64,000 nucleotides of DNA. It comes from Dimorphilus gyrociliatus (taxonomy: Eukaryota; Animalia; Annelida). How positions within the stretch are numbered: position 1 is the stretch's first letter; every line of letters begins with the position of its first letter. This document shows, piece by piece, positions 1-64,000 of this stretch. The notes under the pieces are model-generated. The model searched no databases and had not been told where the DNA came from. It worked only from the letters and a program-made list of their open reading frames with translations. Position numbers and translations under genes: made by a program. The stretch lies in assembly GCA_904063045.1 (NCBI GenBank), contig CAJFCJ010000013.1, positions 1,160,156 through 1,224,155 of the forward strand. Reading direction: 5' to 3'.

Positions 1-637
1 ATTTAAATTGATATTTTCTTACGAAATTATAGAGCTAATTAGAACGATGACAAAAAACTTTTTGTTTAATTAAATCTAATTTTTAAAAATATAAACTATT
101 GCTATCTAATTAAACAGTGAGCATTAGGGTCATTAAGTATTAAGTATAGTGAAGAAAGAAAGCGAAATTATTTCGATTTTTTTGTCAACAAATCCGTTTC
201 CAATAAATACCCCCGTAGGTGCTACGCCGATAAATTTATGTAACGTTATAAGCTTTTTTATACAATCCTGTTAGCATTCAACGAGATGCAGTCGCCGGCT
301 AAGCATATTATGTTTAACCGTTACGGTTGTATTCGTAACAATCGCTTGAGACATCCTTTTTCTCATCTAACTTATTTTATGGTATTTTTGTTTTTTAAAA
401 AGAATTCTGACAAAAAGATAATATATGACATTTCTATTCAAAGATGTTTCATTTTTTCCCACAGAAAGTTGTACTTTAGTTATGGTTTTTGAATAGTTTT
501 TTTTTCTTTTTCTTGCTTTTTCGAATTATTTTCGTTAGTTATTCGTCTTCAAAGATTATTTTACTGATTGTTTTACTTTTACCATTGATTTTTCTATTCG
601 TTAGTATTTGATCTAATTTCTATTTTTTTGTTTTCAG

Positions 638-3232
<2,595 letters not shown>

Positions 3233-3856
3233 ATGCTCTTTTTTTTTACCCCCTTGCATTTTACCATGAATCAAAAGTCTATGGATGCTTAAAAAATCTA
3301 CTTTGTTATTGCGTCCAAATTTTTATTTATGGAATTTACTTCTATTGTTCTTTTGAGAGAATTGCATGCATAATTTTGTTTTTCTAAAATGAGTTAATTA
3401 CGTGTCTTTGTTTTCTAAACAAGTTATTTTCTATTTACATCAGATATTACTAACTGAAGAGGACTAAATAACGCGTATTGTATTTGTTTGTCAATTGGCT
3501 GAAAAATCTCTATCTCTTGACAAGCGTATATACGTCTACTGCAAGATTATATCTAGAAATCCTCTTATTAGTAAATTATTGTCGAGAATGTTATCAATAA
3601 ACAATGAAAAGATATTTTAAACTATAGTATTGCTTTTTCAAAGTAAAAAAAAAAAGTGGCGCGCTTTTTATATGGTACTCTTTGGATCCAAAATTCTGTA
3701 TTTGAGTTCATACTGTGACAGTCTTTAGTTGAACAATATAAAACATAAATGGCGACAGACTGCACACGCGCACTCGCCATATCCTAAAGCCTAAATTAGT
3801 TTAACAGTGGTAATAAGTTCATTTGACACTTCATTTTCTTTTAACAAACTTATAAA

Positions 3857-5364
3857 ATGTCGGAGGAAACTATTAACATATTATTCGTTTCAAAAGGTTT
3901 GTTTTAGATATATATATATATATCAATATATATATATATATATATTGCTTGTTACATTTGCCACGAAAATTAATATTCTAATTTCTATGTTCTATTTTCT
4001 ACAGACGATAAGTTTAGAAGTGTCATTGCTCTTAATAAATTAATGGAGATATGTATATCGTCGTCTACGGTAAGTTGGTATTAAAATAGAATTGTTCTTA
4101 TAACTGTAAATACTCTTTTTCTACGTCAACTCTTTTATTTTTTATGTAGAAGATTTATATTGAAACTCGAGGTGTTGATGTTGCTAAATCAAAAGATTCG
4201 TTTTGTCCTTTTGTAGAAGAAGGAATGAAACAAAATGGACTTTATTTAAAAAGTCAACCACAGCAAGTTTGTAGTTTTATAGTACTTTTTTTTATTTTTG
4301 TCCTTTTTCTTTTTTCATGGGACAAACTACAAACTTAGAATATCATATTTCATTTAAATTCATTTTAAAATTCTTCAGCTTACTAGAGAGGACTTTAATA
4401 ATTTCGACTATATGTTCGCATTCGACAATTATACTTATGAGGCTTGTTTGGCCATTAGAAATTTTACGGTTGAGAAGACGGCCGATACGAAAATACTTGA
4501 TAGTTCTTTTGAAATATTTCGTACGTCTAAAGAACCTTTAACGTTACCGAATCAGCCGAATAATTGTGACGATTCGTTCGACGAAGAAATCAATGAACTT
4601 TGCAGAATGAAGAATCAACTTGAAATGAGCACGAGATCTGATGATGAATTATCAAAGGGAGATAGCGAATGGGAAAATGAAATATCTACAATAAGCTTTG
4701 GTGAGAGCCCCTATTCTAGCGCGAAGAGTATTGTTACAATGGAAGAGGATTTATTCGAAGATATCGAAACTATATTGAATTTATTCGCCGAGAATGACAA
4801 ATTAAAGAAGGCTAAAAACTCTGGTAGCCGTCTAATAGAGGGGAATATTACCGCGTCTCCTCCCGCTAACGATATACAATCGGAAAATGATAGAGAAGAA
4901 GAGGTGGTAAATAATTTGAGAACCAATTCTGATAATGGCGACAATTATGTACGTTTTGTTGATGCAATAAATGGAATCGATGGAAAATCTATGATGGAAG
5001 GCGATAGCTATTCTGATAAAAGCAACTGTTCATTTGACGATAATGATTACTGTACAAGAGCACTTTTATGTCTCTTAACCGCTTACGATAGTCCGGATAT
5101 TCAAACTGATGATTTCGAAATATACGAAAGAAGTAAAGCGGTATGTGTTTTTTTTTCTTCTTTTTCATATAAAATATACAACTTAATAGTATAATCAATT
5201 TGCAACTAATTTCGATAAACAATCTCATATTACAAATTACATAGATGGATTCGGGTCAGGACACTTACGAAGTCATTTCTCGTTGCTGCCTTAGATTCTT
5301 TTATACAACTTTAAGCGGAAAAAAAATCAATTTATTGGATTTTCCTCAAAGCTCAAACTGTTAA
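3857..5364 (+). CDS. Low-molecular-weight protein tyrosine phosphatase-like protein (ACP1 fold), predicted catalytically dead, with large acidic insertion
   Basis: Exons 3857-3896, 4005-4069, 4150-4266, 4379-5140 and 5245-5364 join in phase. Segments MSEETINILFVSKDDKFRSVIAL, GMKQNGLYLKSQPQQLTREDFNNFDYMFAFD, LLTAYD and TYEVISRCCLRFF align by eye with ACP1 SVLFVCLGNICRSPIAE, RQITKEDFATFDYILCMD, LLGSYD and QCVRCCRAF. Confidence 0.8.
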
Positions 5365-5424
5365 AAAGTTGGGGTAAGAATTACAAAAAAAAGAGAAATT
5401 AAATGAAAATAGGGAGTCGGATTT

Positions 5425-5480
5425 ATATATGCATACATACATACATACATACATACATGCATACATACTTGCGTACATAC
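5425..5480. repeat. (TACA)n microsatellite
   Basis: gcatacatacatacatacatacatacatgcatacatac. Confidence 0.9.
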
Positions 5481-6440
5481 AAACAGAGGAAAGTTTCTAA
5501 TACTCAAGTTCTTTACTTGACCGTTTTCTTTTTGTAAAGGATAAACAAAAGATAATAAAAAAGGAAAACAAACAAACAAACAAATAGAAAGTATAGATAT
5601 AAAAAAAAAAAACTAAAAAAAAATAAAATAAAAAAGGATAAAAGATTGATAGAGAGAAGGATGAATAGTTTGATAAATATTTCCCATATAATGTAGTATC
5701 ATTTTGCGTAATTGTATTTACATATAGAAAATATTGTTAGGGACTTTGTTCTTATTGTAAAATTACAAACATCAATGGATTGTATATGATTCTCCCTAGT
5801 CTTTTGAAGATAAAGATTTTTTTTATATGATATTCTTTTTTCATTGATATATATAAATATATATACTGTAACTCTTACTGCATTTACGGTTCTAGATATA
5901 TACATATGCATATACGCATGCTTGGTGTGTCTTTTGTTTCGTACTAGGTGGTTGGTTAGTTATGAATATTCATCAATTAAAAATATAACACATACTGTAC
6001 AAGTTTTTTAAATAAAAATAATTAGTTGAATTATTATTGATATCATTTTCTCTCTTTTTCTCTCTTCCTATATCTCTCACTCTTTATGGACGCTAGATGG
6101 GATAATTATAAATGTCATGATACATATATAAATATGTATACAGTATTTATGAAAATATAAATAGTCTAACATTTTGGAGATAAAGTAGACAAAAACTAGG
6201 CGTTTTCAGGTTAAATTACTCTAGATTATCGAACAGTTGGAGATTATTTTTTTTTATATCGAACATATAAAAAATAGCTATCTCTTATGATTAAGAAATG
6301 GGGAATAACTTTTTATAGAACATACCGTTTCGTTTTTTTTTATTATTATTTTTTTAAGTTCCTGTAAACAAAAGGCCATCTAGTGTCTGTCTTTCGATTC
6401 ACCGCTATTGGTACGTTTATGTAAAACCTATTATCGTTCA

Positions 6441-7383
6441 ATGAATATCTTTGATTTTCTATTCCATTATTATCCTGTTATTATTACATTTATTACTATT
6501 TTTGCAATATCAGTATTTAGTTTTCTTTTATTGGGAAAAGACAAGCAAAATGCGTCACATTGTAAATCTCCGGCTTGTGTAAGATGCAAACTCTATACCG
6601 TTATAAAGGAGAAAGCTTTGCGTCGTTTGGAGACGCTCGAAATACACAATACTCTGCGCAATAGAATAAAAAAGGCCATAAAATTAGAAGGCATTGAAAA
6701 TTCGAAACAAAAGCCTAATGTTTATTTCGATAATTCGTTCCTTTCTATTCCATTCTGGTCAGCTGATGCTATTGAGGACGCTCTTTTAATAGAAAAGAGC
6801 GGAGAAATTCTAAACCAAACATTTTCAAAGGCTAAAGAATATCCCCAGCTCTGGTGTAATAATACTACACTAACCGGTTCCTGGAGAGCCTTCTATTTTT
6901 ATAACCAAGGAGAAAGATGTAATTATACTTGTAATTTATTTCCGGATGTAGCCAAGCTGGTTGAAAGTCTACCTAACTTTTTATGTGATTGTGTCTTTGG
7001 AAATGTATGCTTTTCCGTTTTATCTCCAAAGACCCAGTTAGAAGAACATTACGGGCCATGCAATATCAGATTAAGATGTCATTTTGGTAATGAGATTTTT
7101 CATTAAATAATTATACAAATTAATTTGAAGAGTTTTCCCTCTCTTCCTCCCCGCTTTATTAGGTATTCAGGTAGATAATAAATCTAAGCTTAAGGTTGAC
7201 GGACAGCTACACGAATGGGAAAATGGAAGATGTATTGTTTTCGATGACTCATATTTACATTCCGCTTTCAACAATAGTACTTCGGACAGGTGCATTTTTC
7301 TAGTAGATTTATGGCATACCGAACTACCGGATTCATACAGATCTTTACTGGTTGATCTATTCTCTTCAAAAAGCCAACTTTAA
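6441..7383 (+). CDS. ASPHD2: Aspartate beta-hydroxylase domain-containing protein (ASPHD1/2-like)
   Basis: N-terminal TM segment; EEHYGPCNIRLRCHFG; second exon 7163-7383 gives WENGRCIVFDDSYLHSA...DLWH. Intron 7087-7162. Confidence 0.9.
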
Positions 7384-8027
7384 CCTTGTAATAGTTACTC
7401 TCTCTCAAAAAAAAATTGTTATTTTTCTCTTTGTTAAAAAGAATACAAAGTCTTTATGCAATAATGACAAATCTCCCCGTTGCACTCTTTTAACTTTTAG
7501 CTAATTTTTTATTTATTTAATTATCTATCTATTCAATTTTTTTTTGACAGACAAAAGAAAAAAAAAGTACCAGTTAAGCATTTTCATTAATTCGACAATT
7601 ATAAAGGTAACAAAGAAGAAAGGGCAATGTAACAAAAAATATGTTAATTTCAATGGCAAAGCATCAATATACAATCTACTCTTTAACATTTATTCACAAG
7701 ACACCAGCCGGTCAATATGAATTATACATTTTAAAGAAAAATTGACATAGATAAGAGATGATAGAAGAATAAGAGAAAAAGAATGAGAAGGATAAAATTT
7801 TACTATTAAAGAAAAGGGAAAGTAAAAATTACAACAGAGTAAAATAGAATTTTATGATAATGAAAAATTTCATCTTTATGAAAATATTGACTTATTTTTT
7901 CGGATGAATCCGAATCTCTTTCTAATCTTCTAGATCATATTTTTTCCCAATAGGCAAATTCTTATTTAGTATTGATACCATCTGTAAGATAATTGGATAT
8001 TAAAATAAGAAAGAAGAGATACTAAAA

Positions 8028-10332
8028 TTAATTGTTTAAGTAAATTTCTACCTTTTCAGAAAGATCTGATAGGATAATTGGCAAGCCATCATCCTGAAGT
8101 TCGTCTGGATCAGCTCCGGCTTGTATTAACATATTAGCAGATTTCAAGTCGTTGTTTAAGACGGCTACTGCCAGAGGTGTATAGCCAGAACCGTCCGCGA
8201 GATCGACATTATCAACGTGATTTACTAAAACTTCAACTATTTCGTGATACTGATTATTAACAGCCAGGTATAAAGGTGTTCTACCATTTTTACTATTTTC
8301 AATATTCAATTTGGCTCCCCCGCATATAAGAGCCTCGACAACTGGTAGATTGTTGCTACTTACTGCCAAATGTAACGGAGTTTGGCCATCAATATTCGGT
8401 GAATTAATGCAATCACTAATGTCTTGAGCTTGTAAAAGTATCCTTATAAAGTTGACTGAATATCGTTGACGAATGGCAATATGTAATGGTGTATTTTTCC
8501 GTTCATCCCTTATCGAGAGTTTTTCACCCGCCTTTAGGAGGAAAGCGACACTTGGAATGAACAATTCGCCGCATAAAACGGCTACGTATAAGGTTGTCTC
8601 GTAATCGACATTCATTGGACACAGAGTTTTCAAGAACTGTAATTGTGTTGAACATATATTCCTCAGTCTATTCTTTGGACTCGTTTCGCTTTGAATCGGA
8701 TGTGGAGATGCTGGAGCAGCGTCACTCTCTAAATCATCAACTTTTAAATTATCTATGTCAAAGTTGTCAGAACCTTCAAAACTACCAATATCTGGTAATG
8801 GACTTTCATATGGTGTTTCGGAAGAGTCTATACCACTATCTCCTCCGTTACTTTCTTCAGACGGCATGTAATTACAGATAAGTTGGTCGATCTCGTTCAA
8901 AGCATCGTTCATTGGTCCTGGACTCCAACCTTGTTCAACTTGCTCTGGAAAGATTGTACACAATAAATGTTCATAGCTATATTCCATTGGTCCAGAATTC
9001 TGTTTTGGCATCGAATCTGGAATATTTGGAAATTCTCCACCATTGAAAGTTCTTCCTTGAGAAATATTATTTGAATGATCGGGCTGATGCGGAAAGTGAG
9101 AAGGATGACTTGGATTCAACGAACTTGGTAGTCGTTTCGCTCTTTTCCTGGCTATGCTAGCCATTTCTGATCGTTCCGGAACGTATACAAATGAAATGGA
9201 GTTACTCGCTTCTCTCTCTTGTTTCCTTCGTAATTGCATGAAAACAGTAACGTCTCTTATTATTTTAGTATCGTGGTAAGCAGGAGTACGGAAAACAATT
9301 GCGAATTGTTTGTGAACATCTTGCACTCCAAACTTACCGAAATCCTCCCAAACAAGCTCTCCTTGAGCGTTAGTCTCATAGAAACGAACTTCAATGTCAT
9401 TTTTCTGAACTTTTTCGCATAACAGAAAAATTTCATCGCCTCCTGTACAGCATCCTTCTTTTTTATCAATTCTGGTAATCTTTAGATTCGTACCATTTGT
9501 ACATTTGCTATCGTGAACGATATTTGAGTATGCCCAAAATGGATTAGGGGTCATAATTCGTCCACTCTCAGCATCCGTTAAATAGACTGATACTTTTAGT
9601 TTAACAGCATTCATTGCTATATTTTTAGAAGTATTCTCGTCTATCTCTTGACTCCAAGGTTGCTCGTATGATAGATCAGATGCTCTTAATATCTCAGATT
9701 TAAAGATTTTATCATCTTCAATTCTTTTGGCTAATAATTCCGGTACCTCCTTTTTTGTCACATGAATTATAGACAAACCTTGCAGTGTAAATGTCATTTT
9801 ATCATTCGGTTGAAAATCTTGAACGTAGAAGCCGTATTTGCAGTGCTTACCCACCAATTTGTGAGGATGAAGAATCGGCTGCAAGTCAGTTGTAACTAAC
9901 TGAACGACAACTTTAACGTTACCACGAAAGTTATGAACTTGAACAGATGGGTACGTTTTTTTACTTTTTTTAGTATTGTCGCCTTGTATGCCGCCGTGTG
10001 TGGCTCCTTCGCTCTCGTATCGAAATCGGTATCCTCTTTCTTGAGGTTGCTCGACAAAGGATACATAAGGCTGTGCCTTAATCATTGCTGTAAATATAAA
10101 ACATAAGATTTCAGCCATTGATTGATTTTGTGCTAAATGTATAAGAATTCGAACGGATAGATTATAATTATGTATTTTATTTAATTATTACTAAGCATGT
10201 TTTATTTCAAAGGATCGGGATTGTTTACATATTGTAACAGCATCTTTTACCTTCACCATTGGTCCTTGAAACGAAAGCTTGATCAAATACCCGGGAAGTA
10301 TTTTGCGAAATGTTTACAGTCGTCGGATTCAT
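8028..10332 (-). CDS. NFKB: NF-kB p100/p105/Relish-type protein (Rel homology domain, IPT, NLS, about 5 ankyrin repeats)
   Basis: EQPQERGYRFRYESEGATHGG, DVHKQFAIVFRTP, NLS RKRAKR and TPLH-type ankyrin repeats. The ORF-track N-terminus (ILCFIFTA) is a splice acceptor. A phase-matched first exon lies at 10332-10251 and exon 2 at 10087-8028. Confidence 0.95.
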
Positions 10333-11194
10333 AACAAATATTAGAAGTTTTCCCAAGTTCTATTTTATTACCCAAAAATTTGTGATCAATCACAAAGAAT
10401 ATCCAAATTTCCACTCAGATCGTATTAGATTATTCTTAAATCTCAGATATAGTGTTGTCTAAGTAACTTAAACGTTTATGACTGAATATTATTTTTGGAA
10501 TTTCCAATATTTTTGCGAACAAGGGGAATAACCTTCCAAAGACTATCTTCGTGATATTGAGCAATTTGAAGCGACCTCAAGCGGTTGGCTTTAATATTTA
10601 CTAATATTAATTTAAAAAACAAAGTGAAAATGTCGTATCCACGTTCACCAACTGTCTTTTCAATAATTTTATATTTTTTTTAGATATCACCGTCAATTTT
10701 GTGACGTAGACATGAAGATTAGCCTTTATTTACATATTTGCTTACTAGGTGTCAGTGTGAACAGGCTTGAAAAAAAATGTTTTCTTTAAAGATAGTGAAC
10801 TTTATTCTCAGAAAGAAACTTTAAAATGGAGGTTTTGTGAAGAATATTAAACGATCGCCATACTAGTAAGATGACTGAGTAGAAGGGTATTCTTAAAAAT
10901 AATGATACTATTTGATTGCATTATGCCTTATAGTGCATTTAAAAAACCAAAAAGCATTGACTTTTCTTCTAAAAATATTAAATTAAAAAAAAAAATAAAT
11001 TATAAAAAAATTCTTTTTGCGGCACTGACTTCCGTCCCTCGACTTGGGCGTTGCGAACAATCCTTTTAATCATCAATCACAACGCAGCCGATCGAGGAGG
11101 ATAGAGAGAAGAAGATATTAATTTTTTTTATTTTAGTGTTTTATTCGATTTAATGAAAATATTAGCCTTTTAGAGAATTTTTTAAAATAATAAT

Positions 11195-12090
11195 ATGACG
11201 GAATATAAAATGGTAGTCGTCGGTGGTAAGTTTGGCGCGAATAAGGTATTGATTGTCATTAAATATTGTTTATTTTAGCTGGAGGTGTTGGAAAGAGTGC
11301 TCTAACAATTCAACTCATTCAAAATCAGTAAGTTTTTCCCTTGGAGTTTAATTATACGCGTCTCGTGCGATTTCTAAATTGCCTATTCTGACAGTTTCGT
11401 TGAGGAATATGATCCGACGATCGGTAATTATCCTGTGAGAAAATTGACTATTAAACTTAATGATGTGCCATTTTTTACCATTAACAGAGGATTCTTACAG
11501 GAAACAAGTTGTGCTTGATGGAGAAACGTGTTTGTTAGACATCTTAGATACCGCTGGCCAAGAGGAATACAGGTATGTGTATTTTCACATGGTTGTATCA
11601 GTTGTATTATCTGCTTGTATCTATTAAAAGTGCAATGAGGGACCAGTATATGAGAAGCGGTGAAGGTTTTCTCTGCGTTTTTGCTGTAAATAGCTCAAAG
11701 TCCTTCGAAGATATTAATCAATATAGGGAGCAAATTAAACGAGTTAAAGATGCCGATGAAGTTCCTATGGTGTTGGTCGGTAATAAGGTTGATTTACCTT
11801 TGCGCACCGTCGAAAATTCTCAAGGAAGAAGCTTAGCAGAAGGTTTTGGCATTCCATACATCGAAACTTCGGCAAAGACAAGGCAAGGAGTTGACGATGC
11901 CTTTTACACGCTAGTCAGGGAAATTCGAAAATTCGTGAGTATAAATATCTTAATATAATTAATATTTCTTATTATCTCTTTGTATTTTTTGCAATAACTT
12001 GCTATTTTTTATTTGTCCTTGCAGAAAGATAGAAAAGGCAAAGATAAAAATAAAAAGAAACCTCGCAAAAATAAATGTACCCTACTGTAA
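11195..12090 (+). CDS. Ras: Ras GTPase (K-Ras4B-like polybasic tail, CAAX = CTLL)
   Basis: Exons 11195-11225, 11279-11327, 11395-11423, 11488-11572, 11631-11934 and 12025-12090 give [40 protein letters not shown]...[15 protein letters not shown]...[12 protein letters not shown]. Confidence 0.98.
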
Positions 12091-13636
12091 TAGTAAGGCA
12101 CATGCTAAGATTTTTACAGTATAAAAGTCTTGTAGCTGGCGAAATTTCTTTTCTAGGTGTTGTCTACGTCACTATGCCCATTTTTATCGATACTTGATTG
12201 ACGCCTGCAATTGACGACACTAAAATGGCTTTTATACTTTTTTGACAATTTAAATTTAATGCTTATTTCTTATATATATCCTATATATATATATGTATAC
12301 ATATTTGTCCTTTACTACATCCTCAAATGAGTTTTAATAATGCAACGACTATTTATTTTATTTTAATAAGATGCTATCTGAGATCGTGCATGCGTTTCGT
12401 CGAATGATGACACTAATTTGTTGTGTTGGTTCTTTTTTTTATTCTTTTATAGTGGTTGTAATGTTTATACTCACAGAAAGCCTACAGAATTTGATTATAT
12501 TAATAAGGGAAGGAAAAAGTTACTCATTTAAAAAATTTCAATTTGTGCGTATAGACTCATATTGTCTCATATCCTAACAAACTATATGGTAAATGTTTCT
12601 TTTTTAATGAACATACATGCTTTAGTCTGAAACGAATAAACAAATTATGTAAACTGCAAACTACTATATAAATATAGATTCATAGTTTATGCCTATATGT
12701 ATAATACAAGATAGTATATACATAACATAATCAGAAGTAAATGTATATGTATAGTTAAACATATACACTTTTACAATCATTCAACACGAGTGTGACAAAA
12801 TTGCATTGCATCGAAAGAAAATATTAAGTTACCGTCCACGAATTATCACAAAAAAGCACAATCGTGTTGCTTTGAAGCACATGTTATACTACAAATAAAT
12901 ACGACAGGAATTACGATAGTTGTTAAATATGACTAGACGATAAAATAGGCGCGAATAAATGTATATACGTATACGGTAATATGATTATATATATTGCATA
13001 CACTTAAGCAGAAGTAAAGCCACAGTAAAGGTAGAGCGACCAAAACGACAAGATATAAATTATCTCAATGTTTGAGATAAACAAAAGAAACTATTCATAT
13101 TGAAAATTGTTTATCAATCATTTGTGCATATATATATATATATACAGTATATATATATATATAAATCCTATGAAATTGTTATTTCAAGATATAGAACAAC
13201 TTGGTTGCTCTAGCTCCACCTGCTGCTGCTATGCATATATGAATATATTAAATATTAAAGTTATACATATAAATACATATCTTTATATACATTTTCTATA
13301 CAGATGTATATGTATTTATATGATGAATATATCAATATATATTCATGTTATTTTAGGATTATTACAGTAAGGAAGTGATCAATAACGAGAGCGCAAGGCG
13401 CCTAAAAATGCTATTCTAAAATATACACATACGTAGAAACCAGCTACCACGTACAAACAGCTTTCAAATTGGTTTTTGTAAAGCATTCGACTTTCTTTTA
13501 AATCACAGTATGATTTTAATAATAAAAAAGTTTCTAGGCTAAGTGAAGAACTTCAGTAACTCCCCTATACCTTGAATTTACACACCTTCACATACATGAA
13601 CAGTTGATATGTAAGTATATACACAAGCAATCCATA

Positions 13637-13637
<1 letters not shown>

Positions 13638-13685
<48 letters not shown>
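13638..13685. repeat. (TA)n microsatellite
   Basis: About 23 uninterrupted TA units. Shorter (TA)n tracts occur at about 3908-3945, 13128-13162 and 50385-50410. Confidence 0.95.
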
Positions 13686-13687
<2 letters not shown>

Positions 13688-13922
13688 GACTAAGCAATAG
13701 AACATAATCTATCAATAACTACAACAAATGGAAACATGCGAGAACTTCATAAGCCAAAAGATAATTTTGATTTGCGGTTCTATTCCGCAATAATGCTAAA
13801 ACGGTACAACAGATGTTGAAACACATAATGAAGTAGGCTTTTCAATAACAAAAAGGATGAAGAGAAGAAAAAAGGGAAAAACTAATTCCATTACATACTC
13901 TACAAATCAAAAAAAAACTCGT

Positions 13923-16856
<2,934 letters not shown>

Positions 16857-17880
16857 TTATTTCTGAATCTTCGCCATTTCGTTCTTTTGCACCTGAAAGA
16901 TACGAAAATTTCAATAGCATCCTAAATAGAACGTTCTGTTCTTTTTTCTGCAAAAGCACTGAAATACGAAATCTTAAGAGCAATCTGGTAAAAGTGAATA
17001 GCCACCAATATAATAAAAATTATTATATAATAATTTACTAAAGAAAGGAAATGTACAAAAGCTTCAGCTTTTATCGTTCCGATTTGTCTGACTAAAATGG
17101 CGACGCTTACAGACAATTATACCATAAATTTTCTCTCAAAAGCTCTCTTATTGGAGCAATCGAAAGATTTCTTTAAAGAAATTCATACCTTTAGAACATA
17201 GTTTGGTAGAAACGTTGATTTTTGCCTCTCTGCTACGATTCTAGATCATTAAATACGGCTCTTAAACGAGCCCAAACAATCCCTACAACATCCCGTTCTA
17301 CACTGTTTTTTAGCTAACAGCCGCTTGCTTGCGCTGACGTTCGACAGGGATGTTGCTGGAAAGTTTCGTATAAAATATTTTTCACCTGAAAAATAAAATA
17401 TAACGTTTTTAAAATAAAAATTAAATGATAGATAATTTTTTTAAAAAATGTTTCGTAAAAATATGTCACGATTTCCGATTTACAATAAGCGCTCTTTATT
17501 TAAAATTAAGAACTATTTAAAATCCGTACATCTTTTTGCAAAACACAACGTCGCAATTTAGATTTTTGTATATTAAATTTCATGTATTAAAAAAAAACCA
17601 ACATCTCATAGTTGAATATTCATTTTTTTTGTATATTATACAAATTGTACACAGTTAAATAGATAAATTTTTTAAAACAAAACATAAATGTGCATTCAAA
17701 GAAGTTAAAATAGCCAGCTCCCAATAATGAAAAAATTATAGAAGCAAAAAGGATGGCTCCGATTACATAATTTTTTAAAAGTCAAGTGAAATTATAAGTA
17801 TTTCACTTGTATATACGATGAGCAAGTAAAAATGTCCATGTATTCTATTGGAAAACTTCTTGGAATAGCGGTTAAACAAG

Positions 17881-20800
17881 TCAATTATCATTTCCATGAT
17901 GCAAATGATATTGCAGAGTGGGCGAAGGAGCACTAGCAGATTGAAGGGAAGGTAAAGATGAAGAAAGTGACATCATTGAACCCTGAATAGATAGCTCATC
18001 CATATCTACCCCATCTTCGTGGATAATCAGACTCTCCTCTGCAATCTTATTTATATCCAATCCGCAATCAACTACTTTCTGATCGAACTCATTTAATTCC
18101 CTTCCTTGTCTCTCGTGTAAGTCTCTTGAGCTTTGGCGACGTTGAGCATCGAACGCCATTATCTCTTCATCCAATTTTTCCTCCAACAGAATTCTACGAA
18201 CGCTAACTTTCTCCTCCAGTTGCTTACGCTCCAACTTATGTTGCCTCTGCATTTGCTCCAAACGATTTCCTTGATAAGCTTGCAGCAATTCTAATTCTTG
18301 GTTAAGCTTTTGAGTTAACTCTCTTGCTTCTCTTTCAATGTTATCGTTCAATTTACGTTCTTCACTCGTTTTCATGTCTTGTATGGATTTAATATATTGG
18401 CCTTCCACCTCGTGATTTTTATGCTTTTGATCCTCAGCCAATCTTGTAATTAGTTCCTTTTGTTCAGGTTTAGAATTCGTTTTCGCTACTCGTTGCATCT
18501 TTAGAACCTTATACTGCTGTTCTATAGTTTGAATAGCGTTTTTCTTCAGTTTCATAATTTCCATTTCTCTCTTTCTAACAAGGCTTGGGTGATTTTTCTT
18601 CTCTTGATGGTGCCTCTTATGCATCTCTTTCAGAGCATTTGAATTGTACTGTTCTTGATTTTCTTTCTCAGTGCGATGTAGGGTTCTAATATGATCCTCT
18701 TTAAGCCGATGAAGGTGGGACATGTGCCAGAACTCGAACTCTTGAGTCGACTCATGCTGTTTAGTACACATTTGATGTTTCTCTGAAATATGATTACTTC
18801 TTTTCTCAATTCTAATTTCCAGTTGTCGAAGCTCCAATTGATGAAGTCGTAGCAGTTGCTTACGTTGGCATATTTTCATCTGCGTCTTTAAGAAATGTTC
18901 TTTTTGACCTGATTCATAATTTTCTTTGACGTTCATATCTGCTACTAATTCTTCTTTTTGTCTAACCATCTGTTGTTCTTTCTCTTTTTTAGGAGTAGAG
19001 CTGCCAGTTAAACTCTTACGAATGGCTTCTTTTTTTGCTTTATAATTCTTTTGCAAAATTGTTTTAAATTCTTTCATTTCCGATTCATGTTTAGATTGTA
19101 TCTGCTTATATAGTTTTCTTTCTCTTTGTTGAGCAGCTTTTTGCTATAAAACAGGAAACACAAAAAGGATTAATTAAATAATTTTTAATCTTCAAATTTA
19201 ATATATACAAATACGATTAAAGGATATTAAAAAAGCAATAATTAACCATTTTTTCTCTATCATGCTGTTGTTTTTGCAGTAACTTGTCAAAAAATTTTGT
19301 AAAAGTAGAATTTAATTGCTCCATTTCTTTATCTAGTTTCGACTTGAAATCTGACATTTCGGCCATTTGCTTATTTTCTAACTGCTTTTGCTCCTTATGT
19401 TGCTGTTTCCTCATATTTTTATAGCCTCGCATTTGTTCCTGAGCTCCATTGGCGTCGTGCTGTCTCTGTTTTATAGCAATATGTTTAGAATTAATTTTTC
19501 AACATTGTTTTTGTTTTTTACTTCCAACACTATAATGCAAGTTATAAGGCGTTTTATCTCTTTAAGATTTAAGTTTTATTTTACTTTACTTGCGTGTTGA
19601 TAAAGCGCTACAAAGTAAATATCCTTATTAAGTTCACTTACGTGCTCTTGTACAACCATTTTCCTTGGCTTTATAGTTTGGAAGTTTTCAAGTGCGCTAT
19701 CATTTGCCCGATCAGCACCCTACAGTGGAAAATATTTTTTAAAAAAATAACATACAAATATATAAAATATGGAAAAACAAAAATTTGCTAAAAATTTAAA
19801 AAGAAAAAAAAATGACCCTAATAATTGTTACAAATAAATATAAAGAAAATTTTTAAAATATACTATACAAAACAACAGAACATCCTTAGGCAAAACACTC
19901 GTGCAATAAATGTTCTATATATTCTTTGTTAAAGAATAATAAATAATAAGTATAAAATAAAAAAAAAATTAGCAAATAATAAGGAAAGAATTTGTGTATA
20001 ATGAAAATATTAAAAAGAAAACGGAATTAATGAAGAAAAAAAATATAGGTAATTAAGGAGAAAAGCACAGACTCTCACTTTTCCGTGAATATAACGTCTC
20101 TGTGTAAAACGTATATGGAAAAAACGGAACATTTTAAAAAAAAAACAACTTATACTGATACTGACCTGATGGAAGGACATATCATTCGGTACTTCACAAC
20201 TTCCGGCAGGTGGTTTAGCCTCTTCATGATTAATATAGTCCGAACTCTGAATACTTGTTCGACTCGTTAATGAGTTAGAATTACTGGATGTACTATCCTG
20301 TATGAATATTAGACAGGTTATTAATAGTACACTAACAGTAATCGAAAACTTACAATAGTAACGTCGCCTTCACCATCTATTCGACCGGGATTTGGTTCGA
20401 GTTCTTCACTGGCATGATCGTTTATCAATATCTTTCGCATTCTATAATGCTGGTCTAATTGCCTTACGGCTTCTTTGGTACGTTCTATAAGCTGCATAAG
20501 CACTACAGAATCGCTGTCTCTTCTATCACTAATAAATGGGTCATTTAGTAATTCTTTCGAGGTAGGACGATTTGTAGCATCCTTAATGAGGCACGATTCA
20601 ACAAAACCATTAAATCCTTCGCTCCATTTGGACCTAGCTTCACATAGCTTAGGCGAATCGCTTTGTGCAATGTGATACATTGCTGCCATAGAGTTCATAT
20701 GGAACAACGGTGGCTTTTTTTCTGCTAATTCAATACAGGTAATACCTAAAGACCATACGTCTGCTTTACAGTCATATAGCATCTCGTCCATTGAAGTTAT

Positions 20801-21645
20801 AACTTCTGGTGCCATCCAATAAGGTGTACCAATGAAGCTACTTGCTCTATTGACAAGTGATGCCGATCCAAAGTCGGCTAATTTCACTACTCCTCCTACG
20901 GCTAGTAATACATTACCAGCTTTAACATCGCGGTGAATAGCACCAAGTTCGAAATGCAAATAAACTAGAGCATTCAAAGCACCAGCACAGATGGCCCGAA
21001 TTTCATCCTCTTGAAGCGATTTTTTATGTACTTCTAAGATATCAAAAGCGGAACCCAGGCAGTATTCCATTGCAAGCTAGGAGAATATTAACGGTATTGT
21101 TCTTTTGTCTTTGAATTGATACATATCCATTATTAAAATATTACTTACCCAAACAACATGATCACGTAGGTAGCAGCATTCAAATTTGACGATGTTATCA
21201 TGTTTCAAGCATTTTAAAATTTTCACTTCCTTTTTAATATCTTCAAACCTCTGAAGAAAATAAGACGATTATAGTTATTATATATTATTATCTTAGATGG
21301 AAAACTATATTTAATTAATAAGAGATTTACCTCTTCAGCCTGCTTGCCAGTAACAACCATCTTTTTCAACGCAAAAACTTCTTTTGTAGAAGCTTTACGT
21401 GCCTATAAAAGAATTTTTAGACAGATCCTTATAGAAAATAAAATTAAATCTTACAAAATAGACAGCTCCGAAACTTCCATGGCCTATTTCTCGTAAATCA
21501 GTGAATAATTTTTCCGGATCTTCATTTAGAAATAGCCCCTTGGTAATTTCCTTTGTTAAAAATAAAAAATTTTAGTAAAATAATTTGGCAAATTGTAATG
21601 ATGTATTTTGTATATTACCTTGGCATTGTTACCAACTTTTGGCAT
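17881..21645 (-). CDS. TAOK: TAO kinase (STE20 family) with C-terminal coiled coil
   Basis: Small 5' exons give MPKVGNNAK / [23 protein letters not shown]. Also [11 protein letters not shown] and GTPYWMAPE. Coiled-coil exons lie at about 17881-19720. Confidence 0.95.
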
Positions 21646-22403
21646 GTTTCTTGTAAAATGTCAACGATTTACAGACAAGCACCATTCTCGTTCACACCCA
21701 TAATGCTCAAATCATACTCTACTTGACTATCTGTGATAAAAACAACATATTTAAAATTTCAATCTTGAAATGCGAGACGTTCGAATCAACAGTTGGAAGA
21801 GAAGTAAGTGTATGCAAGATTTCCTACTTAAATAAACAATCAATGTTATGTAATAGCTCTGAAATTCAACATGTGGTAAATTGTTAAATTACATTATATC
21901 TTAAATTATTCTTAAAAGATTAAAGAATCCAAAAGATTGTATCTTTGAATAACGAAAAGGTTAATAAGCTTATAGATAACGCACATCACTTATCACATCG
22001 TGATTCATCTACACCAATAAAAAACATGAAAACTTTTTCATACATACCATTTAACATGAATTTCTTAGAGAATAATATTGTCAGAATCTATTTAATAAAC
22101 AACAAATAATCAATACAAATATTTTAATGTAGATTTGAGCAATATTTCGGTGAGGGCAGCTTGTAAGATATCTACGAACGGAAGTTTTTCATTGATTGTT
22201 AGTGGGACTTTCGTATTTATAAATTTAAAAACTTTTTAAAAATACTGCTTAAATAACAAAGAATATTTAAAATTCGCATAATGTCAATTTAAAAATTTTT
22301 TTTATTTGGTCGAATACGAAAATGCGCATAATATAGAACTCTCGCTCCCAGAGTTTAAAACTATTTCCGTTGTAGCTGGGAGAACGCACGCAGATCACCC
22401 GAC

Positions 22404-24244
<1,841 letters not shown>

Positions 24245-24824
24245 GCGAAAGAAAATACTATATGCATATTATCTCCGTGGTGAATGAAATTTAGAGTAAC
24301 ATGAGTGCAATAATAATACATATGAATATAATGTAGTGCCATCTTCAACCAAAATAGTTCAATACAATATTCATGAAAATAACTAATGGTTTTATTTTAA
24401 CTCGACGAAATGCCATTAAACATACATGACTAGCTTCGTTCGTTTTTACAACAAATCACATGCAGAATATTGAAAGGAATGTCGAGTTGGTAAGAGGTTA
24501 AATCTATATAGAATCTGAAAAACACTAATCTTCACGCACGTACAACTATTTGTCAACTGCTGCCGTATCTGAAACACATTACAATTAGCCTAAAAGTATA
24601 CTTTTGGAATCTTAAATGATATTAAACGCAACACAAATGTAGGGAATTTCTGATGGAATCACAAGAGTCAATAAAGCAGAGGCAGCCAAAATATTAGTGC
24701 AAGCAAAGTTTAACAGATTAACAGGAATATTCTAAGAATATTCTAATTCTAGTAAGATATAGAACGACTAGTCAAATTATCTTTTAAAGTACAGGACTAA
24801 AAGTGAACAAGGAAAAAAAGCACT

Positions 24825-25917
24825 TCAACTCTCAGCCCCATACGTTTGTGGTTTACCGGCGCTAGATATAGCCGTACTTTCGTTAGCTCCAGATGTAGAA
24901 TAAGGTTGACTTGTAATAGCATCGCTAAATCCTCCAGCTTGCTTAGCATCACCATGTTGGGGTGACTGATGTGGAGAACCTGCGTCACTGCTTAAATCTT
25001 CCTGTTGCTAAATTTAAGAAAAAAATAAATATACATATATATATATATATACTGTGTATATTAGCTTACATATAAGTTAGCAGTATCCTCGTCAGGATGA
25101 GGCGGCTGTGGCTTATATTTTCCGCAGCAGAAGTTGCAACAGCAACAGCAACAACAGCATCCAAAGTAACAAAGTGTTATGACGCCGCAGAACATGAACA
25201 TACACTGAAAAATATTCATTAGTAATAAGATATTATGAATGCACAATGTAGGAAAGATATACCTTGACAACCGGTGAACTGAGAACGAAATAGGTGTTGA
25301 CATATTCTTCCCCGAATTGTTCAGCTACGTATAATCCTAAACTACCGTATCGGTCGTAAATACCCCGTTTGGTTGTATCAGAAAGCACTGAATGAGCATA
25401 ATTGATTTCTTTAAACTGAAAAAAATGGTTGGTACTTTCAATTAATGGTTCCGTATAGAGTAGGTAACATGTGGTTCGCTTAAATAATAATAGTATATTT
25501 ATAAAGTTTACCATTTCAGTGGCTTGAGGATTATCCGGATTCTTGTCCGGATGATATTTTAAGGCCAACTATGAATAAAAAAATAGAATTAATACAAGAA
25601 ATTTCAATGATAACATCTACAGTTACCTTCCGGTACGCCTTCTTAATTTCATCTGGTGTGCTACTTTTCTCTAAATTCAAAGTTTGATACAGCGTCAGAC
25701 CCGAAGTCCTAGAGTTGAAAAAATATTTTAATAAATGATTAATCAGAATCACCCAGAATTAAGCTATGTAAATGCGTAATTTCGGTGAAGTTGAAGTTCT
25801 CATATCCTTTTAACTTTAGATATAAATAGTAAAAATGAATTATAAACAATCAACCTGCCTCTTATTTATCTGAAAAATTGATACTTACGACATACTCCTT
25901 CCCCGTTGTGTAGTCAT
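24825..25917 (-). CDS. DNAJC5: Cysteine string protein (DnaJ subfamily C member 5)
   Basis: Six exons: 25917-25889, 25708-25627, 25568-25512, 25415-25263, 25204-25070 and about 25008-24825. J-domain with intact HPD (KYHPDKNP) and cysteine string [14 protein letters not shown]. Confidence 0.96.
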
Positions 25918-26000
25918 TATGAGACGTAGTGCAAATTCTTTCCTAGACAATTACAAAAATGTATTCATCAGATCATGACTGCGCCATATTGCGGTTTTAA

Positions 26001-26011
26001 TGCGCATGCGC
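26001..26011. promoter_or_regulatory. NRF1-type palindromic site TGCGCATGCGC, with an E2F-like GCGGGAAA nearby
   Basis: Match to the known NRF1 core, about 85 bp upstream of the DNAJC5 ATG in the divergent DNAJC5/FASTKD intergenic region. Confidence 0.5.
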
Positions 26012-27238
26012 GAAAAATATAACTTAGAGCGGGAAATCAAGCAAGCGTAAACATCAAATCGTTACATTTTTGTTTCTTTTCGAGTATAATATATAAGAAA
26101 TGAATATTGAATGAAGTATAAAACAAAAATAGATTATTTATTATTCAGACTCTATAATTATTGTCATTCTACCAGTATTGTTCTTAAAATAGGTTGATAT
26201 AAGATAGCTCTTTACAAAGAAGGAGTGAATGCTAAAAAATATTTAAGCGGGTTTTTACCTTGATTAAATGAAAAAATTATAGAAGCAGCGAGCTGAAAGA
26301 ATAGTAAATAACTATTATTATAAATTTTTAAAACATATATTTTATAAGTCATTGACGTTCGAGATTTATAATCGAGCCCCATTTCACTTTATGCAAACCC
26401 AAACTAATTATGTTATTTATTCATAATATAAACAAAGAAATTTAATATTTAAGAGAATATCCTATATATTTCCTAAATTCCTTTTCGTAACTAAACGTGA
26501 CAAAAGTAAAAAAAAAAAAGATTCTCAAAATAGAACATTTTAAAATTAGATAAAAGAATAACATTTTCAAAAAACTTTTGTAAAAAGGTTTAATTAAAAA
26601 AGACTAAAATAATTTATGACAAATATTGTAATTATTCTAAAAATAGTAAATATCTAAAGTAAACAAAATACAGTAGACTTTTTGAGACAAAAAGTTTACC
26701 TAATCTAAAAAAAATTGTTATAGACAGTACTTTATGGGATTAGGGCAAAAAATAAGAAAAAAAAGGGATCACTAAAATATAAATGATGCAAAAATGAAGA
26801 CTTTTCGCCAATAAATTACGATAAATGACAGATAATTCTTATAAAAAATAACCTGCCTTTCGGAGTAACAACTGGAAATATTTCTAAGCCAACAGCTTGA
26901 AAATAGAAAGCAATAGGTTAACTGAATCTTATGCTATATTAAAAAAAAATTGAAATCCTTGTTTGAAATTCAAAGTTATATTATATAGATACGGAACGCA
27001 AGTTTCAAAGTCAAACAATACTGGTAGAGTGTGTGACCTTAAAACATTCAAGGCCATTGAAGAACGGTTTGTTTGAAAATATTAAAAAAAGCAACTTTAA
27101 TATACTTGGTTGTAAAGATCATTTTCAAAAAGATTATCAACAGAGGAAATTAATCCATAATTTTTTAAGAAAAATTAAAATATACAATTCTTTATTTAGT
27201 AATAAGTACTGAAATGGTAATATCGCCCAAATTGTATC

Positions 27239-30045
27239 ATGTTCAGAAAATTCGGCAACTTTAAAGTCATTAATCGACTTCATCATGGGCTCTTCATTAG
27301 CAGGAATATTACTATTGATATTGGTTCAGACTTTTTCACCTCATCTTATCAACATCTTGATAATTTAGTAACGTCAACATCTAGGCCTCAACATGTGGTA
27401 GAAGATATTAGCAGGCTCTGCAATAAAAGATATGAAGAGTTAAACAAGCTTCCTCATCTTCATAAGAATCCCTCTGTGGCTTATATTCAACTTCTATTGA
27501 ATGAGCAACTTCCGACAGTAACCAATGATATTCAGACAAATGTAAACTTTATTGAAGCTAAGAATATTATAACTAAGAACAGTAGCAATCTATCTTCGAC
27601 TGAGCTTGTAGAAGCTACTTATAATCTTCTTCTTCTCGGTGAAAACCCCAGTGATGAGTTTATGTCCAGATTGATGACCGACTGTGCTATGAAATCTTCA
27701 GAATTTGATATAAAAGAGATATTATTGTTTACCGAGCTATTAAGAAGTGCTAACAAGTCTATTCTCTGGTGGGGTAAACCCGTCTTGGATCGTCTACTAT
27801 TACACGTCAGAGATAATAATAGAATATGGAAAGAAGCTGATGTAAGATATTTGTGTCGGTCGGTAATTAATTTATATACAATATTGTCCGACGAGGGCCT
27901 CTACGAATTAAGTAAAAGAGTCTTTGAACTATCCAAAATTCCGGGATTCCTTGATGATATTGAAAATGCATCTTCTCTGATAAGAACGACAAGCCAATTT
28001 TCGTACAAATTTAGGGAAAGTCATTATAGAACAGAAGTAAGAAAATCTCTTCAAGACATTATTAATCAAACGTATCCACTTATATCTACCATGAAATCGG
28101 ATCATATAGCTGAAATATGTCATAGTCTTAAATCTTGTATGTTCTATCAAGCTCCTTTTTCTGACGAAGCTCAGAGGCGAGCTGTTGAACTTTTAAACAG
28201 AGATCTACCTGTTAAAGAAATATCTAATCTGTATTTTGCTCTAAATGCCCGAACTCCATCTGACATCGTTTACTTATTCGAGCAAGCAATTCTACCTCGC
28301 TTTAACGATATGGATATTGTTCTTTTATCGAATATTGCCCTGTGCTTGAATGATAGTAATTGTTCAAATACTGATGTTATTTATAAATTTCAAGAGCAAG
28401 TTGCACGTCACGCTAACCTATTGACGAAGTATGTTTCTCGATACGAGAAAGTCATAAAATTTATTGTCAGACGTAAATTTATAGACGTTAAACATCAAGA
28501 GAAGTTCACCGACGCTCTTATGAACAATCTAGAAAAGCAACAGTTTCTTGGTAACTGGATTATGCCAAAAATATGTTCCTACCTCATCTCAGCTTGTACA
28601 ACACAATTATCCGACAACCTTTACGACAAGTTATTGAATGCTATGCATAGGTGGTCTTTCTCTGGGTTATATAAGCTTGCGTCCGGCCTCAATATGATTG
28701 ACAGACAACATAACCAGGTGCTTCAGCGTCAGATATCTAATATTAAGCGTCATTTACATTCAACTATTGCTCAGAAGATTGATAATGAGAAGAATATTAG
28801 CATTGACTATCTCTATCAATTAGCAACTGGACTGATTGTTTTTAATAAAAGTCGAGATTCAGTTCTCACTGAAAAGGTGATGGGTAAATTTGTCGAAAGC
28901 ACTAAAAACCTAGATCCAATTTCTGTCAATAAAGTTGCTCGTACGTTTAGGGATCTTCGCTATCACCTTCCACCAGTCTACGACAATCTTATTGACTATA
29001 CAATTAATTGTAATAATCAAGAACTTAATCTTACATCCGTTATGAACGTCTTAAGAAGTTGTGCTCTCGTCAACTACAAACCTAAGAACTTCAACGCTTT
29101 TCTTGATATCATTTTTCATTTTTACAAGGAGCTTAGGGAAAATAATTCAATTTTAGCTCAATTGAACTGCCTTCAGAATTTGGCTCTTTTAGAAGTCTTC
29201 CCAATTCATATTTTATCCGAAATGTTCACTTTGTCTAGCATTAGCCTAATTGATGAATTTATGGATAAAAACCCACAATCCAGATCGGAGATATTGCGAT
29301 TGCTCTTTTGCTTAAATAGAGCTATTATTTTGGAATGTCCTAGTTTAAATATTCCTTGGTTCATGGAATACTATTCTAAAGAGTTTCGTTCACGTAAGTA
29401 GAACGGCCGATATATTCTATTACCATGCATCATTATACTGTATTGTTTAAATTGAATAGTTGATTATCGTTTTTTAATGATTGAATATTAATGATAGGCC
29501 CATCCCGTCTGTCTCCGTTTAATGAACGATTCCTGAGAGAGGTGAATAATGCACTTGTGGATTTACTGAATGGAAAAGAGTATTTCAGATCTTCAGTGGA
29601 TAGCCCATATTATCATCAAATAAGTATGTATCAATAATACATAATAGATTTTGGTCTTTTTCGTTGTTTTTTACATGTAAGATTTTCTTTTGCAGGTTAT
29701 GAGTGCATTTTGGACGATAAAAAAAGACCAGTAGAGGTGTCAGGAGCAGATATTCCTGTGAGAGAAGATTGGGATAGGTTTGTAGAAGAAAAATACGAAA
29801 TTTTATAGGATGATGAGGAGAGATTTTGCCCTATTCCTAACAGATTAGCAATTTTGACTCTATTTGAAAACAACTATTGCTACGATTCTCATCGTTTGAC
29901 TGGAAATTTCTCTGTTCGAAACAAACATTTAAATATATTAGGATATCGAGTAATTGAAGTTCCATATTTCGAGTGGTTTTCTATGGGTTTAAGTGATTGG
30001 AAGTCAAAAGTGCATTATTTAAGAAAAAAATTGTTTTTTGAATAG
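27239..30045 (+). CDS. FASTKD1: FAST kinase domain-containing mitochondrial RNA-binding protein with C-terminal RAP domain (FASTKD1-like)
   Basis: Presequence-like N-terminus and a helical body. RAP-type end LTGNFSVRNKHLNILGYRVIEVPYFEWFSMGLS. Exon 1 is 27239-29393, followed by three short phase-consistent exons. Confidence 0.8.
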
Positions 30046-33000
30046 TTTTTTGTTAAATATAAAATTGAAAATATGAATTTATATCTCTATTTTTCGAAGT
30101 CCGTGTATATTTTTTGTATAGAAAATCATTAGTCTTTAAGTGGAACAATTCCATCAAGGCATCATCGAGGTAAGTTGTTTGTTGTTTTTGAGTTGTTACC
30201 TCGCGTGTCAGCCAAAACGTATATAAAGGGTGCCGTTTTCAGTCACAGTTAGGAGACCAAATTGGTTGGTCTCTTCACTCTTTGGTTATCAGCTCTAGTA
30301 AGTTGAAATTTCTTTTTTCGAGTATTTCTGGTTACATAACTTTCGTTTTTTACAGAAAAAGTAGACAACTAGAGTATTATAGTACTTGAAACTCTGAAGA
30401 GGGCCCAATGCCTGCTGTTGTCTTTAACGCTTCATTTAGTTGGGCAAATTCTGGTCATTGGTACTCCCCAGCTGTTGGAAACTCCCAATGACTTGAACTG
30501 ACGAACATATTCTCTTGTGTTCACTCCTGTATTCGCGCTATTATTGGCGACGATATGTTGTGGATTCAACAATTGTCGAGTAATAGAGAGTACAATTAGT
30601 GCCTACTAAAAATGAAGGGTGCATCTTCTTTTTTTTTACTGCAAGTGTCGAAATTGAACCTACTCCTCTCCTTGACCAACCTCAACCTTCATTTTTCTCC
30701 AATGTGTCACGTTAAATCACAATGTGTTTGGTATTAACAATCGTGGTAGTGTGGTACAATTGGTAGCTACGGGAACTGGAGAATACATCTTCTTTTTTTA
30801 CACGCAAACGTCTAAACAAAGACAATCACTTTTTTGTCTAAATACCGAAAGCACTTTTTCAAGTTCGGCTGCAAGTTCTCGTCATCAGTACCGCCTTCGT
30901 ATTAACTGCGATAAAGTACTTGGATAAGTATTTGTCCAGTAATATGAGGGAAACTGATGCCTGATTGAGCTTTAGAATATATCGGTTTTGATTCTCATAC
31001 TTGATATTTATTTGATATTTTGTCTATTTGTAATTGCAAAATTTCACTTGTATAATTGTAACTGAAGGAAAGAAGAAAATTTTAGAGCTGTTTTAACAGA
31101 ATAAATTGAAAAATTTACCAATAGAATTTTGATCTTATTCTCATTATTTCTAATTAGCTTTCAAAATTGTTCTTTAAACAATCGGGAAATCTAATAAAAA
31201 GTATAAGTTAAGGATAAATGTTCTTTATTATATAATATAGCAATCGAATGCTTAAAAAACAGGCTTGATAAATTATTCAAGAAAAGTGTATATTTAATCT
31301 GTACATTTAAACAAATATTTAAATAATCAGCCTACTAGTTATTTTGTTGACTCTTAAGCAAAGTAGAAAGCCTAAATATAGGAGAAAATACTTTGCCACG
31401 TGGTTACAGCGTTCACGTGATGAGTATTACTAATAATTTAAATATTCTTTTTATAGAATGTATTTTATCAACAACCTTCTAAAGCTGGATAATAAAAATA
31501 AAACAAAGGAATAAATAAAACAATACCCTTTTTTAGTTATTTTCAACCTGTCGTCATTAACTGGTTCAATTGGAATGACATTAAAGTTGCCTAAATCATA
31601 TGTTTAAACCAATCAGCGACCCCTAGAATACATAATTACGGAAATGTATAGAGACGCCATCTGAAACTCAATTCGGAAAAAAGAACCTTTTTAGTATTCC
31701 AGAAAACAAATTATAATTAAATATTTGTATATTTCATCAAAATATTAATATTTAGTGGACAAATATTAATATTTCGTTGACAAAAGCGATAAATTTAAAC
31801 TTTCCAGGTATATTTAATTTTATAAGTAAATAATCGGAAATGTTTATTAAAAGATTAAAATTTTTTAAATATATTGCAGAGCTAAACTAGAGAATTAATT
31901 GAAAATTAGTTATGATAAATGAAATTATTGCATTTATATAGTTTGACTTTTCATTTAAAGTGAAATTCTTCTAAACAAAGAAGTGGAGAAAAGTTGACAG
32001 AGGGAGAAAAGATTGAGGGGCGTGGAACTATGGGAATAAAGAGCTATTCGAAATGCAGAATAGACTTAAAAAATTCATGAGATTCAGGCATCCCATCAGA
32101 CAGGATCATTTGAGTTATGCTGATTGGAAAGAGAAACAAATTCAAAGATCTTTAAAAATTGTTACATTAAGATTATTCATTAATGAATCTCATCAAAATG
32201 GAAAGGAAATATAGCCTTTTACGAAAGGTGATCCGTATCCAAAATCACTAGATTATGACAAAAAGGGATACATTTGATGATAAAAGCGATAATTTATAAT
32301 ACTATTTATAGAGTTATTAATTAAAACATATTGGGAGAATATTTGAAGATAACCCTGTTTATCGTAAACAGATCGTTACTTATAAAACACGCCTTAATTC
32401 GTGGTAAATACTTTTTCGAGCAACTTTTTGTATAAGAGAGAAGAAAAAAATCCTTCTCGGATAATAAGAGGGCGAGCAAAATGCACTTAATGTTTTTTTG
32501 AATTCGATTTATCAAGCTGTACCAATTTCGAGACGTAATAATCAAATTTAGGAATACATCATGCAGAGAGCTCATGCGTAATTAATACATGCTGCCCTCG
32601 AAATGACCCTCGCATTGTTACGTTAAAACTGTAAGTCATAAAGTCATAAACAAATTGAGACTGGTCGAAAATATAAGAAACTAATCAAATATAAAAAATA
32701 AAGAAATGATAACACCCTGTCCCAGATAGAAAGTTTGGAGAAAGTTTTTAATTAACTAATTATCAGTATATCTGCTTTACTTATTGAATGACTTATGATC
32801 AAATGGAGATTTCAATGACCGTTATCACATCTTCCCTAAAGTTTGATTTGGCCGAGTAGAGTTTTTAAAAAGGGAATCAACTGTTTTATACTCTCCCTAT
32901 TCAAAGTACATTTAAATACCTCTCAGGTAGGTTCATCAGCGGGATTACTCAAAGTGAAAACGAAAGATGTATGCCGCTAAATGCCAAAAGGAGATTTTGG

Positions 33001-33940
33001 AATATTTATTAAAAATTTCCTCTTTAAGGGTGTGGATATCTATTCTTTTACTTTTTAAATCAATCTCAGTTTCCTGCTAAGCGGCTTTTGAAATTACCCA
33101 TCTCCCGTCAGTGCTAATTAATATTTGCTACTAATCAGATTGTATCGGAAGCGTGAAGGAAAGACATCATTTTAAGTAATTATAATTGTTTTCATAGATT
33201 TTCTTCTTTTCATTAGTATTTCTAATATAAAAAGCGTTACAATTTATAATGACATTGATAAAATCAACATACAGCATGAATTGTAACAATTGTTTTTATG
33301 GTGACGTTTGTCAAATTACACTTAATGTTTGTCGGTAGAATATTTAAAGAAAAAGTTTTCTTTATTTATTTATATTCGTCAAATATGAATAAAACTAATT
33401 GGTTATTGTCTTCGAATAAGTCATTTGAACAGTTAAATTTGTTACATTTAGGGATTATGATCAGACTTAATACATCAAAATGATTAGCTTATATTCAAGT
33501 TTACTGAATTATAAAACTTTTATTGTTTGTCTCAAATAGAAGTTAACGATGAAGTACTTTTTAATTTTGTTTAATAAATATTCCAGCATAATTTCAAGGT
33601 TTGTTCACTTTTCAACAAAAGCTTGAATGAAAAATCACCTCTTTAATAACTTCTTTAAGAAAAAAGGAAACTGTGACGTAATGATTCAAAACTTTTTGGC
33701 GGCTTAGTTTGAAAGGGGATTATCTGTAGCCTTATAGTTGACAGATTTCCTGATGCCACCTGAGTAGTAATGAGGCTATTTATTTTACCGATACATTTTG
33801 TTACTTTGCAACGACACCCCCTCTATGTTGGGGATATATAAATGATAAGATTTCTGAATCCCCGCAATATACTTGTCGTTCATCGTTCGTTACGACTTTG
33901 AGTAAAACTTTTCAAGTTTGACTTCAAACTTATATTTGCT

Positions 33941-36503
33941 ATGAATTCGAAACAGATGGAAGCTGGGAAGAAGGTAAAAACTCGGAGAGTGAAGAGAGAT
34001 GTCAATGGCCATTCGAGAGGTATTTCGGCCCTAATGTTGGAAAGTTATACCAATCCCGATTTCTCGAATCGTGGGCCTTTGATTAGTGTTTGTCCGAAGC
34101 AGTTCAAACCTGGTAAGAGCGGCATTCCGTCGCAAAGTGTGACGATTAAAGATTTGAAGCAGTTTCGTGCGCAAGTTCAAGAGGAGGCCGACGACGTTAC
34201 GGAGGAACTGGAAGAGAGCGCTCGCCAAGTGAAGGAAGAGATAAAGAAAATGAAGATTTCTACAACTAAGGAAGATAAAAGTGAGGAAATTTTTAAAAAA
34301 TCAAAGAACCTCTCAAATTTTATTAAGCAGCGCAAACTTTATTTGAAGTTTTTAGAAGAGAAGCAAGGTAAATCATATATTTTTTATACATTTTTTTAAA
34401 AAGAATCTCAATGAACGACCATGTTTAGAGGTTATTGGCATCGTAAGGAAGATCCACAACGAGATGATTGAATCTTGCAAACATTTGAGAAACAAAATTG
34501 ACGAATACAACGACATATGGAACGAAAAGGAATCCGACTACGCTAATTCCTCCGATCATGAGCTGATTGAAAATGAGAATCCACACAAGCTGTTCTTTCT
34601 TTTTGATTCTGTTATGCTGGAGGTGATGAAAAGTCACATTCCTCAGTGGTCACCTAATGGTCAACATTCAAAACTACGAAAGTATTTTGCTGTGAGGCAA
34701 AACCGAGATCAGTGGAGAAATAGAGATTTTCTTCCGTACAAGTACCTCAATGAGATTGGAAGAAACTTTTGCGATAGAATTTTTAAAGTCGTTCAAAGTT
34801 ATGCTGAATACGAATCTTTCAGTTGTGATTCATCAGATGCATCGAGTAAAGATGTAGAGCCTTTCCACGGACGAGCGTGTATGCCTGCTTTGGCAGAGGC
34901 CGCATATTGGTCAACTGAAGATGATCGCTCTGATATGCCTACTATTAAAGAGGTTGAAAATGAATCGGCGAGCGATGAAAAAGCTGATGTCGGAGATAGT
35001 ACTGTTATTATCAATCTCTCAGAGCTCCAACGCAACGGACACGAAATTCTACCATCTGATTCGAATATGGAATTGTCCGATTTTTGCATTAATTTGCTAA
35101 GAATTGGAATGATTCCTCTGAAAACCCAGATGGATACTGGAGCCCGACGTTCCTTGATTGCTAAAACAGCTCTGCAAAAACTCCCAAAAACCGAAGTGGC
35201 TAAACCAGAATGCATACCTAAAACCACAAACATGATTGAAATTCAAACCCATGGAGAAGTTAAGTACGAACTTCAGTTCGGAATGGGCAAAAAACTTTGC
35301 AATTTCCTGGTTTTGGACATGCATAACAATGATTTGCTTCTTGGAATAGATTTTTTCAGAGCTGTTAGAGCAACTATAAACATTGGGCTTGATATTGCGG
35401 AATTCTTTGCGGAAGGTTGCTGGCATATTATTAAGGCGATTAATGGTAGAAACAACAACTTGGACGAGATACAGCGCTACATTCAACAAAACCGTCAAAC
35501 CTACTCGACTCTATATTCGGGACTTTATCAGAATGAAAAGACCCTTTGTAGAGATGAAGCTAGACTTTATGAGGAAGGAGATACATTTTACGGGGAAGAA
35601 GATATAATTTACGGGGAAGAAGATATATTTTACGAGGAAGAGTGCATTTCTTACCAGGAAGAATACAAATCTTGCGAGGAAGAAGACAAGTCTTACGAAG
35701 AGGAGGGTAGATTGTACAAGGAAGATAAATCTTATGAGGAGGAGGACGAATCTTGCGAGGAAGAAGACAAGTCTTACGAAGAGGGCAGATTGTACAAGGA
35801 AGAAAATAAGTCTTACGAGGAGGAGAACGAATCTTGCGAGGAGGAGAACGAATCTTGCGAGGAAGAAGACAAGTCTGATGAGGAGGGCAGATTGTACAAG
35901 GAAGAAGATAAGTCTTATTGGGGGGAGGATGAATCTTGCGAGGAAGAGGACAAATTTTTTGAGGAGGGCAGATTGTTCAAGGAAGAAGATAAGTCTTACT
36001 GGGAGGAGGACGAATCTTCTGAGGAAGAAAATAAGTCTTACTGGGAGGATGACGAATCTTCCGAGGAAGAAAATAAGTCTTACTGGGAGGACGAATCTTC
36101 CGAAGAAGAAGACAAGTCTTACGAGGAAGAGCGCAGATTGTACAAGGAAGAAGATAAGTCTTACTGGGAGGAGGACGAATCTTGCGAGGAAAAAGATAAG
36201 CCTTACGAGGAAGAGAACAAGTTTTACAAAGAGAAAAACAAATCCTGTGAGGAGGCAAGCCTTTACAAGGAGAAAGACAACCACTGCCAGGAGAAAAGAG
36301 CCTCAAAAAGAAAGTCGCCACTCAATAACTACAAACCAGCTGGAGGTAAGATGGATGAAAGCAAGCAACTTTGGGCTTTGAGAAGTCTTCTAGCATATGA
36401 GGTAGCACTTGAGGAAGAGAGTGAGGAAGAGGTCAGAATCAAAGAGGAGAACGATCGTGAAATTCTCAGAAAGTTTCAGCTCATGAGAGACGGACTGAAT
36501 TAG
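33941..36503 (+). CDS. Intron-containing gene with a retropepsin-like aspartyl protease domain and acidic tandem repeats (probably retroelement-derived)
   Basis: Exons 33941-34367 and 34429-36503 join in phase 1 (about 834 aa). MDTGARRSLI at 35133-35144 and LLLGIDFF downstream are retropepsin signatures. No RT, RNase H or integrase. Confidence 0.75.
35560..36290 (+). repeat. Coding minisatellite of about 21-nt units encoding EEED[KE]S[YC], with interspersed (W)EE and GRLYK units
   Basis: Visible repetition of gaggaagaagacaagtcttac / gacgaatcttgc / ggcagattgtacaag. The repeat also explains the open +1 and antisense frames. Confidence 0.9.
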
Positions 36504-37282
36504 CTTCGAAGTCCTTTCTCTTATATCTGTTGTACTAGCTTTAATTGTCGTGACGTTTAATCTTAATAAACTCTACGTTGTGGAAAAGTTTTAAAATATC
36601 AGAAATGTCATTAACTTTCCAATTAGAGGTTAGAAAAACAACTTTTACGAAAACAACTTAAAAATAGAAACTAAGAAAAAAAATAAAAACGTTCGATTCG
36701 AACAATTGTCAAATGAATCTGGTTTCTATTATAAAAACTTTGATAACTTAACTGAATTAATCACTTTTACGTTAAAAAATCTTCATTACACATTTATTCG
36801 AACTTTTATCGACTTAAAAGGATATTTACACTTTTTTATTATTATTATGCACATAATTTTTTTATTTCCACATAAAAAGAACTCATTAAATATTTGTATT
36901 TTTGCAGTTTTTAGCAAAAGAAACTTGTAACTGCGGGCAAAAGTATATTTAGTACTTTAATATTTTTTTTTAAATCTTAGGTGTGGTCACACGAAAACAT
37001 CAATAAAAATCGCAGCAAGAGCAATTTTTTTCAAGTAAAATATTTATAAAATATATTGTTATTGTCTAAGAGCAAAGGTAAAAAGGGACATAATTAGTAT
37101 AAATTATGCTCTATTCCAGCCTGTTATTTCCTACTTTTTAGATTTTTAAATGTTTTGCAGTTGTTTTGTTAGCAATCTACGTTTAAGACGAGTTCGTTAC
37201 TTTTTCTTTGTTCGTCCTACGTTTTGCAGTTGTTGAATTGGGTAAATAAAGAAAATTAAGTATTTGGTATTATCGAACGAAG

Positions 37283-38201
37283 ATGACAACTCCTCTAAAC
37301 AAAGAGGCAAATTTGTAAGTAATTTATTATTATATATTAGCCATATTTCCGTAATCTTCAATTGTTTATTTTTAAATAAAGGGGAAATCCTAAAGAGCTA
37401 TATGATATTCTAAAATTAAGATACGATTGCACTCAAGATGGGATCAAGAAGGCCTACAGACAGGTAATAGTATTAAAAAATATAAATATACTATTTATTA
37501 AGTATATACAGTATTAGTTTATATATAGTATATAGCATAAGTTTGATTAACTTTATAATTAACTATTACAGCTTGCTTTTAAGTATCATCCCAATAGAAA
37601 TCCTAATAATCTAGCTGCTACAGAGATGGTAATAATCCCGGTTAATTATATTATCATATTATATAATCATATTATTCCTTTTTTGCAGTTTAAGGAAATT
37701 AACTACGCTCACTCAATTCTATCTGATGCTAAAACAAAAGAAATTTATGATAGATACGGACAAACTGGTCTTCAAGTTGCCAACCAATTTGGAGAAGATA
37801 ACGTTAACGCTTATCTTTTCATAAGTTATACGAAAATTATGGTAAATTCTCTAATAAGGCAATTAATATTAGCATGAATGTATCTATCGCAATGTAACTA
37901 TTTTTCAGCCTCGATGCAAATTTGTCTCTTGCGGTCTTGTTATGCTGCAGTACTTCGGTAGAAATCGTTTTTGTTCTTGTAACTTTTGCTGCCGACAATA
38001 TAAACTAGAATCCTTCCTCAACAGGGATTCAAGAGTAAGTCTATATAAAAAAACTTAAGCTCATTAACTAAATTGAATGCAACATAGGATTACGAGTCAA
38101 GCAGCGATTCTGATTCCTGGTGCGAATCACTTCTTGAAGATGATGAAGTGAATTATGATTTCAGTAATCTTCGTCTTTCATTTCATAAAGATAAGCACTG
38201 A
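37283..38201 (+). CDS. Divergent DNAJC5 paralogue with HPD changed to HPN and an eroded cysteine string
   Basis: Exons 37283-37314, 37382-37463, 37572-37628, 37689-37841, 37909-38034 and 38088-38201, all in frame. Exons 2-4 are 82, 57 and 153 nt, identical in length to DNAJC5 at 25 kb. Confidence 0.88.
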
Positions 38202-40634
38202 AGGGAGAAGTGCATAAAAAGACAAAAAGGCTTTGTTCTAACAAAATTTATTGACGTATCAAATTTCTTGGTTTTTGTTCAGCTTCCAGAAAGGAAGAAT
38301 GTTTATCTTAACCTTGAAGTAATTTAAAGTCTCTATTAGTTTAATTGTAAGAGTTAACAATTGAAATTAGTTTATTCTATGTCTTTACATTGTTCAGTTA
38401 TAGTTAACAAAGGAGAATATTGAATTTCTCTATTATCTTGAAGCGTTTATGTGCATTTATTTAGATGATATTTAATTCCAATTGAAAGCAAATTCCTTAT
38501 GAAACTTTTTCGTTCAAACGTCTTTTTTGTGGCTTTCCTCTGCATTGTCTTTTTTCTTTTGTTTCTTACCCTTCTCTGTCCTCTTTACAGCTTTCTTTTA
38601 CAAACACGAATCATATACTTACATGAAATATACTACTGCACAATTTTAATCTTTCGCTCTTAGACAGTTTTGTTTGGTAGAACATTGACATCCTCCAATA
38701 TAAGTAGAGTTTAGTTTTTGAATTATTAAATTCAACGAAGAGAACTAGAAGTTACATTACGTATGGCCTACCGATATACGGGAGAAAAAGTTCGAGTACA
38801 TCGGTAGTCTATACGTAGCGTACCATGTAGAAAACAAATTTGACAAGTATGCCTTTGGCCAGAAGTGTGATCGTCTGACTTTCGAAGGTCATTTAAAAAA
38901 CTATGTACCTTATTTAGCAGTTTAAAACTACATCTAGGACAATGAATTATCACGTAGTCTTGTAGTCCTGGATGGTGTACTTTATTCGCTTACTTTGGCC
39001 TTAGTATATTAAAAAGTATCAAGAAACGCTTCTATTAAGTTCATAGCCAAGAACTAAACATAGAAACTCGCATAAAGTTTCGTAATTAGTTAGAAAATGT
39101 TAGCTTAAAATTATGCTGCACGTGGTTTCAAAAGATGGCCATTTTGCCCTCTCAAGGTCAATCCACCATTTTGTTTTAGGGGAATTCAAGTTTGGAGCAA
39201 ATTTTCAAAATTTTAATTCCTGGACGAAATTTTGAAAAAATACCACCAAAATGTTATATAACATGCCAAGATCCTAAGTGAATATGTTACATATGATAAC
39301 GATGCTTAAATTAAGCTAAAATTAAAGTAAAAAATATGGGCTGATGACTCAGTCACGTAGGTCACGAGACATCTTGACAGGACTCACCAAATTGTATATA
39401 AGGGGACGCGATTTTTCAGTCTGCACGACAGAAAAAACGGAGGTGAGCTGATTGTTCTACTAAAAACAATGTCGTGCATGCTGAAATTTATGGGCGAACT
39501 TCAAGTTTTTAAAAGTTAGTATAAAACATTTAGAATATGTTAAAATAATCAGAATGCATATAATTATATTTCATTTTGTTGCTTTTTCACAGATTTAAGT
39601 TAACCACGTGTTTTGAAGAACATGGAACATCGCCATTTTCACAGAAGTTGACGACTGTGAAAGGCAGTTCAGATGGGCCAACTTAAAAAAGAACTACGTT
39701 TAGCCCTCTAAATGGAAGCATGCTGAACGAACGGCAACGAAGGGCTCGAGTCTGACCAAGCCGCCATTGTTTGAAAAGTACACGTGGTAGAAAGGCCTGT
39801 TGCTACGTCGAAAAGTTCCAACTTTGAAGCTAGGTTTGACAAGAACTTTCGTTAATGTAGACGAACTAACGACCCCGTGTTTTCTGTCGTCATAACCAAC
39901 TTGCTTTTAAAAATTTAGGAGAATAAATTTTTCTTCGCCCCCTTCCCCCCCCGGTTGAAAAGATTTGCAAAGTATCATAGGGCAAGATGCCGAAGCTCTG
40001 TTTTTTGTTTGCGAATCTATATTTATGCAATTATTTCTGTTTTTTTTTGTAAAATTTACAATTATTGTATGGAACACGTTAACATCTACCGAAAACAAAC
40101 CTATTCAAAGCCTTAGTGTTAGTATTTTTGTGCTTTATGTTTCTGGCTTGTTTCTCTGATCGTTTTTGTAGTCCCGTATTCTATTTGCCAAAAATTTTTT
40201 AGAACTAGCTTCCTGTCCCGTGCTGGAACCCCCTGGTTCGCACACTTTGATGGACGGAAGTAATTACTCTTTACTGAAACTGAAAGATAAACCTACAAAC
40301 TTAAATTATACTCCAAACCTTATCGTAAAAATTACTATTTTGGTACGCATTGGCAGGAGCGTCTGGCTCTTCTAATTATTTATTTGCTTTATGTAAACTT
40401 TATTTGATATGCTTTTTTTGTTTATTGTGGACTTCTTAAAAATATTTATCGGTCGCATGATTTAGATATCCATCTTAAACTTAACTATGTCGATTGTATG
40501 ATCTACTAATCTAGAACAACTCAACAATTTTTTGAAACTAGAAAGAAATACAGTCATTACATCTTTTGCTTTTGAAATATGTCTAAATTTATTTTATTTC
40601 TTCGCTGACAATGATACAATAACATGCATTAACA

Positions 40635-43600
40635 TTATAACGTACAAGTATGATCGAGAGATTCAAGGAAATCGTAATTATCAATTTCCTTTCTTTTCTT
40701 TTCGCATAATCTATTAAGTGTGTCTTCTGCTGTATCAGCAACTGTTTGCGATTCTCTCTTAAGGACCTAATTGAATATAAAATATCTTTTAAGCCAAATA
40801 ATGAACGAGTTATTTAATCAACTTACACTCAGAGCCAAATCTTTTGTATCCTGTAAACCTTTAAGAATACGGACCAAACCGACTTCAGCGCTGCATCTAA
40901 CTGCTGAATTCTTATCTTTTACTATCCTGAGAAGGATTTTGGTAAATGGTATTAATAAACTATCACGGAGCACCTCGTCATCTTTAACAGCTGTGGATAT
41001 ATAAACAATCGATTTAGCAATTACGAGTCGTACATCAATCGTGTCATTATCAATTGTTTTTTGTAAAACTTCTAAAAGACCAGAGGGAATGGTTAAGTTT
41101 GGATTTGATGCCAAGTAGTATAGCGCAAATCCCACAGCTTTCAAACCGCAAACATTCACAGGGAGTTTACTCGACATAGCCGCATATTTTATTGCTGAAC
41201 AGATTTTAGATTTAATTTCATCGTTATCGAAAATCTTTTCAGCTCCTTCTTTTAAGGCGGTCATTAAAACTAAGATGTGAGCATGTCGCTCCTCGGCTGA
41301 ACTTGATGGTGACAAAGTTTTCTCAATACTTGTTTTCAATAAAGATTGTTGGTTTTCAAAATCTTTCGCTATCAAAACCCCTAAGCAACCGGCACTAAGA
41401 TGGCGATTTGTGCTGTCGTGAAGCATTATTGAAGTCATGACTTGATGAATCTCGTCTATATTTTGTTGTCCCATATGCTCAGAGCAATAGAGAAGAGCAT
41501 ATCGAATAGTTAGAATATAGGTATCTCTCATTTGTATATCGTCTTGTTTCAATCCTTGGAGTGTATCAATAAGGAGCGATTTCATTTTTTGCATGTACGG
41601 GAAGCAAACCATCGCTAAGTTTACTGATTTCTGTCTTAAAGGTCTATTAGGTTCAGATAATCCACGAGTAATGGCGGTAGATATTTGGGAGAGGAAAAAT
41701 TTCAGCAGATGGCTAACTTTTTGCATAAGGATCATAAGACAATCAATAAGCGGTATTTTAAGTGTTACACTATGTTTTTCAGTGAGCAAACGAATAATAG
41801 AGCCGCAAAGGGCTTGTCCAACTTCCAAAAGGCTCTTCGTTGGAGACCTTCTTAAGGCATCGTGAAGCATAAGTGCCGCTCCTTCTTTCACGTCAGGTTT
41901 GGATGTCATAAGTAATTTTTTTAGAAGTCCGCTTAGAGGGACTAACCCCAGTCGAGGAACGCCAAAGCCAGGTACCTCTTTATCCTTTGCCTCACTCATA
42001 ACGAACCGCATGTTCTGACGAAGGAGCGAAATGCTCTTGGACCAGTCCTCAATGTCGAAACTATCTAGTAATACCGATAGACATTTAGTCGCTGCAGCCA
42101 AAACTTTGTCGTTCGGCACTAAATATAATGTAAACACTATTCGGGAGATCTTATCAATCCATTCCATTGGGAATGTTTTTCGAGCCTTCAAATATTTCCA
42201 TAATAAATTGCAAGCGGCTGCTCGTCTTACTAGCGATTCACTTCGACATTCATCGCTAAGGTCGTCTATAACAGCTCTTCCAGCCTGGAAATCTCGTGGG
42301 GCAGTTAGTACTTCGCAACACTCATCAAATTTATCCGAAACATCTTCCTCTTTACTTAGTACTACTAGCAACGCCGGAATTATCTTTGGTAAGAATCGGG
42401 TAAGAGAATCTCCTGCAACAGCAGCTAAATGAGCCAGTGCGGTTGTATTAATCGGAGGTGCAATGAGAACTGGGACTAGATGGGGGAGAATGACTTTGCT
42501 TTTAACTTTAAGCAATTGTTTGAGCGCATCCAATGCCCTTTCGTCCTCAGTTTCCTCCCTTAATGCTTTAGTTAACTTGGGAAGAATTTCTTCTACAGCC
42601 TTATTACCAATAGCTTCTTGAAGGACCTGGAACATATCAGCGGCCCTTTCTCGAACATTTTCAGATGGATCGATTAGAGCTTTAAACATTGTCGGTACCA
42701 ATGTATCAGCATATACAAGCAAATGATCCCTGTTACTTGATTTAACAACTTCGGCCAGACCAACACACACACCGTGTCTTTTGCTTTCTGACTCATGATC
42801 TAGACCGGTTTCCAAAATAGGAATAATTTGCGATAAAACTTTTTCGCCCAACTTTTTAACAACATCACCTAAAGCTCTGGCCGCAACTTGTCTCTTATCA
42901 TAGGAATCAGCCGACAAGAGTTCAATAATTCTGTCAAAAAGAATAGGGAGAATTTCCTTTAGCGTCTTTGGTGTATGAGAAACCACAGCCTTCCAAACGT
43001 GAGTTGCACTATTTCTAACTTGGGAAGTAACGTCCGATCGGCTCATATATAAAGCCGCAAGAACTAAATCTCTTTTTTCTATGCCAAGACCTACAAGTAG
43101 ACTTGTATTCATTTTTTCCGTTCCTAAACTATCATCTTCGTTTGATGTTTCAGTTGTCATTTTGCCAGATATACCAGTAATCTTATACAAAAGATCGCCA
43201 AGCAGAGAGATACTAGCCAGTCTTATTCTCCAATTATCATCTGTCGTACCACTTAATAATTCAGGTAACATCATTTCAATAGCGGCCTGATAGAAATTAT
43301 TTATAATACCCGTTCCACATTTTAGAGCCATATCTCTAACGTATTCATTCTCATCCGATAAGGACGTTAGTATTGGGTTAATGATAATAGGAATAAACTT
43401 TTCAAATCTTTCACCAATAATTTCTGGTAGGTAGAGAAATATCTGCAAGTGACCATCTCTTTCATATGGTGAAACATTCTCATAATCCTTAATAACGTTA
43501 ACAATTGTTAAAACGTTTCTTTCCAGTGTACTGTCGTCCGTTACGGACCAAATGTAAGATATACCTTGAGCAGCTCCTGATCTATCAACGGTTGAGTTTT

Positions 43601-46600
43601 CGCTCTTGATCATTTCTTTGAGCCATTTAATAAACGATACAACTTCAGACGAGTTCTTTACGGTTTTATAAACGCTTGCTAAAGCGGCCGCCGAATTGGC
43701 TCGAACTTCAGGTGCAGGGTCAATCAATGTTTGTTGTAATCCATTCATGACCGACTCTAAATATGGATGAACGTGCTCTTTCGATGATATAGAAAATAAA
43801 TTTCCAACGATATTCGATGCCATTGTACGATTCTGAACGCTTCTATCAAGGAAAGATCTTAAAACAACTGGCATAATTAATGCTAAAGACGGTGGATCAA
43901 CTTGATTTTGGAATCTGGTAGAAGCTAAAGTTTCTAGACAAAGTTTTGTATGTTTAGCTGGTTCAATTACTGTGTCGAGAAGTATGGGTACAACGGTTTG
44001 AATTTCTTCATTTTTTATTACATTGCCTATTCGAGATAAAGCATGACGGCCAGCCTCGGTTACTTTCTGATGGGAATCTGAAAGAGCGTCAATAAGCTTT
44101 GGAACTATACCAGGTAGGAACTCAGACAGTTGTTTTGGTGCACAAAAAGCAACAGCTCCCAACATATCAATGGATGATGCTTTCGTTCTCCAGGAGTCTA
44201 CAGTCAAACCCTTTAGGATATCAGGTAGAATAAGTTTAACCCCTGTATGAGTAAGGTTCGACATAATGGCTTTAGCTGTATCCTCAGCAGCTTCGCGTAC
44301 ATGCTTGTTCGAATCGGCGCAACAATCCAGCAGATACTGAATTAATTCAGAGACCATTGGACCACAAGCCTTACCAAGGAGATAGCAACATTTTTCGACA
44401 AGAAGAAGAGCTGATTCTCTAAATTGAAAGCATTTTTTATTGCTCAATGCCCCTTTCACTTGGTCTGTAATTTCAAAATCCCACCATCCATTAATACCGT
44501 AAGCTTTTATTAAGGCGGCAACTCCATAGGCACATCCTACCCGTTCCGCATAGGCGTTTAGTGAAAAAAGACTATTTAGCAAATGTCTAATGTAAGTAGG
44601 TAAATCGTCTTCTAAAGCGTCGGCAAGATCCGCCAAACAGTTTGCGACGGACATTTGAACAACGCTAGATGGCGTATTAAGACAGGTGATTAAACGTTTG
44701 AGTATGGAAATTACCCTCTGGTCGGACCTATCCAAGAATTTGCCAAGACTACCCAACATTACAACCGCACAGTGATGTTGTTCATCCAATATATCTGATT
44801 GTCCTTCGCTCGTCTTTATCCAATCATCAACAAGATTTATTAATTCCAAATGATAATCTTGACCAAAAGATTCAATAGCCTTTTTTGCAGAATATAGAAC
44901 TTTCTCCCGGATTATTTTATTATTATCTCTCAAAGCCAGATTTAAATAAAAGTCAACAAAAGACATAGCCAAACTTTCGTCCAATTTCATATTTACAGAT
45001 ATTAAATATAAGCAATAAATGACTGTTGATCTTTTCTCATATAAATCTGGCGAAGCTGGAACAACAATCCTTCCCATTTCATCGTATTTCGGAGGTTCTA
45101 TATGACATAAATTTTCGTAGGTCGTCATTATATCACCACAGAAAGTAGCGATGTTTTCAACTGTTTGTAACGAGTCAACGATAGCGTTAGCGGCGGCTAC
45201 TCTAACAGCTCTTTGATCATGTTGTAAGTCGTAAATTGCATAATTGATTACATTCGTATTCGGTTCGGGAATGGAATGGTTCGACAGTAGTTTTTTAACG
45301 GCCAAAGCTACCGCGTATTTCTTTGAAATTTGCAATGAAAAGCTTTCATCATCACTATCATCGTCTGCAACTGCGTAATCTTCTTCGGTACCATCGAAAT
45401 TGGCAACAAGAATCCTAGCTTGCACTCTTTCCATAATTTCTGGAGCGAATTCTTCAATAACCGTCAACAGATGATCCATACAAATAACACCCGTTTTTCG
45501 AAGAATATAATGCTTATTTTGAATAGTATCTAGGATTGTGTATACGAGTTCTAAAGAATGTTCTTCGCTCAGGTAAAATATTTTGGAAACGAAAATTTCA
45601 ATTGTTTTTCCAGTTAAATCCTCGATCGTTGCATTATTGGGCATTGAATATTTTGTAAGTAAATAAGCAATTCTATTAGCGATAAATTCAGGAGAGTCGT
45701 ATTCTTCATTAGCATGACTTAATATAATATTACATATATTTTCTCTAACTTCGGAATCGTTCAAGAAATGTTCATCAGCCGTAACTTTATCAAAAAAGCA
45801 AACAAGGAATGCCAAACCAAAAGTCGATTTTTTCTTACATTCAATATTTAAGTAAGTAATAGCACGCCTGATTTGAGCGAAGAGATCTTCAGAACTCCAA
45901 TCACTTAGAACTTTGTCAACAATTTGCCGATTACCAATTAAACGGCAAAATCCAGAGGCAACAAGTTCACGACAGAATACTTTTTGAGCATCCGCTTTCT
46001 TTCTCCATAAGAAGTCAGTCAGCTTGAACAAGCAGGCCGCCGCCAATTTAGCGGTAAGAAGAGAATTAAGATGTAGCCTAAGACTTTCCAAAACGTTCTC
46101 GATAAGATTTTCAGAAATAGAAGTTGAGCATTGTTGAAGAAGAATACAAGCTTTATCAACTTCTCCGTAAACGGCTTTTAATTTATCTCTAATTTCTTTT
46201 TCTTTTTTCATTTGAGCTTTCTTTAGCTCTTCTTGTTTTTTTGTTAAGTTTATAGCTTTACCCTCGGCAATACGCTTTCTCGTAACTTCACGCCTTATTT
46301 CAATTTCAGCTAATTGCTCTTCATAGGAATATAACTTATTTTCCTTTTTTAAATTCTTTTTAGAATCTCCTGCTTCTTCATTTATTAGAATAGATATATC
46401 CCAGAGATCGTCCTCTGGATGATTCATTATAGCCACATCTTTCTCTTCAACACCTTCAACATAATTTTCTCGAAGACCTTTCATTGATTCTTTAACAAAC
46501 TCTTTTGTGAACTTATCGTGAGTCAAAGCTAAATTTTTAACGCTCCTCTTCCAATCCTCAGATAGTTCATTTGGATTAGTAAATTTTTGGATATATTTAA

Positions 46601-49252
46601 TTTCTGAACAATCATTCCAATTTAAATTTAATTGCCTAAGTAGCTTATTCCAAAGAAACGTACAATTGCTAATTTTATCTGAGTGCACTGAAAGGCAGAC
46701 GTTCATTAAAAATGCTATTTTACTTTCCAATTTCTTGTCAACAAGACAGGAGCATAAATCTAATATAGTTCTTTCAACAATATCTCCACTAAATTCGGAC
46801 AATTTTTCACCAAGCTCGTCAAGAATATTAATTATAAAATCATCACATTCTAGTGCTACATTTCTCTTAATTATGGCAACATGGTCCTTTCTTTCCTTAT
46901 TATCAGCTTGCAAAAGACCAATGGTCAAGGTTGAGGCAAAAGTTTTAGTATCAGTAATAAGTTGATGTTTATATAATGATTCAACCATTCTCGAAATATC
47001 CAAACGTAAATTGCCGGGAGCCTGTACAAGTGTTTTAAATGAAAGATAAACTGTTGATTTTAGATAATTCGGTAAAGACTGCTTCATATAATCGGAATAT
47101 CCATTGCCGTAATTACCCATTTTCCATAAAATACATATTGCAATTAAAGATTGTACAACAATCTGAGAATTTCCAAGATTAGCAGTACCCTTGTCAGCAA
47201 TTTTTATCATTTCCTTTTCCAAATTCTGATCATGTTCAACAATAAGATCATACATGCATTTCAAATAATAACATTTAGCGTTAGGTGTAGAATTTTTCAT
47301 TGTAAGACTTTGCTTGAATAAATATTGATGAACATTGGAAGGCAATTTTTTCTTTGCAATAAGCCCCCATTTCCCGAATGCTAAAATAATATTGTTAAGC
47401 AATGAGTCATTAACTTCAGTTTTTATGAGAGGTAGAAATAGTTCACAGACTTTATCGGCTATTTCAAGGTGTGGTGTAATATCTACAATTGTTTTGCCTA
47501 TCGCTTCAACAAGAATAGCCTTTATTCCCGGTTGCGTTATTTTACCTTCTGACCCTCCAATAATGTCGAAAAGTAGTTTGATAAATTTGTACATTGCTTC
47601 ACCATCATCAACAGTTTTGGCTAAAGCATTAACAGCCAATAGTGATTCCTTTCTTATACTTTCCTCTTTATTTCTCAAGGCCAATGAAATATGTTTCGCC
47701 AACATTGAACAATGGCGAGACATATTTAAATTTGTACTCTCCAACATAACTCTCAATATGGATATGGCCGTTTCTGGATTTCTTAGCATATTTTTCTCAA
47801 TAGGAGATATGTAAATAGAATCCATTTCAGAATTATCAACTAGACCTAAGATGAGCTTGCAGATATCCTTTAAAATAAAATTTATCTTAATAAAACTATT
47901 ATACTAATTAATATATCTGCTTCAAATATAAATTTATATTAGTATATAAATATAAACCCACCAAATGATGCAGGGGTAGTTCAGTCTTAGAGCTAAGTAG
48001 TAGTTTACAAAATTGAGGTGCAATCTCAGTCTATTAAAGTGTAGAAAAAGATAGCATTGAATAAATATCAATTCAGTCTATAATTTCAAAATACATACTG
48101 TTATGTTCTTTATTGCATCTTCATTATTCTCCCTTTTTAAATATTGTATCACAATAAAATAAAAACAAAGATCGTCAGTTTCTTCTATTTTCGGTAGATT
48201 ATTTAATAAATTTTCAGGGCCCTCCTTCTACATTAATATTGAATATTAGTTATACAGAGAGAGAGAGGGAGGGAGAGTATTTTTCTTTTTCTTACCGGAA
48301 AGCTACTAAAGTACCGATTAAGGTATTTTTGTACAAGTTTTCGAGCTCTTTCATCAACGAAAGCTATACTGCATAGCTTTGAGATCTGAGTAAATTAAGC
48401 ATTTTTCAGCTGATTTATTTCTAATAAATAAAGATTTTTACCGATTCGATGAAGAGCTTAGGATCAACATTAGTTTTTGGTCCAATAAGCAAAATGGTGC
48501 ACAAAATGAAATTAGAAGCAATAAAGCTTGTTGATCTGGAGAGAAAAAGATTTTTTTTCATCAAACGTTTAGGTTAGCTAAAAGAGAAGAATGTAAAAAA
48601 AAAGTACTTTGATTTTATGCAATCTTTCCGGAAAGCCTTTAAAGACTTTTCCCAGTAAGGCACAAATTTTTCAGCATGACCATTTTGCGCAATATAGCTT
48701 ACAATTCCTGGAAGAAGCTTGTTAGATGTTTTACTGTTTTGTCGCTGTAGGCCAGTTTTCAATAAATCACTAACGACTTTGAATACTTCATTTGTTGAAT
48801 CACCTAAAGCAGAAATTATAAATATTATTCAAACTATTGTTGCTTATAACGATTCCATATTTTTACACTGAGTTATGAATAAAGTTTTTTCATGTTTTTA
48901 ACAGCTAAAGTGAACGATCGATTAAATATTTTTAGATTTAAATTAAACTTTGAAAGTTTAGTCAAGTCAAAATCTAGATTTTTCTGTTTGGGCTGTCATC
49001 TTTATGAATGAAACTTTCTTTTCTTATAAAAGACGGCTTACGAATTTAAAGGACTTACCGTAACTGGCAATCAGTTTAAATATTTCCTTGCATGCTCTTC
49101 GCTGGTCTCTCAAATTTATAGAAGATACCAACTTAAGTACATCTTTTAGTAGGATCAACTCTTCCTGAAAGGAAAACAACAAAAATTTAATATGATATTT
49201 AAGAAATTCGAAAAAGTTCGTGGACACGCACCTTCAACGTCTCAGGCGCCAT
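40635..49252 (-). CDS. GCN1: eIF2-alpha kinase activator GCN1 (HEAT repeats)
   Basis: [46 protein letters not shown]. First exon MAPETLK at 49252-49232, several small 5' exons, a giant exon 47867-40827 and a last exon 40766-40635. Confidence 0.97.
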
Positions 49253-49416
49253 TTTAATGATTGGGCAATGCCGGTATATTCAGATGGCGTTGATCGAACT
49301 AGATGACACTACTAGTGGGAAAAACAGTTATCATATTCCCAGTTGATTTTTTCTGAATAAATACTAATTTGGATAAGAGCCCACAATTGTTTTACTACGA
49401 AACTTACGTGGTAAAC

Positions 49417-52162
49417 ATGGCTGGCGGACTGTGTAGACTGTTGAAACAAAAGTATAACATTTTCTATAAGATTCCCTTTTATCATTCCCCATCGACAGCT
49501 GTAATATTTGGTAAAGCCTCCTATTGTACAAATTCAACCGATGATTGGAGATATAAGAAAGACATTGATGACCCCGCCTTTAAACAACTTGACCTATCTT
49601 TTGAAAATGCTAAAGAAGCTTACAAGAGTAAAACAACCTTTGATTTAATAAGGGCATGGATGGTGTTTGAATTATGCAGTATTGAATTTCTAGTAAATAA
49701 CAACAAGAAGGTGAAATGTTTAAAACTTTTCAATTTACTCAAATGAAATACAATTAAAAATGTCAACAACTGTTACAATAGCTTATGAAGGTCGGTCGTA
49801 AAGTGTTGGGAAAGAAGCTGTTCAAAGCTTTTATGAAGGGTTCGTTCTATGGGCATTTTGTTGCCGGTGAAAATGAAAAAACAATAAAATCAGTAATCGA
49901 AAAAAATAAATTGTTTGGCGTTAAATCAATTTTGGATTATAGTGTTGAGAAGGATATATCTAAAGAACAAGCAACAAAGCAAGAAGAAGAGTAAGTTGAA
50001 TATTGTCTTAAAATGATTACACTTCTGCTTAAGGTTATAAATAAGATTAGCGGGTGAAGCAATATTTCTATTAATTTACAATTTAATATCATTCTTTAAC
50101 AGCTTATCTCTTCCTTTATGGACTTCAAAGATATAAATAGAAATTGTAAGGAGAACCATAAAAAAGACAATTCAAATAGAACTTTATAATTCAAAATTTT
50201 TTTTTCACTGATTTTTTTTCAGCTTCTTTACATAATAATTTCTATCATTTTATCATTATTCTATCTTTCTATGATCCTTTGCTATTTGGCTAAGTTTGAA
50301 AAATTCGTTTTAAAGTCCTAAGTGTTATAATTTTGCTATATTTACAAAGAGTGAACTATTTAAACTTTTATTACTCTGTATCTAATATATATATATATAT
50401 ATATATATATTTATTTATCTTAATCTTCTCTTTTTACAGATCATGTGTGTCCGAAAATCAACCGGAGAATATTACTCATAGTCTGTTTCATTTTATATCT
50501 GAATTATTTTTTTCATAATGAAGAAAAATATCTCTTAATTCCTTTTTCTTTTATAGCTGGACCGAATGTACAGTATAGATATCACACACAATTTGCCGAC
50601 AGAAGGGAAGAAGTTATTGCAGCCAGAACTCACTTTTACGAAGATGAAAAATCATGCGACGATATTATGAAGATATTCCTTCGTGAAATAGATGGAGTTA
50701 GCGGTATTAATTTTTAGATATAATTTAAAGTATATATTATTAACATCCTACTATTATTTAGGCTCAACGAATGCCACTGGATTTGCAGCTATTAAATTAA
50801 CAGCTTTAGGCCGTCCGCAATTTTTGGTAGTTTTTTAATTTTTAAATTACTGAAATGATATAGCCTTTTTCAATGGAATGACAATTTTTTGTAGTATATG
50901 TTCTATTTTTATTTATAATTTTTCCATTAGCTTCAACTCTCCGAAGTATTGGAAAGAGTTAGACGATATTATGACGTTATTGCTGCTACAATACCTGCTG
51001 GAGAATTTGATGTTGTACCAGCGATTAAGCGAAGAGAGTTCGAAAGACACCTTAAAACTAGAAAAATTAAGAGATCAGAACGTCAATTATGGTATACAAT
51101 ACTCGATAGTTCTGGGGATGGTGAAATTGATATGTTAGATTGGCATAATCTATTAGAAGTTAATGTTAGATTAGGTAATCTATTAAAAACCCCTAATGCA
51201 GAAACTGGCGTCTTTGAGCCAATAGTTACGTCCTTTACTGTATCGGAGGAGATGCAAATGAAGAATATGCTAAAACGAATTAATACTATTGTTGAATACG
51301 CAATAAAAAAAGATGTAAGATTAATGATTGACGCTGAACAAACATACTTTCAAAATGGTATAAATCGGCTATGCATGGAGATGATGAGAAAATTTAACAA
51401 GGAGAAAGCATATGTTTTTAACACTTATCAATGTTATTTAAAGGTGAATAGTTCTTTCTTTCGCATCTTTAATATGAATAATCTTATTCAGAGGATATTA
51501 ACTTGAATTTTTGTTGTATTAAGGAATCCTTATCAACTTTAAGAACAGATTTAGCATTGGCAGAAAGAGAGAATTTCTTTTTTGGAGCTAAAATTGTTAG
51601 AGGAGCTTATATGGAGCAAGAGAGGAAGAGAGCGCTGACCTTGGGTTACGAAGACCCAATTAATGTCGATTACGAGGCTACTACAAAGATGTACGAGGAC
51701 GTTCTGTGTGAAATACTTTTCCAGGCTAAAAGATTAGATAAAGGCCGAATTGCTGTTATGGTAGCCACTCATAATGAGGACTCAGTTCGATATACTGTTA
51801 AAAAGTAGAAAATTAATCTTTTTTTTATTTAACAATGACATCCATTATTGACCTTGAAATTTTTCAGAATGAAAGAATTTGGCATTAGTTCCTCTGATAA
51901 AATAGTCTGCTTTGGCCAACTTTATGGCATGTGTGATCAAGTGTCCTTCAGCCTTGGACAAGCCGGCTATTCGGTCTATAAATATGTGCCATACGGTCCT
52001 GTAGAAGAGGTATTACCTTACCTATCAAGACGAGCCCTAGAAAATAAAGGAATTCTGAAAAAAGTAAAAAAGGAAAAGCGGTTGCTGCGAGAAGAAACTT
52101 GGCGTCGTTTCATCTCTGGTCAACTGTTATATTCGCCACAGGGAGCCACTGTGTCCACATAA
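49417..52162 (+). CDS. PRODH: Proline dehydrogenase 1, mitochondrial
   Basis: [84 protein letters not shown]. Confidence 0.97.
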
Positions 52163-52404
52163 TAATAGATAGTTTTAATTCAAATTGTATCACTATTGCT
52201 AAACATATACTGCAGAAAATTATTTATTCCTTATCCTCTTATTATTTCACCGTTAGTTTAAGGCAATACTACGCGAAACTTATATTTTTTGGTATAAATA
52301 GCAACTATTTAATTAAATTTTTCTCAAATTTATTTAGAAGCCCAACGAACCAAAAAATAAATAACGTTCAATATACTTCATTACTCAAGGTGTCAAAATA
52401 TAAC

Positions 52405-52753
52405 TTACATACAAACTGCTGGAACGGTACAATAACAAGTTGGTTTTTCAAGACAACAAAGATGTCTTCCGAACCGCCTTTCTACATTGCACTCCCTCGA
52501 ACGTTTATCGATTGATATTAATTCAACACTGTCACAGCTAACAATAGGTTTTCCATTCCAGTCAAAGCAATCCTGACAGTTTTCCAAACAGCATATCTCA
52601 TTTTGTAAGGTTGTCTTAACATTACAGTTCTGATTGAGCTTAAAGCAATTGGAAAGCTGGTGACTGACTAAGTAAAAGTAAGAAAATTATACTATTACAC
52701 AATTTTCAAATGTAGGAAAACATACTTAAAAACAACGCTAAGACCTTGAACAT
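52405..52753 (-). CDS. Small secreted cysteine-rich precursor with two 6-Cys modules
   Basis: Exon 1 (52753-52726, MFKVLALFL, phase 1) and exon 2 (from 52667) give MFKVLALFLISHQLSNCFKLNQNCNVKTTLQNEICCLENCQDCFDWNGKPIVSCDSVELISIDKRSRECNVERRFGRHLCCLEKPTCYCTVPAVCM. The 3' end could instead splice at 52408. Confidence 0.75.
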
Positions 52754-53236
52754 ATTTGTAAGTTACGCTTTTTAAACTATCGTTCAATCAATCAAAAAGT
52801 ACTGATCAATCTCATACAAGCAATAACTTTATATAGTCAGTAAGCTATATATATATATGGCACACATGATTTCCTGAACGTTTAAATAATGAAAATTTTC
52901 GTAATCATATATTAATTTTCGCAAATAGATAATTTTTTTTCAATAAATGCTGTTTTTTCCACACTAGAAGCTAGTCAAGGCAGAATAGATAGCACAAAAC
53001 ATGACGTATATAGTATATGTTGATATACAGAGGGTAAAAATACTATAAAAACTCTTTTAACAGAATTTTAAAAGAATTTTTAACAATCATTAATATCAAC
53101 AACATGAAAAAGATAATTAATTTCAAAAACGTTCTTTTTCTTTGTCTTATCGATAAAATAATAAGCGTTTTTTTCAAAATGAGTAAGTTATAGCATAATA
53201 GCGACTTTAGAATATACAGCGACAAGCAAGATGGTT

Positions 53237-54506
53237 TTATTTAGGTTTCTTAAACCACGAAGAGGTGATTTCTTCAATTATTCTCGCTCTCTTGCTCTTT
53301 CGAAGCAGGATCAAGTGTTGATGACGTAGCAGCGCGTCTGAAATGTATATATATATACTGTATATAAATTTATATGTATAATATCTTAATAGGTATATAT
53401 TCATTTGAAAGCCTATTTTTTTTTTACTCTTAAAGATTGTATAAAGGAAGAAGTCTTGTATAGCAGTTTTTCCCATTTTCTTTCTTTCTAAACGATAATA
53501 ACGCGGTTCCATTCGAAATTCGTGGCGATGATTCTCATCGATTATTAATTTGAGCGCATTTTCAATAACGTCTATTGAATTCTCCCCTCCCAAAGCTTGA
53601 AGATAGTTTTCCTAAAGTTTAAATAATCATTTCAAATATAATAAGATTGTGCTCTACTCTACAAAAACGTAATCCTACCAAATCTTCAGCTATACTCTCA
53701 TCCGTCAAATAACTACTTGTTGCAACTAGTTCTTTATAATTTTTAATAGGTAAGCCCAACCTTTCGAGTATAGTTTTATTCATGTCGTACAAGTTGTAAG
53801 GCACATCTGAGTTGTCCACCTCCCGTAAATTTGCTTTGCGAGCTGGTTTAGTCTTCTTTTTCGTTCCTTGAGGGGCTTTCGGCAACTGAGAAAGAAAGAA
53901 AATTATCTAGATTTTTCTTTAGGAATTTTCCTAATCTTTTCCGAGTAAGTGAACATTTTACTTACAGAAACGCTTGACGCATCTTCTTTAGTTTTGTTCG
54001 CCTCTCTCGCTTTGCTTTGTTGAAGAAGTTGCACTTCCGGTTTGCGTCTGAGCCGGCGCGTTTCAGGAGGCAGTTCAGTTTCTGTAATAACAGCGTCATT
54101 ATACTTTTTGGGGTTCGACGGTCCACTTGAGGTCTTATTATCATTTAGAGAGGAACTCTGTAAATGACTAAAATATATTCTGGAGGAGAACGATATTTCT
54201 ACCACCCTCCTCGGATCCTTGACTGATATCGTAATGGCGTCCGGATCAAACGGCCGTGTTGTACGCGTGTTTGGCTTTTCCTCGGGAATACTAACAATGT
54301 CAGGCTTTTCCAATTCAGATTTTGTGCCTTCAGGATAAACTATTTTTTGAACTTTAGTATCATTGTTACACGTGAGGTTTTCCTCCTTAACGTCAACTAC
54401 GCAATAACTTCTCTTCTTTAGCTTATTTTTTTGAAAAAAAAAAGTTTCAAAAGTTTAACGCTTTGTATTATATTTGATAACCAACCGGGATTTTCCAGTT
54501 TTCCAT
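53237..54506 (-). CDS. Uncharacterised basic, low-complexity protein (multi-exon)
   Basis: Successive open exons at about 54422-53920, 53885-53678, 53600-53432 and 53339-53237. Putative first exon MENWKIP at 54506-54486. No family recognised. Confidence 0.55.
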
Positions 54507-54575
54507 ATGACAAATAGGCATAACTGTATCATATGGTTAGTTCTTGGATAAGACAGACAGAGGATTTCGCTAAGG

Positions 54576-56404
54576 ATGACCGTTGACAATTACCGGTTTA
54601 TTAAAAGTTTTATAAAAAATTATAGCTTTCCCACTGGGAACACGCAACCAGATTTCTGTTGAAACCCTTCCATGTGGGATAGATAGGCCAATAGTAGATA
54701 TGTACTCACGAGACGGCCATACACCTTGTGTTATTCCTGATAACATAGGCAAAATATGAAATTGGAAATTTCGTATATTATTGTTCTCAAACTTTTATTA
54801 TTATGTAATTATTTATTTCATTTATTAAATTCTATTTTAAATTCTATTTTAGTTTCCCACAGAGCTGTTGGAGATGAAGAAAGTGAAAAAATGATGTTAG
54901 GAGGCTGGGTAGATGATGTGGAAACTTCAGAGAGCGAAGAATTATACGAGCCAGCTATATCTGATGAATTTTTCGACGAACTTCGACTTGAAAGGATGAA
55001 TAATGATTTTATCAGTCCTCCTCTCGATAATGAAGTTGAACGAAACGCTGTTGCTGAATGGGAAGAGCGCTGTGTAGTTTTGGGCGAACTTTTTGTTGAT
55101 ATAGCCCTACAATATAAAAATTGTGGTTTTATGATGGGATTGGATTTTATAAAAAGTATGTTCTAATTTTTATCTGCATAAACATTATCCATTTTCGATT
55201 AAGTTTTTTTATAATTGAAATTCTATCTTTAGCAATGCTACTAAGGATGGTTTCTTTGGAAAAGTATAGCGAAAGAATGAGGACAGAAGAAAGAAAATGC
55301 TTAACGGCCTTTAGACACCACATCGAAGATGTAGTCACTCATGATTTGTCAAAATTTTCAATACCTAACACAGAGAGTCAGTTGATTTTTATTTTATTTC
55401 TTATCTTATTTGAAATCTAAATAATATATGTAAATCTAAATATTTATATATATTTCATGACAGCGAAGCCTGTATATACAGCAATAGAAGCTATTAGGGA
55501 ACAATGGAACAGTGATTTAAGTATCAAGGACGCAGAGGCTTTATATAGGACGTCTCTTGAAGATGTACTACCAGCAACTTGCAACGATACTTTTCCAATG
55601 ATGAAAGCTTTCAGAAATAATTTAATAGGGATTCAAACTAATCTCGCAAAGCCTATTCGTATTGGCCAAGAAAAACTACCAATAAAATACACCAGTCATA
55701 TGGACAAGTTTCAAAAAATTACCCTAGCTTCTAAATTAACTTCAATACTAAATAGAATGAGAACTCATTTAAGAGAAGAGATTACCAAATTAATAGTAAA
55801 TCTTGAATCAACATCAAATGCTATTGGCGAGATGAAGTTGGCCGCGAAGAGCGCCCTCAGGGGTCAAAAGTCTATGTCGGAAGAAATTATAAGCGAAATA
55901 TTGAACTCCGCCCGTCAAGTTATCTTAAAAAATTGTCGAACAAACTCAATGCTAGATTGTTTTCAACTAAATGAATTCTCCGAGCAAATCTTTCATTTAT
56001 CAATAGACAAAGTACAATCAAATTCTTTCCTCGACGATCATCTATCCCTAATGAAAAAGTCTTTCCATGAAGAATGTAAAAGTTTAGGTAAAAATTGCTG
56101 GAAGAGCGGAGTTAAACAAATGATTATCGACAGATTATTTATCCTTATTGAATTGAGGTATAAATCATTTTTTTAGAGCAGATTTCATTATTTACATAAT
56201 TATTTGTTTTTTTAAAATTTTAATTTTAGAATCGAAAATTCAGTTTCGGAAGATCAGGTTGTGGCAATGATAAACACATTAGGCAAAGACTTTGACGATT
56301 TAATCCTAATTCAATTGACCGAGAAAATTAATAATATAGCAAAGTTAATTGTATCAATAGTTAAATTTACTAGAATTCATCCACCTTCTACATTTAAACT
56401 ATAA
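54576..56404 (+). CDS. Uncharacterised predicted alpha-helical protein with acidic N-terminus
   Basis: Phase-consistent exons at about 54862-55155, 55233-55376, 55463-56158 and 56231-56404. The first exon (MTVDNYR at 54576) is tentative. Confidence 0.6.
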
Positions 56405-56599
56405 AATATGTAAATTAATCGTAACTTCTGAAAAATACATTCTGAAATTCTTTCTTTTCTTTCTTGTTTTTTTACATTGATTTCATCAAATCAATTTAAA
56501 GCACATGTTTTTTACAATTTACTTAAACGTTTTTTACATATATTGAGTAGATTTACTGCTAACAATAATCATTTTTCATTCATCATAAGAAGAGATAGG

Positions 56600-57868
56600 A
56601 TGAAGAATAAAATTTTCTTTTTCTTTAGGTTGCTCTCTCTCTCTCTCTTTATATTTATTTAGTTTTATTAATTATTATTATTCTAGCATCTCAACGCTTC
56701 TTTTTGGTTGTAATGCTTTTTTCTTTTGGAAACATAACGCATTAAAGATGCCTCATCATCGGCATCATCACCATCGCCATCATCATCACCATAATAAACC
56801 AGTGAAAAGCGAGCATACCAACAAAGACCTCTGTCAACAATTGATTGCGTGTAATTTACCAATTGTCAACTACGAACTTTCACTTGCTTTTGGGATGGAA
56901 GACAAAGGTGGAAGAGTTTGCAAGTATGTTATTCAAGTGTTCATAATCATTTATTCAATAAGTGTTAATATTATTTTTTTAGGGCAAATATTAAAACTCA
57001 ATCAATGTGCTATAAGAAGAGGTTAATGATGTTAAAGGAAGATAAAAAGGCTTTATGTAACTGTAATCCATTCATTATTCATAATGCTATTGCATTCAAT
57101 ACTGAAGAGAAAATTCAAGAACTTTGTTACAGTAAGTATCAAAAAGTTCAATTATAAATAAACGTTTAAAATATGTTTACTCTATTTTATAGAAAATGTC
57201 GAGTGTTCACCGCATGGTAAACTTCTAGAAAAGCTTTTGACACCGAAAGAATTGTATTCAAATATACTTTCCACTAAAAAAAATTGCAAGTAAACAATTA
57301 ATCATTTAATCATTCAATTCCTTCACTTTGTTCGTTAATTAATATATTTTTGTTGATGTTAATAGAAATTATATCAAGATTTTAAGATCTACAGTTGAGA
57401 AGGCTTTCAAAAATTCATCAACAGTCGGTAAGAAACATTAAGAGAGTTAGAAATATTCAAAAGAAAACGATTATAATAAATTATCTATTTCTATTATTTA
57501 GATTGCGGAAAGTATACTAAAGGTTTAATTGAGAGAAAAAACTTTGATACTGCCATTAATATTTTTGAATCGAGTTGTAATGGTTGCCCTTTTACTGATA
57601 TAAGCGAAAGATGTTTTAAACGATTTAGAACCGGACGACTAGATTCTTGCTCGTAATATTAACTTTTCATCTTTTAAATAATTCTTATCTCTTTTTTGTA
57701 TTATATTTTAGGAGAGCGAGAGAAAGTTCAAAAGCATCCTATTGTATATTTAGTGAGTTGTTTCAGAATAGAAGTTGTAGCATTTCTTGGGATCATTTTG
57801 CCAATTTTAGACATATGTTAGTTGGACCTAAAGTGAAACTATGCGATATTAAAAGAAAAGGTAAATAA
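56600..57868 (+). CDS. Secreted protein with a His-rich N-terminal tract and spaced cysteines
   Basis: Exon 1 (56600-56628) and exon 2 (56687-56923) give a signal-like MKNKIFFFFSISTLLFGCNA followed by PHHRHHHHRHHHHH. Five more phase-consistent exons follow, ending at 57868 or possibly about 57957. Confidence 0.75.
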
Positions 57869-58062
57869 AGTAATATTAGAAATATAGATTAGTATGCTGT
57901 GTTTATTTCTATAAATAGATATATCTTTACATTTTATATACAAATTTTCAATATGATCGAATGGATATATGCCGTTTTAACAGTAAGAGCTTAAAGCATA
58001 ATATAGTAGATGTCGCGCGTTGAGTTTAATATGTCATCTAGCGGATCTATTCGTAACGACTT

Positions 58063-58362
58063 ATGTTTGTTTATATTACAGAGTAAGAAACAAAAGTATT
58101 TAATTTCAATTAGATTTCTTCGCAAGGAAATTCATTCATTAGAATGAAATTAATTAATATTCTTGATCTAAATTATATTTTGAACATTTCCATTGTGTTT
58201 TCTCTTTCTTATAGTTATGCATATCCGTGGATTTTGTCCAAGACAAACGATAGATGAATGGAAGAAGAGGAGACAAGTATGGAGGAAAGCTTTAATAAAG
58301 ATATTCCATTAGTTTTAAAGAGGCAAAAAGAACTCGCAAAAGAGTACCGAATTGGAGGTTGA
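58063..58362 (+). other. Small spliced locus with two abutting in-frame short ORFs (20 aa, TGA, then 34 aa)
   Basis: Donor ga|gtaaga at 58083 and acceptor atag| at 58214. MFVYITDYAYPWILSKTNDR-TGA-ATG-EEEETSMEESFNKDIPLVLKRQKELAKEYRIGG. Confidence 0.4.
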
Positions 58363-58456
58363 GGCTATATAAATGCAACTAATAATTGAATAATATCACG
58401 AAATACTTAAGTTGTATTACAGAGAAACTTTATAAAAAAATAAATGTTTGTAATCT

Positions 58457-59196
58457 TTATGCTATTGGCTCTTGTATGATTGGATCTTTAATAGACGGTT
58501 TATTAGGATTGTTTTCCAGCAACCAATCAGCTAACCAGATTACTGGATCCTGAGGTTTGTTCTTACACAATTCCGTCAATCCCTTCAACAGAGTTGGGTT
58601 CACTTGCCTTTTCAAATAATCCCTTGCGGCTTGGCCAACAGGAACTGGTTCTACGACGCCTATTTAATAAAAAATAGAAATTTAGTTGATCGAATAGCTA
58701 TTAAATTAATATTATAAGAAATATAAGCAAAATGTTGATTCTTACTGTCTGGGAAAAAGAAGCGAATTTCCCTTTCTGCATTTGAGTAAGAGTCACTTCC
58801 GTGTAAAGCGTTTCTTTGATCGTCCGTCCCGTATATTGCTCTTAAGCTATCAGGGTTTGTGTCTCTTGCTTTGAATGTACTAGTTGGACCGAGTAATTGC
58901 CTCCAGTGAGAAATGGCTTTATCTTTTGATAGTGCCACAGCTACTATTGGACCGGAGCTCATATAGGCAATTAATGAGGGGAAGAAAAGCTTTCCATAGT
59001 GTTCTGCATAAAATTCGCTGGCCTGCTCTGGAGTAAGATGAACCTTTCGTCGTTGGAGAATTGTAAAACCAGACCGCAGAACTATATCTTTAATTTCTTC
59101 TTCTTTTTCTGTAGCGTCTGGTTTAATTATAGCTAAAGTTCTTTCCACATAGATATGTGGTTTTTCCATCTGAATTTCTTCTTCCATTTCGGTCAT
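58457..59196 (-). CDS. NME5: Nucleoside diphosphate kinase homolog 5 (NDK domain plus Dpy-30 motif)
   Basis: ERTLAIIKPD, RNALHGSDS. Exon 2 (58659-58457) gives VNPTLLKGLTELCKNKPQDPVIWLADWLLENNPNKP. Confidence 0.96.
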
Positions 59197-59750
59197 GTTG
59201 TTTTCGCCGATCTTTCGTAAGGAAATGCTAGCTTTTCGTTGTCAATGGATACGAGACATTAGATTGTCTTCGTAGGAATACGAAATTATAACCGATAGAT
59301 GGCGACTATAGTCTTTCATTAAAGACATGAGTCTATTAAAAGAGATTGGTGGCAGTGCATTTAGTTCCGTTTTTGAAAACTATTAGAATATTGCATTATC
59401 TTTACTCGTAGTATAAAACGTAGAAACGAAAAGAAAATACTTTCCAACAACAAAAAAGGAACAAAAAAAAATATAGTCAAATAAAGAAACCTTAAAATGT
59501 AAATTAACAAAAGTGTCAAAATAATAAGAACAAATAATGGCTGTAATCCATAAATAGAGCACACTTTAAAAGTAACAAAAAAAAGATGACTATAGTACAA
59601 AAGAATAAATAACATTTAAAATACTTAAAAGATGAGAAACATTATTTCTTATAAAATATTAATAATTAAATAAAATTCATTTGACGTTGCAATTATAGAT
59701 ATGATCAAAAGAGGAGGGATAGTTTCCTGCATAGTTGGAAAAGAGAAAGG

Positions 59751-59752
<2 letters not shown>

Positions 59753-59790
<38 letters not shown>
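59753..59790. repeat. (GA)n microsatellite
   Basis: A gagagaga run of about 16 units, followed by a short (TC)/(TATC) tract. Confidence 0.9.
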
Positions 59791-61027
59791 AAAAAAAGGG
59801 GCTATTCTATCACGCACTAGTTTCTCTCTCTATCTCTATCTATATGTATCTATTTAAGAGAAGACTGGTTTGAAAGTATCTTGTCATCGCTATTTTTTAA
59901 TTAGGTGATAAAATTTCCATTTTTGTGATCTTCTTTATATTATCCAACAAACTATGTATATATAATATATGGGGTATAATATGACAACATTCTAATCAAA
60001 TTCTAATTACGACTCACAATCTCTATCCCTAATTCGATACATATGGGATTTTTTTCTATTTTTTATCCTGGGATTACGCGGTATTTAAATAATATAGATT
60101 CATTACTACATCTAAAAATTATCTAGAATTTAATAATACTATTCTCTTAAAAAAATATTGAGTAGTTTTAATTCTCTAGACGCTGTTTGTCAGTAAATGT
60201 TTGTATTTTATATATAATATATAAAATCGTTGCAGCGGAAGGTGAAAACTAATATAAAGTAAATTTCCTCTCTATTTTATATTTAGCCGGTTATGAAGAA
60301 TTGGAATAGAAAGAATAAAAGAAAAAAGGTTTCTGGCACTTAAAAGCTTATACAAATGTTGAATGGAGGTTATAATGAAAATAATACTATGGAAGGTATT
60401 ATATCATTTCCCCTAAGATTAATTTACAAGTTGTATTTCATGGTCCATGATAAGAATTTTTGATTATTATTGATGAAAGTCGGGTGAAAAAAGAACACTT
60501 TTAACCCTTTTAGAATCTGGAATTTCTGTTAAATGTATTGTAGGATGTAATGTAGGATTTTTTTTTTCGTGCGCTATTTTCTAATTAGTAGAGCAGCAGC
60601 AGCAGCAAAGATATTACACAAGGAAAGGATTAACTGTATATTCTATAGAGACATAAATTTATTATATATAATTAACAGTTTTATGCATATTAAACAATAT
60701 ATACAGTATATACAGTAAATAGTAAAAATAGCACGAGTAAGAAGAGAATAAGGATAATTGTTTATCATAACAAGTTTTCGCGTACTCAAGTCGTCATACA
60801 ACTTATTAATGGAATTTCTTTCTCTGGTAGTAAAGCCGTAAAATATTAAGATTAAGATTAATATCAATTACGACTTATCTGCAAAACAGTAAATAAATAT
60901 AACATTGAAAAGGTCCCAAAAGTCCTTATGCAATCATAATCAATAGTTTTCCTACTAGGTTAGCGAAGGATGAAAAAACAAATGTCAATTGAATTACAGT
61001 TGTAAGCGGTTTATGTTTGAGCAGCTA

Positions 61028-62221
61028 TTAATCTTGATGCGAAGAATCCAAATAGCCCAGAGAGATTATTTTCTGATACTGATCGGGAATTTCCATAAGT
61101 GCCTGACATGATATATAATATATATATATGATTTTTGTCCCTTTCATCTATTTTTTTATTATATAAAATATCTCACATGTAAGGCAAATGTAGCATCGGC
61201 GTGCTTTGAATTTCGTACAGAAGAGATTGCGAAATGATAATCTACAAAATGAAAATTGTCAAATTGACGTTTAGGCAAACGATGATCAAATTCTTCCATA
61301 ACGTCCCAAGGACCGTCTCCAACTCCAACGACAATAATACTGTATATATAAAAAAAATACAGGCGTATACAAAATCAATAGCAGCAATTTATTGATAGCT
61401 AAGTAACTACCTTAGAGGATACTTGCTTGCTTCTACAATAGCGTCGATTGTAGGACTTTCCTCGTTAACTTGGCCATCGGCAATAATAACCAGTACATGA
61501 TAAGAAACGTTCAGTTTAACTATTTCTACAGCTTTATTGATTATTGGTGCGAAACTAGTCGGACCACCGAGCGTTACTTTTCGTGTTGTTATATTATAGC
61601 GTTCCAAAATGTCTTCAAAATTTTTACAATGATTTTCTTTTAATGAAAAAACGCTTTCATCAGTTGTTAAAGCGTCTCCGAAGCCATACGAAGGAATGGA
61701 ATCACAATCAATAAACGGCTTCAATGTTTCGCCCAAAATATATATTACCTTTTGATATGGGTTATGAATCTTATTACCAACAATTTTGTGCAGGTTCTGC
61801 TGATTAAATGTTTTTCTTCCTTGCCATTCATTACTGGCCGTAAAGTCCACACCAATTATTAAATTGGCCTTGCCTAATCCGGCTTTCTTACAAGCTGTTG
61901 TTACTTCATCAAGGTTATGAAAATGTTCCTGTTTAAAACCAATATGCGTTTTTGTTTTTATCGTTGAAAAATGCATAGAAAATCAATAAAAATAAGTCTA
62001 AGCACCATTACCCCAAATGCCCTAAAAGAATCAATTTCCTCGCTATCATCGTATGGAAGGCCCAGGACGGCATAAACGCTGCTCAGTTTGAAACGTTCCG
62101 ATTTCTTTTTACGACGTCTTGGATCCATAGGTTGGATAGTCGGCTTCGGAGTTTTCTCATACATCCAATTAAGTATCAGGCCAAGTATTATAGCAAGGAC
62201 GTAGATTATTAAGGACATCAT
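61028..62221 (-). CDS. Copine/vWA-domain protein of RGLG type with N-terminal transmembrane segment and no RING
   Basis: [66 protein letters not shown] over four exons. Confidence 0.9.
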
Positions 62222-62731
62222 ACCACTCTCTTTTATAGTCCATTCTTTATGATCAATCTATATTTCACCATTATATTTTATACAATATGATTAGATAGCG
62301 TCGTCAAAGAAACAAAGTTTTTTAGATGTGCAATTTACTTATGACAGTTGCTTAGTGGTGAGACAACTATATATTAATTATGCAACAGGTTCTTAACAGG
62401 TTTAATATTGATTAATATTATACTTACCAGGCCATACATTACAATATGTAGCTTAGAACGGCTTAGGATGTATATAATATAAAGGATAGGTAGAGAATGA
62501 AAACTGGATAGAAAATATTTACCTCAAGTATTCGAACGGATAAAATATGTAAAAGAGCGCGCCAGATCGATTTTGCAGCTGCAAAGATGCGAAAGAGAAC
62601 TAACACACTCTGGAAATCGGAAATGGCGACAGAGTTTCTCTTTATTTTGCTTATAAAAAAAAAACTATAAAGGATATAGTCTTGTTGAAATAGAACAGAA
62701 TATATTTTGCACAGAACAATTAGATATCGAT

Positions 62732-63708
62732 TTATGTCAATCCCACAGTTTGACTTCCCTTCGCTATTGCCAGCAGTTCTCTTCCTATATCTTCAAAATT
62801 TCCCTCTGTAATTATCGCAAAATCATAAACTTTATTATTCAAAAACTTAAACGCTTAGTTTAAGTATTTAGTATTAACTAAAGATGTGATAAAAGAAGTG
62901 AAAATTAGTTATTTACCTTCCAGGAAATCATTACCAAGTTCTCGGAAAGTTACAGCAATCCTTCTATTCTTTATATGGGAAATTTTTATCGAATGTTCCC
63001 ATATGTATCGCGCTTCGTCGGCTATAATAGTAAGAGATCTAGCTGGCAAAGGCATTAAAATTTCAATACCCTTTTTTTCAGGATGAGTTAAAGTTAATAT
63101 AGTGTCTGATAAAAGATTTAAGGTCACTAGCCGGTTTCCCCATATCCAAGTGTCATCTACGTGGGGATCTATTGACGATCCACGCTCGGGGACGTATTCT
63201 AAGTTGCAAACCTCAACTGGGGAAAATTCTGCTAAAAGTTCTATATTCTGCATTTTGTCTGCAATTTTGCGTGAAAATTCCGGAATCCCCTTAAAATCTA
63301 AGTACTTCACTTTACGCTTCTTAAAATTCACTTTAGGGCCGAAATCTTGCTTTCTTCTGCCAGATTGGGAATTGTTCCACGGCTGATTGTCTATATAATT
63401 CATGATATCATCTTCTTCTTCCTTTGTAACGAAATCCGGCAAAACTAGTATTGAGTTTAAAGCTATTCCATTTTCTCTGTCATGTTTGTCCCCCTCCAAG
63501 TAAGATCGCTTACATTTTATGCAATACTTAAACTCCGTCGTGTCTAATATTTTCTAAAAGTTAACAGGAAATTTATATAATGTGACTGTAAAAATACATC
63601 ATATTAAAAAATACCAACATTTTCTTTTGATAGGTTCGGCTCGCATATAAGACATCGCCTAATACCTTTACAACCACAAGTTTTCAGCGTGCCAACCGAT
63701 AATGCCAT
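62732..63708 (-). CDS. ALKBH4: Alpha-ketoglutarate-dependent dioxygenase AlkB homolog 4
   Basis: CGCKGIRRCLICE, QDFGPKVNFKKRK, CNLEYVPERGSSIDPHVDDTWIWG. Exons 63708-63619, 63553-62913 and 62805-62732. Confidence 0.95.
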
Positions 63709-64000
63709 CAGTTTAGAAATGAAAACTGGTAATCGAAGCGGAAATAGTTCAACTCTGAACAACCGGTATGCGGTAGATTTAAACTTCTCTAACAATAAAT
63801 AATTATACACTCAATACAAGACTTTATTAAAATGTTTATAGTAGGAGTATTTTATTTAGAACTTGACGATGTATTTTCTCTGAAATAGTTTAATTTTCAC
63901 ATCATTTTGATGTATAACTGTATATCCATTAGAAACATTTAATAGTAATAGAAAACAATAATTTTCATTATCACAGAACAATGCAGGATTCATTGTAACC

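Follow-up and report, generated by a model that had tools for sequence, protein, structure and literature searches.

A putative pseudophosphatase of the LMW-PTP family with a large acidic insert in the annelid Dimorphilus gyrociliatus

The locus and its transcript

The window analysed here is a stretch of 64,000 nucleotides from Dimorphilus gyrociliatus (contig C13:1160156-1224155). Near its beginning, in AT-rich eukaryotic DNA with a GC content of about 0.30-0.38, lies a gene of five exons whose spliced product of 367 amino acids is identical, in a database comparison, to D. gyrociliatus protein DgyrCDS9526 (P0001). The five-exon model proposed in the initial annotation thus agrees exactly with the database record, which was taken for all whole-protein work. 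The translation of exon 4 (window 4379-5140) is 100% identical to the record across the full length of the exon. The first intron interrupts the P-loop in phase 1, and a canonical LMW-PTP gene located upstream on the contig has an intron at the same site. The 3' UTR runs past position 5418 into a simple repeat. A sister paralogue and the acidic-insert gene flank Su(H), one on each side. The features of the locus are listed in Table 1.

Table 1. Features of the acidic-insert gene (window positions) and of its relatives in the D. gyrociliatus genome (contig positions)
Feature	Position	Strand	Description
5' UTR and exon 1	3820-3896	+	UTR from at least 3820 (start of the spliced contig); from sequence and translation
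Exon 1, coding part	3857-3896	+	ATG at 3857; Ser12 codon TCA at 3890-3892 instead of the nucleophilic Cys
Intron 1	3897-4004	+	GT..AG; contains a (TA)n microsatellite
Exon 2	4005-4069	+	Remaining P-loop D-D-K-F-R18-S19 and helix alpha1
Exon 3	4150-4266	+	beta2 (IYIETRG) and alpha2; terminal SQPQQ vs H-x-A-R-Q in active enzymes
Exon 4, first part	4379-4477	+	LMWPc alpha3, beta3 and alpha4 (LTREDFNNFDYMFAFDN...); AF2 pLDDT 93-96
Exon 4, middle part	4478-5059	+	194-residue acidic insert, residues 108-301, in the alpha4-to-last-strand loop
Conserved islands of the insert	4526-4573, 4748-4780, 4889-4936, 4952-4990, 5012-5059	+	From comparison with the orthologue
Exon 4, last part	5060-5140	+	Last beta strand ALLCLLTAYD (5060-5089); DPYY-loop remnant FEIYE (5114-5128)
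Exon 5	5245-5418	+	C-terminal helix (TYEVISRCCLRFF); coding to 5364, stop 5362-5364
Canonical LMW-PTP	C13:1149250-1149818	-	14.5 kb upstream; MKILFVCLGNICRS ... DPYY ... ISRCC
Sister Ser-type paralogue	C13 about 1156610-1157453 (L008 2453-1607)	-	About 7 kb upstream; five exons
Third divergent copy	Contig C19		P-loop C-E-N-N-T-T-Q-S; AYPYF instead of DPYY

The transcript was traced in one public run of 2017, the library type of which is not recorded. This run contains 60% of the words sampled from window positions 3700-5500, approximately the exon share of that stretch. A contig of 1408 nt maps to positions 3820-3894, 4003-4068, 4149-4266, 4379-5139 and 5244-5418 with no mismatches and no gaps. 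Its joints at 4069/4150, 4266/4379 and 5140/5245 are GT..AG joints, while the joint at 3896/4005 is deduced from contiguous contig coordinates and carries a 2-nt ambiguity beside the (TA)n repeat. All four of the junctions predicted from the genomic sequence are therefore present in the spliced contig. Since the insert region is single-copy in the genome, an intron-less contig is best explained as cDNA rather than as a retrocopy.

The spliced contig, which comes from an independent run, contains the Ser12 codon and the entire acidic exon, with the 5' exons joined to it as the initial annotation had required. Because the acidic exon is kept whole, the insert is no overlooked intron. An unspliced intron or an annotation artefact was rejected on account of this contig and of the open frame, which is conserved.

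Family membership and fold

The protein matches the Pfam family LMWPc (PF01451) over residues 8-111, which correspond to profile positions 1-104 of 144, with a score of 29.4 bits (cut-off 23.2; E 1e-6). The N-terminal part by itself scores 30.0 bits. Pfam searches with single exons were blank, as expected for pieces so short, and a Pfam search with the C-terminal part alone detected no LMWPc domain. Likewise, a profile of 99 bacterial LMW-PTPs recognised the N-terminal part and not the C-terminal part. The C-terminal part is recognised by comparison with the genome's own canonical gene: residues 302-354 (ALLCLLTAYD ... ISRCC) match exon 4 of the canonical worm LMW-PTP (BLASTP E 1e-6), with LTAYD and ISRCC common to both. 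All sequence matches in the PDB are LMW-PTPs, the top one being human 6y2v (E 0.0026). The assignment of the protein to LMWPc is upheld by these matches.

Structure predictions point to the same family. The ESM Atlas model of the protein matches an LMWPc cluster over residues 5-355 with a TM score of 0.80 (normalised by the 157-residue target). AF2 run from the single sequence gave a pLDDT of 33. Bacterial LMW-PTP genes, gathered by a P-loop DNA pattern, were used for alignment. In most MAFFT alignments of the protein with bacterial LMW-PTPs or exon fragments the last strand was wrongly located within the insert, and in only some sequence sets did it fall on ALLCLLTAYD. One alignment of the latter type (A2), consisting of 30 bacterial rows and three exon translations, was selected for that reason. 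AF2 run on A2 gave a pLDDT of 73-96 for residues 1-104, 94 for residues 301-310 and 85-94 for residues 331-350, and the strands and helices follow one another as expected.

The AF2/A2 model superposes on human LMW-PTP (ACP1, 5pnt) with Z 19.0 and an rmsd of 2.5 A over 154 of 157 residues (model range 1-351), in agreement with the ACP1-like fold of the initial annotation; as A2 was selected to fit, this superposition shows consistency but does not amount to an independent test. The model fits Drosophila DARP and Primo-1 equally well. Foldseek aligned only about 100 columns, and VIA-align was needed to bridge the insert. Three lines of support do not depend on A2: the match found by BLASTP, the ESM Atlas model and the fact that residues 291-313 are strongly conserved in the orthologue described below. 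Taken over the Atlas model, the AF2/A2 model and the BLASTP match, a complete four-stranded alpha/beta fold is found, including the last strand and the C-terminal helix. The LMW-PTP fold predicted in the initial annotation is thus supported.

The active site

The P-loop of the protein reads S12-K-D-D-K-F-R18-S19, in place of C-L-G-N-I-C-R-S in active enzymes. The nucleophilic Cys of the C-X5-R-S/T motif is Ser12 (codon TCA); the P-loop Arg and the Ser/Thr that follows it are present as Arg18 and Ser19, and both the orthologue and the sister paralogue have them too. The replacement of Cys by Ser with retention of Arg, first read from the genome, is borne out by the mismatch-free spliced contig. 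In an alignment to human and canonical worm sequences, the P-loop Gly-Asn is replaced by Asp14 and Asp15. The equivalent of Ser43 (in DSxG) is a Thr (in IETRG), and the equivalent of His72 (in H-x-A-R-Q) is a Ser (in KSQPQQ). Asn15, Ser43 and His72 support the P-loop in bovine LMW-PTP, as established by mutagenesis. In A2, the Asp and Pro of DPYY, which 90% or more of the rows share, align with Glu321 and Ile322, in a short loop where the register is somewhat uncertain. Judged from these alignments, the nucleophile, the usual general acid and the P-loop scaffold are all altered, and Arg18 and Ser19 alone remain.

With these changes the cysteine-based mechanism would no longer be usable, which makes the protein a putative pseudophosphatase. 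Its catalytic inactivity is inferred by analogy with Cys-to-Ser mutants of other LMW-PTPs: the Cys-to-Ser forms of the Drosophila enzymes Primo-1 (C9S) and DARP (C7S) are inactive (PMC7772506). The same abolition of turnover in the LMW-PTPs tested (PMC7772506) speaks against the idea that Ser12 supports a chemistry of its own, be it the slow hydrolysis of some other substrate or the acceptance of a phosphoryl group that then stays on the serine. A serine in this position can accept a phosphoryl group, as the phosphorylated active-site serine of YwlE C7S demonstrates (PDB 4kk4), and a Glu occupies the general-acid column. However, the residues that shape the P-loop are lost in this copy and the sister paralogue would be the better candidate, so that serine chemistry in the acidic-insert protein is highly improbable.

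Whether the pocket could still hold a phosphate is a separate matter. LMW-PTP Cys-to-Ser mutants still bind phosphate, and the DARP C7S crystal contains a phosphate ion in the P-loop (PMC7772506). The protein could on such grounds be a trap or reader, in which the Ser pocket would hold phosphotyrosine or phosphoarginine unhydrolysed and thereby compete with or direct the canonical LMW-PTP, with the acidic arm in a regulatory role. The retention of Arg18 and Ser19 in the gene, its orthologue and its sister, despite a core identity between species of only 67%, is consistent with such a function. However, both Gly14 and Asn15 have become Asp, placing negative charge at the anion site; the Asn15/Ser43/His72 network is lost here and kept in the sister; and the aromatic wall formed by DPYY is now FEIYE. 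A trap or reader is therefore a possible but rather unlikely role. Binding of phosphate or of a phospho-substrate by this protein is doubtful: the kept Arg-Ser pair speaks for it, the two loop Asp residues and the loss of the support network against it. Since Arg18 and Ser19 are strictly kept in all Ser-type copies, anion binding could still matter.

Paralogues in the genome

The sister gene, the canonical gene and the copy on contig C19 were compared with the acidic-insert gene exon by exon. Three intron positions, with their phases, are common to the canonical gene and the acidic-insert gene. The sister paralogue carries an additional intron which it shares with the acidic-insert gene and which is absent from the canonical gene. 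Its P-loop is S-K-E-N-V-C-R-S, the Cys-to-Ser replacement again being encoded by a TCN codon, and it reads VDEIYD where the canonical gene reads VDPYYE. An insert is found in the same loop that contains the acidic insert; it is short (about 20 residues) and basic. The sister retains Asn15, Cys17, the Ser43 of DSxG and His72.

The initial annotation knew of no such architecture in the family. The HMMER search described below found the acidic-insert form only here and at one orthologous locus, but the gene is not unique in kind: the sister paralogue also combines the Cys-to-Ser replacement with an insert at the equivalent place, and contig C19 carries a third divergent copy.

The acidic insert

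By alignment, the insert comprises the 194 residues 108-301 (window 4478-5059). The initial annotation had correctly placed about 190 residues between the FDY..FD segment and the LLTAYD..RCC segment, although its boundaries (4465-5045) are corrected here. The insert contains 22 Asp, 22 Glu and 24 Ser, so that D+E make up 23% and D+E+S 35% of its residues, and it has a net charge of -25 and a pI of 4.1. It is acidic, though not extremely so.

The earlier expectation of a large disordered loop is supported by charge-hydropathy values on the disordered side and by AF2/A2 confidence, with a pLDDT below 50 except in two helices of moderate confidence (140-160 and 189-222). From the parallel alpha/beta topology, we infer that the loop lies at the edge of the fold opposite the active site.

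Comparison with the orthologue reveals five islands of conservation within the insert (residues 124-139, 198-208, 245-260, 266-278 and 286-301), and residues 291-313, which span the boundary between the insert and the last strand, contain a single substitution.

Searches with the insert found no domain in Pfam, no second copy in its own genome and no usable look-alike in the ESM Atlas. On these results, descent of the insert from repeat, transposon or other gene sequence was rejected. A decayed internal domain duplication, considered because of the P-loop-like string GNITASP (residues 229-235) and a weak second match, was also rejected: the scores are 2.3 and -0.4 bits, and GNITASP is unconserved in the orthologue.

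Orthologue and selection

When 1.84 billion representatives were searched exhaustively with HMMER, the only matches were DgyrCDS9526 itself and two ORF fragments, both from one locus of a related species. The search for orthologues sharing the insertion, suggested in the initial annotation, thus yielded a single insert-bearing locus in a single related species. A word-based protein search with the N-terminal 111 residues found no matches, and the same kind of search, run with the sister's exon 4, gave nothing beyond the fragment from the related species. The locus of the related species was assembled from runs SRR23372228, SRR23372229, SRR23372216 and SRR31984834. Its gene order is that of D. 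gyrociliatus: a Ser-type paralogue on the minus strand, Su(H) and the orthologue of the acidic-insert gene. The orthologue keeps all five exons, has the P-loop S-K-E-D-N-Y-R-S and retains the insert; it differs by an extra intron of 61 nt within the insert and by a shorter C-terminal tail. Both Ser-type genes would thus be older than the split of the two species.

The genes of the locus have diverged to different extents. Su(H) is 95% identical in amino acid sequence between the species, with a pN/pS of 0.037 (pS 0.79, near saturation), and the sister paralogue is 86.5% identical, with a pN/pS of 0.11 and an identical P-loop. The core of the acidic-insert gene is 67% identical, with a pN/pS of 0.35 (95% CI 0.24-0.49), and the insert is 42% identical, with a pN/pS of 0.60 (95% CI 0.48-0.79); all of these pN/pS values are rough, as synonymous sites are near saturation. 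The core and the insert both appear constrained, the insert weakly.

Such rapid evolution raises the question of whether the gene is a decaying duplicate that is transcribed but functionless and is drifting to a pseudogene, its insert being neutral junk in a tolerant loop. An identity of 67%, against 86.5% for the sister and 95% for Su(H), means much faster evolution; the insert has accumulated indels and, in one species, an intron; and relatives are found in one related species only. However, the frame, all splice sites and the 194-residue insert are open in both species even though synonymous sites are near saturation, the confidence intervals of pN/pS lie below 1 for core and insert alike, and the insert contains conserved islands as well as the nearly unchanged stretch at 291-313. 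Neutral decay is improbable, given frames that have stayed open and under constraint in both species despite near-saturated synonymous sites. The gene therefore has the properties of a pseudophosphatase: an origin from an active family, the loss of the catalytic residue, a transcript and purifying selection (CIs <1).

Relation to known phosphatases and pseudophosphatases

The protein resembles canonical LMW-PTP/ACP1 (human 5pnt, bovine 1phr) in its fold, its LMWPc match, the P-loop residues Arg18 and Ser19 and the FDY..FD, LTAYD and ISRCC motifs, and it has three introns in common with the canonical worm gene. In contrast, the canonical form has about 155 residues instead of 367, has no 194-residue insert and has one intron fewer. 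The sister paralogue shares with it the Ser (TCN), a Lys and an acidic residue next to it, EIY, five exons and an insert in the same loop.

Most phosphatase folds have known pseudoenzymes. STYX, MK-STYX and the D2 domains of receptor PTPs resemble the acidic-insert protein in that a phosphatase fold is kept under selection while catalytic residues are lost. In MK-STYX, too, Ser takes the place of the catalytic nucleophile Cys (PMC2873733). The fold class of STYX and the D2 domains is a different one, as the acidic-insert protein is a class II LMW-PTP. Within the latter family, Cryptococcus neoformans Ltp1 has been proposed as a pseudophosphatase and is described as being without the whole motif (PMC13216928), whereas Ser..Arg-Ser remains in the worm protein. 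None of STYX, MK-STYX, the D2 domains and Ltp1 has a large acidic insert inside the domain. Long conserved insertions have been reported in ArsC-like members of the LMW-PTP fold in kinetoplastids (PMC2175518); these cluster with ArsC reductases and are not described as cysteine-less. Drosophila Primo-1 and DARP, formerly labelled pseudophosphatases, proved to be active (PMC7772506). In the literature, of which the coverage was incomplete, no account was found of an LMW-PTP from an animal in which Ser replaces Cys or which carries a large acidic insert, nor of a well-supported natural pseudoenzyme in the animal LMW-PTP family.

Proposed origin and role

The shared derived characters suggest a series of events. 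A canonical gene would have been duplicated, and the ancestral duplicate would have accumulated a Cys12-to-Ser replacement (a TGY-to-TCN change), a Lys at the second P-loop position and an acidic residue at the third, a general-acid Asp-to-Glu replacement (EIY vs DPY), one additional intron and an insertion in the alpha4-to-last-strand loop. A second duplication around Su(H) would then have given rise to the two Ser-type copies. Because these characters are shared by both, the Cys-to-Ser replacement would be older than the duplication that separated the sister from the acidic-insert gene. The sister copy would have remained compact, basic and slowly evolving, while the acidic-insert copy would have evolved faster, lost the Asn15/Ser43/His72 network and grown its loop to 194 acidic residues.

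With moderate confidence, the acidic-insert gene can be regarded as a maintained, non-catalytic LMW-PTP paralogue with a disordered acidic arm. The protein would act without catalysis. The folded core would serve as a stable platform, with canonical phosphate binding probably weakened. The acidic arm would exit the fold opposite the former active site, and its five short conserved islands and two possible helices may bind partners. A bolder proposal is that the two Ser-type genes constitute an undescribed functional class among animal derivatives of LMW-PTP, in which the basic copy would be a phospho-binder or phosphoryl acceptor and the acidic copy its partner or regulator, the two interacting through their oppositely charged inserts. 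This proposal is distinctly improbable; if it were true, the Ser-type pair would modulate phospho-signalling through tyrosine or arginine in dinophilid worms.

The practical reach of a maintained, non-catalytic paralogue is limited since the gene has been seen only in D. gyrociliatus and one related species. Its value for the LMW-PTP family may lie elsewhere. One compact genome holds a small natural series, consisting of an active-type gene, a conserved Cys-to-Ser copy and a further degraded copy with a large insert. This series could reveal the way in which an enzyme fold turns into a non-catalytic module and a loop gives rise to a disordered arm.

Gene order and the sister paralogue

Su(H)/CBF1, a single ORF of 436 aa with LAG1-DNAbind, BTD and TIG_SUH domains, is flanked on each side by one of two Ser-type LMW-PTP paralogues, and the order paralogue(-), Su(H)(+), paralogue(+) is common to D. 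gyrociliatus and the contig of the related species (L009). The sister paralogue lies ~2.7 kb ahead of the window start, and its P-loop reads S-KENVC-R-S. Where the studied gene has its acidic insert, the corresponding loop of the sister carries a basic one, KQKKSRFFSVRRKKKTPKP. The sister paralogue is far more conserved than the studied gene since it shares 86.5% identity with its orthologue, with a pN/pS of 0.11.

Features of the locus and of related genes (L006, L007 and L008 are D. gyrociliatus stretches; C13 and C19 are contigs)
Feature	Position	Strand	Remarks
Canonical LMW-PTP	L006 about 3224-4020 = C13:1149250-1149818 region	minus	four exons
Third, divergent LMW-PTP-like gene	L007 about 1860-2560 = C19:3631881-3632458 region	minus	
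Sister Ser-type paralogue	L008:1607-2453 = C13 about 1156606-1157452	minus	five exons
Su(H)/CBF1	window 1922-3232	+	
(TA)n microsatellite	window 3905-3950		intron 1 of studied gene
(TACA)n-like repeat	window 5428-5470		3' UTR of studied gene

Both simple repeats were passed over when reads were placed on the window.

Changes within the acidic insert

The insert of the orthologue is interrupted by a 61-nt GT..AG intron (L009:10522-10582). At this site the D. gyrociliatus insert has ~15 additional coding residues, which suggests that an intron was gained, lost or exonised within the insert. The string GNITASP in the insert (residues 229-235 of the protein P0001, window 4841-4861) resembles GNICRSP of the canonical P-loop; its conservation was looked for in the orthologue and was absent, and its score was at chance level.

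Other LMW-PTP-type genes

The C19 gene has the P-loop C-ENNTT-Q-S, in which the Cys is present and the Arg is replaced by Gln, and AYPYF in place of DPYY. The canonical LMW-PTP is located upstream, 14.5 kb from the studied gene; it contains CLGNICRS, DPYY and ISRCC and is the likely origin of the local duplicates.
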